Below are positions 1 to 64,000 of a stretch of 64,000 nt of DNA, in pieces (position 1 is the first letter of the stretch; every line of letters starts with the position of its first letter). The position numbers were made by a program, and so were the translations under genes. The stretch is from a virus. The notes below the pieces were generated by a model that worked only from the letters and a program-made list of their open reading frames with translations, was not told the DNA's origin and did no database searches. The DNA is taken from IMG/VR virus record IMGVR_UViG_3300022592_000003, positions 1 through 64,000 of that record. The stretch is one strand, 5' to 3'.

Positions 1-93
1 TGTTTTATGTCACAAAAGGTAAAATTGCCTAACGCCTCATGCCCACTACATAAATGGGGTCAAGTTAAAGTATCAATTACGGAAGAAGAATAG
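1..93 (+). CDS. 3' end of a Cys-containing small protein (partial)
   Basis: Frame 1 reads CFMSQKVKLPNASCPLHKWG...EEE*; truncated by the window edge. Confidence 0.6.
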   Translation, partial: CFMSQKVKLPNASCPLHKWGQVKVSITEEE

Positions 94-101
94 GAAACAA
101 A

Positions 102-368
102 ATGACAAATATGATCCAGCCACCTCACAAGATCGCATTCATTATTGATAATGAAGTAGTAGAAGTTCTTCACACTGAAGATCGCCTAGCAGCTATTCTT
201 CTCAGTAACCCTACAATCTTAGATGTTACTAACCAGGTTGTTACACAACAGCTTGAGATTGCCCCTGGACTTGTATACGATCTAGAAACAAATACTTTTT
301 CTTTGCCTAAGCCACCAGAGACAACACCGGTTGTAACACCAACCACTCAGTCACCAGTAACGGAGTAA
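102..368 (+). CDS. hypothetical protein
   Basis: ORF with AGGA RBS, tightly packed in the operon. Confidence 0.7.
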   Translation: MTNMIQPPHKIAFIIDNEVVEVLHTEDRLAAILLSNPTILDVTNQVVTQQLEIAPGLVYDLETNTFSLPKPPETTPVVTPTTQSPVTE

Positions 369-370
369 TC

Positions 371-964
371 ATGCGTGGAGACCAGAAAGAGGGCCGCTTT
401 AACGTTAACTACGAACGTGGTTCTTTTGTATCTGGTACCACTACTGAGCTAGTTCAGACTGTAGGTCAGTTTGTAGACTGGTGGATCTTTGATGCCCCCA
501 ATACAGATGTAGACCCAATCTATGATGTAGGTTCTTCAATCGTTGGTGGGGGACGTAAGTGGATGAGACCATTTACTATCCCAGTAATCAATGCCCACCT
601 AGAACAAGGCGCCACAGTACAAAGCGACCGTGGTTTCTATAACACTGATATTTTGACCATCACTGTCAACGTTGACGTTATTGAAAACCACCTTAACTTC
701 TACGGCGGAAATGCGGCTAACGCTAGGCAGATCTCTACTATTGAGACTAATCCAGACGCCTATCTTCGTGACCGTATCGTCTTTAGAGGAGAAGTATTCT
801 CTCCTACCCAAGTCTCACCCCACGGCATTATTAAGGGCAAATATACAACTCTTCAGATCTCCTGTGAACAGGTAAACGCTGAAGAGCTAGTGAATGACTC
901 ACAATTCCAGTCATTTGCTGGGTATAATCCGTTTGATGAATCTACCGCCCCTAAAGGAGTCTAA
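371..964 (+). CDS. putative head-closure/neck protein
   Basis: Position upstream of the tail genes, DPIYD motif, beta-rich character; inference. Confidence 0.5.
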   Translation: MRGDQKEGRFNVNYERGSFVSGTTTELVQTVGQFVDWWIFDAPNTDVDPIYDVGSSIVGGGRKWMRPFTIPVINAHLEQGATVQSDRGFYNTDILTITVNVDVIENHLNFYGGNAANARQISTIETNPDAYLRDRIVFRGEVFSPTQVSPHGIIKGKYTTLQISCEQVNAEELVNDSQFQSFAGYNPFDESTAPKGV

Positions 965-1239
965 TGTCTATATCCCATGCTCGTATTGCTGTTAATAGCA
1001 CTACCCCAGTAGCTATAACAAACTTGTCAGACACGTTTACCTCAGTAACTGTTCAGGTGCAGAACCTTGGTACAGGAGTTGCATATCTAGGGGGTGCCGA
1101 TGTTAGCGCAACATCCTACGGTGTAAGCATTGTTTCAGGTGGTGCAGTGACTGTTGATGATCTTCCTGCTTCTGATGAACTATACGTTATTCACCAAGAC
1201 ACCTCTGCATATGTAGCAGTACTGCGGGTGAGCCGATAA
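964..1239 (+). CDS. small beta-rich virion protein
   Basis: TAATG coupling; VQVQNLG..YLGG..V...YG pattern typical of small phage structural proteins. Confidence 0.6.
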   Translation: MSISHARIAVNSTTPVAITNLSDTFTSVTVQVQNLGTGVAYLGGADVSATSYGVSIVSGGAVTVDDLPASDELYVIHQDTSAYVAVLRVSR

Positions 1240-2531
1240 TGGCAAACATCCATTATTCCAACTCAGGCGGTGTAGGTCCACAGGGTTCTCCAGGACCACA
1301 AGGAAATCCAGGAGCCACTGGAGCAGCTGGAGCCACTGGCCCTAAAGGCGATAAAGGTGATACTGGAGCTCAAGGACCTAAAGGTGATACCGGAGCCACT
1401 GGGGCAGCAGGCACTAACGGCACTAATGGTACTAATGGTACTAATGGTGCAGCTGGCGCAACTGGTGCTACTGGACCACAAGGACCTAAAGGAGACAAAG
1501 GTGATACCGGAGCTCAGGGTTTTTCAGGGGCAAACGGAGCCACTGGCCCACAAGGACCGCAAGGTCCTGCAGGCGTAACAAATGTGCATGCCGCCGTTGT
1601 TGCAGCCACTACCGCACCATTAAGCGGTGTGTGGACTTACCATGCAGGTAGCGATGGATCTGATGGTGGAACTGGGCCAGGCGCTAATTTCACATCTACA
1701 ACTGTAGGAACTATTGGGCTTGATAGTCAAACACTCGCACAAAACGACCGCATACTTATTAAAAATCAAACAGACGCTAAGCAAAATGGCATTTATGTAG
1801 CAACTCGTATGGCTTCTGGTGTGACCCCTATTCTTACTCGTGCTACAGACTACGATAACAGCACAGTGGGTCAAGTAGCTCAAGGTGACCAAGTACTTGT
1901 TCTCAATGGAACCCTTAACGGAAACAAGACTTTCTTTGAAAGTTTAACTGGAACTATGTCCGATTACAGCATTAAGATTGGCACGGACAACATTGTCTTT
2001 GCTCAAGCAGCCAGCCTTAATAACATCTCTACGGATGTACTTCCTGCCCTAGATAACACCTACAATTTAGGTTCAGATGCCCTTCGCTGGAAGTCTGTAC
2101 ACATTGGACCTGGAACACTATTTATTACAGATCAAACCACAAATAACCCAGCTAGTTTGACGGTTAATAACTCCATTCTTAATATCAACGGTATCTCTAA
2201 CCTTAGCGCTCAATCAATTACTACAGGCGTTAGAACCACAACATCTAACACTGTACAAATTGACTACCTAACTGACTCTATTGTCTTTGTTAGCGTAGCT
2301 GGGGGAACCGTCACTTTTACTCACACTAACTACACTGCGGGTAAGGTAGTTAAGGTTATTGTTAACCGATATGCCTACACATCTGGGGCTCAAGATAACC
2401 ACGGAGTTGGCAGTACCCACGCTACCTCTGGAAACTCGTTTTTCTTGCCTACCCATAACACAGCAGAGTATGAGTTCACCTGCTTAGATGGAACTAATGC
2501 AAATGTATTTGTATCGGGAAAAATTAGCTAA
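1239..2531 (+). CDS. collagen-like (Gly-X-Y) fibre protein
   Basis: About 100 aa of GXY repeats, then a DRILIKNQT..QNGIYV...LTRATD fibre-type domain and a YNLGS...RWKSVH motif. Confidence 0.8.
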   Translation: MANIHYSNSGGVGPQGSPGPQGNPGATGAAGATGPKGDKGDTGAQGPKGDTGATGAAGTNGTNGTNGTNGAAGATGATGPQGPKGDKGDTGAQGFSGANGATGPQGPQGPAGVTNVHAAVVAATTAPLSGVWTYHAGSDGSDGGTGPGANFTSTTVGTIGLDSQTLAQNDRILIKNQTDAKQNGIYVATRMASGVTPILTRATDYDNSTVGQVAQGDQVLVLNGTLNGNKTFFESLTGTMSDYSIKIGTDNIVFAQAASLNNISTDVLPALDNTYNLGSDALRWKSVHIGPGTLFITDQTTNNPASLTVNNSILNINGISNLSAQSITTGVRTTTSNTVQIDYLTDSIVFVSVAGGTVTFTHTNYTAGKVVKVIVNRYAYTSGAQDNHGVGSTHATSGNSFFLPTHNTAEYEFTCLDGTNANVFVSGKIS

Positions 2532-2674
2532 TGCCTTTTAAATCTCAAGCTCAACGCCGTGCCCTGTATGCTAAAGACCCTAAGTTAGCTGCGGAGTTTG
2601 AGGCTAAAACCCCTAAGGGAAAGAAACTCCCAGAAAAGGTGAAGAAAACAAATGGCAACAAAAAAAGCAAGTAA
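2531..2674 (+). CDS. 47-aa Lys-rich protein (not in ORF track)
   Basis: MPFKSQAQRRALYAKDPKLAAEFEAKTPKGKKLPEKVKK...*, TAATG-coupled to the upstream gene. Confidence 0.75.
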   Translation: MPFKSQAQRRALYAKDPKLAAEFEAKTPKGKKLPEKVKKTNGNKKSK

Positions 2675-2822
2675 GAAACACCCAGGCTTTGAAAAGGCTT
2701 CTGAGAAGATTGCTAAAAAGGAAGGCGTCTCGAAAGAGTCAGCCGACGCTATTTTGGCAGCATCTTCACGAGGAGCTTCAAAGAGCGCCAAGAAGAAAAA
2801 CCCACGACTAAAGAAGGTATAA
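2652..2822 (+). CDS. 56-aa Lys/Ala-rich protein (not in ORF track)
   Basis: MATKKASKKHPGFEKASEKIAKKEGVS...KKKNPRLKKV*. Confidence 0.75.
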   Translation: MATKKASKKHPGFEKASEKIAKKEGVSKESADAILAASSRGASKSAKKKNPRLKKV

Positions 2823-2823
2823 T

Positions 2824-2904
2824 ATGTGCAAATCATGCGGATGCGGATGCTCTAAGCCTAACTGCAAGGGCGCCTGCAAAAAGAAAAAAGGCGGTAAGAA
2901 GTAA
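2824..2904 (+). CDS. 26-aa Cys/Lys-rich micropeptide (not in ORF track)
   Basis: MCKSCGCGCSKPNCKGACKKKKGGKK*; AAGAAGG RBS; TAATG-coupled to the next ORF. Confidence 0.65.
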   Translation: MCKSCGCGCSKPNCKGACKKKKGGKK

Positions 2905-3104
2905 TGGCTAAGTCAGATAAAGAACAAGACGCAAAGCTTAAGAAGAAGATGACCCCAGCTCAGAAGAAGAAGTTTGACGCTGCGGACAAGGAGATGGACA
3001 AGACCAAACCTACTCGTAAAGAAGACGAAAAGATGGACAAGGCTTTGGCCGAGAAGATCACCAAAAAGTCTCCGGCTAAGAAGAAGGCCGACAAAAAGAA
3101 ATAA
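2904..3104 (+). CDS. Lys-rich small protein
   Basis: ORF ends ...KKSPAKKKADKKK. Confidence 0.75.
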   Translation: MAKSDKEQDAKLKKKMTPAQKKKFDAADKEMDKTKPTRKEDEKMDKALAEKITKKSPAKKKADKKK

Positions 3105-3109
3105 GCTTT

Positions 3110-3132
3110 AGAGCCCCGAAAGGGGCTCTTTT
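3110..3132 (+). terminator. intrinsic terminator
   Basis: AGAGCCCC-GAAA-GGGGCTCT followed by T-rich tail. Confidence 0.85.
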
Positions 3133-3207
3133 GCTTTATTATTGCTGTTGACGCCGGAGGAATCCGGAACCCTGCTGCTTTACCTTGCGCCTTCCTATGG
3201 AGGAAAT

Positions 3208-3369
3208 ATGATTTATCTAGCTAAAAGGCTTGGTCGTGAAGAGACCGACGCCGATAAAGAAGAGTTCATTCGTGGTGCAGTTGGACTGAACCGTAATGGC
3301 GAGAAGCAAGCCGCCGTTGGTTTTGTTGCAGGATATCTGCTAACGAGTTGGCTCCGTAACCGTGGCTAG
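3208..3369 (+). CDS. small protein with hydrophobic C-terminus
   Basis: GGAGG RBS before ATG 3208 (a better start than 3142). Confidence 0.65.
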   Translation: MIYLAKRLGREETDADKEEFIRGAVGLNRNGEKQAAVGFVAGYLLTSWLRNRG

Positions 3370-3631
3370 CATAAAGCAAACACTTAACAAGGTTATTCAG
3401 GCAGCAGAAAAGCAGCTAACAGAAGAGTATACATCTAGGCTTCGTAGCCATGCCCAGAGCTATGGTTGGCCTTCAGATCTTACTGATAGCCTACGCATTG
3501 ATTACGAAAACGGTAATCACACTATTAAGTATCCCTCTGAAGTAGAGGATCAAATTCTTACCTTAGAGTACGGGACTCAACACGTACCTCCCATGCCTGC
3601 TATGAGAACCTTCATGTTAGGAAACGCATAA
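3362..3631 (+). CDS. putative neck/tail-completion protein
   Basis: LEYGT...P.P.MR motif typical of HK97 gp10-like/neck proteins; position. Confidence 0.55.
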   Translation: MASIKQTLNKVIQAAEKQLTEEYTSRLRSHAQSYGWPSDLTDSLRIDYENGNHTIKYPSEVEDQILTLEYGTQHVPPMPAMRTFMLGNA

Positions 3632-4224
3632 TGCCATTTCTACTTAATGAAGACGCAGCCCTTAAGACCTTGCTTCAAGGCTTGACGGTATCAGATGGCG
3701 GAAACTCATCTAGGCCTGTTGCGGTCTACTACGGCCAACCAGATAAAGATATTCGTACACAGAGCTACCCATATATCACCTTAGATCTAGTAGGTGTTCG
3801 TGAGGATGTAGAGCGTGCCCACCGTGGCATCATTCAAACAACCTATACCCCTGAAGGTGCAGATAGCGCCAAAAGCTACACCACAGATTTTCCTATCCCG
3901 GTAGATTTGATCTACCAGGTATCTACTTGGTCTCGTCAGCCCCGTCACGATCGTCAGATCATGGCCCAGCTGTTTTCTCCTGGTAGACTACCACTTAGGT
4001 TTGGTCAACTTCCTATTCCAGAAGACGGTACTAATCGTCGTGTGGATATGTTGGGGTTCTCCAAAAGAGATACGACTGAGGGCGGAAAACGTCTCTTTAG
4101 TAATGTCTACAATATCCGAGTAAGTTCTGAGCTATTCCCTAGCCAGCTTGCTGAAGTACATCAAGTAACCCAAGACCCTAACATCTCGCTTAATAGTCAA
4201 AACACCCCATTCACTACAAACTGA
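3631..4224 (+). CDS. tail terminator/completion protein
   Basis: YPYITL and PVDLIYQV motifs; directly before the sheath gene. Confidence 0.65.
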   Translation: MPFLLNEDAALKTLLQGLTVSDGGNSSRPVAVYYGQPDKDIRTQSYPYITLDLVGVREDVERAHRGIIQTTYTPEGADSAKSYTTDFPIPVDLIYQVSTWSRQPRHDRQIMAQLFSPGRLPLRFGQLPIPEDGTNRRVDMLGFSKRDTTEGGKRLFSNVYNIRVSSELFPSQLAEVHQVTQDPNISLNSQNTPFTTN

Positions 4225-4274
4225 TTACAATACCGAAACTAAGAAAATAACCTAACCCTAAAGGAGTAACCCGA

Positions 4275-6047
4275 ATGGCTACATTTAGTCGCCCCGGAGT
4301 CTATGTCCAAGAAGTTGCACTGCCACAAGCAGTTGCGATTGCAGATACCAGCAGTGCTGTTGGTGCTTTTGCAGGCGCACTGCCTAAAGGCTCTATCGTC
4401 TCCCCAGTAAAAGTAAGCACCTGGAGCGACTTTACCAACACCTTCGGTGGACTTTCAGATCTCTACCCAACAACATGGGCTGCCTATAACTTTTTTGCTA
4501 ATGGTGGACGTGACCTATACGTCAAGCGTGTAGTAGGCTCAGGCGCTACTGCTGCATCAACCATTATCAATGATGGCTCAGGCACCACAACTACAGCTAC
4601 TGTAACTGCTGCATCTGCAACAGGCGGAGTTGTAACATACACAGCTACTAATACATTTACTGTAGGACAGACCGTATCTATTACTGGCCTATCTACAGCA
4701 GCATTTAACCTCTCAAACGTGATCATTGCTACTCGTAGCTCTAGCCAGTTTACAGTTGCAAATGCCGCTACAGGTACCGCTGTTACTGGAGCTTCTGCTA
4801 CAGCAACGGCTACAACTGGTTCAAACCCGGTATTCACAATTAACAGCTCTAACCCAGGAATCTGGGGAAATGCCTACTCAGTTCAGATTGTTGCAGCTGG
4901 AACAGCCTCACGCTTTGGCTTGAATGTTTACCAGGCTGTAACAACAAACGGTACTTCTACCAATACTTTGGTAGAAACCTATAACGACCTAAGCATGTCG
5001 CCTACAGATAAGAACTATGTTCTTTCAGTAATCAACTCAGCAAATGGAAGCTCTATTAAGATTCTTTCAGCTGGTATTGATAACACAAAGACACCTGCAG
5101 TTCTACAGAGCCAGGTCCCACTAATCGGTGGTACAGACGGCGCTGCAGTTGCTCGTACAGATCTCAGCACAGCCTGGACATCCTTTGACGTTATCCCTAA
5201 CCCACTGGTTGTCTACGCACCTGATGCACCATACGCATCAACAGCTACTCTTACAGCTCAGATTCACGGCGATGCAGTAACTTATGCAGCTAGCCGTCCA
5301 GATGCTTTTGCTGTAATTGATACTCCATCAGGAATGACAGTTTCTGCAGCACAGGCTCAGATCGCCGCAACAAAGGCTATCTTCTCTGCTTCAACAACTG
5401 GAAACATTGCTGCTGCATACTTCCCATGGGTAAACATCCCAGACGCAACCAAGTCAATTGGTGCTACTCGTCTACAGGCTCCAGGCGCTGGTGTAGTAGG
5501 TACATACCTAGCTACAGATGCATCTCGTGGTCCTGCAAAGACTCCAGCCGGTCTTAACACTAAGGTTGCTCTTGCAGTCTCTACCGAGCTTGCATTCTCT
5601 AACGCTGACTTGGATAGCCTCAACACAGGCGTAAACCCAATCAACGCTATCCGTCCTATCCCAGGCGCTAACATCGTTATCATGGGTGGACGTACTCTGG
5701 ATAACACCCCAGACAATCGTTATATCAATATCCGCCGCTCTTTGATCTACATCGAGAAGCAGATCGCAAACCTTACACAGTTTGCAGTATTTGAGAATAA
5801 CGACTCACGTCTATGGCTACAGATCCGTACCTCAATCAACTCCTTCTTGCTTTCATACTGGCAGGCAGGCGGCCTTCGTGGTTCAAATCCAAGCCAAGCT
5901 TTCTACGTGAACTGCGATGATACTACTACTGACTTTACCGACATTCAAGCCGGTATCGTTAATGTTGTAGTCGGTGTCGCTCTTGAATACCCAGCAGAGT
6001 TCGTTGTCATCAAGCTTGGACAACTAACCGGAAACGCATCAGCGTAA
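4275..6047 (+). CDS. tail sheath protein
   Basis: RPGVYVQEV N-terminus, FFANGG, GGRTL...RYINIRR, VFENND, PAEFVVI. Confidence 0.95.
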   Translation: MATFSRPGVYVQEVALPQAVAIADTSSAVGAFAGALPKGSIVSPVKVSTWSDFTNTFGGLSDLYPTTWAAYNFFANGGRDLYVKRVVGSGATAASTIINDGSGTTTTATVTAASATGGVVTYTATNTFTVGQTVSITGLSTAAFNLSNVIIATRSSSQFTVANAATGTAVTGASATATATTGSNPVFTINSSNPGIWGNAYSVQIVAAGTASRFGLNVYQAVTTNGTSTNTLVETYNDLSMSPTDKNYVLSVINSANGSSIKILSAGIDNTKTPAVLQSQVPLIGGTDGAAVARTDLSTAWTSFDVIPNPLVVYAPDAPYASTATLTAQIHGDAVTYAASRPDAFAVIDTPSGMTVSAAQAQIAATKAIFSASTTGNIAAAYFPWVNIPDATKSIGATRLQAPGAGVVGTYLATDASRGPAKTPAGLNTKVALAVSTELAFSNADLDSLNTGVNPINAIRPIPGANIVIMGGRTLDNTPDNRYINIRRSLIYIEKQIANLTQFAVFENNDSRLWLQIRTSINSFLLSYWQAGGLRGSNPSQAFYVNCDDTTTDFTDIQAGIVNVVVGVALEYPAEFVVIKLGQLTGNASA

Positions 6048-6061
6048 AGGAGATATAGAAA

Positions 6062-6688
6062 ATGGCATCACCAACAACCAATCAACTTAGTAATCTATTA
6101 ACTGATCCAGTACGTAACTTTAAGTTCCTAGTAACTTTTAGCCCAGTTGATGGAGATAAGGATAGTCACTGGGGTAGCAACTTTGGTCAGATGGGATTCG
6201 TATCTCTTTCCGGCTTGAGCGTTACCACAGAACCAATCGCTTACCGTGAAGGTGGTTACAACACCAACGTTCACCAGATTCCAGGACAGTCTGCGTTCAC
6301 CCCACTCAGCCTCTCAAAGGGCGTAATGTTGGGTCAGCCAGATAACTCACTCTGGATGAAGCGTTTGTTTACTGTACTAACCCCAAGCTTGAGCACAGGC
6401 GTTGGAGCGGCTTTCCGTTGCAACCTTGAGATTCAGGTACTCTCACATCCAAATCCACAGGCCGGTACCGGTTCTGATGGAGCTCAGGCTACTGATCCGT
6501 ACAAGCAACACACATCACTTCGCTTCAAGGTGTATAATGCTTGGATTAGCTCACTTGCCTACAGCAACCTTGACGCAGGATCTAACACCCTTATGGTGGA
6601 GGAAATGACCTTTGTTCATGAAGGCTTTGACGTACACTACGGAACTAACTACACAGCAGCTGGTTCTGCGTCACCATTCACACTCTAA
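6062..6688 (+). CDS. tail tube protein (T4 gp19-like)
   Basis: DPVRNFKF, YREGG, NAW, VEEMTFVHEG; follows the sheath gene. Confidence 0.92.
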   Translation: MASPTTNQLSNLLTDPVRNFKFLVTFSPVDGDKDSHWGSNFGQMGFVSLSGLSVTTEPIAYREGGYNTNVHQIPGQSAFTPLSLSKGVMLGQPDNSLWMKRLFTVLTPSLSTGVGAAFRCNLEIQVLSHPNPQAGTGSDGAQATDPYKQHTSLRFKVYNAWISSLAYSNLDAGSNTLMVEEMTFVHEGFDVHYGTNYTAAGSASPFTL

Positions 6689-6709
6689 TAAACTAAAAAG
6701 GAATAAGAT

Positions 6710-7531
6710 ATGGCTAACGATACGACTATTAATGCGGGACAAAATCCGGACCTAGCTAACAAGCTAGCCGCAGAAGCAATGAACGTCTCTGGCCAGGAAG
6801 TGGCTACTGGAAACCCTAAGCCTCCAGTTACGCCACCTCCTGGTACAGACGTTGAACTACTAGGTGGGTTGCTAGACCCATTTACAGGCCTAATCTCTAC
6901 AGCTGAGATTAGGGAACTTACTGGCTTAGATGAAGAAGCAGTCTCTAAGATCAGTGATCCAGGCAAGGCTCTTCTCAACATCCTAGAGCGTGCCACAGTA
7001 AAGATCGGAAATGAGCCGGCAACTCCAGAGCTTTTAGACGCTTTATATGCCGGAGACCGAGAGCTGCTACTCCTAGCTATTAGGAATGCAACCTTTGGTG
7101 CAGAGGTAAAGCTTGGGCCAGCAAACTGCCCTAAGTGTGATTTTGAACAGATTTATGAAATTGATTTAAGCAAGGATGTCCCACTCAAGAAGCTTGATGG
7201 GGACCGAGAATTTACTGTTAACTGCAAGGTTGGAGAGGTTGTCATTACCCTGCCTACTGGTATTACCCAGAAAGCATTTGTAACGTCTACCAACAAAACC
7301 AGCGCAGAGTTAGATACAATTCTTTTGAAGAACTGCATCAAGTCTATTAACGGCGCCCCCGTCATTAGCGTAGAGACCGTAAGGTCTTTAGGCATAAGGG
7401 ACCGCCGAGACATCTTGCAGGAGATTACAAACCGCAACCCAGGTCCACAACTCAACGAAATTAAAACTACATGTCAGTCTTGCGGGTCGGAGGTTCCGCT
7501 GCCACTTACGTTGGCGGATCTCTTTCGATAG
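6710..7531 (+). CDS. tail/baseplate assembly chaperone (T4 gp26-like, CxxC pairs)
   Basis: RELTGLDEE, GDRELLLLAIR, CPKC...CQSC; lies between tube and tape measure. Confidence 0.75.
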   Translation: MANDTTINAGQNPDLANKLAAEAMNVSGQEVATGNPKPPVTPPPGTDVELLGGLLDPFTGLISTAEIRELTGLDEEAVSKISDPGKALLNILERATVKIGNEPATPELLDALYAGDRELLLLAIRNATFGAEVKLGPANCPKCDFEQIYEIDLSKDVPLKKLDGDREFTVNCKVGEVVITLPTGITQKAFVTSTNKTSAELDTILLKNCIKSINGAPVISVETVRSLGIRDRRDILQEITNRNPGPQLNEIKTTCQSCGSEVPLPLTLADLFR

Positions 7532-7676
7532 CGAGATTGATTACGAAACCCTACTAGAGGTACAAGACTTATTAAGTCAACAGTACCCGGGGTGGTCGTT
7601 AAATGAGTTACGTTCTCTTAGTCCAAGAGAGCGAATGAACTGGTTAAATAAGGCACTATATAGAGTAAGGCGGTGA
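7524..7676 (+). CDS. start-less chaperone extension, probably reached by +1 frameshift
   Basis: FDSEIDYETLLEVQDLLSQQYPGWSLNELRSLSPRERMNWLNKALYRVRR*; no ATG/GTG/TTG between the in-frame stop at 7395 and the conserved W motif. Confidence 0.7.
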   Translation, partial: FDSEIDYETLLEVQDLLSQQYPGWSLNELRSLSPRERMNWLNKALYRVRR

Positions 7677-7680
7677 GTAA

Positions 7681-9831
7681 ATGGCAGGATCAGTAGGCAA
7701 TAACTTAGTAAACTCTTCAGATTCCCCAGAAGGTTTTGCATCAGTAGGGAAAGATTCTGCCTTTGAAGACATGCCTAAAGAACTTCTTAAGCTATTTAAA
7801 GAAGTTGAAAAGGTTGTTGACCGCATCTCTAAGAACTGGGCAAATACTTCTCAGGATATAAAGAAGACTGCTGGCTCTATTGGGTCAGATCAACCAGGTT
7901 CTGGACGTCTAGGTTTAGGATCATTTAGCAAAACAGAAAAAGCTGTTGGCATAGGTCTTGGTCTTGCAGCTGTAGGTTCTACCGCCATGTCTATGGCTCC
8001 AGATACTATGGCTGCAGTAACCCAGCGTATGGGTGCAGATACCTTTGCTGGTGTCAGCGGCATGAGTTCTCGCCAAGCTATTCTTCAAGCTAACCGTCAA
8101 GTAGGCGGTGGAGCTACCAGCGCTATGGGTCCAACCATGGCTGCTATGAATCTTTATTCAAGCGGTTATACTGCTAACTCTCTAAGTTCAAAGAACATTA
8201 TGAGTCAGCTTGGTGGCCTTAGTGCTATTACCGGCATGAGCAACGAACAAGCTGCCTCAAGTATGGCAAACATGAATGGTATGAGCTTTTTACGTGCCGG
8301 AATTCGTGTTCGTGATTCCAACGGAAACCTTCGTCCACCTAATCAATTAATTAATGAAGTTTATAACTTCTTGTATCGTGGTCGTCCTGTAACAAAGGAA
8401 CAAGCTGCCCTTGTAATGAACCCTGGCAGCAAGGGATATTCAACCCTTATGCAAATTACCGGTGGAGATACTGCACTGATGCAAACTCTTCAGTCAGGTA
8501 TTATGGCCCGTGCTTCTAACGGTAAGGGTCTTTCAGCATCACAAATGTCTGACCCAAACCAGATGTTAAATACTTTAGGTGTAGATCAAAGCAGTCCTAT
8601 TCGTGCAAACTTCCGGTATAACTCTAGCGAAAATAGTAAGCTAGCATCAACAGAGCAGGGTTTAGTTGGGGGCTATGACTCTAGTTTACGTACCGCATCA
8701 TCTCTTAATGATGCATATAGCAAAATGGCTAATCTTCTTGGACCTGTTAATCAAGGTTTAATGACTCTTAAAGGCATTCTTCAAACATTTCCTAATGCCG
8801 GTGGTATGGGCGGAACAGTTTCTAAAGTAGGCAGTACTGCTTTAGGCATAGGTTCAAATGTTCTTCAATACAAGATGATGAGTAAGTTTTTAAGCGGGGC
8901 TAAAAGTGGTGGGCCTTCGCTTTTGGGTAGACTAGGATCTTTCTTTAAAGGCCCTACGGGGGAAGAACTGCTAGCTATGGCAGAATCTGTAGGAGGTCCT
9001 ACCGATCACGGTAACTTAGGTACAGGTGCTTCTGGTGGATCACACCCAATGTCTTTTGCTAGCCCTGTTCCAAGAGGAACAACTATTACCTCTCCATTTG
9101 GACATCGCACATCTCCAGGTGGTAAAGGATCTACAGACCATAAAGGTATTGACTTTGGTACACCCGTAGGAAGTGCCCTTACCGCAATTACTAATGGACA
9201 CATTAGCTCTATCGGTAATGAAGCCATGGGTTATGGTAACTGGGTTGAAGTTCAACACGCTGATGGAACCAAGTCACGCTACGCACACATGTCCCAGATA
9301 AATGTATCTAGAGGACAAAAGGTTCGCCCTGGAGATATCATTGGACGATCTGGTGGTAAAGCTGGTGCACCAGGAGCAGGTAACTCTACTGGACCTCACC
9401 TTCACTTTGAACTTCTTAATGATAAGGGTGTAAAGATTAACCCAGCGCAGTACCTAAGCGGTGCTCCTGCATCCCCAATCAATGGTCATTCATCACCTAC
9501 AATAGGTCCTAAGGCTATCTCTGGACAATCTATGTCCGTAGTTAAGAAGTCAAACTATCCTGCAGTAGCAGGCACTGCTGATATATCTAGCCCAAGCTTA
9601 AGCTCGACACTAAGTACTCTTGGCCCTAATGAAGATGTTGGTGGTCCTATTGAAGGTATGAATGTAGGGCATAGCATGGGCGCTAACGGATCTAGATCTG
9701 CAGTTATTAATGTTAATATGAAGGTCTATATTCAACAGGGTTCAGTAGCAGAAGCAGAGCGCTTAGTTAAGGTATTTGGAGACAGATTGAAAACAAGTAA
9801 CGTTCTAGACACACTTGCGAGGTCATTGTAA
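7681..9831 (+). CDS. tape measure protein with M23 peptidase domain
   Basis: Ala/Gly/Met-rich helical N-terminus; ITSPFG, HKGID, YAHM, GNSTGPHLHFE. Confidence 0.9.
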   Translation: MAGSVGNNLVNSSDSPEGFASVGKDSAFEDMPKELLKLFKEVEKVVDRISKNWANTSQDIKKTAGSIGSDQPGSGRLGLGSFSKTEKAVGIGLGLAAVGSTAMSMAPDTMAAVTQRMGADTFAGVSGMSSRQAILQANRQVGGGATSAMGPTMAAMNLYSSGYTANSLSSKNIMSQLGGLSAITGMSNEQAASSMANMNGMSFLRAGIRVRDSNGNLRPPNQLINEVYNFLYRGRPVTKEQAALVMNPGSKGYSTLMQITGGDTALMQTLQSGIMARASNGKGLSASQMSDPNQMLNTLGVDQSSPIRANFRYNSSENSKLASTEQGLVGGYDSSLRTASSLNDAYSKMANLLGPVNQGLMTLKGILQTFPNAGGMGGTVSKVGSTALGIGSNVLQYKMMSKFLSGAKSGGPSLLGRLGSFFKGPTGEELLAMAESVGGPTDHGNLGTGASGGSHPMSFASPVPRGTTITSPFGHRTSPGGKGSTDHKGIDFGTPVGSALTAITNGHISSIGNEAMGYGNWVEVQHADGTKSRYAHMSQINVSRGQKVRPGDIIGRSGGKAGAPGAGNSTGPHLHFELLNDKGVKINPAQYLSGAPASPINGHSSPTIGPKAISGQSMSVVKKSNYPAVAGTADISSPSLSSTLSTLGPNEDVGGPIEGMNVGHSMGANGSRSAVINVNMKVYIQQGSVAEAERLVKVFGDRLKTSNVLDTLARSL

Positions 9832-11753
9832 TGGCTGCCACATTTTCATACTACTACACTGTAGACACCTATGTAAAATGGTCTACGATCCAAGACTCGG
9901 ATGAATCAGTTAGCGGTGTTGGTCAAGTAATTCTTGATGAGGTAATTGACTCTAACATGCCTGATTGGATACCTTTACATACTGAAAGTACAAACACAAC
10001 TGTTATCAAACACACCATTCAAAAAGGTTTTCAAATTAAATGGCGTGTACGATTTTACTGTAAAAAGGTAGATGGTTCTACAACTACATGGTATTGGCTA
10101 AGTGATGACGCCGTAACAAATGTGCATGCTAGTTTTGCAGCCTATAGAGGAAAAGTTAGTACTACTGATCCAAAAGTAAAAACATACCATGCAGGGGATG
10201 GAGTAACTACTGCATTTACTATTCCTAATACTACAGTAGTTAGTAACCCTACTGGTGGGGCCACATTTAGCTTTTGGTTAAACCCTACACAATCTAACTT
10301 TACTCTGTCTCCGGCTTTTGTTCTTAGTGCGGATATTCAAATAAACACCACAGATTTGTTGTCAAAATATGGTGGAGATTCAAACACAAATATTCAACAT
10401 GCTACTTTGCTTGGAGCAAACCCAAGTTTTACAGTATATGATGCTAAGCCTGTACCTTCTGCTACACCTCCTTCTTTAGAATCTGCTATTGAAATTTCAG
10501 GAAATAGCTTTAGTTATGCTTTTGATAGGTGTAATAATGATTGGTTCGGGTTATCAATAACCCCCACAAAAGCTACTTCTAACGGTGTTTTTTCTTATAG
10601 CTTTTTTACAGTTACATGTAAAGCTAATGGCACAGGGTTACAAAAATCATCAGTAGTTACTGAAACAGTAAAAGGAAACTTAACAAATAATAACGTCGGT
10701 TCTCAATTAAAAGCGGTAAGAAAAAAAATGCAGGCAGTACTTGTTGCCGATTGCTCTTCTCAATCAGGTGCTAACCCTGGTGGGGGAGGAGGAGGCGGTG
10801 GAGGCAATAACTCAGTGCCAAATACCGACAACTCTAGTACTACGGCTTCATCTGACCAACGATGGAATCCTCCTACCCACAGGTATAGTAGGGACATTCC
10901 TTATACACTTCGTTCTATAACTAACGATGTTTCTGATTCAATAAATCAAGGTATAAACTCGGACCTAAATGCTTTAGCTACACAGGCGTTGCTTGAAAGC
11001 GGCGCAGCTATTAAAGACTTTACTAGTCTACAAAATGGCCGGCTATTTCAAGATGCTTCTGGGGCACAGACTTTAAATACTAACCCAGATAAGCTTAAGT
11101 CTATTGATGCCATTAAAGGCCCAAAACAATGGGGATTTAGGTTTATGTATAACCCCACTACATTTGGATACCAGACAAGTTCAAATAACTCTGTAGACTT
11201 TACGTTTGGTGCAAAAGATCCTGCAACCCTTTTAGCTGGAAATCAAGACGTATCCTTCCAGCTATATATCAATAGAATCCCAGATATGGCTTATCTACAT
11301 AGCTTGGCTAATGGCAACTCTAGAATAAATATCTCTGAGTCCTTTGCTTACGGTCGAGCCTTATATCCAGAAGAAAAAGCCGGTCTTTTAAACCGTGGCA
11401 CGGAATACGACATTGAGTTTATTTATCGTGTTCTGAATGGTGACCCCACATCAAAGCCGCTGCTTTTTAGCCAAGACTATCAGGGCTTAACTGCAGACTT
11501 TGGGTACACTACCGCTACTCCATGCTGGCTAGTGCTTAATGATAACCTTAGGTACTACGGCTCTGTATCTAGTTTGGATGTTAACCATGTTATGTTTGAC
11601 CTTAATATGGTCCCAATCTTAACAACCGTAACTATCCACTTCTCTCGTATCCCTGCTCTTTGGAATGGTACGGCTGCCGGAGGATACAGCCGAGCTGACC
11701 TACAAAATAAGCTATCTGGTAACCTTATCGGTACCCCAACTACTACATCGTGA
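9831..11753 (+). CDS. tail tube initiator/baseplate-associated protein
   Basis: C-terminal FRFMYNPT...V.H.MF...MVP pattern; follows the tape measure gene. Confidence 0.55.
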   Translation: MAATFSYYYTVDTYVKWSTIQDSDESVSGVGQVILDEVIDSNMPDWIPLHTESTNTTVIKHTIQKGFQIKWRVRFYCKKVDGSTTTWYWLSDDAVTNVHASFAAYRGKVSTTDPKVKTYHAGDGVTTAFTIPNTTVVSNPTGGATFSFWLNPTQSNFTLSPAFVLSADIQINTTDLLSKYGGDSNTNIQHATLLGANPSFTVYDAKPVPSATPPSLESAIEISGNSFSYAFDRCNNDWFGLSITPTKATSNGVFSYSFFTVTCKANGTGLQKSSVVTETVKGNLTNNNVGSQLKAVRKKMQAVLVADCSSQSGANPGGGGGGGGGNNSVPNTDNSSTTASSDQRWNPPTHRYSRDIPYTLRSITNDVSDSINQGINSDLNALATQALLESGAAIKDFTSLQNGRLFQDASGAQTLNTNPDKLKSIDAIKGPKQWGFRFMYNPTTFGYQTSSNNSVDFTFGAKDPATLLAGNQDVSFQLYINRIPDMAYLHSLANGNSRINISESFAYGRALYPEEKAGLLNRGTEYDIEFIYRVLNGDPTSKPLLFSQDYQGLTADFGYTTATPCWLVLNDNLRYYGSVSSLDVNHVMFDLNMVPILTTVTIHFSRIPALWNGTAAGGYSRADLQNKLSGNLIGTPTTTS

Positions 11754-11762
11754 TGAGGACAT

Positions 11763-12044
11763 ATGATCGAAAGAGTATCTAGATACTATGATGGACCTTT
11801 AGCCCAGACCCAGCATAAGTACACAGACCAATACATTATTTCCGTATTTAGAAAATTTCCTGATAGCCAAGCTATTAACTACATTAGCTATACCTGGAAA
11901 GATGGGGACAGCCTCCCAAAACTTTCTGAGTATTATGGTGTTGGGGCAAAATATTGGTGGGAAATTATGGATATCAACCCAGAAATTTCTGACCCATTTA
12001 ACATTCTGCCTGGAACAGTGCTGAGGGTTCCGTATGGAAATTAA
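11763..12044 (+). CDS. LysM/tail X-like baseplate protein
   Basis: YTWKDGDSL..LS..YG...WWEIMDINP...PGTVLRVP. Confidence 0.85.
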   Translation: MIERVSRYYDGPLAQTQHKYTDQYIISVFRKFPDSQAINYISYTWKDGDSLPKLSEYYGVGAKYWWEIMDINPEISDPFNILPGTVLRVPYGN

Positions 12045-12885
12045 TGACTCCCCAGCCCAAAAGCATTTTGTATGGAACTCTACCGCTAAAGATAGTTCAT
12101 TCTCTGTTGAGTTTGTTAAGGCCCCAGATATGGATATTATCCTTGCTGGTGCAGAGCTATACCAAAGCCCTGAGGACCATGACCGCCTAGTTCTTCACTT
12201 TAAAGGTAAGCCTCTTTTAAAGAGAAACGCCCTTGTATCTGGAGACCCGGTTATTTTTACCTTTAGATCGGGTAAAGTAACCTCTACCTGGCACGGCTAT
12301 ATCTACAATGTCTCTCAAAAGAATAGCTACCAGGGCGGCAATACTGACGTCATCTGTGTAGGTGCTTCATGGGTATTAAAGGACACAGATCAAAAGATTC
12401 ATAAGAATACGACAGCCGATCAAGTGGTATCTCAGATTGCTAAAAAACATGGTATGGAAGCCGTAACTCAGCGAGATGCTCGAGTACGAAACGCCATTGT
12501 TCAGGCAGGACAAAGCGACTGGCAGCTATGCCGAAGTCTTGCTAAGCAGACCGGCTTTGCTTTGCGCTGCGAAAATACCACAATCTTTTTTGTATCTAAA
12601 GATAAGATCTATGAGAATAAAAAGAAATCAGCCTCATATTTTAAATATGTAGATCATGAAGTTACTGGTGTAGTACCTAAAGAACTTCGTGTCACCGGAA
12701 CAATTATTAGCTTTGACCCAGTTATTTCTGATCAAGCTCCTGAAATGGGTATTCGAGTAGACCGAGTTCTTGCAGGTGTTGATACTAAAAATAACAAGGT
12801 TGTTCAAGCAACTCACCCACATACACCTGCACACCCAACCAATCCTGGCGTTGTTATTCCTAATAAGAAATACTTCCTATCATGA
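12034..12885 (+). CDS. baseplate hub (gpD/gp27-like), N-terminal part
   Basis: T.DQVV..IAKKHG, Q.GQSDWQLCR.LA...G. Confidence 0.8.
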   Translation: MEINDSPAQKHFVWNSTAKDSSFSVEFVKAPDMDIILAGAELYQSPEDHDRLVLHFKGKPLLKRNALVSGDPVIFTFRSGKVTSTWHGYIYNVSQKNSYQGGNTDVICVGASWVLKDTDQKIHKNTTADQVVSQIAKKHGMEAVTQRDARVRNAIVQAGQSDWQLCRSLAKQTGFALRCENTTIFFVSKDKIYENKKKSASYFKYVDHEVTGVVPKELRVTGTIISFDPVISDQAPEMGIRVDRVLAGVDTKNNKVVQATHPHTPAHPTNPGVVIPNKKYFLS

Positions 12886-13493
12886 GTAACTTTTCTAATA
12901 ACACCTCGACTAATTCAAAGGCTGTCTTTAAGCAGTTTCACGTACATGAAGTTACGGCTAACCTTACTGAGTCTAAGCATATCTCAGATGCCTATAGCAA
13001 TACCCATCGCTATCAGCATAGAGCCCATGTAGTTATTGTCGGAACAGCATCTCTTCGTCCATATGACCCTATCTATTTAGACGGTCTTCCTAATGGAATG
13101 TCTGGGTACTGGACGGTACTATCAGTAAAGCATGTATTTGGTGGACGCCCAGCTAACTACATGTTAGAGCTAGAAGTAGGTACGGATGTCATTGGGGACG
13201 TTAACCCGGCTGCTAGTACGAACTCAGATCTTAGAGATATCCAGAGTGATCTAGCCGGTCAGTCCCTTACCTCTTCTGATGCCAAGCTTACAGAATACTC
13301 ACTATCTGTTAACGCCTCTAGCCTGCAGCCTTCTTACGGTGTAGCATCAAAAACTGCAGTCAACAGAACTACGGCAGTTAGTATTCCAAAGATTAACGGA
13401 GCAACCTCGTATAAGGATGCCCCACCAAATATCTCTGGGGTTAAAAAGACCGTTCAGTGGACAGCTAAAAGTAATGGTAAGGTATTACTATGA
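12882..13493 (+). CDS. baseplate hub (gpD-like), C-terminal part
   Basis: G.ASLRPYDPIYLDGL...SGYWTVLSVKH.F motif of gpD/VgrG C-termini. Confidence 0.7.
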   Translation: MSNFSNNTSTNSKAVFKQFHVHEVTANLTESKHISDAYSNTHRYQHRAHVVIVGTASLRPYDPIYLDGLPNGMSGYWTVLSVKHVFGGRPANYMLELEVGTDVIGDVNPAASTNSDLRDIQSDLAGQSLTSSDAKLTEYSLSVNASSLQPSYGVASKTAVNRTTAVSIPKINGATSYKDAPPNISGVKKTVQWTAKSNGKVLL

Positions 13494-13885
13494 AGTCTAC
13501 CCAGTATGGTTTTGACCCACAGGATCGCCCAAGATTTTATGGCATCTACTCAGCTAAAGTAATTAGCAACTCTGATCCTCTAAACAGGTCTCAGATTAAA
13601 GTAGTTGTGCCTCAGATTACTGGTACCGAAGTAACTAACTGGGCAAAAGCCTGCGTACCAATGACACACACGGCTGCTCAGATAGCCGGAACACTGACTA
13701 CAAGTTCAAGTACTACAGGCAGCGCTAGCGGCGGCACTGCCCATACCCACTCTATTCCAGCCCTTAACGTGGCTGTTAAAAGCGGACAGACTTTACCCAT
13801 AGTCCCAAATGTAGGGGACAATGTTTGGGTAATGTTTGAGGCCGGAGATCTTTCGTACCCTGTTTGGATAGGAGTTCAACTATGA
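13490..13885 (+). CDS. baseplate spike/gp5 OB-fold (gpV-like)
   Basis: V..NSDP....IKV.VP, P.VGD.VWVMFE.GD..YPVWIG. Confidence 0.9.
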   Translation: MKSTQYGFDPQDRPRFYGIYSAKVISNSDPLNRSQIKVVVPQITGTEVTNWAKACVPMTHTAAQIAGTLTTSSSTTGSASGGTAHTHSIPALNVAVKSGQTLPIVPNVGDNVWVMFEAGDLSYPVWIGVQL

Positions 13886-14268
13886 GTCTAAGCATCAGCT
13901 ACCCATATACCCTTGATTCATCTGGAGTAGTAACCTCTACTGCGGATGCAACTAAGATATACTTGGACAAGGTAATCACCCTTTTGTCTACAAATCTTGG
14001 GCAGAGGCCACTACTTCCAACCTATGGGGTTGACTGGTCTAGCGCCTTGTTTGAGAACGACAACAATGCTCGTAAGGCTATTCCTCAGGCTATCCGTGCA
14101 GCTGTAGCCAGGTGGTTGCCTGAGATTACTATCAACAATGTTATTATTACTAACAATAATTATGACGGAATTGAGAACGTTAATATTATTTTGACTTTGC
14201 CTGATAATACTACTAGCAACCTAGTTATTAACTCTGGCACTTTTAACTACAATGGAACACTAGGCTAA
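13882..14268 (+). CDS. baseplate wedge gp25/gpW-like
   Basis: LSTNLGQRPLLPTYG...FE...RWLPEI; GGAG RBS before ATG 13882. Confidence 0.88.
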   Translation: MSLSISYPYTLDSSGVVTSTADATKIYLDKVITLLSTNLGQRPLLPTYGVDWSSALFENDNNARKAIPQAIRAAVARWLPEITINNVIITNNNYDGIENVNIILTLPDNTTSNLVINSGTFNYNGTLG

Positions 14269-14278
14269 AGAGGTAGAA

Positions 14279-16030
14279 ATGCAAATTGACTATACATCAC
14301 GAGATTTTGCGGCACTTAAGTCCGACCTTATTTCTCTGATCTCAGCACGTACCAATACCAACTGGAACCCAACTGATTACTCAGATCTTGGCCATGTATT
14401 GGTTGAAGCATTCTCCTATATGGGCGATGTCATGTCTCACTACCTAGACCGTATTGCTAACGAGACAACTATTGATACCGCTATCCAGCGCAGTACGCTT
14501 TTGTCCTTAGCCAACCTATATGACTACAAGCCTTCTGGACCTACCCCTGCCACCACAACGGTTACGTTTACCAACGTAAGTACCAACAACATAGATATCC
14601 CTATTGGTACTCAGGTAATGGCACCACTATCTTTTGGTCCATATGCTCAGGTGTTCTTTGAGACCACGTCTTCAGCTACAGCTCTTGCCCCAAATGCCAG
14701 CATCAAGCTACCAGTAACTGAAGGAAAGACAGTCAATACAGACCGTCCTGACTTAATTGACCACACCTATAACAAGCCTCTCCCAGCTAACCTAGGTAGT
14801 TCTAGCGGCCTTGCAAACCAAGTCTTTACTATTGTTGACGTTGGAGTTATTGATAGCTCAGTAAATGTCTACGTAGGTCAAGGAGTTGCCTTCGGTAACT
14901 GGACCTATCAAGATACTCTTCTTGAGGCATCCCCTACTGACAACGTATTCACCACCCAAATCAATGAAGATGGCACAGTCAACATCGTATTTGGTGACGG
15001 AGTTAACGGCGCAATTCCACCTAGCGGCCAGCTTATCAGCTGTCTTTATAAGACTAGTGCTGGTGCTGCCGGAAACATTAAGTCTTTGAGCATTACTGAA
15101 CTTACCTTTATCCCAGGCAACGTTGATCCAGCAGCCACAACATACCTTACTGTTACAAACAGCTTACCATCTACTGGTGGAGCTGATGCTGACAGCATTA
15201 CTCAACTTAAGAAAAAGATTAAGGCAGCAGTTATTACACGCCGCCGTGCAGTAACTCTAGATGATTATGCAAAGCTAGCTACCTTAGTATCTATGGTGGG
15301 AAAGGCAAGCGTTAACTCATCTACCTACTCTTCAGTAAACCTATATGTACAGCCACAAAATGATGGCAGTGCGGCACCTGGCTACCCACAAAGCTCTATT
15401 GTAGGTATTGCAACAACCGGTACTGTAGTCACATTTGCCACAGATACTGACCATGGTTTTTCAGTAGGCGATGTTGTAGCTATCTCAGGAATCAACCCAT
15501 CAGTCTATAACACCTCATATGCCACGATTACCGCAGTCCCAGCTACAAGTACTTTTAGCATAGCCAGCACTACAACTACCCCATACGTTGGTGGCGGTTT
15601 GGCAATTTCAGCAACCCCAACAGCTTCATGGACAGCCCTATCAAAGGCGGTGTCTGCTTATCTAGCAGATAAGATTATGATTGGAACTACAGTAACTGTT
15701 CAACCACCTGTGTATGTGCCAGTATATATTTCTGCAAATGTTCAGGTAGACCCTGCGTATAAAAACTCTGATGTAAAGCTTGGGGTATACCAGGCTATGC
15801 TAGGAGACGGCGGATTGTTCCAATATGACAACAATACTTTTGCACGGACAATCTCTGTGTCGTCAGTCACAACAGCAATCCAAAATGTACCGGGTGTTCT
15901 TTACGCATCGTTTACAAAGATCAATACAGATAATGGTGCAGGCGTAGCTAATATTGTTCTTGACAATACTAGCATCCCGTACCTTACAGCATCTACCCTA
16001 GTTATTACACCTACAGGAGGCATTAGTTAA
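14279..16030 (+). CDS. baseplate J/gp6-like wedge protein
   Basis: IDYTSRDF, YLDRIANE, FGDGVNG.IP, GGAD, RAVTLDDY. Confidence 0.93.
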   Translation: MQIDYTSRDFAALKSDLISLISARTNTNWNPTDYSDLGHVLVEAFSYMGDVMSHYLDRIANETTIDTAIQRSTLLSLANLYDYKPSGPTPATTTVTFTNVSTNNIDIPIGTQVMAPLSFGPYAQVFFETTSSATALAPNASIKLPVTEGKTVNTDRPDLIDHTYNKPLPANLGSSSGLANQVFTIVDVGVIDSSVNVYVGQGVAFGNWTYQDTLLEASPTDNVFTTQINEDGTVNIVFGDGVNGAIPPSGQLISCLYKTSAGAAGNIKSLSITELTFIPGNVDPAATTYLTVTNSLPSTGGADADSITQLKKKIKAAVITRRRAVTLDDYAKLATLVSMVGKASVNSSTYSSVNLYVQPQNDGSAAPGYPQSSIVGIATTGTVVTFATDTDHGFSVGDVVAISGINPSVYNTSYATITAVPATSTFSIASTTTTPYVGGGLAISATPTASWTALSKAVSAYLADKIMIGTTVTVQPPVYVPVYISANVQVDPAYKNSDVKLGVYQAMLGDGGLFQYDNNTFARTISVSSVTTAIQNVPGVLYASFTKINTDNGAGVANIVLDNTSIPYLTASTLVITPTGGIS

Positions 16031-19000
16031 TGGCTAAGTATGGAGTCAAACTTTACGGTTCTGGGTTTAAGTATGGTCAGACATCAACTATCAGTGTCTA
16101 CTACAACTCCAAGATTATGGCCTGGGCATATGATTACAATACAACTATTGTAAGCTGGGGAACTATTGTTCCAGACCCAAGTGATCCCGCCCCTACACAT
16201 TGGAAACTAGTCAAGAGCTATCAAGGAACGCTAGACGATCCTTTAGATGGCATAACTGTTGCCGGTGGTCCTTGGTCTGCGTTTTCTACAAGCTACACAG
16301 ATGTGGATGTTCAGACTACAGACATTGAAGCTAGTTATTCTATTTGGCTTTTTAACGGTAGCCGTTGGATTTTCTGTGGAGATGCCTATACAGTACTTGT
16401 AAGTAATAAAGATTCTCTAGCCAACATGACTAGCTGGTTCCCAAAAGCTTGGGTAAACTCCGTTGAAGGTACTGGCGATGCTTTGGGTGAGCCAAATAGC
16501 AACACCCTAGTAACTATCTTGGGTGCTATGGCTTTTGTCTATGATAAGTTCAGAACAGAAGCGTCTATTCTTGGCAATTCATGGAACCCGATCTTTACAC
16601 CAAGTGCGATCCTAGATTTACGAGGACCATCTTACGGTGTCTTTTATGAGGCTGCACTAGGAGATGCATATAACCGCTCTCTATCAAATGTGGCTAACAT
16701 TGTAAATGCCCATAAAGGAACTTCTCTTGCACTTAAGACTTATACAACAGCTTTGACTCACCTAGGTGCAAACGTGTACGTTGGCCACAACTTAATGTTA
16801 GATTATAACGATGCTTCGTTTGAAGAGTCTTTAGGTCAATGGACCGCATCTAGCGGAACCTTTTCCTGGACAACATACACCACAGAAAGCCTTAGTGGAC
16901 CTACTACAACAAACGTATTGTACGACCCACTATACCCTATTCGATCTGTAGGCTTGGCAAAGCTAAGCACTGCAAGCACAACTCCGGTAACTCTTTCACA
17001 GAACAGCACTGCCCCGGGATTGCATGGAATACCTGTAACGGCTGGGACACGCTACGTGTTTAGCGGTTGGGTTCGGCACGCAACAAACGGAGGAACTGTC
17101 TCTACAACTATTAAGTGGTATGACCGTACCGGTGTGCTCCTAAGTACAACAAGCGCTGGGGCTAATACGACTACCATTAATAGTGGTTGGAAAGAGTTTA
17201 CCTCCCTATCTTCTTCTGGAAGAAATGGAACTGCTGCACCAACTAATGCAGCTTTTGCTCTACCTCAAATACTTGTTACCCCATCTTCTGGCTCAGCAAG
17301 CAATTTTTATATTGACATGCTGCAGTTTGCAGAGGCATCAAAAAGCTTTGAGTATCAGGATGCCCGTCGTATTCACGTATCTCTTGTAGGAGAAAAAGAA
17401 AACTACCTAACTAATCCAGACTTTGAGTATGGTTTTTCTGGTTGGACTGCTTATAATGGATATTTGTCTACAGACACAGTAACAATTACCCCGTTTGTTT
17501 CCAGTGCTAGGGTGGCTAAACTTATTGCACCATCTGCTGGCAGAGCTGCTTACATATCAGATTGGGTCTCAGTATCACCTGGAAGAACTATCAGTTTCTC
17601 CGCCTATGTTCAAGGATCTGCAGCACGATCAGCTGTAGCTCGAATTGAGTTTTCTAATCAATCTACCTTAGAGATTCAATCTCAAATTCTTTCAGATACT
17701 GATGGAAACTACTACCCTACTACACCTTACTATGTAGACTCAACTCCAGTTACCCTGTCTACATCAGCTAAAACCTTAGTAACCGTGTCTGCTATTAGCT
17801 CACCGTCAAGTGCTGATACTGGAAGTACTCTGGCTAAGGTATCTATCTACTTTGATAATAACGTGGCTAATGACTCATACTGGCTTGATGGAACTATTCT
17901 TGAGCAGACTGCAGTAAGCAGCCCATACTTTAACGGCAATGGTGGTAGGTTCCCAAGCAACCCAGTTACTACCACATATTACTCCCCGCTTGATTGCAAG
18001 TGGGAAACAAAGAACATCTACAACTATGTATCTAACCCTTCTTTTGAAGTAGATACAACAGACTGGGTTACAACTGCAGGCACGCTTACTAGAGTAGCTA
18101 CAGATGCAGGTTTGGGACCATTGTTTGGTTCTTATTTTGGAAAGCTTACCTATAGTGGATATGGGGCTTTTTCTGTAACAGGTTACCTTCCAACAGCGGC
18201 TCTTGGTGGAGAAGATGTTGTTTTCTCTATCTTTGTTCGTGGCGGCAATAATACATACACGCCTGATGCACCGTTTGCTAATACTGTAGTAGTACCTGCA
18301 GCAGAAGGTGTAAAATGGACACGAATAGTAGCAACACAGCCACTATCTCCTGGCCAAACAACTGTATCAATTAATATTAATGTTACTGGAGCTACATATT
18401 GCCATATTGACGGTGCTCAAATTGAATATGGACGTGTAGCAAATGCATTTGTAAACCCAGCTACTGCTACTAGTATTTCAAACCCACTTACCTCAGGTAA
18501 AACTATTTATGCAAATCAAGTACAAAGTGTTGGTGGAGGAAAGAGCAGCTACTTCTATAACCACAACGTTAAGAAGTCACGCTTGAACTCTACTATTGGA
18601 AAGTACATGCCTGCTGGAAGCACCTGGGCTATCGCTTCTGGAACTAGGTTACCTAGCTATCCTGACCTACCATCATCATTAGTTTTGGCATCCTCGTTTG
18701 AATCTAATACTTCTGGGTGGTCTGGAAATAATGCAAACATATATCGTAAAGTTGCTGGCGGCTCTATCCTGGGTGATAATGCAACTCATGGTCAAGCGTA
18801 TTGCATAGTAGTCAGAAGTGGTTCAAGTGCATTTGGCCTTACTACTGGAAACATACCTGTTTCTCCTACAGGCGGTTATTACGCATCAGTTGCTATTCGC
18901 CCAGGAGATAGTACGGTTTTTGCAAACTATACATTGACTGTTAACTTCTATACTGGAAGTGGAACCCTAATACCGGTGTATACCGATAATATCACCGGGT

Positions 19001-19227
19001 TGTATACAACTTCTAGCACAGATTCTACAGGAGCTAGCAACACACTGTCAACTTCTGCAGCCAGGTCAAAGACTGTTGCAATCAACCACTCTGATCGTTG
19101 GGCTTACTTAGCCAATACATTTATTCAAAGTAGCATCACCGGTGCCTCATACGCTATTCTTAGCGTTAGCTGTGATGCAGCAGCGGGTTCAATGTTCCAC
19201 ATTGACAGGGTTGTCTTCAGACAGTAG
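16030..19227 (+). CDS. baseplate wedge/tail protein with carbohydrate-binding-like modules
   Basis: HKGT wedge motif and repeated N(P).(S)FE...W CenC/CBM-like modules. Confidence 0.7.
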   Translation: MAKYGVKLYGSGFKYGQTSTISVYYNSKIMAWAYDYNTTIVSWGTIVPDPSDPAPTHWKLVKSYQGTLDDPLDGITVAGGPWSAFSTSYTDVDVQTTDIEASYSIWLFNGSRWIFCGDAYTVLVSNKDSLANMTSWFPKAWVNSVEGTGDALGEPNSNTLVTILGAMAFVYDKFRTEASILGNSWNPIFTPSAILDLRGPSYGVFYEAALGDAYNRSLSNVANIVNAHKGTSLALKTYTTALTHLGANVYVGHNLMLDYNDASFEESLGQWTASSGTFSWTTYTTESLSGPTTTNVLYDPLYPIRSVGLAKLSTASTTPVTLSQNSTAPGLHGIPVTAGTRYVFSGWVRHATNGGTVSTTIKWYDRTGVLLSTTSAGANTTTINSGWKEFTSLSSSGRNGTAAPTNAAFALPQILVTPSSGSASNFYIDMLQFAEASKSFEYQDARRIHVSLVGEKENYLTNPDFEYGFSGWTAYNGYLSTDTVTITPFVSSARVAKLIAPSAGRAAYISDWVSVSPGRTISFSAYVQGSAARSAVARIEFSNQSTLEIQSQILSDTDGNYYPTTPYYVDSTPVTLSTSAKTLVTVSAISSPSSADTGSTLAKVSIYFDNNVANDSYWLDGTILEQTAVSSPYFNGNGGRFPSNPVTTTYYSPLDCKWETKNIYNYVSNPSFEVDTTDWVTTAGTLTRVATDAGLGPLFGSYFGKLTYSGYGAFSVTGYLPTAALGGEDVVFSIFVRGGNNTYTPDAPFANTVVVPAAEGVKWTRIVATQPLSPGQTTVSININVTGATYCHIDGAQIEYGRVANAFVNPATATSISNPLTSGKTIYANQVQSVGGGKSSYFYNHNVKKSRLNSTIGKYMPAGSTWAIASGTRLPSYPDLPSSLVLASSFESNTSGWSGNNANIYRKVAGGSILGDNATHGQAYCIVVRSGSSAFGLTTGNIPVSPTGGYYASVAIRPGDSTVFANYTLTVNFYTGSGTLIPVYTDNITGLYTTSSTDSTGASNTLSTSAARSKTVAINHSDRWAYLANTFIQSSITGASYAILSVSCDAAAGSMFHIDRVVFRQ

Positions 19228-19236
19228 AATAGATCT

Positions 19237-19512
19237 ATGGGCATAGTATTTATAGCAGGACTAGCGGCGGCGTGTATTTTAACAGCTGTCGAAGGTTTAA
19301 TCAAACCGTTAGGTAAGTGGCGAGGACTTCTAGCTTTAGTCCTCGCCCTACTCTTCTGCTTAAATTTAAGTACTCGCTTATTATATCTAGGCGTCTACAC
19401 ATTAGCAAGTACGTTTGTAGGCCTAACACTTTCTCTCGCTACAGAACAAGTTCTAACGGGAATCTCTCCTCGTCAATCCCGTGGCTTGCCAAACAGGGTG
19501 GATAGGCTGTAG
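19237..19512 (+). CDS. small membrane protein
   Basis: Three hydrophobic segments. Confidence 0.65.
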   Translation: MGIVFIAGLAAACILTAVEGLIKPLGKWRGLLALVLALLFCLNLSTRLLYLGVYTLASTFVGLTLSLATEQVLTGISPRQSRGLPNRVDRL

Positions 19513-19515
19513 TAT
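19486..19515 (+). promoter_or_regulatory. sigma70-type promoter for the replication module
   Basis: TTGCCA-18 nt-TAGTAT upstream of the GAGGAGG RBS. Confidence 0.5.
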
Positions 19516-19534
19516 ATATAAAGAGGAGGGTTAT

Positions 19535-20413
19535 ATGTTACGACCAATTGTTAACCCAAAGTTATCTTTACGAGCCAGGTCTCTGTTCTACTACTTCGTA
19601 GAAAAGGGCCGGGTTATTTCGGCTGACGAATTACGAAGCACTAAAGAATTCCCGGAAGGTCGGGATGCGCTTCAGGCTGCCATCAATGAACTCAAGGATC
19701 TCAAGTACGTTAAGTCTGTTCGGGTACAGAACAACGGACAGTGGATCGCCCGTTTAAAATTCACAGATGAGGCTAAAAAGCTCATTTTTACCGACAACGG
19801 CTTTTCAGGGCACCTATACATAGACAACTATATAGCTACTAATACTAGTGATATAACTACTAGTACTAATATAGTTAATAATCCTAACGGATTATTAACT
19901 ATAGGGGCTGCGCCCCTTAAGGAGGAAGCAGTGGTTTGGAAAGAGGAAGAGGAAGAAGCGGTTGGCGCTGTAGGCAAGATCGAAGATCGCCAGGCTAAGT
20001 TAAACGCCAAGTACAAGAAGCCAGTCAAGGCTCAGCGCAATAGCAAGGATCGAGTAAACACTCCAGAGGAACTCTGGTCAACCAATGACTTGATCGCAGA
20101 GTTCTACGACCTAGTAGAGAAGGCAGCTCCAAATACTTCCAGCCAAGTTAATGGCAAGTATCTCGCTACCTGGCTCAACAAGCAGGTTGGTGAAGGAACT
20201 GATCGCTATACGCTTCTCAAGGCTATGCGGATGTTCTTTGCAGATCCTCGTAACCTAAACGATGTGGGAGTCGGCAAGCCACTATGGCAACGCTTCTTCG
20301 CTTACTACCCAACCATCCAAGGAATTGTAAAGAAGCCAGCAGAGCCGGTCTACTCAACAGATAAGTTCAAGGCTCACCAAGAAAAGATGATGCGACTACT
20401 AGAGGGGGAATAA
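19535..20413 (+). CDS. putative replication initiator (N-terminal HTH)
   Basis: LSLRARSL...EGRDAL.AAINELK...Y HTH pattern; sits before the DnaC-like gene; GAGGAGG RBS. Confidence 0.65.
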   Translation: MLRPIVNPKLSLRARSLFYYFVEKGRVISADELRSTKEFPEGRDALQAAINELKDLKYVKSVRVQNNGQWIARLKFTDEAKKLIFTDNGFSGHLYIDNYIATNTSDITTSTNIVNNPNGLLTIGAAPLKEEAVVWKEEEEEAVGAVGKIEDRQAKLNAKYKKPVKAQRNSKDRVNTPEELWSTNDLIAEFYDLVEKAAPNTSSQVNGKYLATWLNKQVGEGTDRYTLLKAMRMFFADPRNLNDVGVGKPLWQRFFAYYPTIQGIVKKPAEPVYSTDKFKAHQEKMMRLLEGE

Positions 20414-21090
20414 TGTACGACTTGTCTAAAGAAGCCCCAAGCATCCGCAAGCAGATCGTACACGCCGGACTTCCTATGAAGACTATCGGCAAAGAGTTCT
20501 CGGATCTAGATAACAGTCCAGCACTTGAGGCGGTAAAGAAGTGGGTCAACCGAGTGGTCAATGGCGAGATCATCCAAAAGGCCGGAACGCCGTCCTGCGG
20601 GCTCGGAATCATGCTGGTGGGTAATCCAGGTCATGGCAAGACTACAATGGCTTCTACGGCCCTCCAGAGCCTGATTAGGGGCATCTCAGGGGATGTACTA
20701 GGAACTCCAGGAACGCTTCCAAACCGTATAGGCGGTTTCATGGACTACCCAAAGCTTCTCAGGCTTCAGAAGTCCCAGTTCTCGGAAGAGGACAGCGCCA
20801 CCCAAGTTCTACTTGACGGCATATATGGTGACTCGGATAGAATGAATAATGTAAGAGTTTTTGTTCTAGACGATATCGGCAAGGAATACAGGACCGCATC
20901 AGGTTGGGCAGAAAATACTTTTGATGCGTTACTGCGTTCAAGATTTAATGCAGGGCTACCAACTATCGTAACCACGAACGTTCCTCTTGAGAATTGGGGA
21001 AGTGTTTACGGAGCACCTATGGGAAGCTTTGCTATGGAAGCGTTCATACCAATCGAGGTAGAGGCACCACAGGGGGACAGACGAGGATGA
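20413..21090 (+). CDS. DnaC/IstB-like AAA+ helicase loader
   Basis: GNPGHGKT, VLDDIGKE, LLRSR...PTIVTTN. Confidence 0.9.
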   Translation: MYDLSKEAPSIRKQIVHAGLPMKTIGKEFSDLDNSPALEAVKKWVNRVVNGEIIQKAGTPSCGLGIMLVGNPGHGKTTMASTALQSLIRGISGDVLGTPGTLPNRIGGFMDYPKLLRLQKSQFSEEDSATQVLLDGIYGDSDRMNNVRVFVLDDIGKEYRTASGWAENTFDALLRSRFNAGLPTIVTTNVPLENWGSVYGAPMGSFAMEAFIPIEVEAPQGDRRG

Positions 21091-21386
21091 AGGAAACTAC
21101 TATGAGTTCATGGCAAGTTACGCAACTGTTTTTGTCTGACTCTGGGCCTCATGAGGTTTGGATCAATCTTGAAAACAAAAAGCTTCGTTGCAACTGCGAG
21201 GGGTTCAACACCCGCAGTATGTGCAAGCATACTCGGTATGTCTCAGAGAAGATGAAGAATAACTCCGGTGTCTATCCGGTAGAGATTTCTAATAAAGCTC
21301 CTGAGCAAGATGCTGCGATCGCTAGTTTAGATCCCATCCTATTCCGAGAGTTCTTATTGAAGTACGGCAAGATCGAAGTCTTGTAA
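21087..21386 (+). CDS. SWIM zinc-finger protein
   Basis: CNC...CKH motif. Confidence 0.75.
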   Translation: MKETTMSSWQVTQLFLSDSGPHEVWINLENKKLRCNCEGFNTRSMCKHTRYVSEKMKNNSGVYPVEISNKAPEQDAAIASLDPILFREFLLKYGKIEVL

Positions 21387-21388
21387 AG

Positions 21389-21805
21389 ATGCGTGGGGGC
21401 GATATATCAAATGATGTTCCTATGCGAAGTCTTGTTGTACTGGACTGCATTCTCGATCGCCAGCCAAAGATTACTAAGGTACTTGGCTTGGCGGTCGCTT
21501 CGGAAGAAGTTACGTACAATCGGCAATCGTTATCTTTATTCTGGCGATTTGCAGAGACATACTCTTACAAGCTAGAATTAATAGGGTATGGGTTTTCCCA
21601 AAAAGAGATGGATGAAGTCTTAGAGGACTTAGACAATCTAGGGACAAATCCTTTTAACTATGCAAAGGCCTACCGTGTTCCAGCAGACCTTGTTGCAGAA
21701 CTACCTTACAGGCCGGAAGTAAAGCACGTTATTGATATACCCGAGCGTGGGCTACGTTATGGGCATTGGTACTTAGATATGGGGACGGCGAGTGGCAGCA
21801 GATAA
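21389..21805 (+). CDS. HAD-fold-like protein (degenerate motif I)
   Basis: LVVLDCILD beta/loop and an HAD-like Rossmann pattern; inference. Confidence 0.45.
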   Translation: MRGGDISNDVPMRSLVVLDCILDRQPKITKVLGLAVASEEVTYNRQSLSLFWRFAETYSYKLELIGYGFSQKEMDEVLEDLDNLGTNPFNYAKAYRVPADLVAELPYRPEVKHVIDIPERGLRYGHWYLDMGTASGSR

Positions 21806-23036
21806 TGAGGAGAGGTTACTCTCTCGAGTTGTTCGAACCAGGGAGATTATCCCTGCGTTAGAAAAAGGCGTTGAGGATAGCTGGTTCTTTGTAGATGAGA
21901 ACCGTGCTGTCTGGAAGTTTATCCGCACCCACTGGACTAAGTACCAAGAGGTTCCTAGTGCTGTAACGGTCAAGGATAACTTCCCTACCTACCGTCTACT
22001 TGCAGTTGAGGATTCGCTTGACTATCTCGTAGATCAGCTGGTCGAGTATCGTAGGCGTCAGAAAGCAATTGATGTAGTTCAGACTGCTGCAGAGATGATC
22101 GCTTCCGGCAACCACGACGGTGCTATTGCCGAGATGAGTTCTGGTGTAGCAACTATCTATGATGAGGGTGCTTCTCAGTCTAGCGATGTGGATCTTACAA
22201 AGAATCCAGAGACTCGCTTCAATGAGTACCTAGAGCTCAAGAACCGTGACGGTGGTCTTCTTGGTTACCGCACAGGCTTTAGAACTATTGATGAGGCAAC
22301 CGCAGGTTTACAGAACGGTCAGTTGATTACGATCATCGCACCACCTAAGACAGGTAAGTCTGTACTTGCTATGCAGATTGCAGTCAACGTGCACGAGGAC
22401 GGTCACGTCCCAATGTTCCAGTCATTTGAAATGAGTAACATCGAGCAGCAGCATCGTCATGATGCTATGCGTGCTCACATTGCTCACTCTCGTTTAGTAC
22501 GTGGAAAGCTCAACCTTGACGAAGAACGTCGGTACAAGGAAGCTCTTGAGCGTATGGAAACTATGCAGAAGTTTTACCTTACAGATAGCACATCTGCAAT
22601 GACAGTTACCGGATTGGCAGCAAAGATTGAAAAGATTAAGCCTGACATTGTTTTTGTTGATGGTGTTTACCTTATGGTTGATGAAGCTAGCGGTGAGTCT
22701 AATACCCCACAGTCGTTGACCAATATCACCCGTAACCTAAAGCGCTTGGCACAGAAGGCCAACATCCCTATCGTAGTATCTACACAGGTATTGCTTTGGA
22801 AGATGAAGCGTGGTCAAGTTTCTGCAGACTCTATTGGTTACTCATCATCATTCTTCCAAGACTCAGATGTGATTCTTGGTTTGCAACGTCAAGACGAAGA
22901 GGACGATTCCTCCCGTGAACTTCGTATCGTAGCTAGCCGTAACTCCGGCCCAGCAACCAGCGATCTTCTTTGGGACTGGGAAGAAGGGAAGTTCGAAGAG
23001 TATGGATCCTTTGGCACTCCAATTCAATCCTTTTAA
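21792..23036 (+). CDS. dnaB: replicative DnaB-like helicase
   Basis: APPKTGKS, SFEM, VFVDGVYLM, QDSDVILGL. Confidence 0.93.
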   Translation: MAADNEERLLSRVVRTREIIPALEKGVEDSWFFVDENRAVWKFIRTHWTKYQEVPSAVTVKDNFPTYRLLAVEDSLDYLVDQLVEYRRRQKAIDVVQTAAEMIASGNHDGAIAEMSSGVATIYDEGASQSSDVDLTKNPETRFNEYLELKNRDGGLLGYRTGFRTIDEATAGLQNGQLITIIAPPKTGKSVLAMQIAVNVHEDGHVPMFQSFEMSNIEQQHRHDAMRAHIAHSRLVRGKLNLDEERRYKEALERMETMQKFYLTDSTSAMTVTGLAAKIEKIKPDIVFVDGVYLMVDEASGESNTPQSLTNITRNLKRLAQKANIPIVVSTQVLLWKMKRGQVSADSIGYSSSFFQDSDVILGLQRQDEEDDSSRELRIVASRNSGPATSDLLWDWEEGKFEEYGSFGTPIQSF

Positions 23037-23253
23037 CGGGACGCAGCTATGTGCTGCAGAAGATCCTGAACTCTTCTTTCCAGAAAAGTACACAGATCAC
23101 AAAGCAGTTCAAGCAGCAAAAGAAATCTGCGGAGACTGTTGGATTAAGAACGAATGCTTTAAGTACGCAATGCAGATTCCAAACCTAGAAGGTATCTGGG
23201 CCGGAACAACTCCTAAGGATAGGAAAAGACTATTAAAGACATCAACGATGTAA
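23002..23253 (+). CDS. whiB: WhiB family transcription factor
   Basis: C...DPELFFP...C..C.....C...GIWAGTT..DR. Confidence 0.93.
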   Translation: MDPLALQFNPFNGTQLCAAEDPELFFPEKYTDHKAVQAAKEICGDCWIKNECFKYAMQIPNLEGIWAGTTPKDRKRLLKTSTM

Positions 23254-23267
23254 AGCCAGACTATACG

Positions 23268-23453
23268 ATGGCTATGGACGTACGGGGCGAACCTACAATG
23301 GTTTGCCCGTGCGGATGCTACGTGTGGCATCTAAAAGTAAGCTGGGATGAAGAAGGCGCAATCGCTGCCTACTTTGAAACCATGGAATGTATTGAGTGCG
23401 GAACTATTGCTACGGCACCTATGCCAGGAGTTAATATCGGTCTGGAGGACTAG
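23268..23453 (+). CDS. small zinc-binding protein
   Basis: CPCG...CIECG. Confidence 0.6.
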   Translation: MAMDVRGEPTMVCPCGCYVWHLKVSWDEEGAIAAYFETMECIECGTIATAPMPGVNIGLED

Positions 23454-24428
23454 ATGTATCGTGAGGGCGATGTAGAGTCTGTACTTCTCAGACTAGGTAT
23501 TGAGACTGACCAACGCAACGACGAGTTGCTTGGTCTATGTCCTATGCACTTGGAACGTACTGGACGTGTAGACTCTCGCCCCTCATGGTCTATGAACACA
23601 GAGACCGGTGTCCACCATTGCTTCTCCTGCGGATACCGGGGAACTCTGCTTACTCTTGTTGCAGAGATCAATGAGTTCCAAACTCAGTGGGGTCGTCTTG
23701 ACTTTGATGCTGCCAAAGATTGGCTTCGTCAAAACATCGAGGTTAACTTTGAGCTCATCGCTCGTCAGTTAGAAGAAGCTAAGAACAGCTACATCCCTAT
23801 GCAACCCTTGCTAGAGATGAGCGAGGCTCGTCTTGCCGTATTCGTAGAGCCACCGCAGTGGGCATTAGAAGCTAGGAGCTTAACAGCTGAGGCTTGTGTT
23901 AAGCACACAGTGAAGTGGGATGCAAACCAGCAAGGTTGGGTAACACCAATCAGAAACCCAGAGAATAACAAACTTATGGGTTGGCAGGAAAAGGGTCAGG
24001 TCAATCGCTACTTTCGTAACCGTCCTACCGGCGTACAGAAGTCTAAGACATTGTTTGGTCTAGACGTATGGACAGGTGGAACTATGATCGTAGTTGAGTC
24101 TCCACTAGACGTAGTAAAACTATCATCATTGGGAATTGATGGTGGTGTCTCAACTTTTGGTGCATCTATCAGCCAAGACCAGGTAGATCTTATGCGCCGT
24201 GCCGATAAGCTCATCATTGCTTTCGATAACCCTAAGATTGATCCAGCCGGTGAGAAGGCGTCCAGGGATATGCTAGCTCGTACAAAGAAGGAAGGCCTAG
24301 AGTGTTTCTTCTTTAACTACGAGGGCCCATGGGACTACAAGGACATTGGCGATATGCCTGAAGAACAGGTTATAATGGGTATAGAGAAAGCAAAGCATTC
24401 TGTATTCGGAGAGAGGGCATTCGTATGA
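23454..24428 (+). CDS. dnaG: DNA primase (CHC2 zinc finger + TOPRIM)
   Basis: CPMH...CFSC; VVES.LD; AFDN; KDIGD. Confidence 0.92.
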   Translation: MYREGDVESVLLRLGIETDQRNDELLGLCPMHLERTGRVDSRPSWSMNTETGVHHCFSCGYRGTLLTLVAEINEFQTQWGRLDFDAAKDWLRQNIEVNFELIARQLEEAKNSYIPMQPLLEMSEARLAVFVEPPQWALEARSLTAEACVKHTVKWDANQQGWVTPIRNPENNKLMGWQEKGQVNRYFRNRPTGVQKSKTLFGLDVWTGGTMIVVESPLDVVKLSSLGIDGGVSTFGASISQDQVDLMRRADKLIIAFDNPKIDPAGEKASRDMLARTKKEGLECFFFNYEGPWDYKDIGDMPEEQVIMGIEKAKHSVFGERAFV

Positions 24429-24664
24429 CACACGAAGAATTGTTAGCGCATATAGATAACTATTTGATTCCTACAATGCAGCGAGAACCAGGTCCTCAAA
24501 ATTCTGCGGTAGGAATACTTAAAGCCCTTCGTGCAGTAGTGGAATTGCATAAGCCACAAGAAATTACTTTGCCTAATGGCGAATGGGGAACTAATTGTAT
24601 TTTATGCGATGGTTTTGATTATCCCTGCCCAACTATCCAAGCCATAGAGAAGGAGTTAGGATGA
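24425..24664 (+). CDS. hypothetical protein
   Basis: ALRAVVELHKP...C..C...YPCPT pattern seen in actinophage small proteins. Confidence 0.7.
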   Translation: MTHEELLAHIDNYLIPTMQREPGPQNSAVGILKALRAVVELHKPQEITLPNGEWGTNCILCDGFDYPCPTIQAIEKELG

Positions 24665-24822
24665 TAGGTCTGTGTCGCAACCACAAAGAGGTACGAAAGG
24701 TCCATGAGGATTTTGAGTGGGCTGATGAAATCATCTGCTGGGAATGTGGCAACGAGATAATAGAACTTCTTGGGCAAAACATGGCGAAGTATTTGGATAA
24801 GTTAGAAGAGGGGTTAATATGA
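24661..24822 (+). CDS. 53-aa hypothetical protein (not in ORF track)
   Basis: AAGGAG RBS; ATGA overlaps at both ends; MIGLCRNH...CWEC. Confidence 0.6.
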   Translation: MIGLCRNHKEVRKVHEDFEWADEIICWECGNEIIELLGQNMAKYLDKLEEGLI

Positions 24823-26402
24823 GTTTTACCGGAACACTCCTGCCGTATCAGGTAGAAGCTGTAGAGGCCATGATAGACCGCAAGAAGATGCTTGTGGCCT
24901 ACGACCTTGGCCTTGGTAAAACTGTATTGACTATTGCTGCTATTGAGCAGCTAAAAGACCTTGGTGAAGTAACCGAACCTGGTATAGTTATCTGCCTATC
25001 ATCATTAAAGTATCAGTGGGCAGAACAGATTAGGAAGTTTACCGATGGCGCTGCAAACCCTTTGGTCATTGATGGAACCCCAAAGCAAAGAGAAGCCCAG
25101 TACAGCCAAGCCTTTGACTGGGGTCATTCACTCGTTGACTATGTCATTCTCAACTATGAGCAAGTTGTTAACGACTGGGATCAAATCTCAAAGCTCTCTA
25201 GAGGATTCATCATCTGCGATGAAGCCACGGCAATCAAAAGCTTTAGATCAAAACGATCTAAGCAAGTAAAGAAACTTACTAGTCCGGTTAGGTTTGCTCT
25301 TACCGGTACTCCAATTGAAAACGGTAAGCCTGAAGAACTCTACAGCATCATGCAGTTTGTAGACTCTAAGGTCTTAGGCCGCTTTGATTTGTTTGATCAA
25401 ACATTTATTGTACGCAATCGCTTTGGCGGGGTAGAGCGTTACAGGAACATCCCTACGCTAGCTAAAACCCTATCAGATGCCTCTGTGCGTAAGCGCCAGC
25501 AGGATCCTGATGTCGCACCCTACCTTCCAGATACAATCTTTGCAGAGCCAATCCTCGTTGAGTTTGATAGGGGTGGGGCAAAGCTATACAAGAGTATCGC
25601 CAATGAGATTCTTAAAGATCTAGACGAAGCGGTAGATAGTTTTGGTACCTCGTTTGATTTGTTCTCCCACTACTCCGGTGAACAAAACGATGAAGTTGCC
25701 AATGCCTTGAAGGGCAAGATCATGTCAAAGCTTACTGCGTTGCGTATGCTGTGTGACGCACCTGCGCTTCTTAAAACATCTGCTGGCAAATACCGGTTTA
25801 ATTCTAAGTCCGGATCTAAGTACGTCAATGAATTAGACGAGGCCGGCCGGCTTGATGATCTTAAGAGCTCTCCTAAAATGGATGCCTTATCTAGGTATGT
25901 CTCAGAGTTCTTAGATAGTTATGAGCAAAATAAAGTTGTTATCTTTACTAGCTATGTGCACATGGTGCAGCTTATAGGGCGAGAGCTGGAGAAGTACTCG
26001 CCTCAGATGTATACAGGGGAAATGAATGCTAAAGAAAAAGAAGAAGCCAAAGTCACGTTTCAAACTGACCCAAGTTGTCGTATTCTTATTAGTAGTGACG
26101 CCGGTGGCTATGGGGTGGATCTGCCTCAGGCTAATCTCCTCATTAATTACGACCTTCCATGGAATGCCGGACTCGCACTTCAACGTAATGGACGAATCAG
26201 AAGAGCATCCAGCACATGGCCCTCAATCGTAATTCAGGACTTCCTTATGGACGGGTCCATTGAAGAACGCCAGCATGCTATGTTGGTTCAGAAGATGGCC
26301 GTAGCCAACGCCATCATTGATGGAGAAGGTATCAATACCGAAGGCGGGGTAAATCTTACTGCCGGCACGCTTAGGGCTTTCCTATCCCAGATTTCGGTAT
26401 AA
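24819..26402 (+). CDS. SNF2-family helicase
   Basis: DLGLGKT, CDEA, LTGTP, GVDL, QRNGRIRR. Confidence 0.92.
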   Translation: MSFTGTLLPYQVEAVEAMIDRKKMLVAYDLGLGKTVLTIAAIEQLKDLGEVTEPGIVICLSSLKYQWAEQIRKFTDGAANPLVIDGTPKQREAQYSQAFDWGHSLVDYVILNYEQVVNDWDQISKLSRGFIICDEATAIKSFRSKRSKQVKKLTSPVRFALTGTPIENGKPEELYSIMQFVDSKVLGRFDLFDQTFIVRNRFGGVERYRNIPTLAKTLSDASVRKRQQDPDVAPYLPDTIFAEPILVEFDRGGAKLYKSIANEILKDLDEAVDSFGTSFDLFSHYSGEQNDEVANALKGKIMSKLTALRMLCDAPALLKTSAGKYRFNSKSGSKYVNELDEAGRLDDLKSSPKMDALSRYVSEFLDSYEQNKVVIFTSYVHMVQLIGRELEKYSPQMYTGEMNAKEKEEAKVTFQTDPSCRILISSDAGGYGVDLPQANLLINYDLPWNAGLALQRNGRIRRASSTWPSIVIQDFLMDGSIEERQHAMLVQKMAVANAIIDGEGINTEGGVNLTAGTLRAFLSQISV

Positions 26403-26411
26403 ACTTATGTT

Positions 26412-26564
26412 ATGCCTAACGCACCTAAGACCCCGACCCGCACTATCCGTGTCTCTAACGAGCTCTGGACAGCTGTGAAGGATAAGGCTGCCATCGAAGA
26501 TCGCACCGTTACAGACGTAATTATCGAGGCCTTGAAGGCCTACGTTGGCGATTTGCATTCTTAA
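26412..26564 (+). CDS. ribbon-helix-helix DNA-binding protein (not in ORF track), probably leaderless
   Basis: MPNAPKTPTRTIRVSNELWTAVKDKAAIEDRTVTDVIIEALKAYV; TAAACT -10 box ends 6 nt before the ATG; no SD. Confidence 0.8.
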   Translation: MPNAPKTPTRTIRVSNELWTAVKDKAAIEDRTVTDVIIEALKAYVGDLHS

Positions 26565-26581
26565 GGATTACCCTATAGAAT
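26553..26581 (+). promoter_or_regulatory. sigma70-type promoter
   Basis: TTGCAT-17 nt-TAGAAT. Confidence 0.65.
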
Positions 26582-26597
26582 AATAACAGGAGGAAAG

Positions 26598-27032
26598 ATG
26601 CCAACTGTTATTGAACGCCCAGACCCACAAGACCCCGGCTTCATGCCCAAGGTCTCAGAGTTTATATCCCTGCGTAGTCGCATTGACGACATGTCTAAGC
26701 AGCGTGACTCTATCAAAGCAGATCTCGCAGAATTAGTTGATAACATCGGTGAGCCCGATGAAAAAGGAAACCTGTGGCTCCGTCTGCCCCACGAAGTAGA
26801 CGGATTCACATCCTTACAGCGTCAGCGTAAAGTATCCCAATCTCTAGATGAAGAAGCCGCTACAGAGCTTCTTAAAGAGAAGGGTTTGTTTGATCGTTGC
26901 TTTACTATGATGCCAGTTCTTAAGGAAGACGAAGTAATGGCTTGTCTATACGAAGGCTTGATTACTGAAGAAGAAGTTGATAAGATGTTTCCAAAGAGAG
27001 TTTCATACGCATTTCTTACTAGCAAGGTTTAA
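26598..27032 (+). CDS. hypothetical protein (coiled N-terminus)
   Basis: AGGAGG RBS. Confidence 0.75.
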   Translation: MPTVIERPDPQDPGFMPKVSEFISLRSRIDDMSKQRDSIKADLAELVDNIGEPDEKGNLWLRLPHEVDGFTSLQRQRKVSQSLDEEAATELLKEKGLFDRCFTMMPVLKEDEVMACLYEGLITEEEVDKMFPKRVSYAFLTSKV

Positions 27033-27034
27033 TA

Positions 27035-27502
27035 ATGGAAGATAAGGTAGATCAATTTTTTGGTGGGCTGGATGACTTCTATCCAGGCTCCAAGAAAAAG
27101 CGTCGTCCTGTAGATCCAAATGCTAAACCAAAGCCAGTAAAAGAAGAAGGTTCCTGGGATGCAAATCCACAGGTTAAAAAACTACCTAATGGAAAAACGG
27201 TAGAGCTTTACAGTGTTGGGTCATTGTGCCAAGCACTAGGAAGACCAGTAGTTACAGTTAGACTATGGGAACGTAAGGGTTATATTCCACGTGCACCTTA
27301 CCGACTAAAGTCTATGATCGTAGATGGGGTACGTAAGCCAGGCTGGCGTATGTATTCCAAGGATATGATCGAGTCAACTATCAAGAGCTTCCAAGATCGG
27401 GGCCTCATTGGGGCACCGAGAGTTGATTGGAATCGCCATCCAACTTTAGCTATTGAGTTAGCAGAGTCTTGGAAAACGATTCACGATCAAGAAACAAACT
27501 AA
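27035..27502 (+). CDS. MerR-like HTH DNA-binding protein
   Basis: YSVGSLCQALGRPVVTVRLWERKG.IP...RMYS. Confidence 0.8.
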   Translation: MEDKVDQFFGGLDDFYPGSKKKRRPVDPNAKPKPVKEEGSWDANPQVKKLPNGKTVELYSVGSLCQALGRPVVTVRLWERKGYIPRAPYRLKSMIVDGVRKPGWRMYSKDMIESTIKSFQDRGLIGAPRVDWNRHPTLAIELAESWKTIHDQETN

Positions 27503-27562
27503 CTACCTATCGTACGGATTCGACAGAATCCCAGATATCAGCCAACTACCTAAGGAGACGCC

Positions 27563-28264
27563 ATGAGCGTATCACTCAAAGCAACAAAGGCACCAAACGT
27601 TGATTCCTACGGGTCAACTACACCAAACCAAGAAGAGTTGGAAGAACTCTTTACCCCTGAAGATGAGAACGAAGTCCCTGAGCACTCATCTGTAATTCAG
27701 TCAGGCTGGGGCGCAGCTAAGAAAGCTGTTGCTAAATCAACAAAGACCTTCGCTACGGATTTTCGTTTTGACGAAGATGTTCAACTCATTAAATTCATCT
27801 CTGATGAACCTATGGTGTTCATGCAGCACTGGATTAACCGTCCAGGTAAAAAGTCGTTCATCAGTATCGGTGAGGATGATCCACTGATTGCAGTAGGCAG
27901 TAAGCCAGACCAGAAGTTTGCGTTTACCATTCTTAATCTTTCTGATGAAGATCCACAACTCCAACTAATGGTTGTCGGGGTTCGTCTATGCGGTCAACTT
28001 GAGAAACTTGCTTCAAATACGAAGACAGGTCCACTCAACCGTCCTGACCTATACTGGGCAGTAAGCAAGACTGGTCAAGGCACCAAGACTTCTTACTCCG
28101 TCGTTCCTGTCAAGGAACGTGACCTCGCTGAGGAATGGGAAATTGATCCTATTGCCGCTGCCGAGCTTATCAAAACAATGAAGCCACTTGGACCCGATGC
28201 TCTCCACACATCCACTAAGGCTGAACTTGCAGAGATTGCTCGTGAAATCGCAGCCGGTAACTAG
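27563..28264 (+). CDS. putative single-stranded DNA-binding protein
   Basis: gp32-like layout (F.QHW...KTG.GTKTSY) just upstream of polA; inference. Confidence 0.6.
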   Translation: MSVSLKATKAPNVDSYGSTTPNQEELEELFTPEDENEVPEHSSVIQSGWGAAKKAVAKSTKTFATDFRFDEDVQLIKFISDEPMVFMQHWINRPGKKSFISIGEDDPLIAVGSKPDQKFAFTILNLSDEDPQLQLMVVGVRLCGQLEKLASNTKTGPLNRPDLYWAVSKTGQGTKTSYSVVPVKERDLAEEWEIDPIAAAELIKTMKPLGPDALHTSTKAELAEIAREIAAGN

Positions 28265-28280
28265 TCAAACCCATTAAGTT

Positions 28281-28317
28281 GAGGGGCCCGGTCTACCTCC
28301 TTTCTCACGGGCCCCTC
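28281..28317 (+). promoter_or_regulatory. hairpin upstream of polA (terminator or translational operator)
   Basis: GAGGGGCCCG / CGGGCCCCTC 10-bp stem with a 17-nt loop. Confidence 0.6.
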
Positions 28318-28336
28318 TTCTACCTAGAGGAGAGCA

Positions 28337-30313
28337 ATGAATATAATTACCAAGACAGAGCAACTAGAGGAACTTGTCGCATATTACTTGCAGCAGGAAG
28401 CCTTTGTATTTGACGTGGAAACTGTGGGCGACCACAGAGGAGATCCACGTCAGAATATTGTCACTTGGATCGCATTGGCCACAGAAGGCCGTGTAGATGT
28501 TATTCCTATGGGTCACCCTAATGGAGACTACATACGCACAGAGTATCCATTGCTCCCCTCTGCACAAGATCGTATCATCAAGGGTTTGCCTATCCGTCCT
28601 TCAGACTACAGCAAGGATGAGCGCAAGGCAACAAAGATTTTTACTGAGGCTCCTGAGCAGCTAACTCCAGGAGAAGTATTTAAGGCGCTAAAGCCTTTGT
28701 TCTTTAGTGATCTAACTAAGATCGGACATAACCTTAAGTTCGACCTTCAGAGCGTTACCAAGTATATTGGTCAGCTCCCAGCGCAGCCGTACGCATGTAC
28801 CCTTAACGCTGCGTTTATTCTTAATACGCAAGACCGTCTTAACCTCGGTCTTGCTGACTGCTTGAAGCGTGAGTTTAACTATCACATGGTCAAGGGTGTA
28901 GGTAAAGAAGTAGAAGTCTATTCATTTGACGAGGTTGCAACCTACGCCGGATTAGATGCTGAGTGGACTTGGAACCTATGGAACAAGTACTCGGGCAAAC
29001 TAGACGCCGATAACCTCCGTGGTCTCTTTAACCTAGAGATGGACGTCTTAGATGTCATTTGCAACATGGAACTCCGTGGTGCAGACATTGACGTAGATCA
29101 ACTAGGAAAGCTCAAGGCAAACCTAGAGATGCAGCTGGAGACTACCAAGGCTAACATCTATAAGTTTGCTGGCAAAGCATTTAACATCAACAGCGTACCT
29201 GAGAAGCAGAAGCTTCTATTCTCTAAGAAGGCAGATGGTGGCCGAGGACTTCGTCCAAAGGTTTTCACACCGGCTGGAGAGAAGCGCATTGAGGCTGGCT
29301 CACAGCCTACCGTATCAGACTACTCAGTTGCTGAACCGGCGCTTAAGATGTTCGCCGGTAAGGACGCTTTAGTTGATGAGCTTCTTAGCTACTCTGACTT
29401 GAACAAGTTGCTTACCACCTATGTAGTGCCTTACCTTGGTGGCGACATTACTCGTACTCTTGCAGGCAAGTCTAAGACTGTTGCCAAGAAGAGCCTACTG
29501 CTCCGTGGTCGTATCCATACTGACTTCATTCAGTACGGTGCAGAGACTGGTCGCTTCTCAAGTCGTAACCCTAACTTGCAGAACGTTCCTAACCCACGTA
29601 CTCCAAACGGTAAGGCTATTCGTAATCTATTCGTAGCTCCTGAGGGCAGCAAGCTGGTAGTAGCTGACTACTCCCAGATTGAGCCTCGTGTTCTTGCATC
29701 CTTTAGTGGTGACCGTATTATGTGTAACTCGTATAACGAGGGTGTAGATATTTACACAACAATCGGCAACACAGTTGGCGTAGATCGTTCTGCAGCTAAG
29801 ACCTTAGTTCTTGCGATGATGTATGGTGTTGGTCCGGATAAGATTGCCGACTCTATCGGCGTATCTGTTAACGAGGCTAGGAACCTATTGGATGCCTTTA
29901 TGGCTAAGTTCCCATCGGTAGCAAAGTACAAGAAGCAGGTTATCGCAGAGAGCCGCAGGCGTGGTCCTGTTCCCTACGCTTTGACCTATATGAACCGTCG
30001 TCGTTATATCCCTGATCTCAGGTCAAACGTCATGTGGCAACGCTCCAGAGCGGAACGTCAGGCGTTTAACACGGTAATCCAGGGCTCTTCGGCAGATCTC
30101 ATAAAGCTTGCTATGATTAGGGCACACAAGATGATTCCGGATGAGTCAAGTCTTATCCTAACTATTCACGACGAACTGGTAACTGTTACCCCAGATCATT
30201 TGGCTGAAGAAACAGCTGCTGCAATTCGTGAGGCTATGGAAGGTATTAAGGCTCTTAATATCCCAATGATCGCAGATGTAAAGACCGTACAACGGTGGGG
30301 AGAAGCCAAGTAA
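28337..30313 (+). CDS. polA: family A DNA polymerase with 3'-5' exonuclease
   Basis: FDVET, HNLKFD, TGRFSS.NPNLQN, DYSQIEPR, motif B KTLVLAMMYG, TIHDE. Confidence 0.96.
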   Translation: MNIITKTEQLEELVAYYLQQEAFVFDVETVGDHRGDPRQNIVTWIALATEGRVDVIPMGHPNGDYIRTEYPLLPSAQDRIIKGLPIRPSDYSKDERKATKIFTEAPEQLTPGEVFKALKPLFFSDLTKIGHNLKFDLQSVTKYIGQLPAQPYACTLNAAFILNTQDRLNLGLADCLKREFNYHMVKGVGKEVEVYSFDEVATYAGLDAEWTWNLWNKYSGKLDADNLRGLFNLEMDVLDVICNMELRGADIDVDQLGKLKANLEMQLETTKANIYKFAGKAFNINSVPEKQKLLFSKKADGGRGLRPKVFTPAGEKRIEAGSQPTVSDYSVAEPALKMFAGKDALVDELLSYSDLNKLLTTYVVPYLGGDITRTLAGKSKTVAKKSLLLRGRIHTDFIQYGAETGRFSSRNPNLQNVPNPRTPNGKAIRNLFVAPEGSKLVVADYSQIEPRVLASFSGDRIMCNSYNEGVDIYTTIGNTVGVDRSAAKTLVLAMMYGVGPDKIADSIGVSVNEARNLLDAFMAKFPSVAKYKKQVIAESRRRGPVPYALTYMNRRRYIPDLRSNVMWQRSRAERQAFNTVIQGSSADLIKLAMIRAHKMIPDESSLILTIHDELVTVTPDHLAEETAAAIREAMEGIKALNIPMIADVKTVQRWGEAK

Positions 30314-30756
30314 TGTTTTGGAATAGACGTAAGAAGACGGTAGTAAAAAGGGTAGAGATCAAGTCTCTACCCCTACCAGTGTTGATTCGCCAGGTTATTT
30401 ATGACACTATGCTCATGCCTGCAGAAGAGATTGCATACGCCATGGGCTTGCCTCCTATATCCGACGATGTAGCTGAGATGGAAGAGCGTGAGAGTCAAAA
30501 GCGCTTAGAGAAGTTTTCTTCCTTAATTCCTTTCATAGATTCTCACTCAGATATTGCAGCCAAGATTGCCGCATCAGCATATCTAATTGAAGATGAGGAC
30601 GAAGAAGACGGCGAACTAGGTAAGCTAGGTTTAGATGACATAGAACAGTTAACAAAGCTATTCCGACTGGTCTCTCTATCTTCTTCTATATCTTGTATCT
30701 CAACTTTATTTAATCTAGGACTAATCAAATCAATGGCGGTGGATGATGAGCAGTAA
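30313..30756 (+). CDS. hypothetical protein
   Basis: TAATG-coupled to polA. Confidence 0.7.
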   Translation: MFWNRRKKTVVKRVEIKSLPLPVLIRQVIYDTMLMPAEEIAYAMGLPPISDDVAEMEERESQKRLEKFSSLIPFIDSHSDIAAKIAASAYLIEDEDEEDGELGKLGLDDIEQLTKLFRLVSLSSSISCISTLFNLGLIKSMAVDDEQ

Positions 30757-31132
30757 CTGGTGGGCTAATAAGCTGGGTGGTACTCCAAACACTACACCAA
30801 CTCCAGCAACAACTCCTCCTACAGGAAACGTATATAGGGCAACTCCCGGTGCACCAAATACTCCGGTGAGCTATGACCCTAATCAAGATCAGTTAGTTAC
30901 TAAGGCTATGAGTGCTAAGAACAGTGGCTACTGTCCAGCATGTAACTCAGGGAACTATATGTCTACCCCTGGTGGTGGACGTACCCGGTGTTACGACTGC
31001 GGATATCCGATTGTTCAGCAAGGCTCTGGTTTATCAGGTTCAGGAACCGGTAAGGGTCCTGTTACCGCAGCAAAACAAGTAGGACAAAGTGGCGGGTTTA
31101 ATCCAAGCGTAATCGTAGATAGGATCGGGTAA
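30746..31132 (+). CDS. zinc-ribbon protein
   Basis: CPAC...CYDC. Confidence 0.7.
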   Translation: MSSNWWANKLGGTPNTTPTPATTPPTGNVYRATPGAPNTPVSYDPNQDQLVTKAMSAKNSGYCPACNSGNYMSTPGGGRTRCYDCGYPIVQQGSGLSGSGTGKGPVTAAKQVGQSGGFNPSVIVDRIG

Positions 31133-32193
31133 TGGCAGTAATTAATTCGGATGCACTAAAGGTTGTAGCAAATATCAACAAGAAGCTTGGTGCAGGTACA
31201 GTTGTAACTGCTAACCAGGTAAACTTGCCGGATCGTATCCCATCAGGCTCACTTACCCTAGACGTAGTTCTTGGTGGCGGTTGGCCTATGAACCGTTGGG
31301 TAGAGCTTGTAGGCGAAGCATCCCATGGTAAGACTGCAATTGCCCTACGCACTATCGCTGCTAACCAGGCAAAGAACCCAGAGTTCACCGCTGTGTGGAT
31401 TGCTGCTGAGGACTTTGACCCTGAGTACGCAGAGCTTTGTGGCGTAGATACTGAGCGTGTAATTCTAGTTGAGACAAATAGCATGGAGGATGCTTTCGAT
31501 GCCGTTATCCAGTTTATGGAAAGCAAGGCTGTGGACATGGTTGTTATTGATTCTTTGCCTGCCCTTGTTCCTTCAGCAGAAGATGAAAAGCATATGGAAG
31601 AATTCACGGTTGGCCGTGGAGCGTTAATCACTAACAAGTTCTTCCGTAAGGTTGCCTCTGCCACCAAGCGTGACTTGATTGAGTCAGAGCGTCCTATCCT
31701 TGGCATCATGATTAACCAGTACCGTATGAAGATCGGCGTCATGCACGGCGATCCTCGTACAACTCCTGGTGGTCTTGGCAAGGACTATGCCTATAGCGTA
31801 CGTTGCGAAGTAAAGCGTGACGACTGGCTAGAGGTTGGTACCGGTCAGGATAAGCGCCGTGTAGGCCAGACTATCCGTGTCCGTACTATTAAGAACAAGA
31901 CCTACCCACCTCAGCAGACTGCCTACCTAGACTTCTACTTCTCAGAGGGTGGCCCTATTGACGCAGGTCAGTATGACACAGGTAAAGAGATTGTGGCTCT
32001 ATCTATCCTTAATGGTATAGTAGACCGTCGTGGTGGTTGGATGTACTACGGAGATCGTAAGTGGCAAGGTGCTCAGGCACTCATTGACTCACTCCGTGAA
32101 GAGATCGAACTACGTGAAGAAATTAGCAAGGCTGTTATGGATACTCTCAAGGTAGCTCCAGCACTAATGATGGAAGTACCGGATGAAGAGTGA
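31132..32193 (+). CDS. recA: RecA-like recombinase
   Basis: SGSLTLD..LGGG.P, GEASHGKT, VIDS, INQYR.KIG, TPGG. Confidence 0.95.
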   Translation: MAVINSDALKVVANINKKLGAGTVVTANQVNLPDRIPSGSLTLDVVLGGGWPMNRWVELVGEASHGKTAIALRTIAANQAKNPEFTAVWIAAEDFDPEYAELCGVDTERVILVETNSMEDAFDAVIQFMESKAVDMVVIDSLPALVPSAEDEKHMEEFTVGRGALITNKFFRKVASATKRDLIESERPILGIMINQYRMKIGVMHGDPRTTPGGLGKDYAYSVRCEVKRDDWLEVGTGQDKRRVGQTIRVRTIKNKTYPPQQTAYLDFYFSEGGPIDAGQYDTGKEIVALSILNGIVDRRGGWMYYGDRKWQGAQALIDSLREEIELREEISKAVMDTLKVAPALMMEVPDEE

Positions 32194-32509
32194 AGGACAG
32201 AAACAATCTCTAAAGCATGAGAAGCGCTTAGAGAAAGTAGCAGGCGGTAAGCGCAATGCCGCCTCCGGTGCATTTTGGTCTCGTAAGGGGGACGTCAGAA
32301 ACGATTTATATCTTTTTGAGCATAAGTGGACAGGAAAGAAGTCTTTTAGTGTACAATCCTCAGTGTTAAAGAAAATAACCACTGAGGCCATCCTAGATAG
32401 CCGAGAGCCTGTATTGGCTTTTCATCTAGACGGGGAGGACTACGTAATCATACAGGAGACCCACTTTCATGAGCTTACACGAACAGTCAACAGAATCCAA
32501 GAAGAGTAA
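32183..32509 (+). CDS. PD-(D/E)xK nuclease / Holliday junction resolvase-like
   Basis: E.R...SGA....KGDV...FEHK. Confidence 0.75.
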   Translation: MKSEGQKQSLKHEKRLEKVAGGKRNAASGAFWSRKGDVRNDLYLFEHKWTGKKSFSVQSSVLKKITTEAILDSREPVLAFHLDGEDYVIIQETHFHELTRTVNRIQEE

Positions 32510-32969
32510 AGAATGTACTAAATGTAAAGTCGAGTTTCCTGCTACAAGAGAGTATTTCTCCCCTGCCAGGCGTGGGAAGTATGGCTTAACCCAGAGATGT
32601 AAAACTTGTGCAAATGCTCAGACTAAAGATTGGTATGAAAATAAAGATGGTAGGTCATGGCATCTTAAAGACCAAAGCCAACGCAGGGCTGACCTTGCTA
32701 ATTGGGTGGATACTTTTAAAGATGTTCCTTGTACAGACTGCGGTATTAACTATCCGCCTTATGTAATGGATTTTGATCACCTCCCTCAATTTGAAAAGTA
32801 TTTTCCAATAGGGGTGTTAGTAAATAAACGAGTATCTAAGGAGATACTCTTAGAAGAAATAAAAAAGTGTGAAGTAGTCTGTGCTAATTGCCATAGGGAA
32901 CGCACTAGGGTAAGGGGCCAATGGTCTGGTATACGGTATACTAATGCTGTGGGGGGCCATAAAGATTAG
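32469..32969 (+). CDS. HNH endonuclease
   Basis: CTKC...CKTC...CTDCG...DFDH...CEVVCANCH. Confidence 0.85.
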   Translation: MSLHEQSTESKKSKECTKCKVEFPATREYFSPARRGKYGLTQRCKTCANAQTKDWYENKDGRSWHLKDQSQRRADLANWVDTFKDVPCTDCGINYPPYVMDFDHLPQFEKYFPIGVLVNKRVSKEILLEEIKKCEVVCANCHRERTRVRGQWSGIRYTNAVGGHKD

Positions 32970-32978
32970 GATTAAATA

Positions 32979-33311
32979 GTGCGTTACAGCGATGACCCCA
33001 GCTGGACTTGGCGATATGAAGCTAAGTGTCAGGGAGAAGATACGGAAATATTTTTCCCTCCACGAGATAAAGCTTTATACAAGCCCATAGCTGACAAGGC
33101 AAAGGCAATCTGTTGGGGCACAGATGGCCGACCTGAATGCCCGGTTAGACAAGCATGTCTAAAAGAGGCTATAATTAATAATGAGCTACACGGAATCTTT
33201 GGTGGTATGTCACACAGAGAACGCAATGCAGCTCAGCGCAAGTATGAGAAACAGGGGATCACTCTAGACGAGTGGTTGGAGAAAGAGGGCAGAAAGTATG
33301 GCAAAACCTAA
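32979..33311 (+). CDS. whiB: WhiB family transcription factor (second copy)
   Basis: AKC...IFFP...AKAIC...CPVR..CL...GIFGG.S..ER. Confidence 0.9.
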   Translation: MRYSDDPSWTWRYEAKCQGEDTEIFFPPRDKALYKPIADKAKAICWGTDGRPECPVRQACLKEAIINNELHGIFGGMSHRERNAAQRKYEKQGITLDEWLEKEGRKYGKT

Positions 33312-34161
33312 GACTATCGCCAGCAAAGACTTGAAGGCGTTCCTAAACACCAGTAAGCGAGAGACTCGTTTAATGGGTGCTGTGGAGCGCCATGTCTTAT
33401 CTAAGCCCTTTGATGAGCGTGACATGAGTTACATTCATCCATCAGATATTATCAAAGACGACTGGTGCGCTCTTGCCCAGTATCACGCTGTACTCGGTAA
33501 CTATGTAGAGACTCGTGACAAGACCACAGCCCGCCTAGCATCTATCTTTGCAGAGGGCCACACTATCCACGCTAAGTGGCAAGACTGGTTTCAAGAGATG
33601 GGTGTTCTTTACGGCACCTGGAACTACAACGAAGAACATAAGATTTGGGCTGTATCTAAAGACGTACCAGCTGATGCTAAGTACGCTGAAGTCCCACTTC
33701 GTAGCGATAAGCATATGATCCGTGGTCATGCTGACGGTTGGATCAAAGGCCTAGGAGATGACTGCCTAATTGAAATCAAATCTATCGGCACCGGAACTCT
33801 ACGCTTTGAAGCCCCTGCCATTCTCCAGCAAGCTAACGGAGATATCGAGCAGGCTTGGAAGCAGATCAAAACACCTTTCCGTGTACACCAGCTACAGGGC
33901 CAGGTCTACCTACATCTTTGCCACCTAATGGTTGAAGAAGGCATTCTAGATACTGCTCCTAAAGAGATCGTATTTATCTATGAGCTTAAAGCAAACCAGG
34001 ATTATAAAGAGTTCGTAGTTAGCTACAACCCAGAATTTACTAAAGAGATCTTTGACAAGGCTCTAGATGTAGCGTGGGCTGCAGAGAATAAGCGACCGCC
34101 TCAGTGCAGCGTTAGTACTAAAGGCTGTAAGCGTTGTGAACCATTTCAGGAGGCAAAATGA
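33298..34161 (+). CDS. Cas4/RecB-like exonuclease
   Basis: HPS...C, G..IH, GHADG...IEIKS, Q..VY, C-terminal C...C..C. Confidence 0.85.
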   Translation: MAKPKTIASKDLKAFLNTSKRETRLMGAVERHVLSKPFDERDMSYIHPSDIIKDDWCALAQYHAVLGNYVETRDKTTARLASIFAEGHTIHAKWQDWFQEMGVLYGTWNYNEEHKIWAVSKDVPADAKYAEVPLRSDKHMIRGHADGWIKGLGDDCLIEIKSIGTGTLRFEAPAILQQANGDIEQAWKQIKTPFRVHQLQGQVYLHLCHLMVEEGILDTAPKEIVFIYELKANQDYKEFVVSYNPEFTKEIFDKALDVAWAAENKRPPQCSVSTKGCKRCEPFQEAK

Positions 34162-34478
34162 AAAGAGTAGTTAGGTCTGATGGCACCGTTACAGTGGATT
34201 TAGGCACAGCAACTTATGGAGCTGGTGGTTTCAGCTACCCTAGTGTTTCCCATCAAACTTATGGCGGTGGAGGTTCTAAGTTTGATGATGTTATGAAAAA
34301 GACGTCAAACCTTCTCTCTAGAGAAAAACCTGTGTATAAAGAAGAGCCTGTATACAGCGTAGAAGATCAGGCAGCAACAATTGAGAATCTTATCGCTGAT
34401 TTCTTGCCGGATTCAGATAAAGATTTACCTCGTAAAATAGCTGTTGCGGTAGTAGAAGAACTAAGAAAGGGCATGTAA
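34158..34478 (+). CDS. hypothetical protein
   Basis: GGAGG RBS, ATGA coupling. Confidence 0.65.
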   Translation: MKRVVRSDGTVTVDLGTATYGAGGFSYPSVSHQTYGGGGSKFDDVMKKTSNLLSREKPVYKEEPVYSVEDQAATIENLIADFLPDSDKDLPRKIAVAVVEELRKGM

Positions 34479-34960
34479 TGTCTATATCTAGAGATGTGTT
34501 AGCCGCAGTTAACGAGCTCGGGTTCTCACTTACCCCAAAGCCTGAGGAAGATATTCCGGCACTACCTCGTGACATTACTGAGCTGGATGATGATGGTCTT
34601 ATGGACTTGTTCGTACAGTTCACACAATGGAACGATCACCTAGCCGGTGCACAGGCTATCGCCATTATCAATGAGCGTGAAGCCCAGCGTGCACTAGACA
34701 ACGCTGAGGCCAAGGCTATGCTTAAGCACTGGACCGGAGCTAAGGGTGATCGTGTTGCCCTAGTTAAGGCACAGATTGCTGATAGTCAGGACATCCAAGA
34801 CCTACAACACGAGCTAGATGTTAAGTATGCTTTTAGAAAGCTTATTGAGACTCGTACTTCAAACGTAGAGCGTGACTCCCAGTTAGTGTCACGTGAGCTA
34901 ACACGTCGTACTTCAGATGGTGGTGGCATGAGGGCAAGGACAAGGAGGTTCACAGCATGA
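34478..34960 (+). CDS. coiled-coil hypothetical protein (possibly UvsY-like)
   Basis: Helical; SRELTRR C-terminus; recombination neighbourhood. Confidence 0.55.
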   Translation: MSISRDVLAAVNELGFSLTPKPEEDIPALPRDITELDDDGLMDLFVQFTQWNDHLAGAQAIAIINEREAQRALDNAEAKAMLKHWTGAKGDRVALVKAQIADSQDIQDLQHELDVKYAFRKLIETRTSNVERDSQLVSRELTRRTSDGGGMRARTRRFTA

Positions 34961-35037
34961 AGCAAGTATTAGGCTTTCTTATGATTATTGTAGGAACATC
35001 CGTCGGCATGAGCATCTTCTTTGGGGGTAAGAAATGA
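34957..35037 (+). CDS. 26-aa membrane peptide (not in ORF track)
   Basis: AAGGAGG RBS; MKQVLGFLMIIVGTSVGMSIFFGGKK*; ATGA overlaps at both ends. Confidence 0.6.
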   Translation: MKQVLGFLMIIVGTSVGMSIFFGGKK

Positions 35038-35585
35038 TTATTGGCCTTACAGGTTATGCACAGTCCGGTAAAGATACCGTAGCTAAGGTCTTAGTTGAGA
35101 ACTACGGCTTTACTCGTGTAGCGTTTGCAGATAAGATTCGGGAGTATCTTTATGAGATGAACCCTATGTTTGATTCTATCGCCGGTGAGCCTGTATTCGT
35201 ACGAGATCGTGTAGACCGTGATGGTTGGGAGAAGGCTAAGCAATCTCCTCAGATCCGTCGTCTCCTACAGAACTCTGGTGTAGCTGCTCGTAAAGTTTTT
35301 GGCCCACAATTTTGGGTACATGAGGCGATGAAATCTATGCTAACTGATCCTAGAATAGATATGAATTATGTAATAACTGATGTTCGTTTTCTTAATGAGG
35401 CGGACATGATTCGGGCCAATAATGGGCAAATTTGGCGTATCAAACGTATGGGTATTGAGGCAGTCAATGGTCATATCTCAGAGCATGAGCTTGACGATTA
35501 CAAGGTTGACCAGATCTTTACTAACAACGGAACTCTAGAGGATCTAGAGCTCATGATTAAGACAAGGATGATGGCATATGCCTAG
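35034..35585 (+). CDS. deoxynucleoside monophosphate kinase
   Basis: IIGLTGYAQSGKDT, FAD, VITDVRF.NE, H.SE. Confidence 0.92.
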   Translation: MIIGLTGYAQSGKDTVAKVLVENYGFTRVAFADKIREYLYEMNPMFDSIAGEPVFVRDRVDRDGWEKAKQSPQIRRLLQNSGVAARKVFGPQFWVHEAMKSMLTDPRIDMNYVITDVRFLNEADMIRANNGQIWRIKRMGIEAVNGHISEHELDDYKVDQIFTNNGTLEDLELMIKTRMMAYA

Positions 35586-35934
35586 TCAGAGTAGGAAGCA
35601 TCGTGGCTACAGATCTCAGAAGGTTGTGGCAAATTACCTGGCAGCTCATGGATTCCCTTTTGCCGAATCTACCGGAGCTGGTCGTTCTGGAACTGACATT
35701 ACCGGTACTGTGGGTATTGATTGGGAAGTAAAAGCCCGTAAGGATTTCAGCCCCAGCGCCGTTATAAAGCAGCTTAAGGATCGGTCTAATGGGAAAGACC
35801 TACCCGTAGCTGTTCTCCGCTTAAACGGGCAGGGAGAGGTCAATATAGGGGAATGGGTGACCATCCTTAGATTAGAAGATTTTGTTAATCTCATAAGAGA
35901 TGCCGGTTATGGAGACCCGAGAGATACAGCTTAA
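35578..35934 (+). CDS. Holliday junction resolvase-like PD-(D/E)xK nuclease
   Basis: RG...VA.YL, G.DI...WEVKAR. Confidence 0.8.
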   Translation: MPSQSRKHRGYRSQKVVANYLAAHGFPFAESTGAGRSGTDITGTVGIDWEVKARKDFSPSAVIKQLKDRSNGKDLPVAVLRLNGQGEVNIGEWVTILRLEDFVNLIRDAGYGDPRDTA

Positions 35935-35981
35935 GGTATAGTTTTCCTCGGGTGGGCACATACCCTAAAGGACTACAAACC

Positions 35982-36266
35982 GTGAATGAAGTAACAAAAG
36001 AAGAAGAGAAGTTCCTGCGTGTAAGCGCCGGATCTAATGCACAATCCGTTGGCTCAGCTATCGCACATGCTCTATATGAATCCCCTCAGATCAAGCTACG
36101 TGCAGTAGGAGCCTCAGCAGTAAACCAAGCAGTAAAAGCAATAGCCATCGCTAGAGGATACGTAGCCCCTAGGGGACTAGATCTTAGCTGTCGCCCAGGT
36201 TTCACAACCGTGGAGTCGAGAGACGGATCTATTTCTGCAATTGTCTTTACTATCTCGGTCAATTAA
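35982..36266 (+). CDS. spoVS: SpoVS-family protein
   Basis: LRVSAGS...VG.AIA...AVGASAVNQAVKAIAIARGY.AP.G.DL.C.P.F. Confidence 0.93.
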   Translation: MNEVTKEEEKFLRVSAGSNAQSVGSAIAHALYESPQIKLRAVGASAVNQAVKAIAIARGYVAPRGLDLSCRPGFTTVESRDGSISAIVFTISVN

Positions 36267-36296
36267 CATAGAGCTCTCTAACAGTTAGGTACCATA

Positions 36297-36647
36297 ATGG
36301 CAAAGTCAGATCTAGATTCTGCGGTAGCCGCAGAAAACACACAGGGACGTAAGTCAGTAGGCCGTGAAGGAACAAAGTTCACTTCTCCGTCTGCTTCACC
36401 AAAGTCCGGCACACTCGTAGGCAAGAAGAATACTGCCGCTGGAGATCCAGCAGTTACAAACCCAGGTATTCGTGCCAACGCTCCTTACGCAGGAGAAAAG
36501 AAGGGTGCTGCATACTCAATCAAGGCAACATACATGAAGCAGACTGCACCAGAAGCTGGCCTTACTCAGGCTAACGGTCGTATCGTCTCACCAGCAGTCA
36601 CTCGTCAGAAGGACTCTTGGTCACAGGGACTTGAAACATCCTACTAA
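36297..36647 (+). CDS. hypothetical basic/disordered protein
   Basis: ORF with phage-like codon usage. Confidence 0.7.
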   Translation: MAKSDLDSAVAAENTQGRKSVGREGTKFTSPSASPKSGTLVGKKNTAAGDPAVTNPGIRANAPYAGEKKGAAYSIKATYMKQTAPEAGLTQANGRIVSPAVTRQKDSWSQGLETSY

Positions 36648-36659
36648 TTCGTATATAAT
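36631..36659 (+). promoter_or_regulatory. sigma70-type promoter
   Basis: TTGAAA-17 nt-TATAAT. Confidence 0.7.
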
Positions 36660-36662
36660 GAA

Positions 36663-36690
36663 AATAGGGCCTTTTAAGTAAGGCCCTATT
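36663..36690. terminator. 11-bp hairpin (terminator or operator)
   Basis: AATAGGGCCTT-ttaagt-AAGGCCCTATT. Confidence 0.55.
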
Positions 36691-36708
36691 ATCACGCTGG
36701 AGGGCGCA

Positions 36709-36948
36709 ATGAGTTTAAGCACGCTATATCAAGAAGCTAAAGAAAAGAATACCTTTATTATAGGTATGTGCGTCGTAGGCCAGTGGGCTGCAACACTAAC
36801 CGATGCCGATAAAATAGCTTTTGACAATTCACTTAATGATGACGACTTCTCTACGAGGAGTCTATTTCCCATTTACAAATCTGCAGGTGCAACATTCGGA
36901 CTCACATCTCTACGAGAGCATAGAAACGGAAACTGTTCATGTCGCTAG
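36709..36948 (+). CDS. hypothetical protein
   Basis: GGAGG RBS; ends HRNGNCSCR. Confidence 0.7.
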   Translation: MSLSTLYQEAKEKNTFIIGMCVVGQWAATLTDADKIAFDNSLNDDDFSTRSLFPIYKSAGATFGLTSLREHRNGNCSCR

Positions 36949-38108
36949 AAGACGCATACAATAACGCTAAAGCAGATGTTGCAGCCTCATCAGGCTTAAA
37001 CTCTATAGATAAACTACTAAAGGCTAATGGTCTTACCCCTGAAGATGTGGGCAAGATTAGCAAGGTCAGCCTATCAAACAACCCTGATGATACAAAGATT
37101 GTTATCTCCCCTAAGTGGAGCGAAGGACCTGCATGGCAGCCTGTACAGGCAGCAGATCCAGTTATCATTAATCCAAAAATTCCCCAGACCCCTGCTTTGA
37201 TTAGCAGTGGCTGGAAGGTAGCTATTGCGCTACCAGATCCACAGATTGGATACCGTCGTTATGAAGACGGAAGCGTAGACCCATTCCACGATGAGGCAGC
37301 AATGGATGTTGCTTTACAAATCGTTGGACTTGATCACGGTCATGCAGTGGACCAAGTAATCAACTTAGGAGACTTCCTAGATCTTCCTATGTACGGAACC
37401 TACGAACAAGAGGCTAACTTTGCACATACTGCTCAACTTGCTATTAATCGTGGTCACCGCTTCCTTGCTGAGCAGCGTGTTAATGCCGGAACCGGAGCCA
37501 GGATCATTCTTCTTGAAGGCAATCACGACAAGCGCCTTAACCGTTTTATCAATACTAATGCTGCTGCAGCTTACGGTATTAAAGTAGCTAATACGCCTGA
37601 GGCTTGGCCTGTGCTAAGCTTGCAGAACCTATTGCGTTGTGATGAACTTGGAGTGGAGTTTATTGATGGTTACCCTGCTGCTGCACATTGGATTAATAAG
37701 CGTCTCCGTGCTATGCATGGCGATAGGGCTAACGCATCTGGTTCGACGGCTGCCCAGTATGCGAATTCGAATCCGAATATTTCGACACTCTTTGGCCATA
37801 CACATCGCATGGAACAACAGTCTAAGACTGTCTTTGATCGTGATCAAGCCATTAAGAGCGTTTCTTTTAGTCCAGGGTGCCTCTGCCGGGTGGACGGAGC
37901 TGTCCCTTCCGTCAAGGGTGGTGTGGATGTCAAAGGCCAAGCGCTTCAGTATTTTGAAAATTGGCAACAAGGAGTAAGCGTTATCTTCTTCAAAGACGGA
38001 GATGATGATAGCTTCCACTTCGATCAGGTCCATATCCACAAAGGCAAGACTATGTACCGTGGACAAGAAATCCACTCTACCGTGGACGTAGTGGGTAACC
38101 CACTATAG
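36939..38108 (+). CDS. calcineurin-like metallophosphoesterase
   Basis: PDPQ, GDFLD, GNHD, HGD, GHTH. Confidence 0.9.
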   Translation: MSLEDAYNNAKADVAASSGLNSIDKLLKANGLTPEDVGKISKVSLSNNPDDTKIVISPKWSEGPAWQPVQAADPVIINPKIPQTPALISSGWKVAIALPDPQIGYRRYEDGSVDPFHDEAAMDVALQIVGLDHGHAVDQVINLGDFLDLPMYGTYEQEANFAHTAQLAINRGHRFLAEQRVNAGTGARIILLEGNHDKRLNRFINTNAAAAYGIKVANTPEAWPVLSLQNLLRCDELGVEFIDGYPAAAHWINKRLRAMHGDRANASGSTAAQYANSNPNISTLFGHTHRMEQQSKTVFDRDQAIKSVSFSPGCLCRVDGAVPSVKGGVDVKGQALQYFENWQQGVSVIFFKDGDDDSFHFDQVHIHKGKTMYRGQEIHSTVDVVGNPL

Positions 38109-38111
38109 TAA

Positions 38112-38137
38112 AAAAGCCCCCAGTAATGGGGGCTTTT
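38112..38137. terminator. bidirectional intrinsic terminator
   Basis: AAAAGCCCCCA-GTAA-TGGGGGCTTTT between convergent genes. Confidence 0.9.
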
Positions 38138-38149
38138 CTATTTATTAAC

Positions 38150-38956
38150 TTAGTCGAGATGCTTCATGATCTCGCCCCATGTACCTGGGCCGACGATTCC
38201 ATTTGAATCTAGATCTGGGCTGTCATCTTGAATAGCGATGATAGCTTTCTTTGTAGCTGGGCCGTAATCTCCATCAGCATCGAGATCAAGCGCTTGCTGA
38301 ATAAGCTTTACAGCGTCGCCCTTATCGCCAGGCTTAATCTGTCCTGGGAATGGTGGGATTACCTTTGCTACTGGTGTAGAAGGTGCTGCTACAGTTCCGT
38401 CCTTATAAGCTGGACGACCAAAGCCAACAACAGAGGCCCAGAGATGGCGCTTGTTATCTACCTTGTATCCACGGACATTCATAGCGCACTCGCCACCGTT
38501 GTTAGGTGAGCCCTTAGGCTTTGAGTCTGGGGTGGTGTTTCCTTCTACGGTTGTGATAGTTCCATCGCCGTTATCCTTGACCACAATACCAACGTGTTGG
38601 ATTGGGCTATCTGGCTTGGCTTGTGGAATAAAGGAGAAGTAAACAAGATCGCCTGGCTGTGGGTGAGCATTTGCTGCATCAGCCCATGTACCAGCCTTCT
38701 TAAACGCTGCTGCACCGGTTGGGGTGTATACAGTGTTAGGGATCTTTACTCCCGCTTTATCAGCGCACCACATCATGAGGCTTCCACACCATGCCTGGAA
38801 GTTAGCCTTAGTGAAAGCGCCATAGATTGTTTCGTTATCCTTAGGGCCTTCAATAACGCCAACCTGTGACTTAGCTACTTCAAGCATACGAGCTGCTGTG
38901 CCGGGTTGTGCTGTGGTTACCGGAGGAACCGGATTTCCTACGTTTCCTAGTGCCAT
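38150..38956 (-). CDS. endolysin (CHAP amidase + peptidoglycan-binding domain)
   Basis: AWCG, PGDLV, HVGIV, EGNT; C-terminal DGDYGPAT...GIVGPGTW. Confidence 0.92.
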   Translation of the reverse strand: MALGNVGNPVPPVTTAQPGTAARMLEVAKSQVGVIEGPKDNETIYGAFTKANFQAWCGSLMMWCADKAGVKIPNTVYTPTGAAAFKKAGTWADAANAHPQPGDLVYFSFIPQAKPDSPIQHVGIVVKDNGDGTITTVEGNTTPDSKPKGSPNNGGECAMNVRGYKVDNKRHLWASVVGFGRPAYKDGTVAAPSTPVAKVIPPFPGQIKPGDKGDAVKLIQQALDLDADGDYGPATKKAIIAIQDDSPDLDSNGIVGPGTWGEIMKHLD

Positions 38957-38966
38957 GTTTTACTCC

Positions 38967-39353
38967 TTAGTTATAGTGTGGGTCGTCTTCTGGTGCTGCT
39001 GGTGCCTCTGGTGCTGCAATTACTGGTGCAGCTGTCTTAGCGTCTGGTGCAATTGTGATTGCTGTACCTGACTGGTTAGCTTCAACCTGAAGATCAGCAG
39101 CTGTCTTAGAGTTTACATCAACTGCGGCAAATGCAGAGTTAATTTCATCCATAGATAGCTTACCATCATTCATAAATCCACGGGCAAGCTTCTCTACAAC
39201 TGCGGCAACTGCTGTTAGACCAGCAACTGTTACAGCCTTGAGTACTGAAATACCTGCCACTGAACCAGCACCAATTACTGATAGGCCTGATGCGGCAAAT
39301 ACTGCGACAATACGCAGAAGAATATTGCCGGTTAGTTTAAGTCCGTCTTTCAT
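38967..39353 (-). CDS. membrane protein (holin-like)
   Basis: Two hydrophobic helices followed by DGKLSMDE. Confidence 0.65.
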   Translation of the reverse strand: MKDGLKLTGNILLRIVAVFAASGLSVIGAGSVAGISVLKAVTVAGLTAVAAVVEKLARGFMNDGKLSMDEINSAFAAVDVNSKTAADLQVEANQSGTAITIAPDAKTAAPVIAAPEAPAAPEDDPHYN

Positions 39354-39535
39354 TATTCATCCTTAGGGTTACGAAGGCGTAGGGTAAGAATCCACACTAC
39401 AAAAGATGCTAGGGTTACCTTACCAATTACGGTTTTAGCTGAGCCTGTGAGCACAAGCCAAGCTGAGAATAGCCCTACAAATGTCCAGATTTCACCAAAG
39501 AAATCTGACGAGATGTCTTTAAAGAATTGCTTCAT
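39353..39535 (-). CDS. small 2-TM membrane protein
   Basis: Hydrophobic; TAATG-coupled. Confidence 0.75.
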   Translation of the reverse strand: MKQFFKDISSDFFGEIWTFVGLFSAWLVLTGSAKTVIGKVTLASFVVWILTLRLRNPKDE

Positions 39536-41736
39536 TAGTTACCGAATCTCCTTCTTACGGCGGCAATGACGGTTGTCAATACCAATATTTTTTTAGCTTT
39601 TTTACGTGTAATAGGTGACATATCGTTACCGATGTTAGCCATGGCTACGAATGCGTGATTGAGAGCTTGTACACCTGGTACTGCCGCTAAAGCTCCGGTT
39701 ACAGGAGTTTCGATTACGGGGACGGCAACGTCAGGTGCATTGAATGTTGTGCCGCCTGGTTGTCCGATAAATGTATCGCTCAAGGTTATCGCATCTGGAG
39801 GGATAGGGAGGCCTGAACCAGGTGGAGGTGGTGGAGGGGTTAGCTTTCCATCTTCTCCAACTACTTGTGGTTGTGTTTTAGTACCAAAGAATTCAATACC
39901 ACCGTTTTCAACGCCAGCTTTATCTTCTTGAACGTGTGGCACTAAATTTGACTCATCAGGTAGTTTGGGTATAGAATCAGGTAAGGAATCAGGATTATTA
40001 GGAATTAGGCCGGGGGTAGCAGATGAGTCTGTGGTGGGATCTGTGGAAGGTGCGGGAGCTGGCTGAGGATCTGCAGCAACGGGTGGGTTATCTGCGGCAG
40101 GCTGCGGTGCAGGAGCTGGGTCAGGTGCCGGATTGGGTGTTCCCTCTGGAGCGGGAGCTGGAGCGGGCTCTGGAGCAGGTGCCGGAGCATCGGTTCCAGC
40201 TGGATCCGCAGTCGCTGGAGCGTCTGCAGCCGCACTTGGATCAGCTGCAGCAGGATCCGGTGCATCAGCAGGTGCTGGCACGTCTGGCTGTGTCTGAGGC
40301 GCAGGATCGGGTGCAGCAACTGGAGCAGGAGCTGGTGCAGGCAAAGGATCTGGTTGTTGAGCGGAAACAGGTTGCGAATCAGATGGAAGAGGAGAAGTAG
40401 ATGGTTGAACAGGTTCTGAAGGGGATTGCGCTGTTTGCGTGTCTTCTTGAGATGGCGATGGTTGTTGTGGTTCTACTGCTGGGTCTGGTGAAGGCGCTGG
40501 TGTAGGCGATGGATCCGATGAATTGGTTGGTGTTTGGTCCTGTGCTGTTGTTGTCGTTCCTGTTTCTGGTGTGGTCACTGAAAAAGTATCCTGAGGAGCA
40601 GAAACCGAAGACGTCTCTTGAACCGTGGATGTTGGAGTCTCGGATGGCAATGGAGCGGGACTTGGCACGACTACGGGAGCAGGCTCAGGAAGAAAAATAG
40701 TCACTGGGTTTGAGTACGATGAGTACATCTGTGCCGTATCTTGGTCTGACCTAATAGTGAATGTATAAGACTTATTCCATCCAGCGGTAGAGGCCACTAC
40801 GGAAGCGTCTATTGTTAGGCTGGTGGTTGTAGATGCCACGCCCCAACCTCCAACACCGTCAGTCCACATAACGGCATATCGCTCAGGCAACAAGCCTTCT
40901 GAAGGCGCATCCCACGAAAGAGTTACTGTTGCCCCATCAACTGTACCTAATAAATTAGCAGGTGGGTTTATGACCTTAGATGGGATTGCTGCTAGTGCAT
41001 CTTTAACAGATTGCAAAGCTGCAGCTGCTTGGTCTATAGCTGGCAATAAAGCTGGGTCTTTAGTGTAAGTTGTTGTAGATCCCTGACCAAACCATGAGGC
41101 CGGCATTACCTGCGAGTTGCCTGAAGGTGGGACTACATATAGGGTGGAGCATGCGCCACCACCATTTTCATAGTACCAGGCATCCATATTGTATGCGGTA
41201 CCGGCTGTAAGCTGAATAGGTTGGCTCCAAGAGCCGCCGCAACCCTTATCTCTCCAGTCATTGTTAATTAGCTGACCGTTTAAGGTCATATACCAACCAT
41301 CATCAGCAATGTTCATAAACTTGTATGCGCCAGTATCTGGGACGGTAATAGTTCCATAATAGTGGATAACTACATGGTCGTTATTACATCCCGCAACTGA
41401 TCCAGCACCCCAGTTAACGGCTATCTGTGTAAAGACGGTTGAACGACAAAATGTGTTTGCATTTGGTGTCCTAGTAGCAGAGCTGTTGTAGACGTCTACT
41501 TTAATTCCGGATCCGGTAGGGGTAACGACAGGTATGCTACTGTTGTCATAGGCTGCCTGTGCAGCGTCTAATGCGGTTTGGGTAGCGGTAACGGCACTAT
41601 TAGCATTATCTACTAAAGTGTTGTACTCAGTTAAAGAGTAGGTTCCTGCTGCAGAGGCTGGTGATTCAAATAGTGTGGTATAAAAAGCTGCGAATAGTAG
41701 TACAAATATTGCTGCAAATAAGCGCAATTGTTTTAT
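39535..41736 (-). CDS. secreted/surface protein: PA14 + FN3 + Pro/Ala-rich stalk + C-terminal anchor
   Basis: Signal peptide ending ASA; ADDG...YYENGGGA (PA14); VTLSWDAP...YTFTIRS (FN3); C-terminal hydrophobic stretch then RRR; start 41727 (TTG) or 41736 (ATA). Confidence 0.85.
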   Translation of the reverse strand: MKQLRLFAAIFVLLFAAFYTTLFESPASAAGTYSLTEYNTLVDNANSAVTATQTALDAAQAAYDNSSIPVVTPTGSGIKVDVYNSSATRTPNANTFCRSTVFTQIAVNWGAGSVAGCNNDHVVIHYYGTITVPDTGAYKFMNIADDGWYMTLNGQLINNDWRDKGCGGSWSQPIQLTAGTAYNMDAWYYENGGGACSTLYVVPPSGNSQVMPASWFGQGSTTTYTKDPALLPAIDQAAAALQSVKDALAAIPSKVINPPANLLGTVDGATVTLSWDAPSEGLLPERYAVMWTDGVGGWGVASTTTSLTIDASVVASTAGWNKSYTFTIRSDQDTAQMYSSYSNPVTIFLPEPAPVVVPSPAPLPSETPTSTVQETSSVSAPQDTFSVTTPETGTTTTAQDQTPTNSSDPSPTPAPSPDPAVEPQQPSPSQEDTQTAQSPSEPVQPSTSPLPSDSQPVSAQQPDPLPAPAPAPVAAPDPAPQTQPDVPAPADAPDPAAADPSAAADAPATADPAGTDAPAPAPEPAPAPAPEGTPNPAPDPAPAPQPAADNPPVAADPQPAPAPSTDPTTDSSATPGLIPNNPDSLPDSIPKLPDESNLVPHVQEDKAGVENGGIEFFGTKTQPQVVGEDGKLTPPPPPPGSGLPIPPDAITLSDTFIGQPGGTTFNAPDVAVPVIETPVTGALAAVPGVQALNHAFVAMANIGNDMSPITRKKAKKILVLTTVIAAVRRRFGN

Positions 41737-41834
41737 AACTATCTCCTTCTATGGTCATAGATAGTTTAACATTACAAGGTGTATTTTTGTCGGCATACTA
41801 CGTTCATTGTAACTACGAACCGTGTGGAGCTTTT

Positions 41835-42152
41835 ATGAGCGTAGGTAATGCTGCAAACTGGACTCAGATTATTTGGGGGATTGCAACTCTATTTATTTTT
41901 ATAGTTACAACAGTGTGGGCATTTAGTAAGGTGTACTTCAAGCTCATGGGTGAGCTTAAAGAAATTAAGAATTACACATATAAGCGTAATAGCGGTGGGT
42001 CATTGATGGATAGCCTTCATCGAATTGAGGCTCGGAATGAGCGCCTAGATACGGCTATGGAAGAGAACACCCGTCTTACCCTAGAGACAGTCAAGTCCTT
42101 GTCTAAGCTAGAGGGACGCTTTAACAACCACCTCGAAGAGGGCAAGAATTAG
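41835..42152 (+). CDS. membrane protein with coiled C-terminus (lysis-accessory-like)
   Basis: One TM, then N.GGSL.D motif; GGAG RBS before ATG 41835. Confidence 0.7.
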   Translation: MSVGNAANWTQIIWGIATLFIFIVTTVWAFSKVYFKLMGELKEIKNYTYKRNSGGSLMDSLHRIEARNERLDTAMEENTRLTLETVKSLSKLEGRFNNHLEEGKN

Positions 42153-42178
42153 ACAACTTCTGAGTTATCCTATAGAAT
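42150..42178 (+). promoter_or_regulatory. sigma70-type promoter
   Basis: TAGACA-17 nt-TAGAAT. Confidence 0.6.
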
Positions 42179-42221
42179 AGATATAGGCCCCCAAACGGGT
42201 TGGTATCTAACAAGGAGAATC

Positions 42222-42491
42222 ATGAAGTTCAATCAAGCAATTATCACATCGTATGCCCGTAACTTGCTCGGTCAGGTTATCGCAGCTGCGACAATTGTTT
42301 CAAGCACCAGCGGAATCTCAAACCCACTCAACTTCCATGCCCATCAATGGGGTTTGGTAGCTAACTCACTTTGGGCCTCTTTAGTCCCTGTAATCTTGCG
42401 TTTCGTCAATAAAAACGATCCAGCCTTTGGCGTGATCGCTAAGGACGTTACCGACCAGGCTACAGCCAAGATCAACGCAGCAACTAAGTAG
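42222..42491 (+). CDS. putative holin
   Basis: SYAR...PVILRFVNKNDPAFG pattern; 2 TM; AAGGAG RBS. Confidence 0.65.
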   Translation: MKFNQAIITSYARNLLGQVIAAATIVSSTSGISNPLNFHAHQWGLVANSLWASLVPVILRFVNKNDPAFGVIAKDVTDQATAKINAATK

Positions 42492-42503
42492 CTGCTAGCA
42501 ATC

Positions 42504-42530
42504 AGCCGGAGGTACACCCTCCGGCTTTTT
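42504..42530 (+). terminator. intrinsic terminator
   Basis: AGCCGGAGG-tacac-CCTCCGGCT-TTTT. Confidence 0.85.
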
Positions 42531-42553
42531 GCATTTAGGAGTACCATAGACCC

Positions 42554-42961
42554 ATGAAGGATACTCAAATGAAGACCTGTAAATCATGCATGGTTACGCT
42601 GCCAGAGACTAAGTTTAAACTTAGGTCCTCAACAGGGCGACAATCTGGACAAAGACATTCTATGTGTAACAGGTGCCTATACGTTCGGTACACCCGGCCA
42701 GAGGCAGAACGAAAAGTAAAAGAAGTGCATGAATACCAGTTGGAAAAAGGATGTGTTGATTGCGGATATAACAAGCATCCAGCGGCACTAGAGTTTGATC
42801 ATCTTTCAGGAACTAAAAAACTATTCAATATAGGTGAAAAAATGGGGTCTTACAGCCGTACAATACTATGGGAAGAAATAGCAAAGTGTGAAGTAGTGTG
42901 TGCTAATTGTCACGCTATTCGTACAGCTACTCGTAGAACAAAGGTGGAGATAAATGCCTAA
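42554..42961 (+). CDS. HNH endonuclease (paralogue of 32469..32969)
   Basis: CVDCG...LEFDH...CEVVCANCH. Confidence 0.85.
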   Translation: MKDTQMKTCKSCMVTLPETKFKLRSSTGRQSGQRHSMCNRCLYVRYTRPEAERKVKEVHEYQLEKGCVDCGYNKHPAALEFDHLSGTKKLFNIGEKMGSYSRTILWEEIAKCEVVCANCHAIRTATRRTKVEINA

Positions 42962-43500
42962 CTCGCATAACAACTGGCAGTATTTAGGTGCCAGCGGGTA
43001 TGTAGGTGCATACACTACCACCGGTGGTGGTGGAACCCCAGCAGTACCACGAAGTGGAATGGATTTCCTTCGCATGGGTGTGGGACGTGCACCTCAAGCG
43101 GAGTATCCCTGACGGCTACTTAGGAACAATTCGTTCACGTCGTGACGATAAGGGCAAGCCCTACGCTATCTCAGACACAGTTCTTGATTCGCTAAAGAAT
43201 CGCCAGAACCAACGTGCCTACCAGCGTGGTGTTCACAAAGGTGAGCGTATTGATCCAGCTTCGTACATGTGGCCAGAGAATTTAGAACCAGATCGTCGCT
43301 TGAAGCCAAGTCTCTACAAAGAAGTAGAAGTAGACGGCTCTCTTGTTATGATGGGAAAAAGAAATACCCCTAAGATGGCATTGGCACCAGCACCACACCT
43401 CGTTAACGACGGTAAAGCTGATGTCTCTGCTAATGTACCGGCAGAGTTTAATCCACGTACCGGAGCACTCTTTGCCCATTTGAAACCAAGGTGGCAGTAA
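42954..43500 (+). CDS. hypothetical protein interrupted by a +1 frame change at 43107-43112
   Basis: ATG 42954 (GGAG RBS) gives 52 aa ending ...QAEYP* at CCC TGA; the +1 frame continues PDGYLGTIRSRRDD... to 43500. Confidence 0.65.
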
Positions 43501-43721
43501 TGGCAAAATTTTATGACCAAGAGAATGATGAAGGCGGAAGCTACGAACCACAGCACACAGCTGCTGAAAAGGGCGGTCACGCTTTAAATCTTAATCACGG
43601 TCCTACATGCGATCGCTGCAACGATTCGGTTATTAACGATATTAAGGGTAAGTTAGGCCGTATTACTAACTTTAAGCTAGGTCATCTTGAAAGCAAGATG
43701 GATAAAGGAAAGTGGCGCTAA
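43500..43721 (+). CDS. hypothetical protein
   Basis: TAATG-coupled. Confidence 0.65.
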   Translation: MAKFYDQENDEGGSYEPQHTAAEKGGHALNLNHGPTCDRCNDSVINDIKGKLGRITNFKLGHLESKMDKGKWR

Positions 43722-44419
43722 TGTCTCCAGTAGGTCCAGCATCACACAGAGGTTCATGGTCTGAAGTATCAGGTCGTTCACAGGGACGCAGTAATCCTGC
43801 GGTACCTGAGGCTATTGAAACACCTGCAAGCCGAGCTACCCCACGCCCTTTAGATAAAGAAGGCGTCCCATTCCTTACTACCGGGGATGTCGCAAGTGAC
43901 TTGGGAATCACTCATGGCGCTAATGCTAAGCATGCCGCCTATGGCGAAGTCCCTCACTATATTGATACAAAGAGCGGTGATCTAAAAGATACTAGCAACA
44001 ACCGTGTTTGGTTCTCTATGAAGGATATCGTAAATCATTTTGCTATTAAGTCTGGTGCCCATTTACCACCAGAGAAAAAGAGCCCATCTCAACTTGCCCA
44101 CACCTCACGCTACAACCATTGGAAGACGCAGTATGAGGGAGCTCTAAACCATGTGTCTGAAATGAAGAAGTCCGGCATGAATCCAGGCGATCTTTTTAAT
44201 CAGCCACACCCAAACAACAAAGATATTCATCGTAGACTTGTCTATGGAACACGTACTCAAAGTGAAGATGATCCAGGCATGGGTGATCTTTATGGTCGTG
44301 TTACTGGCTTAGGATCAAAGATCTCTAATCCAGTACAGTTCGGTCACATGAAGCCAGTATCAGGTGACTCTTCAGAAAAGATTGATTACTCGGATCCCAA
44401 TAGACCACGGAGACGCTAA
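43721..44419 (+). CDS. hypothetical protein with a possible excisionase-like HTH
   Basis: FLTTGDVASDLGIT...VWFSMKDI. Confidence 0.55.
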   Translation: MSPVGPASHRGSWSEVSGRSQGRSNPAVPEAIETPASRATPRPLDKEGVPFLTTGDVASDLGITHGANAKHAAYGEVPHYIDTKSGDLKDTSNNRVWFSMKDIVNHFAIKSGAHLPPEKKSPSQLAHTSRYNHWKTQYEGALNHVSEMKKSGMNPGDLFNQPHPNNKDIHRRLVYGTRTQSEDDPGMGDLYGRVTGLGSKISNPVQFGHMKPVSGDSSEKIDYSDPNRPRRR

Positions 44420-44778
44420 TGATGAACCAAGATGGTGTCTATGACCATAGTAAGGGTCGTGGTGTTGTAGGAGAAGATCCAGAGCCATCACTACTCCGCT
44501 ATGATTACATGGGCCCTTTTGAGAATGTTCAAGAGGCTTTCATGGCACGTGCTCTTAAAGCTGTAACTATGCCGGCCCAATTAATTCCGGATATCGTTAG
44601 GCCACCACTTCCACAGATCCAGATGTTCCCACCACGTTTTGGTTACCGTACTCGTGAGATTGGTATCATGGACGTTATGGACGTGAATAATGAATTCCAG
44701 CCAACTCGTGTAGACTTTACTCGTGAGCCTGGCGGCATGCAGGGCACAGCCCGTAACGTTTCTGAAAGCGTATGGTAA
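44419..44778 (+). CDS. hypothetical protein
   Basis: TAATG-coupled. Confidence 0.65.
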   Translation: MMNQDGVYDHSKGRGVVGEDPEPSLLRYDYMGPFENVQEAFMARALKAVTMPAQLIPDIVRPPLPQIQMFPPRFGYRTREIGIMDVMDVNNEFQPTRVDFTREPGGMQGTARNVSESVW

Positions 44779-44939
44779 TGGAAGATATTAACATTGAGAC
44801 TGTCTATGAAGGTAGTGTCATGTGCCCCAAGTGTGGGCATCTAATGACTCCGCTGGAGAAGATGTATGCCGGTGGCAATGTCTGCCCAGACTGCAGAAAT
44901 GCACGCTATGAAAAGCACGCTAAAGGATTTATGTCATGA
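44778..44939 (+). CDS. 53-aa zinc-ribbon protein (not in ORF track)
   Basis: CPKC...CPDC; coupled at both ends. Confidence 0.7.
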   Translation: MEDINIETVYEGSVMCPKCGHLMTPLEKMYAGGNVCPDCRNARYEKHAKGFMS

Positions 44940-45133
44940 AAGGCCGTCAGTTCACTTCAGTAGATAGCTGGGATAGGGCCTCCACAGGAGGTTGGACTGG
45001 GGGAGTATCCTCTAGCCTAAACCCTGGAAGTGAATCGGCATCTACAAAAAGGCGTCAAAAGACTAGCCATGCTAGAGGTAAAAAAGTAAGCCGTCCAAGG
45101 GTTCGGAAGCACCATAACCCTGACAAAAAGTAG
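44936..45133 (+). CDS. basic small protein
   Basis: Arg/Lys-rich C-terminus. Confidence 0.6.
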   Translation: MKGRQFTSVDSWDRASTGGWTGGVSSSLNPGSESASTKRRQKTSHARGKKVSRPRVRKHHNPDKK

Positions 45134-45154
45134 AATTAGGGAGATAATCCAACT

Positions 45155-45316
45155 ATGGCTAAAAAGATTCTTACACCAGAGGGTTCACCAATGGACTATA
45201 AGGTACAGAAGCTAAAGGCTAAGACTTCAGAAGATAAGATCCGAGAAGAACTTAAAGCCAAAGCCGCAACAACAGACAAGAAGTCGCCAGCTAAAAAGAA
45301 AGCAGGAAAGAAATAA
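45155..45316 (+). CDS. 53-aa Lys-rich protein (not in ORF track)
   Basis: GGAG RBS; ends KKSPAKKKAGKK*. Confidence 0.7.
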   Translation: MAKKILTPEGSPMDYKVQKLKAKTSEDKIREELKAKAATTDKKSPAKKKAGKK

Positions 45317-45522
45317 TGGGTATTCGTAGCTTTATACGAGATCGTAAACCTGTAAACGCTTTTCGTGGATCAGAAAACGGAAACGCAGGAAGAGAATCTG
45401 CCTCAAGCTATGTTAATAGAACAAGCAATGATTCTACTTCTGATTGGTCCGGCAGTGTTTGGGATGAGGGCGGTTCTTGGCACCCTAAAAAAAGCGGCTT
45501 ACTAGGAAACGCAGAGGACTAA
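45316..45522 (+). CDS. small protein, N-terminal-motif family copy 1
   Basis: FIRDRKPVNAFRGSENGNAGRESA. Confidence 0.7.
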   Translation: MGIRSFIRDRKPVNAFRGSENGNAGRESASSYVNRTSNDSTSDWSGSVWDEGGSWHPKKSGLLGNAED

Positions 45523-45524
45523 AC

Positions 45525-45935
45525 ATGGGACTTCGTAATTTTGTACGCAACCGTAAGCAGGTAACTGCATCTCGTGCTACCGAAGATGGTGGCGCCGGTC
45601 GTGAGGCAGCACAACGTCATGCTGGTATGGTTCCACCACCACCTGGCATGGATAAGGTTTCTCAATGGCAGCAGTCTCAACGTATGCAGGGTTTGCTTGC
45701 TCAAAAAGATCGTCCTGTACACAATGACACTCGTCCTGATTGGGAACGTCAAGGCTTTAAGTCTGAAAACCATATGAATGAGAATAAAGAATTTACTGCT
45801 AAGGTTCAGGCAGATTACGCAGCTAGAGAACACGCTAAGTCATGGCCTGCAAGGGAAAAAGAACTTCGTGAATCTAGCCCATCACCACAGGGTGGTCTTG
45901 TAAACCGTGCAATTCGGGAAGCAAAGGGCTACTAA
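45525..45935 (+). CDS. small protein, N-terminal-motif family copy 2
   Basis: FVRNRKQVTASRATEDGGAGREAA. Confidence 0.75.
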   Translation: MGLRNFVRNRKQVTASRATEDGGAGREAAQRHAGMVPPPPGMDKVSQWQQSQRMQGLLAQKDRPVHNDTRPDWERQGFKSENHMNENKEFTAKVQADYAAREHAKSWPAREKELRESSPSPQGGLVNRAIREAKGY

Positions 45936-45937
45936 GT

Positions 45938-46081
45938 ATGAAGATGGTAGATAGCTACGTTCGTAAGCGTAAGCAAGTAAAGGCTGACCGAGCCACTGAA
46001 CAAGGTGTTGCTGGACATAAGGCTGCAATGGAAGCATTGCGACCTAACAAAATCGAAAAGGATGAAAACAATGGCCGTTAA
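45938..46081 (+). CDS. 47-aa protein, N-terminal-motif family copy 3 (not in ORF track)
   Basis: YVRKRKQVKADRATEQGVAGHKAA. Confidence 0.7.
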   Translation: MKMVDSYVRKRKQVKADRATEQGVAGHKAAMEALRPNKIEKDENNGR

Positions 46082-46352
46082 TGAGACACGTTCACTTAAT
46101 GGTGGACTAACAGAAGGCGTAACAGACGGTAAGTACCGTAAGGTTCGCCCAAACACTGAAGTTGCCGCAGGCACAGGTGACGATCTCACCCTCGCTAATC
46201 GCCGTGGACTTCACCCATACTGGAACTATGACTTTATTGACCAGGCTGCACCCTCAATGGTAGAGCCAGGATCACTATCTGCTGCTTCAAAGCCACGCTC
46301 TCCAATGCCAGTAGCGCATATCTACAACGATCAAATGGGCGCTAACTACTAA
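46071..46352 (+). CDS. hypothetical protein
   Basis: AAAGGA RBS before ATG 46071. Confidence 0.7.
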   Translation: MAVNETRSLNGGLTEGVTDGKYRKVRPNTEVAAGTGDDLTLANRRGLHPYWNYDFIDQAAPSMVEPGSLSAASKPRSPMPVAHIYNDQMGANY

Positions 46353-46353
46353 T

Positions 46354-46689
46354 ATGGACAAAGAGGGATACGACAAGAGTCCTAATCATCCGGTTCGGTC
46401 TAAAGAGGCCGCACCGGATAATGTCGTATCTATGCCAAACATGCGTATGCGAAAGATGCGTGTTGGCTACCATAAGTTTATGGACAAGCATATAGGGGTA
46501 GAGCAGGTTATCCAACCTCCTGAGAATCTAGAGCCTAAAGAGCCTGAGACACGTTCAGAACACTTCGGCGTAGGGCAACAAGAAGGTACGCTTCATTCTC
46601 TCCATGAGCAGCGTATAAAACGTAATATGCGTGCCGGAGATGAATCGGTAGGTCGCATGATTAATATGGACGACCCAACAAAGGATTAA
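46354..46689 (+). CDS. hypothetical protein
   Basis: Tightly packed ORF. Confidence 0.65.
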   Translation: MDKEGYDKSPNHPVRSKEAAPDNVVSMPNMRMRKMRVGYHKFMDKHIGVEQVIQPPENLEPKEPETRSEHFGVGQQEGTLHSLHEQRIKRNMRAGDESVGRMINMDDPTKD

Positions 46690-46690
46690 G

Positions 46691-47434
46691 ATGGCTAGCG
46701 TAGAAGATATCAATTATGGGAGTAGTTCTCCCGCAGGAAAGCAACAGGTACGTGAAACTACTGACGTTGTTGCCGGTGAAGTACGCCTGCCTGAGTCTGG
46801 CTTTGAACGCCAACGTACACATAAAGTAACTAATTTTGATAAACCAGCTAAGTGCAGCAAGAGCGGTTGTCGTTTAGACGCCTCAAGGCGTGCAGAGATG
46901 ACTGGCGCTGGAACTAAGAACTTCTGCTCACAGCACTGGGCTAAGATTGCACCCAATACCGATAGTTATGATCCAGCATCCGTAATGCTCGTTCGCCCAG
47001 AATATGGCGAAGAGATTCGTGGAGAAGACAGGGTTCAACGACAGGTTAGCCGTGCTGAAGCAACTGCTGAAATCTTTAAGCATACCGGCATTCATCTACC
47101 TGTTCGTGGTCCAGGTAATCCACGTCAAGCTGTAGACCCTAATTCTCCAGCACCAGATCATGTAACTCCCGTCATAGATAATGCCGTAGTTCGTGGTGGT
47201 CGTAACCTACCTGCTCTTAGCGAGGTTGATGCAAAGGCTCTTATGCATAAGCGTAAGGTTGGCGGAGCAACTAAGAGTCAGGATGAAAAACTTGCTGACA
47301 TCAAAGAAGAACTTCGCACTAACCCAAGTACAGCAACACCCAATGATTTTGATGAATATGAAGACTTAATGAGTAGTTCTACCCCATCTAGGCGTGAATC
47401 AGGTCTTCGTAGCGGAGAACATCCACAGGATTAG
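46691..47434 (+). CDS. hypothetical protein (C..C...C..H zinc-like motif)
   Basis: CSKSGC...FCSQH. Confidence 0.65.
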   Translation: MASVEDINYGSSSPAGKQQVRETTDVVAGEVRLPESGFERQRTHKVTNFDKPAKCSKSGCRLDASRRAEMTGAGTKNFCSQHWAKIAPNTDSYDPASVMLVRPEYGEEIRGEDRVQRQVSRAEATAEIFKHTGIHLPVRGPGNPRQAVDPNSPAPDHVTPVIDNAVVRGGRNLPALSEVDAKALMHKRKVGGATKSQDEKLADIKEELRTNPSTATPNDFDEYEDLMSSSTPSRRESGLRSGEHPQD

Positions 47435-47460
47435 CGTTCTCCAGGTTTATCCTATATAAT
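47432..47460 (+). promoter_or_regulatory. promoter
   Basis: TAGCGT-17 nt-TATAAT with the shared TTATCCTA upstream of the -10 box. Confidence 0.55.
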
Positions 47461-47490
47461 AAATATAGAAGACTTACTAAGGAGAGCAAG

Positions 47491-48072
47491 ATGGCTATTC
47501 CAATTTTAGGCCAAGGCGGCGGCGCTGCCGATGAAGGCACATATACAGAGATCAAGGACGATGGTCCTAAGATTCGTCTGCTCTATTGCTATAACTGCCG
47601 CACAATCGAGGAACTCCCTGACTTTGAGGGTAACCCCGATGATGACGTCTTGCTGCAGGTACTCGTTGATAAGCATGAGTCTGCCGGCATTCCACACACT
47701 GGCTTCTTATCTAAGATCGGTGTAAAACTATACTCACGTCCTGAGGTACGCAAGCAAGTAATCGAAAACCTACGCAACAAGGTAGGTGGCGGCCTTGCTG
47801 ATATTGACCCAGACTATTACACAACCAAGGCCACATTCGGTGATGATGCTATGAAGTGCTTTAACCTTCATATGCGTCCTTCACAGGGTTGTATGGATTG
47901 GAAGCGTGAAAACAAGCGTCTTATTCCTAAGGGTACAGACGATATCCGTAAAGAATTAGGTCTGGAGAGTGCAGCAAAGTCTGCTAGTACAAAGGTTTAC
48001 CTTTGCGACTTCTGCCCTGCTAAGACCTATGTAGTTGAACAAAACCGTAAAAAAATGGGACTATACGAATAG
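47491..48072 (+). CDS. zinc-binding hypothetical protein
   Basis: CYNC, C...H...C, CDFC; AAGGAG RBS. Confidence 0.75.
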   Translation: MAIPILGQGGGAADEGTYTEIKDDGPKIRLLYCYNCRTIEELPDFEGNPDDDVLLQVLVDKHESAGIPHTGFLSKIGVKLYSRPEVRKQVIENLRNKVGGGLADIDPDYYTTKATFGDDAMKCFNLHMRPSQGCMDWKRENKRLIPKGTDDIRKELGLESAAKSASTKVYLCDFCPAKTYVVEQNRKKMGLYE

Positions 48073-48079
48073 AGGAAAT

Positions 48080-48352
48080 ATGTCAGAAGATACAACAACA
48101 CCTACAACACCTGAAACCCCTGAAATCGCATTTGGCTTCGCAGTCTTGGTAGATGCTGAGGGAAACGTATTCGTAGAGCGTAACAAGGAAGCTTTTGCTC
48201 TCCCTGTAGACCGTGATGCGACTCTCCTAGAAGTTCGCCGTTACGCATCTGAAGTCCTCATGGATTTGCAGGCTCAGTCAGCCGCTGAATATGTGGCTCT
48301 TCGTTTAGCTGTAGATAAGGCTAAGGCAGCAGAGGCAGCCCCGACAGCATAA
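48080..48352 (+). CDS. hypothetical protein
   Basis: GAGGA RBS before ATG 48080. Confidence 0.7.
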   Translation: MSEDTTTPTTPETPEIAFGFAVLVDAEGNVFVERNKEAFALPVDRDATLLEVRRYASEVLMDLQAQSAAEYVALRLAVDKAKAAEAAPTA

Positions 48353-48403
48353 CTCTTTCGCTCATGCCGAGACGTAACGACTAAGACGAGAGAGAATAGG
48401 CGC

Positions 48404-49318
48404 ATGGACTTTGAGAATTATGGAGACGTACCCAGCATTACACCTGGGTCTACTTCCTATTTCAGTGCGCCTTCTTCCGAGCTTGATCCAAAGCTCTTTC
48501 AGGGAGATCATCTCAACGCTTGGGTACGTTCCGGCATCCTAAATATGCTCTTTGAGTATTTGGTGAAGTATTACGCTGATCCACATGCTTGGGTGCATGC
48601 TTGGCTTGCAGGCTCTGGAGTCTCCTATCAATGGGAGGCTTCCAGAGAACCTGGCGATCTAGATTGCTTGGTTGGAATTGACTATGTCAAGTTCCGTCAG
48701 AGTAATCCTGAGTTTACCGGCTACTCCGATGTTGAGATCTCAAAGACTTTCAACGAAGGTTTCAATGGGGACCTAATGCCTAAGACCCGTAACTGGGAAG
48801 GCTATGAGCTTACATACTATGTAAACCCACAGTCAGACATTAGGGATATTAATCCTTATGCAGCTTATGATCTCACTGCAGATTCTTGGACTGTATATCC
48901 GGAGCATAACCCACAGCCGCCATACAGCCGTGCATGGGAACAGAAAACCCAGCGGGATGAAGACATGGCCCAGGATATGTTAAAGAAGTATGCGGATGCC
49001 TTGAACGAGGTACGCAATACTGCTAATCCGGCTTATCGTGTAAACGCAGAGCGAAAGCTACGTCTTGCTATGGAGCAGGCTTCAGCTTTCTATGATGATA
49101 TTCACCAGAACCGTAAAGTTGCTTTCAGCAAGACCGGATCTGGATACGCAGACTTCAACAATTACCGTTGGCAGGCTGGTAAGCGTTCTGGAGTAATCCA
49201 GGCGTTACGCTCTATTAAAGAACATAAGACCGCACTAGATACAGAGACACAGAAGCAAACCTACGGAATAGAGCTGCCAGATGCTGCAACCCTAGTCCGG
49301 AGAACTTTGCGTGGCTAA
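48404..49318 (+). CDS. Pol-beta superfamily nucleotidyltransferase
   Basis: WLAGSGVSYQW...GDLDCLV (hGS...DxD) plus a downstream YEL strand. Confidence 0.8.
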   Translation: MDFENYGDVPSITPGSTSYFSAPSSELDPKLFQGDHLNAWVRSGILNMLFEYLVKYYADPHAWVHAWLAGSGVSYQWEASREPGDLDCLVGIDYVKFRQSNPEFTGYSDVEISKTFNEGFNGDLMPKTRNWEGYELTYYVNPQSDIRDINPYAAYDLTADSWTVYPEHNPQPPYSRAWEQKTQRDEDMAQDMLKKYADALNEVRNTANPAYRVNAERKLRLAMEQASAFYDDIHQNRKVAFSKTGSGYADFNNYRWQAGKRSGVIQALRSIKEHKTALDTETQKQTYGIELPDAATLVRRTLRG

Positions 49319-49409
49319 GTGTAAAAACTGTAAGCACCCCATGGAATACGGGGTATGTGAGGTCGAAAACTGTAATTGTATTTGTGAACGCAATTTATCG
49401 GAGGACTAA
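49311..49409 (+). CDS. 32-aa Cys-rich microprotein (not in ORF track)
   Basis: GGAG RBS; MAKCKNCKHPMEYGVCEVENCNCICERNLSED*. Confidence 0.55.
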   Translation: MAKCKNCKHPMEYGVCEVENCNCICERNLSED

Positions 49410-49874
49410 ATGGCTACGGCACTCATCTCAGTAGAGGGAGTAATGAAGACCGAAGGTGGGGACCCGATTCAAGAGGGTATCCGACTCTATCGCATCCTGG
49501 CTGAACACTATCGGGTGGTAATCTGCTCCGACCTATCTGAAGACCTAACAGAGCATTGGCTACGAGCCAATATGATTGTCGGCTATGCCGATATCTATGA
49601 CACTCGCCATTTCTTTGAGGGTCAGGATTTGCGGGCCCGACACCTAGACCTAGCTTTACAGCGGGGTCGAGTAGCTCTATTTGTAGATCCCGATGCGGAT
49701 CGGTGCGCCTATGCACTCTCTAAGAACGTAACTACTCTCATGTTTGCTGAACCTAAGTTTGTCCGTACAACCCGTATGGTCAAGCCTTGGGACGAGCTGA
49801 AGGTTGAGATTGAACGTCAGCGGGATGCCCTTCTTGATGCTCACCTCGGAAGTCAGATTAAGCGGTACGAATGA
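49410..49874 (+). CDS. HAD-fold protein with degenerate motif I
   Basis: ALISVEGVM (in place of hhDhDGVh), PI.EG..LY, VVICS, LFVD.D. Confidence 0.6.
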   Translation: MATALISVEGVMKTEGGDPIQEGIRLYRILAEHYRVVICSDLSEDLTEHWLRANMIVGYADIYDTRHFFEGQDLRARHLDLALQRGRVALFVDPDADRCAYALSKNVTTLMFAEPKFVRTTRMVKPWDELKVEIERQRDALLDAHLGSQIKRYE

Positions 49875-51349
49875 ACATTGTCTTCATGGGCGGTGAAGTA
49901 CCCTCACACAGGATCCTCCTGGCTAATGCCGGAGTTAAGCACATCAGCGTCAACTACTTCAGGTTGGTAAAGCGTGGTCTCCCAAAGACCAAAGACTACC
50001 TACTTAAAGAGCGGTTCCCTGATGACGTCCTCATCTATGTAGATGGCGGCGGCCACCAGATCAATGATCTCAACATGACACAGCGGGAGCTCGAAGAGTA
50101 TGCCGCTGACTACCAGGACTTCATTACTATTAATGAGGATAGAATCCACCTCGCAACCGAGTTGGATGCCAAAGCTTTGGGCCCTAACTGGATCAACCAC
50201 CAGCGTCGTACCTTTTGGGAGGATTTTGGCCTAGAGCGTGCCTCTATGGTGTGGCACTCAGAAACAGGCCATACTGGTCTCTACAACCTCGCAGAGCAAT
50301 ATCTCAACGTTTCTATCTTGGGTGAGTCTATCGAGGACGATACGAGCCTCTCAGCCCGTTCTAGGGCCCTTTTGAGCCAGTTTCCTGACCTGCAGTTCCA
50401 TGGTGTAGCATGTGCTAAGCCAGATAATTTGAGGCAGGTACCGGTAACCACAGCTGCTACCCTTTCTTGGCTAAGTCCTATGATGAGAGGTGAGACAATT
50501 GTCTGGGATGGCACTAGACTAGTCCGCTACCAGAAGAAACAGAAAGACCAGGCTCGACCCCGCTACAAGGCGATCATCGAGAAGGCTGGGCTGGACTTTG
50601 ACAAGATTATTAATGACGATAGTAACGAGGTTACCCGCCTCGCCATCTGGAGTTATCTGCAGCTAGAGAATTCATTAGACAAGCAAAGGAAGCCCATGTT
50701 ATCTGATCAGAGTGATCCACTAGATAGTGCAGGTTCTGCGGAAACTAGGGGTATCAGTCCTGATAACAGAGGGTCTGAGGTGCGGAAAGATTTGACCGCC
50801 CGCAAGCCTGAAGACATGCAAACCCTGCCAGTTTTCGGGGTTACGAATAAGACTATTTTCGAGAAAGACGTTGATGGCAGGGATGTTATCAGGGAGGCTC
50901 CGGTATTAGAGAGCACCCATACTTCCTTCCGTCAGTGCAACACCTGCTTCGTTGCAAGCAATTGTCCGGCCTTCAAACCGAACAATTCTTGTGCCTTCAG
51001 CCTCCCGGTAGAGATTAAGACCAAGGAGCAGTTGAAGGGATTACTCAACGCAATTATCGAAATGCAGGGCGCTAGAGTCGCTTTTGCACGTTTTGCGGAG
51101 GAATTAAACGGCGGATACCCGGATCCAAACACCGGGCAGGAGATTGACCGACTCTTTAAGATCGTAAATGAGGTCAAGAAGTTAGAGGAGAACAAGGAGG
51201 TTCTCCGCATGACGGTGGAGCGTCAAAGCTCAGGAGGAGTCATGTCAGCACTATTCGGAGACCGGGCCAACACCCTAAAGGAGTTGTCTGGAAATGGGTT
51301 AAGTGAAGGGGACGCCAGCAAAATAATCAAAGACCAATTAGAAGGATAG
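49871..51349 (+). CDS. TGT/DpdA-like TIM-barrel protein fused to a 4-Cys/helical C-terminal domain
   Basis: IYVDGGG (cf. hDSGG), FHG, LSWL...RG; C-terminal CNTC.....C........C. Confidence 0.55.
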   Translation: MNIVFMGGEVPSHRILLANAGVKHISVNYFRLVKRGLPKTKDYLLKERFPDDVLIYVDGGGHQINDLNMTQRELEEYAADYQDFITINEDRIHLATELDAKALGPNWINHQRRTFWEDFGLERASMVWHSETGHTGLYNLAEQYLNVSILGESIEDDTSLSARSRALLSQFPDLQFHGVACAKPDNLRQVPVTTAATLSWLSPMMRGETIVWDGTRLVRYQKKQKDQARPRYKAIIEKAGLDFDKIINDDSNEVTRLAIWSYLQLENSLDKQRKPMLSDQSDPLDSAGSAETRGISPDNRGSEVRKDLTARKPEDMQTLPVFGVTNKTIFEKDVDGRDVIREAPVLESTHTSFRQCNTCFVASNCPAFKPNNSCAFSLPVEIKTKEQLKGLLNAIIEMQGARVAFARFAEELNGGYPDPNTGQEIDRLFKIVNEVKKLEENKEVLRMTVERQSSGGVMSALFGDRANTLKELSGNGLSEGDASKIIKDQLEG

Positions 51350-51389
51350 ACCTGATCACAGTGAGAATATATAAGAAAGAGGATATGTA

Positions 51390-53420
51390 GTGTTTTCGTT
51401 TAAACTAGCAGAAGATTTTGTCAGTTCCTATCGTTCGAAGAAGGTCCCCTGGGGTTACCAGGATGCTGCGGGTAACTCCGTAGGCGAGATTACTTTCTTG
51501 CGTACCTACTCCCGTCTTAAAGAGGACGGAACCAAGGAAACTTGGACAGATGTATGTGAGCGTGTCATTGACGGCATGTATTCACTTCAGAAAGACCACG
51601 CCAAGCAGAACCGTCTGCCTTGGTCTGACGTTAAGGCCGCTTCCTCAGCGAAGGAAGCCTTTGACCGCCTCTGGAACCTAAAGTGGACTCCACCCGGCCG
51701 TGGCCTATGGATGATGGGTACACCCCTCGTCAATGTTCAGAAGAACTCTGCAGCGTTGCAGAACTGCTCCTTTGTATCTACAAATGCTATGACCAAGATT
51801 GACCCAGCCAAGCCTTTCGCCTTCCTTATGGAGGCATCTATGCTGGGAGTCGGTGTTGGCTTTGATGATAAGGGGGCAGATAAAGACTTTACTATCTACC
51901 CTTGCGAAGCAGGAGAAACATATGTCATCCCCGACACCCGAGAAGGCTGGGTTGAATCCACAGCCGCCCTCATCAATTCTTACCTTAAGCCAGATACGAA
52001 GTGCCCTGTATTTGACTACTCACAAATCCGACCAGCCGGTACTCCGATTAAAACCTTTGGAGGCACCGCAGCCGGAGCAGAACCGCTAATCAAACTCCAC
52101 AACCATATCTCTAGGATCTTTGGAAGTCGTGCCGGTGACAAGCTCACCCGTCGTGACATTGCAGATCTTGGAAACCTTATTGGCGTTTGCGTAGTATCCG
52201 GTAACGTCCGCCGCTCAGCAGAGCTTCTCATTGGTCGTATTGACGATGAGGAATTTCTGAACTTAAAGAATGCTGAAGCATTCCCAGAGCGTAACTCCTA
52301 CGATCCAGAGAATCCTGGTTGGGGTTGGATGTCTAACAACTCTGTCGAGGTATCTGTCGGTCAGGACCTAACCCCCATCATTGAGGGTATTGCCCGCAAC
52401 GGTGAGCCTGGCGTAATCTGGATGGATGTAACCCGTAAGTACGGTCGTCTTGCAGATCCTGAGAACAACAAGGACTGGCGTGCAGCTGGGTACAACCCAT
52501 GTGCAGAGCAGTCATTGGAATCAATGGAGTGCTGTACTTTGGTTGAGACATATATCAATCGTCACGACAGCCTAGAGGATTTCAAGCGCACCTTGAAATT
52601 CGCATACCTCTACGCTAAAACAGTTACTTTGATCCCTACGCACTGGGAGGAGACCAACGCTATCATGCAGCGTAACCGCCGCATCGGTACGTCAATCTCC
52701 GGTATCGCCAACTTTGCCGATACAAAGGGTCTCCCACTCCTTCGTACATGGATGGATGAGGGTTACAAGGTAGTAACTAGCTATGACAAGAGTTACTCTG
52801 AATGGCTCGGCATCCGTGAATCAATCAAGATGACAACTGTAAAGCCATCCGGCACAGTCTCAATCTTGGCTGGAGAATCTCCAGGAGTTCACTGGACCCC
52901 AGGCGGCGAGTACTTCCTTCGTACCATCCGCTTTGCTAACAATGACCCTATGTTGCCTCTATTTAAGATGGCTAACTACCGCATTGAGCCTTCGAGTACC
53001 GACCCAGATAATACCTCAGTCGTATACTTCCCGATCAAGTCTCAGGCCCAGCGTTCTGAGAAGGATGTCTCTATTTACGAGAAGATGGCACTGGCAGCTA
53101 CTGCCCAGCGTTACTGGTCAGATAACTCTGTATCTGTAACCGTGTCGTTTAATCCTAAGACTGAGGCCGAAGCTATTGGCACCGTACTGCACATGTACGA
53201 TGGTCAATTAAAGACCGTATCATTCCTTGCTATGGATGATACTCTTTATCCCCAAATGCCGTACACCCAGAGTACTGCTGAGGAATATGAAGCAGCAACT
53301 GCAAGTCTTTTTCCAATTGACCTAGCTGGTGTCTACGCAGGTATGGCCTTCGATGCTATCGGAGAAGCGTACTGCACAACAGATGCTTGCGAAATTAAGT
53401 TGGTAAAGGACAATCAGTAA
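51390..53420 (+). CDS. nrdJ: class II (B12-dependent) ribonucleotide reductase
   Basis: PPGRGLW, NC, GNVRRSA, NPCAEQ.L, TTVKPSGT, C-terminal C....C. Confidence 0.95.
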   Translation: MFSFKLAEDFVSSYRSKKVPWGYQDAAGNSVGEITFLRTYSRLKEDGTKETWTDVCERVIDGMYSLQKDHAKQNRLPWSDVKAASSAKEAFDRLWNLKWTPPGRGLWMMGTPLVNVQKNSAALQNCSFVSTNAMTKIDPAKPFAFLMEASMLGVGVGFDDKGADKDFTIYPCEAGETYVIPDTREGWVESTAALINSYLKPDTKCPVFDYSQIRPAGTPIKTFGGTAAGAEPLIKLHNHISRIFGSRAGDKLTRRDIADLGNLIGVCVVSGNVRRSAELLIGRIDDEEFLNLKNAEAFPERNSYDPENPGWGWMSNNSVEVSVGQDLTPIIEGIARNGEPGVIWMDVTRKYGRLADPENNKDWRAAGYNPCAEQSLESMECCTLVETYINRHDSLEDFKRTLKFAYLYAKTVTLIPTHWEETNAIMQRNRRIGTSISGIANFADTKGLPLLRTWMDEGYKVVTSYDKSYSEWLGIRESIKMTTVKPSGTVSILAGESPGVHWTPGGEYFLRTIRFANNDPMLPLFKMANYRIEPSSTDPDNTSVVYFPIKSQAQRSEKDVSIYEKMALAATAQRYWSDNSVSVTVSFNPKTEAEAIGTVLHMYDGQLKTVSFLAMDDTLYPQMPYTQSTAEEYEAATASLFPIDLAGVYAGMAFDAIGEAYCTTDACEIKLVKDNQ

Positions 53421-53647
53421 TGGTAACCGTATACAGCAATCCAAATTGCTCACAATGCGAGGCTACTAAGCGCTTTCTTACTTTGAAGGAGATTCCTTTC
53501 GAAGCTAAGATGCTGGAGGATTCTCCAGAGATTATGCCACTGATCAAGGAGAAGGGGTACAAGGTAGCTCCTGTAGTAGTTACCGATACCGATTCGTGGT
53601 CAGGCTTTAAACTAGACAAGCTAAACGAACTAGCAGAAACCGCCTAA
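53420..53647 (+). CDS. nrdH: NrdH-like glutaredoxin
   Basis: VTVYS.P.CSQC..TKR.L, APVV, WSGF. Confidence 0.92.
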   Translation: MVTVYSNPNCSQCEATKRFLTLKEIPFEAKMLEDSPEIMPLIKEKGYKVAPVVVTDTDSWSGFKLDKLNELAETA

Positions 53648-53655
53648 GGAGAACC

Positions 53656-53799
53656 ATGTCAGACGATCTAAACCCAGACCTATTCGATGAAGACTTCGAA
53701 GATGACTTCGAAGACGGCCTTGATGAACTAGACCTCGATGATGAGGACCTAGATGACCTCGAAGCAGACCTCGCAGATGACGAGGATGTAGAGGCCTAA
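53656..53799 (+). CDS. 47-aa hyper-acidic protein (not in ORF track)
   Basis: AAGGAG RBS; MSDDLNPDLFDEDFEDDFEDGLDELDLDDEDLDDLEADLADDEDVEA*. Confidence 0.75.
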   Translation: MSDDLNPDLFDEDFEDDFEDGLDELDLDDEDLDDLEADLADDEDVEA

Positions 53800-53820
53800 A
53801 AAACGGCCAACACAAACATT

Positions 53821-53852
53821 TGGCCCCCGACTCAATGAAGAGCCGGGGGCCA
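53821..53852. terminator. hairpin terminator at the convergence of the + and - operons
   Basis: TGGCCCCCGACTC-aatgaa-GAGCCGGGGGCCA; fully paired with a G-U on the minus strand. Confidence 0.8.
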
Positions 53853-53866
53853 TTTGCTTGTCCTAA

Positions 53867-54076
53867 TTAACTAGCTAAGACACGACCTGAGTTATCCGTT
53901 AACTCAAAGTACTGAGTGTCCGAGTCATCTATATCTTCATAGCTCTCTAGCTCATCAGGATATGTGTCGCCTGCAAGAAGCTGCTCGTATATATCCTTAG
54001 CATGCTCGGCGTCATCTGCGTCAAATATTAGTGTGCCATTCTTCTGCATACTAAACATTACTCTGAACTTAGCCAT
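53867..54076 (-). CDS. small acidic protein
   Basis: AAGGAGG RBS; MAKFRV...DADDAEHA. Confidence 0.7.
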   Translation of the reverse strand: MAKFRVMFSMQKNGTLIFDADDAEHAKDIYEQLLAGDTYPDELESYEDIDDSDTQYFELTDNSGRVLAS

Positions 54077-54203
54077 TGGTTTCCTCCTTGTATTGGCATT
54101 CACATTCTTTTACATCAAAGTCGTCATTAGATTCCCAATAGACGACCCCCGTACCATGACACATATTACAGGTACGGGGTAGTACGGTTTCCATGTCCAT
54201 CAT
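54069..54203 (-). CDS. 44-aa Cys-containing protein (not in ORF track)
   Basis: CNMCHGTG...CEC; ATGA-coupled. Confidence 0.6.
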   Translation of the reverse strand: MMDMETVLPRTCNMCHGTGVVYWESNDDFDVKECECQYKEETNG

Positions 54204-54466
54204 GCATCAGCCTTCCAGGTCAACTCACCTGCTAGGTGTGTAGGCTTACCAGCTTCATTTGTAGCACCGATAACCATCTTGATTGACTTGCGCGGTGTGT
54301 TCTCAAGTACGTAAGCCTTGAGATATCGCTTAGCTGCAGATGGGTTAGCCCAAGCAGAGTGCATAGAACCATTGCTGTCTGTAACAGTCAATAACCATGC
54401 CCCACCCTTCTCTACAGTTGTGTTCTTAGTTAGTGTTGCTTCTAGTTTCTTAGTTACTTTAGCCAT
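54200..54466 (-). CDS. hypothetical protein
   Basis: AGGAGGG RBS. Confidence 0.75.
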   Translation of the reverse strand: MAKVTKKLEATLTKNTTVEKGGAWLLTVTDSNGSMHSAWANPSAAKRYLKAYVLENTPRKSIKMVIGATNEAGKPTHLAGELTWKADA

Positions 54467-54476
54467 CTGTGCCCTC

Positions 54477-54713
54477 CTAGAGCTTTATATCTTCGTTGAA
54501 GCCGACTTTCTTTAGATCTCGCAAGATGTTCTTGCCAGCTCTACGATCACCCAGAGATTGTGGTCCGAAGAACACAACCTTTCGTGTATCTGGGTTGACC
54601 ACCTTAACGTGGTGTTTACCTGGCGTGATGCTGACTTCCAGGCCAGCTATCTCTAGGGCATCCACCAGCTTGCGTATTTCCTTTGTCTTTATTGGCAATG
54701 ATGCAAATAGCAT
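54477..54713 (-). CDS. HicA-like mRNA interferase
   Basis: RKLV..LE.AG.EV....KHHVKV.NP...D.RA.KN..RDLKK.G. Confidence 0.65.
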   Translation of the reverse strand: MLFASLPIKTKEIRKLVDALEIAGLEVSITPGKHHVKVVNPDTRKVVFFGPQSLGDRRAGKNILRDLKKVGFNEDIKL

Positions 54714-54781
54714 TCCATCATTCCCCCTTTCTTGGTGTAGACTTGGGGCGTAAGCTCTTAAAGAACAGAGTTCACGCCCTC

Positions 54782-54810
54782 AAGGCCCCGGGATTGCGCC
54801 CCGGGGCTTT
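54782..54810. terminator. GC-rich hairpin
   Basis: AAGGCCCCGGG-attgcg-CCCCGGGGCTTT. Confidence 0.55.
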
Positions 54811-55006
54811 ATATTTCTTCGATTGTTTCTATGTATGCTTCCTCATTGGGTCTGTTCAGATCCTTAACATTAACCCAGTTGGCTACATTCCTGTCGTATA
54901 CGCATAGACTCCACTCTCTGTTACTGTCTATAGACTGGTCATCTACTCTCCACTTTTTGATCTTGACTCTGAACGTAACACGTAGGTCATATAGATCGTT
55001 ATCCAT
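54809..55006 (-). CDS. hypothetical protein
   Basis: AGGGG RBS. Confidence 0.6.
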   Translation of the reverse strand: MDNDLYDLRVTFRVKIKKWRVDDQSIDSNREWSLCVYDRNVANWVNVKDLNRPNEEAYIETIEEI

Positions 55007-55053
55007 TTATCCCCTATCTCCTAATCCATTCTAGCGGGATTGTTTGTGTTGGG

Positions 55054-55248
55054 TCAAATTTCAAAGCCGGAGTCATCATAGATCTCCCCGATCTCTGTCC
55101 AACCAGCCATTTCATCCTTAGACCATAGATGCGTCTCATCATTTGAGATGCTGTTCTCAGCCATGGCCACCGCATCTTCACGGTTATTGGCTTCAAGCGT
55201 ATAGTCATAGATCACATGCTCATGGATAGTTACTCTGTATCGTTTCAT
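55054..55248 (-). CDS. small protein resembling 53867..54076
   Basis: MKRYRV.....Y.LEA...EDA..MA. Confidence 0.65.
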   Translation of the reverse strand: MKRYRVTIHEHVIYDYTLEANNREDAVAMAENSISNDETHLWSKDEMAGWTEIGEIYDDSGFEI

Positions 55249-55388
55249 CCCTTTACCTCCCAATCGTCACATACGGATTGAACTGCATCATCTAGATCTG
55301 CACAGAGGAGTTCGATCTCATCCTCTGACCAGTCAGCTACCATCAAGCGTGTTACTTTTGCTTGCCAGACTACTTCGTTCTCAGGCAT
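55245..55388 (-). CDS. 47-aa acidic protein (not in ORF track)
   Basis: AGGAG RBS; MPENEVVWQAKV...WEVKG*. Confidence 0.6.
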   Translation of the reverse strand: MPENEVVWQAKVTRLMVADWSEDEIELLCADLDDAVQSVCDDWEVKG

Positions 55389-55854
55389 TTAGTGCTCCTG
55401 TCTCGTAGGTGAGTATTGCTGCTTCATCGCTGAAACATTCTTCAACGATCTTTGGGTGAACTTCTTCCCGCATTACACGGAAAGAATCTCTAGGCCAGCC
55501 TTGATCCATAACCCTAGTAAGTAAATTAGCTAAGGCATAGTCTGGGTAGGTGGTGTTTGCGTACTTCAGAAGTTGTGCTGCCGCTTCATCCTGCCCTAAC
55601 TCGTAGCGGAACACTGCTTGGATTGTAATGAATGGGGCTAGATCTTCAGACGGTGCCTTGCGACACATATACTCGATAAACTCAAGACTGTCTTCAATAC
55701 CCCACTTCACTGGAGCACCCATCAACCAGTCCCTAACCTGTAGGTCAGAGTTAACGCCTAAGATAACCGCCTCTAACTTTTCACCGTCTAAATCAATTCC
55801 GGTGTTTAGTGTCTCGGTGATTAACTCACATACTAGCTTTCTTGTTACTATCAT
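55381..55854 (-). CDS. DUF4192-like helical protein
   Basis: D.QVRD.L...AP....A...YELG....A...L......PDY.LA.LL. Confidence 0.6.
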   Translation of the reverse strand: MIVTRKLVCELITETLNTGIDLDGEKLEAVILGVNSDLQVRDWLMGAPVKWGIEDSLEFIEYMCRKAPSEDLAPFITIQAVFRYELGQDEAAAQLLKYANTTYPDYALANLLTRVMDQGWPRDSFRVMREEVHPKIVEECFSDEAAILTYETGALNA

Positions 55855-56308
55855 TCTTGCTCTCCTTTTTTACGATGGTACGGAATGTCCTACCGGGTGT
55901 AGGCCATTTGTATGGCAGGTCAGGACGTACACGAAACCGGTACCAAACCGGATCTTTACGTTTGAGGTTAGAACGATGTGACTTGTGGAACTCATCGTTA
56001 CCCCACCACCATGGTGGATCCCAACCTTGTATATCGTGTGTTGCATATAGCTCTTGCAGCTGTGCCTGTACGTTATCTTGATAGCCACGTTGTCTCCACT
56101 CCATGCACATAGCGTTCGTGTACATGTAGAGATAGCCTTCGTGACCACGCCACATTACTGCTGCAGGGTGATTAACCCACCCCTTAGTTAGACCTAAGTT
56201 AGCCCTCAGAATTTGCAACGCTTCTACACGTTGCTTACCAAGTCTCTTATTGTCTAAGGATTTTGCTGTTCTTGTTTGGTCTGGCCAAGGCAGGAATGTA
56301 TTAACCAT
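55826..56308 (-). CDS. pyrimidine-dimer DNA glycosylase (DenV/MSMEG_6728 family)
   Basis: TFLP...LD.KRLGKQRVEA.QIL, HPA..MWRGH, SHRSNL.RKDP..Y. Confidence 0.88.
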   Translation of the reverse strand: MVNTFLPWPDQTRTAKSLDNKRLGKQRVEALQILRANLGLTKGWVNHPAAVMWRGHEGYLYMYTNAMCMEWRQRGYQDNVQAQLQELYATHDIQGWDPPWWWGNDEFHKSHRSNLKRKDPVWYRFRVRPDLPYKWPTPGRTFRTIVKKESKNDSNKKASM

Positions 56309-56385
56309 TAGTCCTCCTTAGGCTCTATACACTTGTGGTATTCCCACAAGCCTTGTTTCATGTGATCTCCACACCAATTGCACAT
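56308..56385 (-). CDS. 25-aa micro-ORF (CxxC...H.C)
   Basis: GGAGG RBS; TAATG-coupled at both ends. Confidence 0.5.
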   Translation of the reverse strand: MCNWCGDHMKQGLWEYHKCIEPKED

Positions 56386-56543
56386 TATTCCTCCAATAGC
56401 ATTGGGATTAGATCTTCTGCATCATGTTTGATGAGTAGGTTGCGTACGGTCTCTTTGTTCTTAGCGTAGAGATCGTCCTCTCGTTGTTTAAGCATCTCAC
56501 TCAGCCATGTGGCTGGGTCATCCTGTCTTAAACGGTTGTTCAT
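56385..56543 (-). CDS. 52-aa hypothetical protein (not in ORF track)
   Basis: ATGA and TAATG coupling. Confidence 0.6.
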   Translation of the reverse strand: MNNRLRQDDPATWLSEMLKQREDDLYAKNKETVRNLLIKHDAEDLIPMLLEE

Positions 56544-56731
56544 GCTTGACCTACAAGCACGATGTGGTTATCTTGGGCCCACTCTTCAGGTTCAGATACA
56601 GATTCGATGGTGAGGTTTTCCCCACCATCGGCTAGTTCATCTGACGCATACAAGAGCCACATCTGGGCGCTCTCGTAATCGTTGAATGGTCCTATCAACG
56701 TCTCAGTGAGACTGTCGTATATGACATGCAT
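56540..56731 (-). CDS. hypothetical protein
   Basis: GGAG RBS. Confidence 0.7.
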   Translation of the reverse strand: MHVIYDSLTETLIGPFNDYESAQMWLLYASDELADGGENLTIESVSEPEEWAQDNHIVLVGQA

Positions 56732-56754
56732 TTTGACTCCATTGTTTGTGTTGG

Positions 56755-58590
56755 TTAACGATTGCGCTTTTTGATAGCGCCTGTGACTACTGACTTGGCA
56801 AACGGTAGAAGATCACGAGCCGACTTGATTCGACCATAGATCTCAGCACCGTGACGCCATTCATTCTCATTAGATCCTCGACCTGCATACCATTCAGCCG
56901 TACTGTCATCCATGATCAATGTCATGGCTGTTAGCACGCCTCGCTTGGCAATACGTTCGATGATCTCATCGTTCTTGTTGGCGTCAAACGCACCGTCGGT
57001 GATGATGAACAGCATCTTGTTCTTCTTACGAGAGGACATAAGTAACTGTTCGGCAGCAAGCAATGTGGAATACGGATTGGTTCCACCATTGCCATAGATG
57101 AACTTATACCTGCTCTTATCAGCAAGCTCAGTACGGCCATACGCCAGCTCAGCCTGGTCATCGAATGCATAGACTGTGACTGGAGCACCGATCTGTTCTA
57201 GAGCACGCTTGATTGTCCAGCATGCGATAGAAGCATCACGGTCGTTACCACCACCGGACATAGAGCCTGATCTATCCACCATGATTACGGCTTCAACATC
57301 AGCACCATCATTGCCTTCGTCCCAACGATCGAATGCTTCATCAACTTCACAGCCTCTGATAGCACGCTGAACATTGAGCTTACCGCTGGCTTCCTCACGA
57401 TGCCACATAGGTTCACACTCGTCACGCAAACGTTGTAGTTCACGAGCAAACTTGCGATACAAGACCATGGATTCATCAGGGACGATAGTCTTATCGAACT
57501 TACCCTTCTTGATCGCATCATCATGTTTACCGTCTCCGCCAACGATTACCTTCTGCTTAGTCTTGATATCCTGCTGAACGTCTTTACGTTCTAGCACTGT
57601 CTGGATAGTGTCCTCAAGCATGTCTTTGACTGATTGTGGAATACCACCAAGACTATCTACATGGCCTTGGCCAGGAGTCATAGATGGTGGTAGGTTGCTC
57701 TGCTGATTTTGCTCTCTAATGTCTAGAGCTTCTTGAGCAGATTGTGGTTGCGTGGTTGTTTGTGTTGGATTGGATTTAGGAGCGACTGATGTTGACTCAG
57801 CCTTACCCATACCACCAGCACGCTTGGCATCCTTCTCCTGAGCCTTGCCAGGTTCGGGACGACCTTTGGTTACTGGGTCACGATTAGTACAGCCGTTAGG
57901 ACCTTGCGGCATGTTCGGCATGTCTAGATTACCTAGCACCTCATCATTGAAGCGCTTGATAAGTTCCTGACCCTTAGCATAGTCACGTGGGAATGCCAAC
58001 AGACGATACTGATCTACGATGTCTGCGATTACTGGCACGAGTTCAGGCTTAGCAAACATATCTCTGAATGCTTGCCTGATTTCAATTGGTAGATATCTAC
58101 GACCACGGACTAGCAAATAGTTTCCTGCTGCTTCCTCCGGTGTTGTTGATAGCCACCTAGATATTGTTGCTGTTAGATACGGCGCAATAGATGGATAACG
58201 AGCGACTAGCAAGGTTTCAATACGCTGATCCTCCAGCATATTGGCTGCTTGCATTAAGTCGTTCTCGACTACCCACTTCATGAACGTAGTACCACGACGT
58301 GGTGTATACAAGTGATGAGCAAGCTCATGATAATTAAGGCCGTTGACTTGAGTTAGTGTCTCAAGATCTATCTCCTTGATCTCATCGGCATTGAACGTAA
58401 TAGATTGTCCGTCTGACCATGCTGGCGCTGGACCACCTTGAACTACGTTAATCGTAACCGGATCTCCAGAGAGAACACGGTCAGCCTGCTCATACACACG
58501 GCAGAGAGCGTTGAGTCGTACAGATCGTTCCTGTGCTTCCTCGTCACGTTCCTGCCGATACCACGCATCATTCAGGTCTTCCTCAAACAT
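56755..58590 (-). CDS. VWA-domain protein with N-terminal HExxH domain (CobT-like)
   Basis: HELAH, N.LED.RIE; MIDAS DRSGSM, GGT, ITDG. Confidence 0.9.
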   Translation of the reverse strand: MFEEDLNDAWYRQERDEEAQERSVRLNALCRVYEQADRVLSGDPVTINVVQGGPAPAWSDGQSITFNADEIKEIDLETLTQVNGLNYHELAHHLYTPRRGTTFMKWVVENDLMQAANMLEDQRIETLLVARYPSIAPYLTATISRWLSTTPEEAAGNYLLVRGRRYLPIEIRQAFRDMFAKPELVPVIADIVDQYRLLAFPRDYAKGQELIKRFNDEVLGNLDMPNMPQGPNGCTNRDPVTKGRPEPGKAQEKDAKRAGGMGKAESTSVAPKSNPTQTTTQPQSAQEALDIREQNQQSNLPPSMTPGQGHVDSLGGIPQSVKDMLEDTIQTVLERKDVQQDIKTKQKVIVGGDGKHDDAIKKGKFDKTIVPDESMVLYRKFARELQRLRDECEPMWHREEASGKLNVQRAIRGCEVDEAFDRWDEGNDGADVEAVIMVDRSGSMSGGGNDRDASIACWTIKRALEQIGAPVTVYAFDDQAELAYGRTELADKSRYKFIYGNGGTNPYSTLLAAEQLLMSSRKKNKMLFIITDGAFDANKNDEIIERIAKRGVLTAMTLIMDDSTAEWYAGRGSNENEWRHGAEIYGRIKSARDLLPFAKSVVTGAIKKRNR

Positions 58591-58599
58591 TTACCCTCC

Positions 58600-60009
58600 T
58601 TATACTATGGCGGTGTGTTGGGTTACCCATTGTGCTAACTGCTCATCAATAGGTAGGTCTACTTGCTGCTCAACTTCGATCTGGATTTCCATACCGAAGT
58701 CAGTCTTGATGTTGTGCTCGTGTGTCTGGAATACCAGACGTACGGATGCTTGCTCGTCTGCTGAGAAGTGAGCAATGAAGTTCTCAACTGCAAAGTCATA
58801 GCCGAGATCCTCATCCTTGATGAACTCCTCGATCTCCATGAGCATGTTAGTTGAGATTGGGGTCTCATACTGACCCTTGGCTGCCTCGCCACGCAATTGC
58901 TTAACGAGTGATAGCAAGGACTTGGATGAGACTAGCTTTGCCTCGACATTGTCGTCGTAATCCCATGACAGTTGAATGTCAAAGCGGTTACGCATAGCAA
59001 AGTTGAGCGGTGTGGTACCGATATAGTCTGGGTTCATGGTCGCAAAGATTGTTAGATCCTTGTGGGCCACGATTGTTTCACCCATATGATCGAGCAGCGT
59101 AATGCTACGACGACCATCGGTGAGTGGATATAGGGTGGTATAGATCTTAGGACTGATGAAGTTCATCTCGTCCAGTAGTAGTACACCACCGTTGCGAACA
59201 ACGTCAGTTACTGGCCCGTCAATCCAGCCATAGCTGCCGTTGCCATCAGGAATAAAGCCACCGAATAGCTGGCGAGACTCCATAGATGCGTTACCAGATA
59301 CTGTTGCCATACGCAAGCCACGTGCTGCGGCCCACGCTTCAACAGCTGTAGTCTTACCGGGGCCGGTTGGGCCGTAGATAAGAACGTTGATGTGCTTATC
59401 ACGTGCTTTGTCGAAGATGTTGAAGTCTTCAACGTTGTACAGCTTACGATGTACATATCGTTCTGCCAAATGCTGTGGCGGAACTGTAGCTAGTGATACA
59501 GCAAATGTTGGAGACGCTGTCTGCTGTACAGGAGCGGCATCCTCGTTTGTTTGTGTTGGGACAGGAACTACTAGAGGAACTGTAGTGCTTGTCGCAGCAC
59601 GATTATCTGTTACGTATGCTTCCAATGAATCATCTCCGATGCTGATTTGTTCGTAGAAGTTACACACAACATCTACCAGAGGTGTTGTGTCTGTTGTTGG
59701 TTCAGCCTTGGAATGCTTGTCGCATGCCTTGGTGCCCAACACTGGGGAATATCCCTTGGAAGTCATGGCACGCTCATCCGCTGGCGTAACGTATACGCCA
59801 ACAGGAGTCCGTGTCAATATCTCACTATCCAAAATGCTACTAGTTAGACTGTCAAGAGTAGTTTCCTCCCACTTATTGTGAGGACCCTTAGTTCCATCGG
59901 TCAACCTAGAGTACACACGCACATTACCATCATGCGGTGTGATAAGAACTTGACGACGCTTGCCGTTCAAGCCCTCATCGTATGACTCAGTGAACATTGC
60001 TATGTCCAT
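58600..60009 (-). CDS. MoxR/CobS-like AAA+ ATPase
   Basis: GPTGPGKT, LLDEMN, ATMNP.Y.GT..LN.A..NRF. Confidence 0.92.
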   Translation of the reverse strand: MDIAMFTESYDEGLNGKRRQVLITPHDGNVRVYSRLTDGTKGPHNKWEETTLDSLTSSILDSEILTRTPVGVYVTPADERAMTSKGYSPVLGTKACDKHSKAEPTTDTTPLVDVVCNFYEQISIGDDSLEAYVTDNRAATSTTVPLVVPVPTQTNEDAAPVQQTASPTFAVSLATVPPQHLAERYVHRKLYNVEDFNIFDKARDKHINVLIYGPTGPGKTTAVEAWAAARGLRMATVSGNASMESRQLFGGFIPDGNGSYGWIDGPVTDVVRNGGVLLLDEMNFISPKIYTTLYPLTDGRRSITLLDHMGETIVAHKDLTIFATMNPDYIGTTPLNFAMRNRFDIQLSWDYDDNVEAKLVSSKSLLSLVKQLRGEAAKGQYETPISTNMLMEIEEFIKDEDLGYDFAVENFIAHFSADEQASVRLVFQTHEHNIKTDFGMEIQIEVEQQVDLPIDEQLAQWVTQHTAIV

Positions 60010-60035
60010 TTGTTACCCTTTCTCTCGGTTATTGC

Positions 60036-60275
60036 TTAGTTGTCAGGACCGAACAGTCGTTCGGCCATCACAGTTATGAAGGTGAAGCTTGCTTGCCTAG
60101 ATTGTGGCCACTCAGTAATCAATTCAAATAGAATATCTTTCTCAGAGGCACTATCTATTACTTTGCTGAATTGTCCTTGAGCAAACTCAATGAACTCTTC
60201 ACGTTCTTCTTCAGGAATCATGTCAAGAGTAAACTCTTGTGGTTCGATTCCCTCATCGTCACATTCGTGACACAT
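60036..60275 (-). CDS. acidic hypothetical protein
   Basis: AGAAAGGA RBS. Confidence 0.7.
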   Translation of the reverse strand: MCHECDDEGIEPQEFTLDMIPEEEREEFIEFAQGQFSKVIDSASEKDILFELITEWPQSRQASFTFITVMAERLFGPDN

Positions 60276-60293
60276 ATGCTTTCCTTTCTCTAG

Positions 60294-60457
60294 ATGTTTG
60301 GTTGGCTTACCTCTGGCGCCTTCAGGGACTTTTGGGTCTAGCTCAACGTCACCTCAACTGCCGCTACACACGATGGTATCTGTGTGCACTAGTCATTTTG
60401 GATCGGTCTCTTGCATCACCGCCGGTATGTCGGAAGTAGGCTTAGCCAACCAAACAT
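60294..60457 (-). ncRNA. candidate structured RNA
   Basis: Intergenic; perfect 14-bp closing stem (ATGTTTGGTTGGCT / AGCCAACCAAACAT) with internal hairpins. Confidence 0.6.
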
Positions 60458-60467
60458 AGCTGACAAC

Positions 60468-60764
60468 CTAGAGCTGCCAGCCGATCGAGACACTTACTGA
60501 ACCATCTACATCATAGTGATCTAGATTGATTCCACGTTGCCAGCGGTCAAGCATTACCTTTTTACCGCTTTCACGTGTGGATTCGTAGCAACCAAGATAT
60601 GACTCGTGGTAATGCTCGAAGCCTTTATGTCGGGTGTTATATATTTCCAAGTACTGTTGATGTGCTTGGATACGACGTCCGCAATTGCCGCAAGAGTTGA
60701 TTGCTGTTACCAGTTCATTCTCAGAGGCTGTCTGCGACGCCCTTAACTTAGCCTTTTCAGACAT
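60468..60764 (-). CDS. hypothetical protein (CGNC...H...C)
   Basis: AGAAAGGG RBS. Confidence 0.7.
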   Translation of the reverse strand: MSEKAKLRASQTASENELVTAINSCGNCGRRIQAHQQYLEIYNTRHKGFEHYHESYLGCYESTRESGKKVMLDRWQRGINLDHYDVDGSVSVSIGWQL

Positions 60765-60795
60765 AGTCACCCTTTCTCGGGTTTGTTTGTGTTGG

Positions 60796-61296
60796 TTAGT
60801 ATTTACCCTGGGCTTTTTCCATGACTACAACGTCAACAGAGTTTTGTGTACTGTTAACGAGGATGTCATGGAAAGCACCATGGTCCATCTGCTTACTTAA
60901 AGCACCGGCTACAGTACCTAAGTAATTTCCTGCACTGCCTGGCTTATTACGGAGAATAGCCCGTGTAGCCACTACAGTTTCACCCCATGCATATGCAAGA
61001 GGCGCTAGATATTCACTGTATGCCTTCACAGTGTTATCCATTCCATCAGGTGTGCCAGCGATAGCAGCAGAAAGAATCTCGAGGGTGCGAGATCTTTCTT
61101 CAGTATCTGCGTTTGACAACAGGAAGCTCATTACAGCATCCCTGAAGTTTGTAGATATCTCGCTCATCTGTACTAGATTGCGAGGAACTAAGCCACCTCT
61201 AAGGTACTGCGATGCAAGAGCAGGATCCGTTGTTTCACCTGACATGTATGCAGCGATAGAGATGTTAGGATCATAATTAACTTTGAGATCCAACAT
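60796..61296 (-). CDS. helical protein, possibly DUF4192-like
   Basis: FRDA...LA.LAYAWGE...A. Confidence 0.55.
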   Translation of the reverse strand: MLDLKVNYDPNISIAAYMSGETTDPALASQYLRGGLVPRNLVQMSEISTNFRDAVMSFLLSNADTEERSRTLEILSAAIAGTPDGMDNTVKAYSEYLAPLAYAWGETVVATRAILRNKPGSAGNYLGTVAGALSKQMDHGAFHDILVNSTQNSVDVVVMEKAQGKY

Positions 61297-62014
61297 ATGC
61301 GGCTACCATCCTTTCTAGTTCGTTCATTGGTTGTTTTACTATGTTGCCATTCTGTACTCTGATAGGCGAACCATCCCAAAGTACAGAAACCTTTTTATTC
61401 CCATAGTCACGCTTGCCAAGACCGTTACATGACCAACACATTTCTGTTAGTTTTGTTAGGTGACTGTCTGTTTGATTATGACTACATTCGAGTTGGTGAT
61501 ACTTTCTCCAATTATTTGAAGGCTGTGCGCCTGGATGATCAGGGCAAATAAATGTCCCATCCTCAGCAGTACTACCTACAAAACAAGTTGGTGGATTACA
61601 CCAGCCATCTATTTTGCCGATCTGCCTACACATACGGCAGCCTTGGGTCTTTGATGGGGTAAACGCAGCATCACGTTCGGTGATATAGAATTTGAAATTA
61701 CGGCGGTTAACTTGAATACCGGCATACTTCCAGATGGTATATCGCATGCTCTGACTATCTAAGCAATTGAATGATCCACCCCAATGGGTAGATACCTGAC
61801 CACCTTGTAAGGTCATAGTATCGTCAGGGTGAATTGTGATTAGTGGGTGCCTGTTAGTCCATTGATTGACTATCTGTATGTCGCTAGTCTTATTGAACTT
61901 GTTGGCATACTGAATGCGATTGCGTTGACCGTCATAGAGCGTACGCTCCCATTTCTTACGGCCATTAGCAAGATACGATTGCCATTCAGCATACGTATGA
62001 ACTCGCCAACTCAT
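61277..62014 (-). CDS. Cys-rich hypothetical protein
   Basis: CRMC..G, CWSCNG.G (DnaJ-like zinc pairs). Confidence 0.7.
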   Translation of the reverse strand: MSWRVHTYAEWQSYLANGRKKWERTLYDGQRNRIQYANKFNKTSDIQIVNQWTNRHPLITIHPDDTMTLQGGQVSTHWGGSFNCLDSQSMRYTIWKYAGIQVNRRNFKFYITERDAAFTPSKTQGCRMCRQIGKIDGWCNPPTCFVGSTAEDGTFICPDHPGAQPSNNWRKYHQLECSHNQTDSHLTKLTEMCWSCNGLGKRDYGNKKVSVLWDGSPIRVQNGNIVKQPMNELERMVAAYVGSQS

Positions 62015-62322
62015 TGCGCCTCCGCTGTCTCAAATAAACCTGCATAGCAGGCTACAGGAGCTGGATCCTCCATGTCAACATACTGGAGTTCGATAACACG
62101 CTCACGGTCACGCTCGAGTGTTTGTGTTGGCTCATTATCGAACCACACAGATGTGAGTGATATCACAGATGAATCAGGTTTGAGTAACTTGAGGGCAAAC
62201 CCCAAGCCATCCATCAAGCCACTGTGGTATGCACGACTATGCTGATGGTCATCCCAATGCAGGTCATCGTGCTCCTCAACTATCTGTTGCTCTATAGCCT
62301 TTACTATCTTCTTGCGCTTCAT
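62011..62322 (-). CDS. hypothetical protein
   Basis: ATGA-coupled. Confidence 0.65.
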   Translation of the reverse strand: MKRKKIVKAIEQQIVEEHDDLHWDDHQHSRAYHSGLMDGLGFALKLLKPDSSVISLTSVWFDNEPTQTLERDRERVIELQYVDMEDPAPVACYAGLFETAEAQ

Positions 62323-62591
62323 ACTAGTGACTTACCTAGTAGGGAAACAGACTGAGGGTTGTAAACCTTGCCTGTCTTCCAATGAGGTATTGATTTGTGA
62401 TCAGCACGACCACCGGCAGCCTTCCAAGCCTCACGCTTTTCGTGGCTCTTGAGAGTACGACCGTTGACATGTGTGAAGTTAGACTTCTCCATCTGTGCTG
62501 GTCCTGGGTTTTGCTTGCGAGCCTTACCGTTCTTACGGTCACCCGCTGTGTTTGCTTTCGGAGTTGATACTCCGCCTTTACCTTTTGCCAT
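62319..62591 (-). CDS. basic hypothetical protein
   Basis: GAAAGGGG RBS; Lys/Gly-rich. Confidence 0.7.
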   Translation of the reverse strand: MAKGKGGVSTPKANTAGDRKNGKARKQNPGPAQMEKSNFTHVNGRTLKSHEKREAWKAAGGRADHKSIPHWKTGKVYNPQSVSLLGKSLV

Positions 62592-62611
62592 TGTCTGGCC
62601 CCTTTCGGAGG

Positions 62612-62866
62612 TTAGTAGATTGTCTCTACACTGCTGTGTAGAGTTGTGATGCCATCCTCATCCCATAGGAATGAGGCTTCCTTGTAGGTCAGTCCCTTAT
62701 AGGCAACCGCATCTACAATGAATTCTAGTCGTGCGATAGAGCGTTCAAAGACTCCTTGAACAGTCTCATCAATCAGTAATATGCGTCCTTGCTTGAAGGC
62801 TTGTTCTTGTACCTCAGCAATAGTTAGCTTAGGTGAGAGGCGCATCTCAAGATATATATCGTCCAT
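62612..62866 (-). CDS. hypothetical protein
   Basis: TAATG-coupled. Confidence 0.65.
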   Translation of the reverse strand: MDDIYLEMRLSPKLTIAEVQEQAFKQGRILLIDETVQGVFERSIARLEFIVDAVAYKGLTYKEASFLWDEDGITTLHSSVETIY

Positions 62867-63132
62867 TATTTATGCCAATCTACTAGATAGGTTGTGCCCC
62901 ACTTATCATAGGGAATGTTGATGATGGTCCAAATCTTCCACCACCTATATCCTGCTCGTGATAGTTCAGTGCCGTTGTAATGGGCAAAGTCTTCATGATC
63001 TAATGCTCGCTCTATCGCAAAACTTGATAGATGATTGCAAGCATTGGCAAACCACCTGAGTGGCAAGATGTTGGTCTTGTGCTCTGGTGTGGTTGAATAC
63101 TCAAACCTACCGTGCAAGTCTTCCGGTTCCAT
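62866..63132 (-). CDS. hypothetical protein
   Basis: AGAAAGGAG RBS. Confidence 0.7.
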   Translation of the reverse strand: MEPEDLHGRFEYSTTPEHKTNILPLRWFANACNHLSSFAIERALDHEDFAHYNGTELSRAGYRWWKIWTIINIPYDKWGTTYLVDWHK

Positions 63133-63154
63133 AGTTACTCCTTTCTATTAGTAA

Positions 63155-63182
63155 TGAGCAGTTTATAGAGATGCTCAGCTCT
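63155..63182 (-). ncRNA. H-type pseudoknot copy A
   Basis: AGAG-CUGAGCAU-CUCU-AUAAAC-UGCUCA. Confidence 0.6.
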
Positions 63183-63229
63183 TGGCGAGGGAGGTTTTCT
63201 GACTACAAGTCATCCCGCACTCCGTGCCG

Positions 63230-63302
63230 TGCCCTCAGCCAGAATCGAACTGGCAACACTCACCTTAGGACGATGATGTTCTATCCATTGAACTATGAGG
63301 GC
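63230..63302 (-). tRNA. tRNA-Arg (anticodon CCU), CCA not encoded
   Basis: GCCCTCA acceptor stem; GTTC/GAAC D arm; TCATC-GTCCTAA-GGTGA anticodon arm; GCCAG-TTCGATT-CTGGC T arm. Confidence 0.93.
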
Positions 63303-63303
63303 G

Positions 63304-63334
63304 TAAGCAGTTTAGCCTTGTCATGCTTAGGACA
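63304..63334 (-). ncRNA. H-type pseudoknot copy B
   Basis: UGUC-CUAAGCAU-GACA-AGGCUAAAC-UGCUUA. Confidence 0.6.
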
Positions 63335-63423
63335 GGAGTTCTTTTACCTCAGGAAGAACTATAGAAACCAACCACATGTGGACTCTCGTCTCTTAGACCA
63401 CTTAATGTGTGTTATTAAATTGT

Positions 63424-63867
63424 TTAGCGGATGAACTGAGCCCAAGTAGATGTTGTTGTGATCTTGAACTCAGTATCTGTTGAGCCTTGGATGATTGCGA
63501 TAGCATTTTCTACCTGATCGTAATCACTCAATGGCTTGCTGTAGTTTCGAGTTTTATACTCAGGACTACGAGAACACTGTGGGTATTTACCCAAGGCTGC
63601 CTCTAGTTCTGTAGTATCAAAGTAGATACTGGCACGATAGCTATTCGCATAGCCTCCTATACCGATATCAAACTTTGTTGCCTTAGCGATGTTCTTCTTG
63701 ACCCATGCTTCGGCCTTCTTTTCCCAAGCGGCACGACGCTTTTCAATGGTGGCAGAGTCTTTTTCCCACTCTGTTATCTCATCGTCCATACGCTTGATTG
63801 TTGCTTTTAACTTGGCGACTAGATCTTTCTTAGCCCAAGTTGTTGCGATTACCTTGGTTGAGGTCAT
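63424..63867 (-). CDS. hypothetical coiled-coil protein
   Basis: AAAGGAGG RBS before ATG 63867. Confidence 0.75.
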   Translation of the reverse strand: MTSTKVIATTWAKKDLVAKLKATIKRMDDEITEWEKDSATIEKRRAAWEKKAEAWVKKNIAKATKFDIGIGGYANSYRASIYFDTTELEAALGKYPQCSRSPEYKTRNYSKPLSDYDQVENAIAIIQGSTDTEFKITTTSTWAQFIR

Positions 63868-63933
63868 GGTAATAGCCCTCCTTTGTTGTACGTGGTCCCC
63901 ACCACGGCTGTGGCGGGGCGTGTTTGTGTTGGT

Positions 63934-63964
63934 GCATGTTTTATAGACCACATGCTCTGCGTCT
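63934..63964 (-). ncRNA. H-type pseudoknot copy C (divergent)
   Basis: AGAC-GCAGAGCAUGUG-GUCU-AUAAA-ACAUGC. Confidence 0.45.
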
Positions 63965-64000
63965 TCATGTGCATACCATCTCTATACAGTCAGAACTAAG

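Follow-up and report, generated by a model that had tools for sequence, protein, structure and literature searches.

A conserved actinophage cassette around a DpdA-like barrel that lacks the nucleophile aspartate

Introduction

The window, a stretch of 64,000 nucleotides that forms the first part of the IMG/VR virus record IMGVR_UViG_3300022592_000003, harbors a cassette of overlapping genes organized around a 492-aa protein that, as judged from its predicted structure, is a true TGT/DpdA-superfamily barrel. The lineage from which this barrel stems is that of phage DpdA proteins with two domains, the barrel itself and a 4-Cys tail. Within it, both the nucleophile Asp and the preQ0 genes were lost in one clade, which gained a constant, nucleophile-less HAD-like partner, a protein referred to here as up193 and, in most genomes, a nucleotidyltransferase (NTase). 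As its pocket is remodelled yet still conserved, the barrel most likely has a new function, and we tentatively favor the view that the cassette represents a conserved actinophage module around a DpdA derivative, in which the new function is that of a nucleic-acid reader or complex. The conserved but remodelled pocket, the constancy of the partner genes and the presence of inteins at three conserved sites suggest that this function is a real and selected one in Actinomycetota phages.

In a 2023 survey (PMC10516641), a DpdA family protein is proposed as a signature of 7-deazaguanine DNA modification in phages. The Asp-less clade constitutes a large exception to this proposal, and its members are nonetheless labelled 'queuine tRNA-ribosyltransferase' or 'dpdA-like' in databases and GenBank. 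We found no description of the clade in the literature, and the supplementary tables of phage homologues in the DpdA papers may bear on this point. The function is directly testable, since the cassette is also present in two Streptomyces phages that are in culture, BRock and GiJojo.

The locus and its conservation

The initial annotation had proposed four coupled genes, and these are indeed found on the plus strand, overlapping or abutting, with nrdJ next (Table 1). The NTase and Cys6 peptide genes overlap by 8 nt, the Cys6 peptide and HAD-like genes abut, and the HAD-like and TGT-like genes overlap by 4 nt (ATGA). The motifs that had been quoted can likewise be read in the translations: the NTase has GS..DLD and the HAD-like protein SVEGV, and the 492-aa protein carries VDGGG, FHG and TAATLSW as well as four Cys. 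The product of nrdJ matches Pfam RNR_Alpha (E 1.6e-27) and RNR-II_ins_dom (E 1.6e-16) as well as phrog_367 (E 2.3e-137). A terminator scan detected no terminator-like site between 48404 and the start of nrdJ at 51390, the first strong hairpin being located at 53821-53852, and the barrel gene lies at the end of the replication operon in both the window genome and BRock.

Table 1. Features of the cassette and its flanks, in window positions
Feature	Position	Strand	Remarks
up193, Cys/His-rich 193-aa protein, no known family	47491..48072	+	upstream of cassette
NTase gene	48404-49318	+	304 aa; ORF list
Cys6 peptide gene	49311-49409	+	GTG start, 32 aa, 6 Cys; ORF list
HAD-like gene	49410-49874	+	154 aa; ORF list
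TGT-like (barrel) gene, whole	49871-51349	+	492 aa; ORF list
TGT/DpdA-superfamily TIM barrel, residues 1-276, Ala196 at nucleophile position	49871..50698	+	
Disordered linker (~residues 280-320), beta-hairpin, CxxC-x5-C-x8-C cluster, helical tail domain	50699..51349	+	
nrdJ (class II ribonucleotide reductase) and NrdH-like redoxin	51390..53647	+	3' of cassette

Conservation was followed in 80 related IMG/VR loci (set 1) and in 77 more distant loci (set 2, 71 Asp-less and 6 Asp-bearing). In set 1, the NTase gene lies upstream in 79 of the 80 loci and nrdJ downstream in 77, and every locus has a HAD-like ORF directly adjoining the TGT-like gene (76 found via tblastn and 4 as aligned ORFs). Related phages in which these genes are linked include BRock and GiJojo. 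The arrangement is far beyond chance; its conserved order could be due in part to a colinearity that related genomes show in general, and not to a functional link between the genes. Actinomycetota phages account for seven of the eight genome matches. A blastn search of the region against phage records gave no match, and none of the four proteins matched Pfam, NCBIfam or PADLOC.

The barrel protein and its tail

The TGT fold that had been attributed to the 492-aa protein is borne out by structural comparison. The AF2 model has a pLDDT above 95 across residues 1-275, and Foldseek returned Z. mobilis TGT as the best match (E 1.3e-5) and throughout the best 50 matches. With VIA-align, the barrel is closest to five TGT-superfamily proteins, arcTGT (Z 18.0), DpdA 7ui4 (Z 17.3), Cap10 (Z 16.7), TGT (Z 16.1) and QTRT2 (Z 15.2), which are followed by generic TIM barrels at Z ≤13.6. 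At the level of profiles, hhalign aligns the barrel with gp021 of Bacillus phage BCD7 over 258 columns (probability 99.85, E 1.1e-30), with a DSG, an E-x-D, an H-G and an S/T-W-L motif in common, and the protein matches phrog_887 (E 1.2e-50). Pfam TGT and NCBIfam models gave no match to it, PDB sequences gave no sequence-level match to the 109-sequence barrel profile, phmmer and profile searches of PDB sequences returned no TGT, NTase or HAD match of note, and the family profile, compared with E. coli Tgt by hhalign, gave a non-significant alignment of 25 columns at the DSG motif.

A representative search with the barrel, against a library clustered at 50% identity, gave 846 matches at E ≤ 0.001, and 109 diverse full-length relatives form the sample for the barrel residue counts given below. 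In a tree rooted on BCD7 and limited to the 177 sequences in which at least 180 barrel residues could be aligned, a limit that removed L163 among others, 170 Asp-less barrels together with the family member P0257 make up one clade with a support of 0.83.

The fusion of the barrel to a 4-Cys helical domain, which had also been noted at the outset, is visible in the model, and all 109 homologues share C356, C359, C365 and C374. The same tail occurs in six Asp-bearing, QueC-linked relatives (L158-L163), fused to the barrel in three and encoded as a separate ORF in three, and it is therefore ancestral to this DpdA subfamily. When short proteins were searched for tail domains occurring on their own, all matches were pieces of this TGT-like protein from short contigs. 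Inteins in family members sit before T209, C359 and C374, that of P0343 being inserted exactly between residue 208 and T209, and these insertions mark the three sites as conserved and, probably, important.

The nucleophile position and the pocket

The nucleophile Asp is invariant across the TGT and DpdA families, as D256 in DpdA and D280 in Z. mobilis TGT, according to part of the article (PMC10164549) from which the roles of the DpdA residues are taken. The replacement of this Asp, as read in the initial annotation, is confirmed by profile alignment to the pathway-linked DpdA of BCD7, in which Ala196 stands opposite the nucleophile Asp of gp021 (TAATLSW vs TGDSTTW, hhalign). A196 also falls opposite the Asp of FDCV in E. 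coli Tgt in an ungapped comparison made by eye and without statistics. The position is non-acidic in 108 of the 109 diverse relatives and, within set 2, in 69 of 69 loci outside the six Asp-bearing outliers; P0257 is one family member that carries Asp there. The window clade has Ala, Ser, Thr or Gly at this site, and the Asp-bearing relatives have Asp at W-4.

The pocket residues D58, D99, H129 and H177 are the counterparts of DpdA D95, D130, H181 and L236. The general acid/base Asp (DpdA D95) is present as D58 in VDGGG, which aligns with IDSGAY of BCD7, and is found in 73 of the 109 relatives, while the Asp that reads the base edge (DpdA D130) is present as D99 in TELD, aligned with VELD of BCD7, in 91. 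An acidic residue occupies position 208 in 106 of the 109 family members, and in 158 of 170 Asp-less sequences vs 2 of 7 Asp-bearing ones, counts that are not independent because the co-variation stems from a single evolutionary event. W128 is specific to the clade, with I, M or L in its place in the Asp-bearing forms. Of 69 soil-clade loci, all have D99 and W128, 67 have D58, 63 have H177, and H129 and an acid at 208 are each kept in 61. Within the freshwater clade of the window (n=18), residue 58 is D in 11, H in 4, Y in 2 and E in 1, and since D58 varies there, constraint on the pocket may be weaker than among the soil loci.

The whole virus record, which has a length of 89,242 bp and a CheckV completeness of 89%, contains a single TGT-like gene and gave no match to QueC, GTP_cyclohydroI, PTPS, Radical_SAM or Pfam TGT, the absence of folE, queC, queD and queE that had been noted for the window holding across its full length. 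The FolE, QueD, QueE and QueC set that marks a phage preQ0 pathway was thus searched for in full, and not found, in the window genome; among Asp-less relatives the search was for QueC, which was found in none of the five complete genomes. QueC is present in all five records tested among the six Asp-bearing loci, which have no HAD-like, NTase or up193 neighbor apart from one marginal HAD match (E 2e-4, L161). With no nucleophile Asp in the barrel and no preQ0 genes in the phage record, the earlier judgement that this is not a standard 7-deazaguanine system is supported.

These features set the window protein apart from the known systems closest to it. BCD7 gp021 is a DpdA that keeps its Asp and is encoded directly beside FolE, QueC, QueE and QueD, whereas the window barrel has Ala and no preQ0 genes. 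The L158-L163 proteins share the 4-Cys tail but have Asp at W-4 and reside in QueC-carrying genomes; Trp 128, the acid at 208, and the HAD-like, Cys-rich and NTase partners belong to the window clade. Bacterial DpdA (7UI4, PMC10164549), which inserts preQ0 into DNA as part of the Dpd system, superimposes on the barrel with an rmsd of 3.6 over 259 aligned residues and is matched at D95, D130, H181 and the stacking positions, but its D256 has no counterpart, and the window locus, unlike the Dpd system, has neither a DpdB partner nor a preQ0 supply. QTRT2, the non-catalytic subunit of eukaryotic TGT according to the title of entry 6FV5, keeps the TGT fold without transglycosylase chemistry, as the window barrel probably does, but it partners a catalytic paralogue, whereas the window genome has only one TGT-like gene. 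TGT-fold proteins that do not act as transglycosylases are already known, QTRT2, ArcS and Cap10 being examples.

The HAD-like protein and the nucleotidyltransferase

The HAD-like protein, encoded in every one of the 80 set-1 loci and in 70 of the 71 Asp-less loci of set 2, is an obligate neighbor of the barrel gene; the two form the core pair of the cassette, usually with up193 upstream. Its motif I reads h-h-h-x-h-(D/E/N/S/W/P)-G-V, and no sequence was seen with Asp at the nucleophile position. The DxD of a HAD motif I is absent and, if the G-V(L/M) stretch corresponds to that motif, the nucleophile position is taken by S/A/V/T/I or similar. Weak leads to a possible HAD fold come from phrog_415 (polynucleotide kinase, E 0.0074), from PDB 3u26 in sequence and profile searches (E 0.097-0.12), from ESM features (0.90 to NIF/HAD clusters) and from PF00702, which is matched by 1 of 53 members. 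The profile showed no similarity to E. coli GmhB by hhalign, and tblastn of the protein against phages gave no match.

NTases of the Pol-beta superfamily are recognized by an hG[GS] x9-13 Dh[DE]h signature and a third carboxylate on an alpha/beta core. The 304-aa protein has both these motifs and the core, in keeping with the intact GS..DxD first reported for it, and G70, S71, D85, D87 and E135 are invariant among 53 homologues. Its AF2 model (pLDDT 88.9) consists of an N-terminal NTase core and a C-terminal helical bundle, and residues 42-157 align by VIA-align with the minimal NTases 1ylq_B (Z 7.1, rmsd 3.1, 88 aligned) and HI0073 (1no5_B, Z 6.1). DUF6932 is weakly matched by 25 of the 53 members, at a best but sub-threshold E of 2.8e-4, and the protein is 41% identical to GiJojo gp178. 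The first 35 residues are conserved and mostly coil, with S18, Y19, F20 and S21 invariant. The best Foldseek match, CdnD 6p82, is not significant (E 0.02, TM 0.26, rmsd 18), and no CD-NTase appeared among the VIA-align matches listed or in PADLOC. BCD7 gp015 (an NTase), gp016 and gp020 showed no relationship to the NTase and HAD-like proteins of the window.

The NTase gene is found in 79 of 80 set-1 loci and in 54 of the 71 distant ones, and in none of five complete genomes that keep the HAD-like/TGT-like pair (positive control 5/5). The NTase was rejected as an obligatory catalytic center. The initial suggestion that two pseudo-enzymes serve the NTase is likewise weakened by these five genomes and by a pocket that is equally conserved with and without it.

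Possible functions

A different job on nucleic acid is probable for the Asp-less barrel, because there is no attacking residue, no source of modified base, and a disabled phosphatase look-alike alongside. The barrel is most likely a guanine-directed nucleic-acid reader or enzyme. Without the nucleophile it would be unable to form the covalent Asp-C1' intermediate, so that no 7-deazaguanine would be inserted, but it may still engage a flipped-out, guanine-like base. Such engagement is most likely because most pocket residues are kept and the clade-specific W128 and acid 208 have been gained, and the nucleic acid would probably be DNA, given the DpdA ancestry and the place of the gene at the end of the replication/nrdJ transcription unit. 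In this view the HAD-like and Cys-rich proteins would form a small complex with the barrel, in which the barrel provides recognition, and the NTase, where present, would add an accessory nucleotidyl-transfer step. A stronger version, which we regard as unlikely, is that the Asp-less DpdA clade, the pseudo-HAD and the Cys-rich partners constitute a new guanine-directed DNA machine of actinophages, either a relocated-carboxylate enzyme or a base-flipping reader. If so, the enzyme would use Asp/Glu 208 for a chemistry on DNA bases beyond that of any known TGT-fold protein, the reader would mark phage DNA so that it is replicated, packaged or protected, and in either form most lineages would have a nucleotidyl group added by the NTase.

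That the barrel is still an enzyme, in which the acid at 208 (W+8) replaces the Asp as nucleophile or water activator to exchange or excise a DNA base, is an alternative we hold to be doubtful. The base would not necessarily be a 7-deazaguanine, and the HAD-like protein and NTase would supply or process the substrate. The prevalence of the acid in Asp-less members, the P0343 intein directly after it and the strong conservation of the pocket residues all point this way, but the general acid/base D58 is variable in the clade of the window, no base-synthesis genes were found in the 89-kb record, and the co-variation amounts to one evolutionary event.

It is improbable that the cassette serves tRNA or RNA recognition or repair, with the barrel binding tRNA, the NTase rebuilding 3' ends and the HAD-like protein as the relic of a PNK-type phosphatase. 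The fold is common to tRNA transglycosylases, the HAD-like protein has its weak polynucleotide kinase match, and in BRock the long operon that contains the cassette also includes an RNA ligase gene; however, the closest sequence relatives of the barrel are DNA-acting phage DpdA-type proteins linked to preQ0 genes, both catalytic Asp residues are missing from the HAD-like protein, and the cassette can do without the NTase.

Rather little probability attaches to a system resembling that of Cap10, in which the TGT-fold protein would bind, control or modify the partner NTase or its tail, for signalling or counter-defence. Cap10 of type IV CBASS (9NTN) also pairs a TGT fold, put to a non-tRNA use, with a Pol-beta-superfamily NTase, and one of the best structural matches of the barrel is Cap10 as bound to CdnD (9ntn_B, rmsd 3.6, 242 aligned). 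An NTase gene near the TGT-fold gene, encoding a conserved, mostly coil N-terminus, and the weak CD-NTase matches of the NTase would fit as well. As described in a preprint (bioRxiv 10.1101/2025.04.06.647259), however, Cap10 belongs to a host defense system, keeps its catalytic residues Asp248/His226 and needs a QueC-like Cap9 and the Gly-rich N-tail of a CD-NTase, whereas the window barrel has no catalytic Asp, no Cap9 was found and PADLOC gave no match, the NTase has no M(G/S)G(G/S)GG start and no significant CD-NTase similarity, and five complete genomes dispense with it while keeping barrel and pocket.

That the barrel is a canonical DpdA inserting host-made preQ0 or another 7-deazaguanine into phage DNA is highly improbable, for although phrog_887 is labelled 'queuine tRNA-ribosyltransferase', the GiJojo homologue is called 'dpdA-like' in GenBank and two of the three invariant Asp residues (D58, D99) are kept, the nucleophile is gone from the window barrel and nearly all its relatives, Pfam TGT and NCBIfam models give no match, and neither preQ0 genes in the window genome nor QueC in the five complete relatives were found.

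Cysteine-rich neighbors

The initial annotation had counted a Cys microprotein among the four genes. The gene and its six Cys are real and conserved, nine homologous peptides keeping the six Cys, a His and an acidic tail, but the zinc-finger-like peptide is not a core part of the cassette, and it was rejected as such. Among the 80 loci, tblastn detected it in 7 and the ORF pattern in 9; elsewhere the slot is empty in most loci or filled by unrelated CxxC zinc-finger micro-ORFs.

A conserved partner beyond the four genes of the initial annotation is up193. It occurs in 77 of the 80 set-1 loci and, at 28% identity, in GiJojo and BRock (tblastn), and an HMM search found it in 69 of the 77 set-2 loci, all 16 NTase-less loci included, and in none of the six Asp-bearing ones. 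The protein has no match in Pfam, PHROG, PADLOC or the PDB, and C33, H62, C123, C172 and C175 are invariant.

Organization and genomic setting of the cassette

All four coupled genes described in the initial annotation are present as plus-strand open reading frames that overlap or abut one another, and a pattern scan between 48404 and 51390 detected no terminator-like site. The source record is 89,242 bp long, of which the window represents the first 64 kb, and is rated 89% complete. Judged by PHROG matches, tail genes occupy 1-20 kb of the window and replication genes 21-38 kb, and the cassette forms the distal end of the same plus-strand unit. It is followed by nrdJ, which encodes class II ribonucleotide reductase, and by a gene for an NrdH-like protein, and the same gene order is found in Streptomyces phage BRock.

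Genes of the cassette and its upstream companion
Feature	Coordinates	Strand	Remarks
up193, Cys/His-rich protein, 193 aa	47491-48072	+	Conserved cassette companion
Nucleotidyltransferase (NTase), 304 aa	48404-49318	+	ORF call
Cys6 peptide, 32 aa, six Cys	49311-49409	+	ORF call; GTG start; overlaps NTase gene stop
HAD-like protein, 154 aa	49410-49874	+	ORF call; begins right after peptide stop
TGT-like protein, 492 aa	49871-51349	+	ORF call; own ATG overlaps HAD-like stop (ATGA)

Directly after the NrdH-like gene lies a 47-aa ORF (53656-53799) composed almost entirely of Asp/Glu and Leu. Three short ORFs of 68, 136 and 47 aa lie in tandem at 45316-46081; they have a similar N-terminal motif of about 25 aa and unrelated C-termini.

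Among bacterial genome assemblies, seven of eight matches belong to Actinomycetota, namely Streptomyces, Nonomuraea, Actinomadura, Herbidospora and Terracoccus. The remaining match, a contig assigned to a Candidatus Saccharibacteria MAG (L166; CAYUUT010000003.1, 115,445 bp), carries the cassette, is as large as the related phage genomes and is probably a mis-binned phage contig.

The TGT-like protein and its missing nucleophile

Searches of Pfam, NCBIfam, PADLOC and PDB sequences with the 492-aa protein gave no match; PHROG gave a full-length match to phrog_887 ('queuine tRNA-ribosyltransferase', E 1.2e-50). An AlphaFold2 model, built with 109 diverse homologues (27-94% identity), has pLDDT above 95 over residues 1-275, beyond which a disordered linker leads into a beta-hairpin, a Cys cluster and long helices. 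With this model, the best 50 Foldseek matches are Z. mobilis TGT throughout (lowest E 1.3e-5). Comparison with 48,161 representative chains in VIA-align ranks archaeosine TGT first (Z 18.0, rmsd 3.5, 258 aligned), DpdA 7ui4 second (Z 17.3, rmsd 3.6, 259 aligned), and Cap10 from the Cap10-CdnD complex third (Z 16.7, rmsd 3.6, 242 aligned), followed by bacterial TGT (Z 16.1) and QTRT2 (Z 15.2), with generic TIM barrels at Z 13.6 or lower. Because TGT-type chains head both lists, the proposed TGT fold is supported.

By tblastn against phage records, the protein matches BRock-like Streptomyces phages over its full length (30-32% identity) and, weakly, Bacillus phage BCD7. The BCD7 protein gp021 (757 aa) directly adjoins genes for GTP cyclohydrolase and QueC-, QueE- and QueD-like proteins, and hhalign aligns it with the 109-sequence profile over 258 columns (probability 99.85, E 1.1e-30). 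The window and gp021 motifs pair as VDGGG/IDSGAY, TELD/VELD, VWH/VWH, FHG/IHG and TAATLSW/TGDSTTW; by the last pair, Ala196 occupies the position of the BCD7 Asp. This residue, four before an invariant Trp, is Ser in 50 of the 109 sequences, Ala in 17, Thr in 15, Gly in 14 and another residue in 12, and is Asp in one alone (P0257), so that the replacement of the catalytic Asp suspected initially is borne out.

The Salmonella DpdA study (PMC10164549) assigns D95 as general acid/base, D130 and H181 as readers of the base edge, F99 and L236 as stacking residues and D256 as nucleophile, and states that the three Asp residues are invariant across TGT and DpdA. Judged from spacing and alignment, the window counterparts of the six residues are D58, D99, H129, H62, H177 and A196, respectively.

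Asp-bearing and Asp-less forms

A scan of viral contigs for distant family members gave 77 loci, six of which (L158-L163) have Asp at the nucleophile position. Within 7 kb of these six, neither the NTase nor up193 was found, nor the HAD-like protein apart from a marginal match in L161 (E 2e-4). QueC is present in 5/5 Asp-bearing records searched and in 0/5 complete Asp-less genomes; in the 89,242-bp record, QueC, FolE, a QueD-type PTPS and a radical SAM protein were all sought and none was found. The cassette is a DpdA derivative and, as first suggested, not a standard 7-deazaguanine system. In a FastTree phylogeny rooted on BCD7 and built from 177 barrel domains, all 170 Asp-less proteins and P0257 fall into one clade (support 0.83); literature searches turned up no description of this clade.

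The 4-Cys tail domain also occurs in Asp-bearing forms, fused in three and as a separate ORF in three, and is therefore a trait of this DpdA subfamily rather than a novelty of the cassette. In the latter three (L159, L160 and L162, each at about 7001-9900), a barrel ORF of 295-341 aa is followed 0.5-1.3 kb downstream by a tail ORF of 204-212 aa.

Partner proteins

The linkage of the genes expected in related phages was recovered. In all 80 closely related loci the HAD-like ORF directly adjoins the barrel gene (76 by tblastn, 4 by aligned ORFs), and it accompanies that gene in 70/71 distant Asp-less loci and in Streptomyces phage GiJojo (E 2e-10). The nucleophile Asp is missing from its putative motif I in every sequence seen; evidence for the HAD fold consists of weak matches, and one further comparison, with E. 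coli GmhB by hhalign, gave no similarity. The companion up193 is found with the cassette in 77/80 close and 69/77 distant loci, in BRock and in GiJojo, and has no match among Pfam families and PDB sequences. The Cys6 peptide noted initially is real, with all six Cys and a His kept in nine homologues, but it is rare, its slot being otherwise empty or occupied by unrelated CxxC micro-ORFs. In one close relative a 175-aa ORF with 12 Cys lies between the HAD-like and TGT-like genes (L005:5477-6004).

The NTase model (pLDDT 88.9) comprises an alpha/beta core followed by a helical bundle. Residues G70, S71, D85, D87 and E135 are invariant and the core matches minimal nucleotidyltransferases (1ylq, Z 7.1; 1no5, Z 6.1), in agreement with the intact Pol-beta-type motif originally recognized. 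Of the close loci, 79/80 have the gene upstream, and 54/71 distant Asp-less loci have it within 7 kb. It was not found in five complete genomes that keep the HAD-like/barrel pair; the same search was positive in 5/5 control genomes. The initial proposal of two pseudo-enzymes serving the NTase is weakened by this absence, and the initial reading as a whole is supported in part. A BFVD search with the NTase model gave eleven viral proteins with the same combination of NTase core and helical bundle (E <= 0.001), one close homologue (48% identity) and ten distant ones (15-18%). One of them is 812 aa long and named 'Amidoligase enzyme', another has 884 aa, and some of these phage proteins carry an amidoligase fusion; this NTase type is therefore also present in larger multidomain phage proteins.

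A remodelled pocket and its possible role

Of 69 Asp-less loci of the soil clade, 67 keep D58, 69 keep D99, 61 keep H129 and 63 keep H177; D58 is less constant in the freshwater clade of the window (Asp 11, His 4, Tyr 2, Glu 1; n=18). Two features are clade-specific, although their counts go back to one evolutionary event and are not independent: Trp128, present in 69/69 soil-clade Asp-less loci and replaced by Ile, Met or Leu in Asp-bearing forms, and an acid at position 208, present in 61/69 of these loci and, across the tree set, in 158/170 Asp-less vs 2/7 Asp-bearing proteins. Judged by sequence, the pocket appears remodelled rather than decayed.

We infer that the protein is unable to form the covalent intermediate while keeping this remodelled pocket. 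Tentatively, in the reading we favour, the barrel would be a putative recognition protein for guanine in nucleic acid, probably DNA, with which the HAD-like and Cys-rich partners would work and to which the NTase would be accessory. The main rival, in which the barrel is an enzyme with its carboxylate relocated to position 208, draws on the acid there and is less likely. A tRNA-directed role, in keeping with a fold shared with tRNA transglycosylases, seems quite improbable beside the BCD7 DpdA kinship. A role like that of Cap10, the TGT-fold protein of type IV CBASS (bioRxiv 10.1101/2025.04.06.647259), draws on the third-ranked structural match and is slightly more doubtful still. A canonical DpdA role is highly implausible with Ala196 in place of the nucleophile and no QueC found in this record or in five complete Asp-less genomes.

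Insertions in homologues

Inteins are typically placed at conserved, important positions. Four TGT-like homologues from outside the window (P0343, P0296, P0334 and P0283) contain LAGLIDADG inteins at three sites that in window numbering lie before T209, C359 and C374; the inserts match Pfam Intein_splicing and LAGLIDADG_3. Two others (P0245 and P0255) have an N-terminal HNH endonuclease domain, which may reflect either a fusion or a start that was miscalled next to a homing endonuclease. In Streptomyces phage pSt2308 (PV588686.1), the TGT-like gene (408-1820) is the first of the deposited genome, although the start of the record may have been chosen arbitrarily.

What the first reader, a model, noticed from the sequence alone, without database searches (positions are those of the whole stretch)
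53807..63932. Transcription-polarised 12-mer CCAACACAAACA repeated 8 times, only in the last 10 kb
Seen: seven exact copies on the minus (sense) strand. Four are intergenic (55041, 56743, 60784, 63921) and three lie inside CDSs, always read as PTQT (57757, 59548, 62119). One copy is on the plus strand at 53807, where transcription is rightward. I noticed none in the first 53 kb (scanned by eye); chance expectation for a given 12-mer in this window is far below 1. Inference: asymmetric protein-binding sites like mycobacteriophage L5 stoperators, or RNA-level signals (antitermination, processing, antisense target) that control the early region.
Basis: partly seen in the sequence, partly recalled or inferred. 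Interest (0 to 1): 0.75.

Follow-up and report, generated by a model that had tools for sequence, protein, structure and literature searches.

The report
Conserved one-strand 12-mer in actinophage operon
An exact 12-letter DNA word is repeated along one early operon of a large group of uncultured freshwater phages, always on the transcribed-sense strand and with one copy next to a terminator hairpin, so it is almost certainly a regulatory signal, though what reads it is still unknown.

Summary
CCAACACAAACA occurs 8 times in the window (0.04 expected) and nowhere else in the 89-kb record. It is the record's only word of 10 or more bases with at least 5 copies.

The phage is a ~100-kb, apparently lytic actinophage myovirus. 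In 54 related contigs (1.01 Mb) the word occurs 262 times on the block's sense strand and 45 times on the other strand. With the window's own copy, 45 of 46 opposite-strand copies follow a strong hairpin.

Selection acts on nucleotides, not on a PTQT peptide. The word is the most widely shared 12-mer in three genes and is read in all three frames. One lineage changed position 7 at all 7 sites, which implies a co-evolving reader.

Best reading (about 0.45): a signal read on the sense transcript or single strand that controls termination, processing or decay. A stoperator-like DNA roadblock is the main rival (about 0.2). No reader was identified.

The scan noted this same stretch once more in another window of the same genome, not on other DNA.

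The parts
53807..53818 (+). Terminal copy of the 12-mer, inverted relative to the block. It is on the sense strand of the convergent rightward (RNR/glutaredoxin) operon, 7 nt after a stop codon and 3 nt before the hairpin.
   Evidence: An equivalent hairpin-adjacent copy is present in 45 of 46 opposite-strand copies across relatives.
53821..53852 (.). GC-rich hairpin (13 pairs) acting as a likely bidirectional terminator between the convergent operons. On the leftward strand its tail is the complement of the 12-mer.
   Evidence: top terminator-like site. In relatives the stem sequence varies but its position next to the copy is kept. The 40 nt before these copies have a median MFE of -26.3 kcal/mol, against -5.5 for random 40-mers.
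55041..55052 (-). Last sense copy. It starts 1 nt after a TGA stop and lies in the 18-bp spacer of a sigma-70-like promoter.
   Evidence: The same context occurs in 17 of 55 sequences, all in the closer clade, and not in distant relatives.
55028..55057 (-). Best sigma-70-like promoter of the block, TTGACC-18-TAGAAT (10 of 12 matches), driving the four-gene cassette.
   Evidence: This is a consensus match only, not shown to be functional.
53867..55006 (-). Four small genes between the last sense copy and the inverted copy. They include a HicA-fold 78-aa protein (54477-54713) and a basic 88-aa protein of unknown fold (54200-54466).
   Evidence: HicA-like; 88 aa, no clear match. These are candidate readers or effectors only, by position.
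56743..56754 (-). Junction copy. It starts directly after the TAA of the VWA gene, and the RBS and ATG of the next gene follow within 11 nt.
57757..57768 (-). Copy inside the VWA gene, in a hypervariable linker. It is read in frame 0 here and mostly in frame 1 in relatives.
   Evidence: frame 1 in 22, frame 0 in 8; 30 of 52 orthologs; next best unrelated 12-mer 24.
59548..59559 (-). Copy inside the AAA_5/MoxR-like ATPase gene (about residue 151). It is the best conserved copy.
   Evidence: 49 of 54 orthologs; next best unrelated 12-mer 28 of 54.
60784..60795 (-). Junction copy that starts directly after a TAA stop and lies upstream of the RBS of a 100-aa gene.
62119..62130 (-). Copy inside a 103-aa gene of unknown function.
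   Evidence: 21 of 41 orthologs; frames 0:14, 1:5, 2:2.
63921..63932 (-). First copy of the block. It is preceded by a conserved hairpin-like segment plus TATAAA-N7, and followed after 2 nt by a 9-bp hairpin.

Best explanation
The 12-mer is a cis-acting signal that is read while single-stranded on the sense side. That means in the transcript, or possibly in the non-template DNA strand of the transcription bubble. A dedicated trans-acting factor reads it and sets the fate of transcripts of the phage's leftward early operon.

Internal copies, spaced about every 1.25 kb, mark the long polycistronic RNA wherever the sequence can tolerate the word: gene junctions and disordered protein linkers. One further copy sits 2-4 nt in front of the terminator hairpin of the convergent operon, and in some relatives in front of other terminators. 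There the same factor could modulate termination, or remove or protect the 3' hairpin.

My preferred sub-mechanisms are (i) a sequence-specific endonucleolytic processing or decay site, in the manner of T4 RegB, or (ii) a termination/antitermination loading site.

Shown: the element is real, polar, under nucleotide-level selection and co-evolving with a reader. Inferred: that the reading happens on RNA or a single strand.
For: (1) Reality and selection.
- 8 copies against 0.04 expected.
- It is the only word of 10 or more bases with at least 5 copies in 89 kb.
- It is present in all 16 close relatives and persists in most of the roughly 40 more distant loci, down to about 54% AAA-protein identity.
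- In 54 loci there are 262 sense and 45 opposite-strand copies. My arithmetic gives about 0.12 expected for any given 12-mer in 1.01 Mb.

(2) Nucleotide-level, not peptide-level selection.
- It is the most widely shared 12-mer among orthologs of three genes: 49 of 54, 30 of 52 and 21 of 41. The best unrelated words reach 28, 24 and 13.
- Only 1.6% of AAA codon columns are invariant.
- It is read in frames 0, 1 and 2.

(3) Polarity follows transcription.
- 8 of 10 stray copies outside the block are on the sense strand of the local genes.
- The single inverted copy is on the sense strand of the convergent operon.

(4) Terminator coupling.
- 45 of 46 opposite-strand copies follow a strong hairpin, and the stem sequence differs between lineages.
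- 3 of the 10 strays repeat the layout stop codon, motif, 3-15 nt, hairpin, U-tract at the end of an unrelated gene. A roadblock just before a terminator would be redundant, whereas an RNA 3'-end signal would not.

(5) Composition. The word contains only A and C, so it cannot fold on itself. By my arithmetic about 1 in 1000 random 12-mers use a non-self-complementary two-letter alphabet.

(6) Tolerated variants are mostly transitions. On the sense strand T1 57, T7 22, G3 5 and G10 1 total 85 copies. Transversions total 19, of which 16 are at position 12.

(7) Concerted change. All 7 sites of L053 carry T7. In L093 the terminal copy and 3 of 5 sense copies carry G3.

(8) The promoter-spacer context that would favour an operator is limited to 17 of 55 sequences.

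(9) No recognisable DNA-binding repressor, sigma region 4 or integrase was found.
Against: - No transcript 5' or 3' ends are available. The only RNA run holds short contigs of relatives at low depth. At least one contig (record 17) and one loose end run across motif copies, so efficient cleavage there is not indicated, and DNA carry-over cannot be excluded.
- The accessibility test did not discriminate. Native sites are more often unpaired than the same word inserted at random (0.229 against 0.163, p = 0.001), but the antisense control shifts the same way (p = 0.0017).
- Exact invariance over 12 nt is longer than most single-strand RNA-binding proteins read. It is typical of a two-domain DNA-binding monomer such as the L5-type repressor (PMC9283540, passages read).
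- In the closer clade one copy sits exactly in a -35/-10 spacer, a classic operator position.
- The transition bias rests on few independent variant types, and the copies are phylogenetically non-independent.
- No reader was identified. The HicA-fold protein is only a positional candidate. E. coli HicA specificity is listed as 'poorly defined' (PMC8546651, passages read).
- 2 of 10 strays are antisense.
Confidence: 0.45

Rival explanations
1. Stoperator-like DNA site. A phage-encoded monomeric protein binds the asymmetric double-stranded 12-mer. It represses the cassette promoter and blocks elongating RNA polymerase in an orientation-dependent way, shutting off the early operon of a lytic phage. 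The terminal inverted copy stops polymerases of the convergent operon from entering the block antisense.
For: - Stoperators are asymmetric 13-mers in actinophages. They lie in promoters and short intergenic spaces, their orientation correlates with transcription, and they lose function when reversed (PMC9283540, passages read).
- Here the site is 12 bp, asymmetric and totally polar.
- Three junction copies fill tiny intergenic gaps.
- One copy lies in the spacer of the best promoter.
- The sites co-evolve in concert, as binding sites of one protein would.
Against: - No integrase or resolvase in 3 of 3 genomes tested.
- No HTH_3, sigma region 4 or other recognisable repressor.
- The sites are restricted to one roughly 10-kb operon plus terminator-adjacent strays, not spread genome-wide.
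- Many sites lie inside genes.
- The promoter context is absent in distant relatives.
- A roadblock 2-15 nt upstream of an intrinsic terminator is redundant.
- A double-stranded reader does not explain the A/C-only composition.
Confidence: 0.2
2. RNA-guided reading. The hairpin-adjacent inverted copy is the gene for the reader. Leftward transcripts that run past the hairpin carry UGUUUGUGUUGG. This pairs with every sense copy, in the way a tracrRNA anti-repeat pairs with CRISPR repeats, and makes 12-bp duplexes that a double-strand-specific factor cuts or blocks.
For: - There is about one anti-sense copy per genome, and it is coupled to a hairpin in 45 of 46 cases.
- The complement contains only G and U, so every transition in a target keeps pairing through G.U wobble. 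This matches the variant spectrum.
- In L053 the inverted copy carries T7, so its transcript would pair with all 6 sense sites by Watson-Crick or G.U pairs.
- A structured RNA in the block is closed by a 14-bp stem made of a motif-like and an anti-motif-like arm.
- The cassette encodes a dsRBD-like (HicA-fold) protein.
Against: - In L023 and L056 the inverted copy has G3 while all of their sense copies keep A3. That gives an A.C mismatch at every site. L093 is only partly matched.
- The anti-motif lies 3' of the terminator hairpin, so it would be absent from terminated RNA. It is also an unusual place for a seed.
- 12 bp is short for known RNase III guides (recalled).
- The look-alike stem RNA is found in only 7 of 16 close loci.
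- The terminator-adjacent strays carry the sense word, not the anti-word.
Confidence: 0.1
3. DNA-metabolism signal. The copies are polar sites for replication or recombination: a Ter-like fork trap made of two opposed groups, Chi-like protection from a helicase-nuclease, strand-specific nick sites as in T5, or priming sites.
For: - Seven sites in one orientation and one in the other converge on a 1.2-kb segment, which is the geometry of a fork trap.
- The spacing, median 1.25 kb, is on the scale of Okazaki fragments.
- The phage has its own DnaB, Pol I and UvsX.
Against: - The sites are confined to about 10% of the genome, and copy number varies from 2+1 to 11+1.
- Strays follow local gene direction and sit at terminators.
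- The hairpin coupling looks like a transcription terminator.
- GC skew follows gene class and transcription direction and shows no replichore pattern.
- 12 nt is longer than known Chi sites (recalled).
- Host genomes could not be searched for over-representation.
Confidence: 0.08
4. Translation signal. The word is an unstructured C/A-rich standby or enhancer sequence placed just upstream of ribosome-binding sites, comparable to the start-associated sequences of Cluster K phages.
For: - Junction copies are followed within 0-20 nt by an RBS and a start codon.
- SAS are 13-bp asymmetric repeats confined to the non-structural half of the genome. They have one orientation, with a single opposite-orientation site in four of the phages described (PMC3203893, passages read).
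Against: - Many copies lie inside genes far from any start, including the best conserved one, in the AAA gene at about residue 151.
- The word contains no Shine-Dalgarno core.
- Some copies precede terminators rather than starts.
- A generic enhancer would not need 12 invariant positions or change in concert.
Confidence: 0.04

Closest known systems
Stoperators of Cluster A mycobacteriophages (L5 gp71 / TipsytheTRex repressor sites)
   Same: Both occur in actinophages. Both are short asymmetric words (13 bp against 12) in many copies. Orientation is tied to the direction of transcription. Sites lie in tiny intergenic gaps, and one lies at a promoter. Source: PMC9283540, passages read.
   Different: - The phage here is apparently lytic, with no integrase and no recognisable repressor.
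- The sites are limited to one operon.
- Many sites are intragenic.
- One copy is obligatorily coupled to a terminator hairpin.
- The word contains only A and C.
Start-associated sequences (SAS/ESAS) of Cluster K mycobacteriophages
   Same: Both are asymmetric repeats restricted to the non-structural part of the genome. [quoted passage not shown] Both are conserved across subclusters, and the function and reader are unknown in both. Source: PMC3203893, passages read.
   Different: SAS lie 3-7 bp from start codons and contain the AGGAG Shine-Dalgarno core. The present word has no SD core, is often far from any start, and in some places precedes terminators.
T4 RegB endoribonuclease sites in early mRNAs (recalled, not checked in a paper here)
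   Same: Both would be a phage-specific sequence signal scattered through early transcripts, at intergenic and some coding positions, read on RNA by a small phage nuclease related to toxin folds and serving early-gene shut-off. A HicA-fold protein is encoded in the block.
   Different: The RegB signal is a 4-nt GGAG. Here 12 nt are invariant. No cleavage has been shown, and nothing links the HicA-like protein to the word.
ops / RfaH and lambda nut (boxA) processive antitermination signals (recalled)
   Same: These are sense-strand-specific signals of about 12 nt, read on non-template DNA or nascent RNA, that alter termination over long operons.
   Different: They normally occur once, near the operon start. 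No NusG/RfaH-like NGN domain is found in three genomes. No sequence similarity to those signals was seen.

Membership tests
L5-type stoperator/immunity system | Many copies of one asymmetric word of about 13 bp, with orientation correlated with transcription | tested here: met
   There are 8 copies, all on the sense strand of local transcription. Family-wide counts are 262 sense and 45 opposite-strand.
L5-type stoperator/immunity system | Sites distributed throughout the genome, in promoters and short intergenic spaces | tested here: not met
   The sites are confined to one block of about 10 kb in 89-104-kb genomes. Three of the 7 sense copies in the window, and most copies family-wide, lie inside genes.
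L5-type stoperator/immunity system | Temperate phage with an integrase and an HTH immunity repressor | tested here: not met
   PF00589 and PF00239 gave 0 of 3 genomes. HTH_3 gave 0 of 3. HTH_17 gave one sub-threshold match, in G001 only. A divergent repressor without a Pfam match cannot be excluded.
L5-type stoperator/immunity system | Protein binding to the duplex site blocks elongation in one orientation only | not testable with these tools
   This needs EMSA and reporter assays.
Cluster K start-associated sequences | Located 3-7 bp upstream of start codons and containing the AGGAG core | tested here: not met
   The word has no G. Junction copies lie 10-34 nt from starts, and the coding copies lie far from any start.
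Cluster K start-associated sequences | Asymmetric, restricted to the non-structural region, one orientation plus a single opposite site | tested here: met
   The comparison is with PMC3203893.
ops/RfaH-type antitermination | A NusG paralog encoded with the system | tested here: inconclusive
   PF02357 was not found in 3 phage genomes. A host-encoded paralog could not be examined.
Chi-like or uptake-like host signal | Strong over-representation of the word in the host genome | not testable with these tools
   No host genome could be reached. Collection scans need at least 14 specified bases.
HicA toxin family (the 78-aa cassette protein at 54477-54713; a side question) | Pfam HicA_toxin match above the curated cut-off | tested here: not met
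   E = 0.0017 and 18.8 bits, against a cut-off of 27.
HicA toxin family (the 78-aa cassette protein at 54477-54713; a side question) | alpha-beta-beta-beta-alpha dsRBD-like fold with a conserved histidine after the first strand | tested here: met
   - The AF2 model has pLDDT 77 and topology H-E-E-E-H.
- The best geometric Foldseek matches are HicA3 4p78_C (TM 0.52/0.58, E 0.24), 1whz and 6hpb_A.
- Four of the top 6 VIA rows are HicA chains, Z 5.2-4.5, which is low in absolute terms.
- G32, K33 and H35 are invariant in 13 sequences.
- The catalytic role of the histidine is recalled, not tested.

The most novel reading that the evidence does not exclude
The block is an RNA-guided control system. 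The single hairpin-linked inverted copy encodes an 'anti-repeat' whose G/U-only sequence pairs, with wobble tolerance, with every dispersed sense 'repeat' in the early polycistronic RNA and in the 3' ends of other operons. This directs a double-strand-recognising phage factor, perhaps the dsRBD-like HicA-fold protein, to cut or silence those transcripts. It would be a tracrRNA-like logic operating inside a lytic phage's own gene-expression programme.
Probability: 0.1. Interest if true: 0.9.

Novelty: new variant of a known kind. Interest (0 to 1): 0.62.

Why it matters
Dispersed, orientation-locked words are known from two groups of cultured actinophages: stoperators and SAS. Only the first has a known reader.

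This element extends the phenomenon to a large clade of uncultured freshwater actinophage myoviruses. The AAA ATPase family has 408 homologs at E <= 1e-30, many on contigs of about 100 kb. The features here are new:
- strict confinement to one early operon;
- placement inside genes, in whatever reading frame is tolerated;
- a word made only of A and C;
- an obligatory copy beside a terminator hairpin;
- a lineage-wide concerted switch of the word.

Tried and rejected
- **Peptide-level explanation (PTQT motif): rejected.** The VWA copy is in frame 1 in 22 orthologs and frame 0 in 8. The 103-aa gene uses all three frames. A distant-clade copy reads P-N-T-N.
- **The word as a promoter (single-element, MotA-box-like or phage-polymerase type): rejected.** Apart from the one cassette promoter there is no conserved -10-like element at a fixed distance. 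The TATAAA-N7 context of the first copy is not general.
- **Crude sense/antisense test against the longest ORFs: discarded.** Shadow ORFs in the small-gene regions mislabel the promoter and terminal copies.
- **First hairpin-adjacency script: invalid.** 1341 of 2000 random positions passed. It was replaced by the energy test.
- **RNA accessibility test: inconclusive.** The antisense control shifts in the same direction.
- **Public runs: not decisive.** The stretch is held by pond, freshwater and viral metagenomes. The single metatranscriptome (X14, share 0.08) gave 11 short contigs of relatives covering parts of 57.5-61 kb and 63.2-63.8 kb. Contigs cannot show ends, and parts without cover say nothing.
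- **GMA6, a cultured distant relative (AAA about 45% identical):** no analogous polar word in 40.8 kb.
- **Megablast of the block against cultured phages:** no match.
- **Rfam on 53-64 kb:** only the tRNA.
- **Search for a reader: nothing found.**
  - PHROGs and Pfam on 30 ORFs of the block gave only AAA_5, VWA_2 (sub-threshold), Pyr_excise, DUF4192, WhiB, glutaredoxin and a weak HicA hit.
  - Profile searches of four small proteins against PDB sequences found nothing.
  - The 88-aa protein has no clear fold match: Foldseek E >= 0.13, best VIA Z 6.3.
  - The protein atlas gave no usable hit for the 90-aa protein and only unnamed viral clusters for the 88-aa protein.
- **Host genomes: not reached.** The RNR search in genome contigs returned two contigs that look like phage DNA binned into MAGs.
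- **GC skew:** no replichore signal.
- **Stray-copy gene identity.** I guessed that the gene carrying the stray 'motif + terminator' was the major capsid gene. This was wrong: there is no similarity and no PHROG.
- **Literature.** The 12-mer string is held by 16 papers (15 listed). By their titles and abstract starts none concerns phages (search listing only). The searches for stoperators, freshwater actinophages and HicA were seen as listings. I read passages of PMC9283540, PMC8546651 and PMC3203893. I opened no supplementary files. The SAS and stoperator site lists in the supplements of those papers could refine the comparison.

Full report
**Observation.** CCAACACAAACA occurs 8 times in the window, at exactly the positions and strands reported. 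The expectation from 100 shuffles is 0.04. Allowing one mismatch adds nothing. The window is the first 64 kb of an 89,242-bp IMG/VR virus record, and the remaining 25 kb holds no copy. A census of all k-mers shows that this is the only word of 10 or more bases with at least 5 copies in the record. The conserved unit is exactly 12 nt, and the flanks are unrelated.

**The genome.** PHROGs and Pfam identify a tail sheath, baseplate, portal, terminase, major head protein, DnaB-like helicase, family-A DNA polymerase, UvsX-like recombinase, ribonucleotide reductase and a Tgt-like protein. This makes it a myovirus of about 100 kb.
- A WhiB transcription factor (PF02467, E 1.7e-15) lies at record position 64658-65008 on the minus strand, just outside the window.
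- Five of 5 complete relatives carry 2-3 WhiB genes, one of them in or just upstream of the motif block. Among the 14 control genomes the family is found only in Corynebacterium. The clade therefore infects Actinobacteria.
- Runs holding the DNA are pond, freshwater and viral metagenomes.
- No cultured phage is close. Megablast finds nothing. The best tblastn hits of the AAA ATPase are Gordonia and Brevibacterium phages at about 45% identity.
- No tyrosine integrase or serine recombinase is found in this record or in two complete relatives, so the phage is probably lytic.

**The block.** The copies lie in a leftward gene block running from about 66.8 to 53.9 kb. It holds many small genes of unknown function, a tRNA-Arg(CCT), a MoxR/CobS-like AAA_5 ATPase, a VWA protein, a DUF4192 protein and a DenV-like glycosylase.
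- Seven copies are on the sense strand of this block.
- The eighth copy is on the other strand. It lies 7 nt after the stop of the last rightward ORF and 3 nt before the strongest hairpin of the region.
- Three sense copies begin 0-1 nt after a stop codon and precede the next RBS.
- Three lie inside genes.
- The first follows a conserved hairpin-like segment.

**Conservation.**
- All 16 IMG/VR contigs that encode a close AAA homolog (71-91% identity) carry the exact word 3-10 times. The copies are on the sense strand, and 14 of the 16 also have one exact opposite-strand copy at the distal end. L023 has a variant there, and L024 is cut short.
- About 40 more distant contigs were reached with two divergent homologs as queries. 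The word persists in most of them, including the most divergent reached, with about 54% AAA identity to the query.
- Over 54 loci (1,012,155 bases) the word occurs 262 times on the sense strand and 45 times on the other. A given 12-mer is expected about 0.12 times by my arithmetic.
- Ten largely complete records were searched whole. Each has one block of same-strand copies closed by one inverted copy, with copy numbers from 2+1 to 11+1. Six of them have 1 to 3 strays elsewhere.
- Median spacing of sense copies is 1.25 kb.

**Level of selection.** The word is the single most widely shared 12-mer among orthologs of three genes, although it sits in their most variable segments:

| Gene | Orthologs with the word | Best unrelated 12-mer |
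|---|---|---|
| AAA ATPase | 49 of 54 | 28 of 54 |
| VWA | 30 of 52 | 24 of 52 |
| 103-aa gene | 21 of 41 | 13 of 41 |

Only 1.6% of AAA codon columns are invariant. The VWA copy is read in frame 1 in 22 orthologs and frame 0 in 8. The 103-aa gene uses all three frames. A distant-clade copy reads P-N-T-N. The PTQT reading is therefore incidental, and selection acts on the nucleotides.

**Variants and concerted change.**
- Single-substitution variants on the sense strand are T1 (57), T7 (22), C12 (15), G3 (5), A5 (2), and T12, G10 and A1 (1 each). Transitions total 85 and transversions 19, of which 16 are at the last position.
- These copies are related by descent, so the counts are not independent events.
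- In L053 no site keeps the canonical C7. Four sense sites are G6T7, one is G3T7 and one is T7, and the hairpin-adjacent copy is T7.
- In L093 the hairpin-adjacent copy and 3 of 5 sense copies carry G3.
- In L056 and L023 only the hairpin-adjacent copy carries G3.
- A switch shared by all dispersed sites of one genome requires a trans-acting reader that changed with them.

**The opposite-strand copy.** Forty-five of the 46 canonical opposite-strand copies (the 54 loci plus the window) are preceded on the block strand by a strongly folding 40-mer. The median is -26.3 kcal/mol. Random 40-mers have a median of -5.5 and a 5th percentile of -12.2. The one exception is the second unit of a tandem pair.
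- The stems differ between lineages in sequence, length and GC content, while the 2-4-nt gap to the copy is kept.
- Sense copies are not hairpin-associated: 18 of 269 downstream and 22 of 269 upstream fall below the 5th percentile.
- Seen from the convergent operon, the layout is stop codon, word, 2-4 nt, terminator hairpin.

**Strays.** Ten copies outside the blocks of five genomes were fetched.
- Eight are on the sense strand of the local long ORFs. Three of those ORFs are supported by PHROGs hits.
- Two are antisense inside genes, and one of these is a variant word.
- Three strays (L102, L107, L108) repeat the layout stop codon, word, 3-15 nt, hairpin, U-tract. In two of them (L107, L108) this lies behind a gene of about 355 aa with no known family, which is not the capsid gene.

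**Promoter context.** The best sigma-70-like promoter of the block, TTGACC-18-TAGAAT, has the last sense copy as its spacer. This context is present in 17 of 55 sequences, all in the closer clade. In distant relatives the corresponding copy lies in other contexts, often inside a gene. Being an operator inside a promoter is therefore not a general property of the element.

**Search for a reader.**
- Six-frame searches of three genomes found no HTH_3, no sigma-70 region 4 and no NusG NGN domain. There was one sub-threshold HTH_17 match, in G001 only.
- The cassette between the last sense copy and the inverted copy encodes four small proteins that are conserved in about 40 of 54 loci, many of which are truncated.
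- The 78-aa protein is HicA-like. The Pfam hit is sub-threshold. The model has an alpha-beta-beta-beta-alpha topology at pLDDT 77. HicA chains are the best geometric matches in two aligners, with weak scores. G32, K33 and H35 are invariant.
- E. coli HicA specificity is listed as poorly defined (PMC8546651), so this protein is only a positional candidate.
- The 88-aa neighbour folds confidently (pLDDT 88) but has no clear structural relative.
- Profile searches against PDB sequences and the atlas gave nothing.

**Interpretation.** The element is real, old, polar with respect to transcription, selected at the nucleotide level and co-evolving with a reader.

I favour reading on the sense transcript or on a single strand (about 0.45) for five reasons:
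- the word contains only A and C;
- copies sit immediately upstream of terminator hairpins in three unrelated contexts;
- variants are mainly transitions;
- the promoter context is not universal;
- the phage has neither lysogeny functions nor a recognisable repressor.

A stoperator-like duplex-binding roadblock remains a serious rival (about 0.2). The reasons are the 12-nt invariance, the actinophage precedent (PMC9283540) and the promoter-spacer copy.

An RNA-guided version, with the hairpin-linked inverted copy as an anti-repeat, is the boldest reading still allowed (about 0.1). The A.C mismatches predicted in L023 and L056 count against it.

DNA-metabolism readings (about 0.08) and a translation enhancer (about 0.04) fit fewer facts.

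**Comparison with known systems.** The closest known phenomena are the stoperators of Cluster A and the SAS of Cluster K mycobacteriophages. SAS share the restriction to the non-structural region, the single orientation and the lone opposite-orientation site, and their reader is also unknown (PMC3203893). This element fails defining features of both. It is not genome-wide, and no immunity repressor was found in an apparently non-temperate phage. It is also not start-associated and has no SD core. I therefore class it as a new variant of a known kind. No paper in the held library contains the word in a phage context (listing only).

Noticed in passing
window 60294-60457 (-): A structured RNA of about 165 nt lies between two genes. 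It is closed by a perfect 14-bp stem whose 3' arm is the 12-mer minus one A and whose 5' arm is the matching anti-word. MFE is -59 kcal/mol and z is -2.7. The stem words recur in 7 of 16 close loci, with paired changes at the flanking pair.
   Followed up: partly
window 54200-54713 (-): A HicA-fold 78-aa protein with invariant G-K-x-H is followed by a conserved basic 88-aa protein of unknown fold. This could be a toxin-antitoxin-like pair in a lytic phage's early block. It is driven by the promoter that has the 12-mer in its spacer.
   Followed up: partly
window 54782-54810 (+ strand hairpin, inside the leftward cassette): A strong GC hairpin (11 pairs) with a T-tail on the plus strand sits between the first and second cassette genes, opposite to the direction of the genes.
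   Followed up: no
window 63229-63302 (-): tRNA-Arg(CCT) is embedded in the early polycistronic operon, between the first and second motif copies.
   Followed up: no
window 63933-63990 (-) and the equivalent positions in L009, L013, L016, L017; also L029, L040, L041: Small conserved hairpin-like segments (AGACACA...TGTGGTCT, or CTCTC...GAGAG) end 1-20 nt upstream of some motif copies. They may be the mini-pseudoknots that another first-stage note mentions.
   Followed up: no
record G000 64658-65008 (-), outside the window; also G001, G002, G006, G008, G010: Each complete relative carries 2-3 WhiB paralogs. One of them is always in or just upstream of the motif block.
   Followed up: partly
window 53420-53799 (+): The glutaredoxin gene and a 47-aa hyper-acidic ORF (27 of 47 residues are D or E) at the end of the rightward operon have no tblastn match in any of the 54 related loci.
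   Followed up: no
L097 17716-17780: Two tandem units of 'hairpin + inverted 12-mer' lie 53 nt apart. This is a local duplication of the terminal module.
   Followed up: no
L109 (JBDNFI010000028.1, 106 kb) and L110 (JBMCYV010000063.1, 3.4 kb): Contigs filed under a Cyclobacteriaceae MAG and a Nitrosomirales archaeon MAG encode an RNR that is 76% and 61% identical to this phage's. By size and content they look like phage DNA binned into MAGs.
   Followed up: no

Follow-up and report, generated by a model that had tools for sequence, protein, structure and literature searches.

The early mRNAs of phage T7 carry RNase III hairpins between their cistrons, and phages P1 and P4 make antisense immunity RNAs (C4 and CI, respectively). 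Stable RNAs that are excised from longer transcripts are usually built with their 5′ and 3′ ends joined in a long helix. Protein-binding leaders of ribosomal-protein and phage operons are exemplified by the T4 gene 32 leader, mentioned by Fremin et al. 2023 (PMC10690425), who also describe unnamed candidate structured phage RNAs from IMG/VR, with models of 29–151 nt. In jumbo phages, the pairing of a MoxR AAA protein with a metallopeptidase–vWA protein has been proposed to constitute a virion-assembly chaperone, according to Iyer et al. (PMC7824862).

The DNA analysed here (the window) comprises the initial 64 kb of an IMG/VR record of 89,242 bp, approximately 89% complete. A structured RNA lies on its minus strand, in the leader of an operon for three proteins: a small acidic one of MC(H/Y)xC type, a MoxR-type AAA ATPase and a metallopeptidase–vWA protein. 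The features of the locus are as follows, in the direction of transcription.

60784–60795, minus strand: nearest copy of the 12-mer repeat, 327 nt upstream of the RNA
60468–60770, minus strand: 100-aa ORF upstream of the RNA, variable among relatives
60294–60457, minus strand: whole structured RNA, 164 nt, the single copy in the 89-kb genome
60444–60457, minus strand: P1 5′ arm, ATGTTTGGTTGGCT
60435–60441, minus strand: P2 5′ strand (GCCU, bulged A, CU)
60425–60430, minus strand: core 5′ strand, ACAUAC (P3, single U, P4)
60365–60388, minus strand: central variable hairpin (UGCACAC-A-GAU, loop ACC, AUC-GUGUGUA)
60322–60330, minus strand: core 3′ strand, AGU-CCC-UGA
60309–60314, minus strand: P2 3′ strand, AGAGGU
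60294–60307, minus strand: P1 3′ arm, AGCCAACCAAACAT, which contains CCAACCAAACA
60036–60275, minus strand: 79-aa acidic gene (MCHECDDE..., pI 4.05), downstream of the RNA
58600–60009, minus strand: AAA_5 (MoxR/CobS-like) ATPase, 469 aa (PF07728, E = 6e-20; phrog_249)
56755–58590, minus strand: HExxH + vWA protein, 611 aa, downstream of the ATPase

In the 611-aa protein, a HELAH sequence (residue 88) and a MIDAS motif, DRSGS (DxSxS; residue 439), were recognized; its VWA_2 score of 26.2 bits is slightly below the 27-bit cut-off. Because of the HELAH and MIDAS motifs, the window pair fits the pair of Iyer et al. (PMC7824862). Pfam revealed nothing RNA-related in the vWA protein, and in the literature no paper was found that connects a MoxR/vWA or CobT/AAA phage pair with an RNA.

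Secondary structure and covariation of the RNA

The RNA runs from 60457 to 60294 on the minus strand, the position and strand correctly assigned to it in the first-pass annotation, and the outermost 14 bases at its two ends pair perfectly. The closing stem claimed there is present as described (ATGTTTGGTTGGCT / AGCCAACCAAACAT), its arms being 136 nt apart. It is one of only seven inverted repeats (12-nt seed, ≤400 nt) in the 64-kb window, and the number of such 14-mers expected by chance is estimated at approximately 0.1. The 5′ end of the RNA is situated 10 nt past the stop codon of the 100-aa ORF. The 3′ end of P1 is 4 nt from AGAAAGG, the RBS of the 79-aa gene, and the spacing noted earlier between the stem and the RBS of the gene preceding the AAA/VWA pair thus holds. 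The minimum free energy (MFE) of the 164 nt was −57.1 kcal/mol, as compared with −41.2 ± 4.0 for shuffled sequences (n=200; z=−4.0). A terminator-like hairpin at 60458–60482 (minus strand), which extends over the upstream stop codon and adjoins the RNA at its 5′ end, is not conserved in relatives. Elsewhere in the window, a 20-nt inverted repeat (62724–62743 and 63008–63027; 85% complementary, 264 nt apart) was observed beside the tRNA at 63230–63302.

Relatives of the RNA were collected in several ways. A search with the ATPase yielded 16 distinct IMG/VR loci (71–91% amino acid identity); a full-length but weakly similar nhmmer match was found at the same place in 14 of these, and the copies in L013 and L015 were recognized by eye. 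A DNA pattern constructed from the conserved ends identified 14 viral stretches, two of which were new contigs, and the same approach identified 22 stretches in metagenomes, 10 of them identical to sequences already in the set. The metagenome stretch L050, which gave no covariance model match, was a false match to the pattern and was discarded. After the ATPase and pattern searches, the set comprised 27 distinct copies. A further 61 loci (51–90% identity) were recovered with a profile built from 10 ATPases, 17 of them being contigs already in the set. Among the remaining 44, the covariance model R1 scored strongly in eight (79.6–146.6 bits, 300–470 nt upstream of the ATPase); in the other 36, no match was obtained at E values up to 1 beyond three weak scores. 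In total, 34 copies, 33 of them distinct, were found in uncultured freshwater phage contigs.

A blastn search of the region against cultured phages yielded no match, and 185,579 species genomes, scanned for the exact pattern and hence only for copies that keep it, yielded 0 matches. The closest cultured phages, as judged by the ATPase, are actinophages with 45–46% identity (Gordonia phages such as DalanDe and GMA6, and Brevibacterium phage Cantare). DalanDe and Cantare possess an AAA/CobT-like pair with a short upstream gap and no match to R1.

The commonest subtype of the RNA is predicted to form a single unbranched rod, P1 to P8, i.e. a long bulged hairpin. From its base, the rod consists of P1 (13–15 bp), P2 (6 bp, interrupted by a bulged A), an asymmetric loop and P3, followed by a U opposite CCC, P4, a U.C mismatch, P4′ and a variable distal hairpin. 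In P2, CC, CU and UC covary with the partners GG, AG and GA, and the closing pair is G:U in 26 of 27 sequences. P3 pairs family-wide as N-C-A with U-G-N′, and its outer position is occupied by five pair types (GU 7, AU 5, CG 5, GC 5 and UA 1). P4 is formed by ACU with AGU, and P4′, which follows the U.C mismatch, by RAY with RUY. The conserved CAGUCCCUG supplies the 3′ side of both P3 and P4, with a CCC bulge that faces one U.

Several of the internal helices drawn in the first-pass annotation can be placed in this family-wide structure. The GCACAC-A-GAU/AUC-GUGUGU hairpin is confirmed, and relatives possess a covarying counterpart of it; other copies keep the shape of this central hairpin with differing sequences. 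The CCU/AGG helix belongs to the covarying P2. The CUUC/GAAG and CGGU/ACCG helices, by comparison, are not conserved in relatives, and family-wide the CU of CUUC pairs instead with the AG of AGAGGU. The two CCAAAA segments (60396–60401 and 60330–60335), if taken as a feature of the family, must likewise be given up, as they are found in the window copy only. That copy is an atypical, weak member, with two of three pairs formed in each of P3 and P4, and the distal fold of its own subtype is provisional.

Covariation was assessed in a structure-blind MAFFT alignment of the 27 distinct copies. Standard pairs occupied 85.3% of 1285 cells, as opposed to 30.8–39.2% in controls in which the partners were slid by 1–3 columns in the same alignment. 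Both sides had changed in 35 of the 50 pairs, and none of 500 shuffles attained any of five covariation measures. It is apparent that pairing was most complete in helix 1 (P1 + P2), with 97.8% of cells paired and both-side changes in 13 of 19 pairs; the corresponding proportions of paired cells were 95.1% for P3, 75.8% for P4 and 66–81% for the distal helices (P5–P7). A model-fitted alignment of the 33 distinct copies, which leans towards the model, gave 86.4% paired cells and both-side changes in 41 of 49 pairs; in helix 7, 10 of 11 pairs had changed on both sides in that alignment. RNAalifold, applied to 14 sequences, returned P1 and P2, with 13 compensatory changes in 19 pairs. In L070 and L074 the inner part of P1 is altered yet paired (GGCUAACU with AGUUAGUU/AGUUAGUC).

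The further long-range helices were found by comparison of subgroups. A simple stacked-pair scan of the MAFFT alignment recovered P1 only, and the MFE folds of single sequences were mutually inconsistent in the interior. Two candidate elements were dropped: a CAG-UCC-CUG triloop hairpin, in which CAG and UGN were found to covary with the 5′ strand, and a CGCA/UGCG helix at the base of the central hairpin, which is broken in L009, L010 and L032, with a shifted register that holds.

A search for homologues and a test of their covariation had been proposed in the first-pass annotation as a check of its claim of a structured RNA. With 34 copies found and strong covariation among them, and with a fold more stable than those of shuffled sequences, that claim is borne out: on comparative evidence, the element is a genuine structured RNA of approximately 146–174 nt, in the same sense as the genes.

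The RNA was also compared with known classes. At the gathering score, Rfam 15 detected only the tRNA at 63230–63302 in the whole window. At E values up to 10, the region 60100–60700 gave only SNORD29 noise inside the upstream ORF, and the commonest subtype (L005, 1480–1790) gave 0 matches. The Rfam search recommended earlier therefore assigned the element to no family, whether riboswitch, ribozyme, 6S, Y RNA, pRNA, raiA or phage motif, and no ribozyme family appeared among the matches for the window element or the commonest subtype. Nor was there a conserved ORF, the other explanation for which a check had been suggested: an open frame is present in at most five of 33 copies for any frame, and the copies, at 146–174 nt, differ in length by amounts that are not multiples of three. 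In the 89-kb genome, PF05731 (TROVE) gave 0 matches, while control genomes responded; PF00078 (reverse transcriptase, a requirement for a retron) also gave 0 matches in the genome.

Signals that might relate the RNA to expression of the operon were sought in the leader. In the folded leader, the SD and start codon are free: paired probability averaged 0.185 over the stretch from the SD to the AUG. No terminator was found at P1 in a terminator scan, and no U-run directly follows the stem in the window (CUAGAGAAAGG is found there) or in relatives, which have A/G-rich RBS regions at this point. No alternative fold of the leader was found. Since the SD and start codon are free, and neither a terminator nor an alternative fold was detected, no expression platform can be named, and the riboswitch interpretation advanced earlier gains no positive support. 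No sigma-70-like promoter was found on the gene strand. P1 (13–15 bp) and P2 (6 bp), separated by AA/A and the A bulge, stack to approximately 20 bp, i.e. the near-continuous helix of about two turns associated with RNase III.

Genomic partners and other elements at the same site

The ATG of the MC(H/Y)xC gene lies 12–24 nt past the RNA in 34 of 34 copies, while blastn sorts the upstream flanks into no fewer than 14 unrelated clusters. The distance from the upstream stop codon to the start of the RNA is 2–25 nt. As judged from these flanks, the RNA travels with the downstream operon and not with the upstream gene. In the metagenome contig L049 (approximately 3620–3650), the small gene after the RNA reads MCHVSRM*, owing to a frameshift or an assembly error.

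A freshwater metatranscriptome contained a 247-nt contig, a relative of approximately 96% identity, that covers 60370–60617. This contig runs from the last part of the upstream ORF into the 5′ half of the RNA, which is compatible with co-transcription, although carry-over of DNA is possible. In the RNA run X13, positions 59900–60311 were uncovered save for a 35-nt piece of an otherwise unrelated contig, from which nothing was concluded.

Of the 36 loci without the rod, 32 were inspected, and other structured elements were observed at the same site. The first of these is a longer, uncatalogued RNA of 178–232 nt, designated type II, which was found by means of anchors in 14 of 24 loci (nine distinct) and occupies the site of the rod (L068, 2438–2613; also L078, L079, L082, L096, L104, L107 and L088). 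The ATPases of these phages are 66–70% identical. Type II RNAs start ..GAAGCACUCG and end ..CCUUCGUGCGUA, and are usually located 10–60 nt downstream of a copy of the 12-mer. The core of the rod was present in seven of the eight type II RNAs examined; L088 failed the regular expression, and L091, in which the core was absent by eye, was left out of the count. All 28 of 28 P3 pairs were formed, in five different 4-bp versions. The core loop has a U opposite CYC, then P4 (ACU:AGY) and an N.C mismatch, and 25 of 35 P4′ pairs were formed. By inspection, the basal helix of type II is short (approximately 4–5 bp), the long P1 being absent, and a separate GC-rich hairpin is situated between the RNA and the RBS of the small gene. 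Across the wider clade, it is thus the internal-loop core of P3 and P4 that is conserved, rather than the long stem.

Further elements were seen in other lineages. In rod-less relatives, a GC-rich hairpin of 12–16 bp directly precedes the RBS of the small gene. In phages whose ATPases are 51–54% identical, a tRNA-like minihelix with an acceptor-like stem and a T-arm with a GGTTCGAGTCC-type loop directly precedes the RBS of the ATPase, approximately 60–130 nt upstream of the ATPase start (3001), in L099, L103, L106, L113, L097, L098 and L115. Rfam gave no match for the type II RNA and did not call the minihelix a tRNA. In L068-type loci, conserved hairpins (TTCCCTAAC...GTTAGGGAA and TGTCATA...TATGACA) were noted at approximately 2900–3000, between the small gene and the ATPase, and both are accompanied by AACGATTCCATTACC, before the RBS of the ATPase. 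The corresponding gap in the rod clade is only about 26 nt.

Exchange of the interior and the 12-mer repeat

Between subtypes, the interior of the RNA is approximately 54–61% identical, which is near the floor for gapped alignments, as against 66–82% for the flanking genes. Within one subtype, the interior is well conserved despite distant ATPases. When the interior types were mapped onto an ATPase tree of 23 rows, with the type labels assigned by eye, 12 changes were counted, as compared with a mean of 11.2 for shuffled labels; the tree omits 11 of the 34 copies, because their loci lack an ATPase or because they are duplicates. By this measure, the distribution of interior types over the ATPase tree is random.

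A direct comparison is afforded by L013 (type D) and L014 (type B). The flanks of the RNA are 96.6% and 98.0% identical in these two loci, and the L013 interior (3608–3703) gives no alignment with that of L014. The breakpoints of the cassette fall in the conserved inverted arms. Read from these alignments, the interior has been replaced precisely, in the manner of a cassette, between near-identical (97–98%) phages. In a pond DNA run, a contig likewise shares the flank and then diverges into a different interior (loose end at 60310). A block of approximately 700 nt with two ORFs is also replaced between the same two loci, about 3 kb upstream of the RNA (L013 1–695 and L014 1–667). A crude duplex test of the 9.3-kb L013 and L014 loci gave no cognate-specific target that co-varies with the interior; the best duplexes, at −49.4 and −47.2, lie inside the range obtained with shuffled RNAs (−42.6 to −51.4).

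The first-pass annotation had linked the RNA to a repeated 12-mer, CCAACACAAACA, of which the window holds eight exact copies where 0.04 would be expected. The likeness itself is as described, the 3′ arm containing the 12-mer minus one A (CCAACCAAACA as compared with CCAACACAAACA). Not a single letter of the 12-mer differs in 112 of 117 loci. One copy (59548–59559, minus strand) lies at approximately nt 451–462 inside the ATPase gene in most loci, and this site is kept from 90% to about 52% protein identity; its fixed intragenic position points to selection at the nucleotide level, independently of RBS positions.

The outer part of P1, for its part, varies freely among copies. The suggestion that the 5′ arm could pair with any copy of the 12-mer stands for a subset and fails as a family trait: the predicted duplex is strong (−11.9 kcal/mol or better) in 11 of the 34 copies, and weak in the other 23 (−8.2 to −1.8), with essentially none in L070 and L074. 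Since only 11 of 34 are strong and outer P1 is variable, the likeness of the arm to the 12-mer is confined to one subset of copies and does not reflect a conserved interaction. An RNA-based control system formed with the repeats, as proposed earlier, is thus argued against by a 12-mer that is invariant, an outer P1 that drifts and weak duplexes in 23 of 34 copies.

Possible roles and comparison with known systems

We lean tentatively towards a cis-acting leader module, recognized by a factor at the P3/P4 loop and carrying P1 and P2 as a processing or stabilizing stalk; this reading of the sequence comparisons is plausible, somewhat short of probable. The RNA would act in cis on the polycistronic transcript, and a host or phage factor would recognize the conserved P3/P4 internal loop. 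The P1–P2 stack of approximately 20 bp would be a stalk for double-strand-specific (RNase III-type) processing, or a stabilizing one; this would fix the 5′ terminus of the operon mRNA, or govern its stability or translation, and the rod might thereby be freed as a discrete RNA. Recombination in the conserved stem arms would account for the exchange of the discrete, conserved interior types between phages. As type II RNAs are without the long P1, basal RNase III processing cannot be the function shared by the rod and type II. Counted against the leader module are the unsequestered SD and start codon, the fact that no terminator or alternative fold was found, and the pairing of P5–P7 in only 66–81% of cells. 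The hopping of conserved interior types, moreover, is not predicted by a plain stability hairpin, and fits a trans-acting RNA at least equally.

Such an RNA, a stand-alone stable ncRNA cut from the polycistronic transcript at P1, may be envisaged to bind or decoy a host or phage factor, purely by analogy with 6S RNA, Y RNA or the decoy RNAs of viruses, or to form a particle with the MoxR/vWA proteins. Its 5′ and 3′ ends are joined by a long covarying helix, the rod carries conserved internal loops, and the interiors fall into discrete, conserved types that pass horizontally between phages, all of which speak for a role in trans. We nonetheless consider it on the unlikely side, as neither a promoter nor a terminator of the RNA's own was found, the RNA starts 2–25 nt after the upstream stop codon, type II relatives are without the long closing stem, and no RNA-binding partner is evident (no TROVE protein, a small protein of pI 4.05 and a vWA protein with nothing RNA-related). 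At the other extreme, the element might merely be a hairpin for the processing or stability of the mRNA ('RNA punctuation'), recognized as a long helix and in no more specific way. The hairpins before the small gene's RBS in rod-less relatives, and the parallel with the RNase III hairpins of T7, are in keeping with this; the conservation of internal loops and single-stranded motifs, the P3/P4 core held in common with type II RNAs of short basal helix, and a length of approximately 165 nt, which far exceeds the needs of a cleavage site, make it rather improbable. A DNA-level element (a recombination hot spot, origin or cruciform) would account for the conserved inverted arms and the cassette breakpoints inside them. 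It is very hard to credit, however, in view of the frequent, near-invariant G:U pairs, which would be A.C mismatches on the other strand, the R1 scores for the window copy of 95.7 bits on the sense strand and 20 bits on the opposite strand, and the compensatory changes that run through internal helices without a DNA rationale.

The exchange of interiors also raises the matter of specificity. An RNA-based specificity or immunity determinant, whose interior types would pair with phage or host RNA targets, resembles the earlier idea of a control system, minus the 12-mer. Discrete interior alleles scattered on the ATPase tree, and the precise replacement of the interior between phages that are 97–98% identical, match the pattern that diversity-promoting selection would leave at a locus; ordinary phage mosaicism could give the same pattern, the pairing with the 12-mer is not conserved, and the best duplexes of L013 and L014 were within the shuffled range in the crude test of 9.3 kb. 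A determinant of this kind is regarded as rather improbable. A broader and hardly less speculative version is that the rod is a scaffold for exchangeable 'specificity cassettes', its discrete interior alleles kept by selection, shuffled between co-circulating lake phages via the stem arms and each matched to a factor of the host or of a rival phage; an example would be an RNA-based determinant of immunity, exclusion or anti-defence, linked to the MoxR/vWA operon. This, too, is improbable.

The structured RNAs of uncultured phages are mostly uncharted, and the rod has unusually clean comparative support. It has, in addition, a fixed genomic partner in the MoxR AAA and metallopeptidase–vWA pair, and goes beyond a plain leader hairpin in having an asymmetric core shared with a second RNA and an interior that behaves as a horizontally exchanged cassette. 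If the core is a site of protein or RNA recognition, it would offer a way into the control or use of the enigmatic MoxR/vWA module by these phages; should the cassettes determine specificity, they would represent a new kind of RNA-based phage determinant.

Compared with the described systems, the rod resembles the RNase III hairpins of the T7 early mRNAs in being an irregular, long intergenic hairpin in a phage polycistronic unit, beside the next RBS, and in its basal stack of approximately 20 bp. It differs from them in that it is three times longer, has conserved loop sequences and an exchangeable interior, is only putatively cleaved and has type II relatives without the long stem. With protein-binding operon leaders it shares a tie to the downstream operon, the upstream genes being variable, and the occurrence of different structured leaders at the same site across lineages. 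Unlike the T4 gene 32 leader, it does not occlude the SD, it is larger and rod-shaped, and its binder is only putative. As in the case of C4 of P1 and CI of P4, the RNA is embedded in the leader of its own operon and its allelic types could set specificity, whereas for the rod no conserved pairing with the 12-mer and, in the crude test of the 9.3-kb loci, no target complementarity was found.

Y RNA, the partner of Ro60 (TROVE + vWA), and 6S RNA are similar to the rod in having ends paired in a long stem and conserved loops, and a vWA protein is encoded near the rod. In contrast to these RNAs, the genome has no TROVE match, neither Rfam family matches and there is no 6S-like central bubble; and the window vWA protein has an HExxH metallopeptidase motif. 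The candidates of Fremin et al. 2023 (PMC10690425) derive from the same data source and are, like the rod, covarying intergenic phage RNAs; set against their models of at most 151 nt, the rod is mostly 161–174 nt, a comparison by length that leaves room for a fragment of it among them. What is new here is that a second RNA, type II, found in more distant phages, shares the core of the rod, that the interior type is random with respect to the ATPase tree, and that the interior is replaced precisely between closely related phages.
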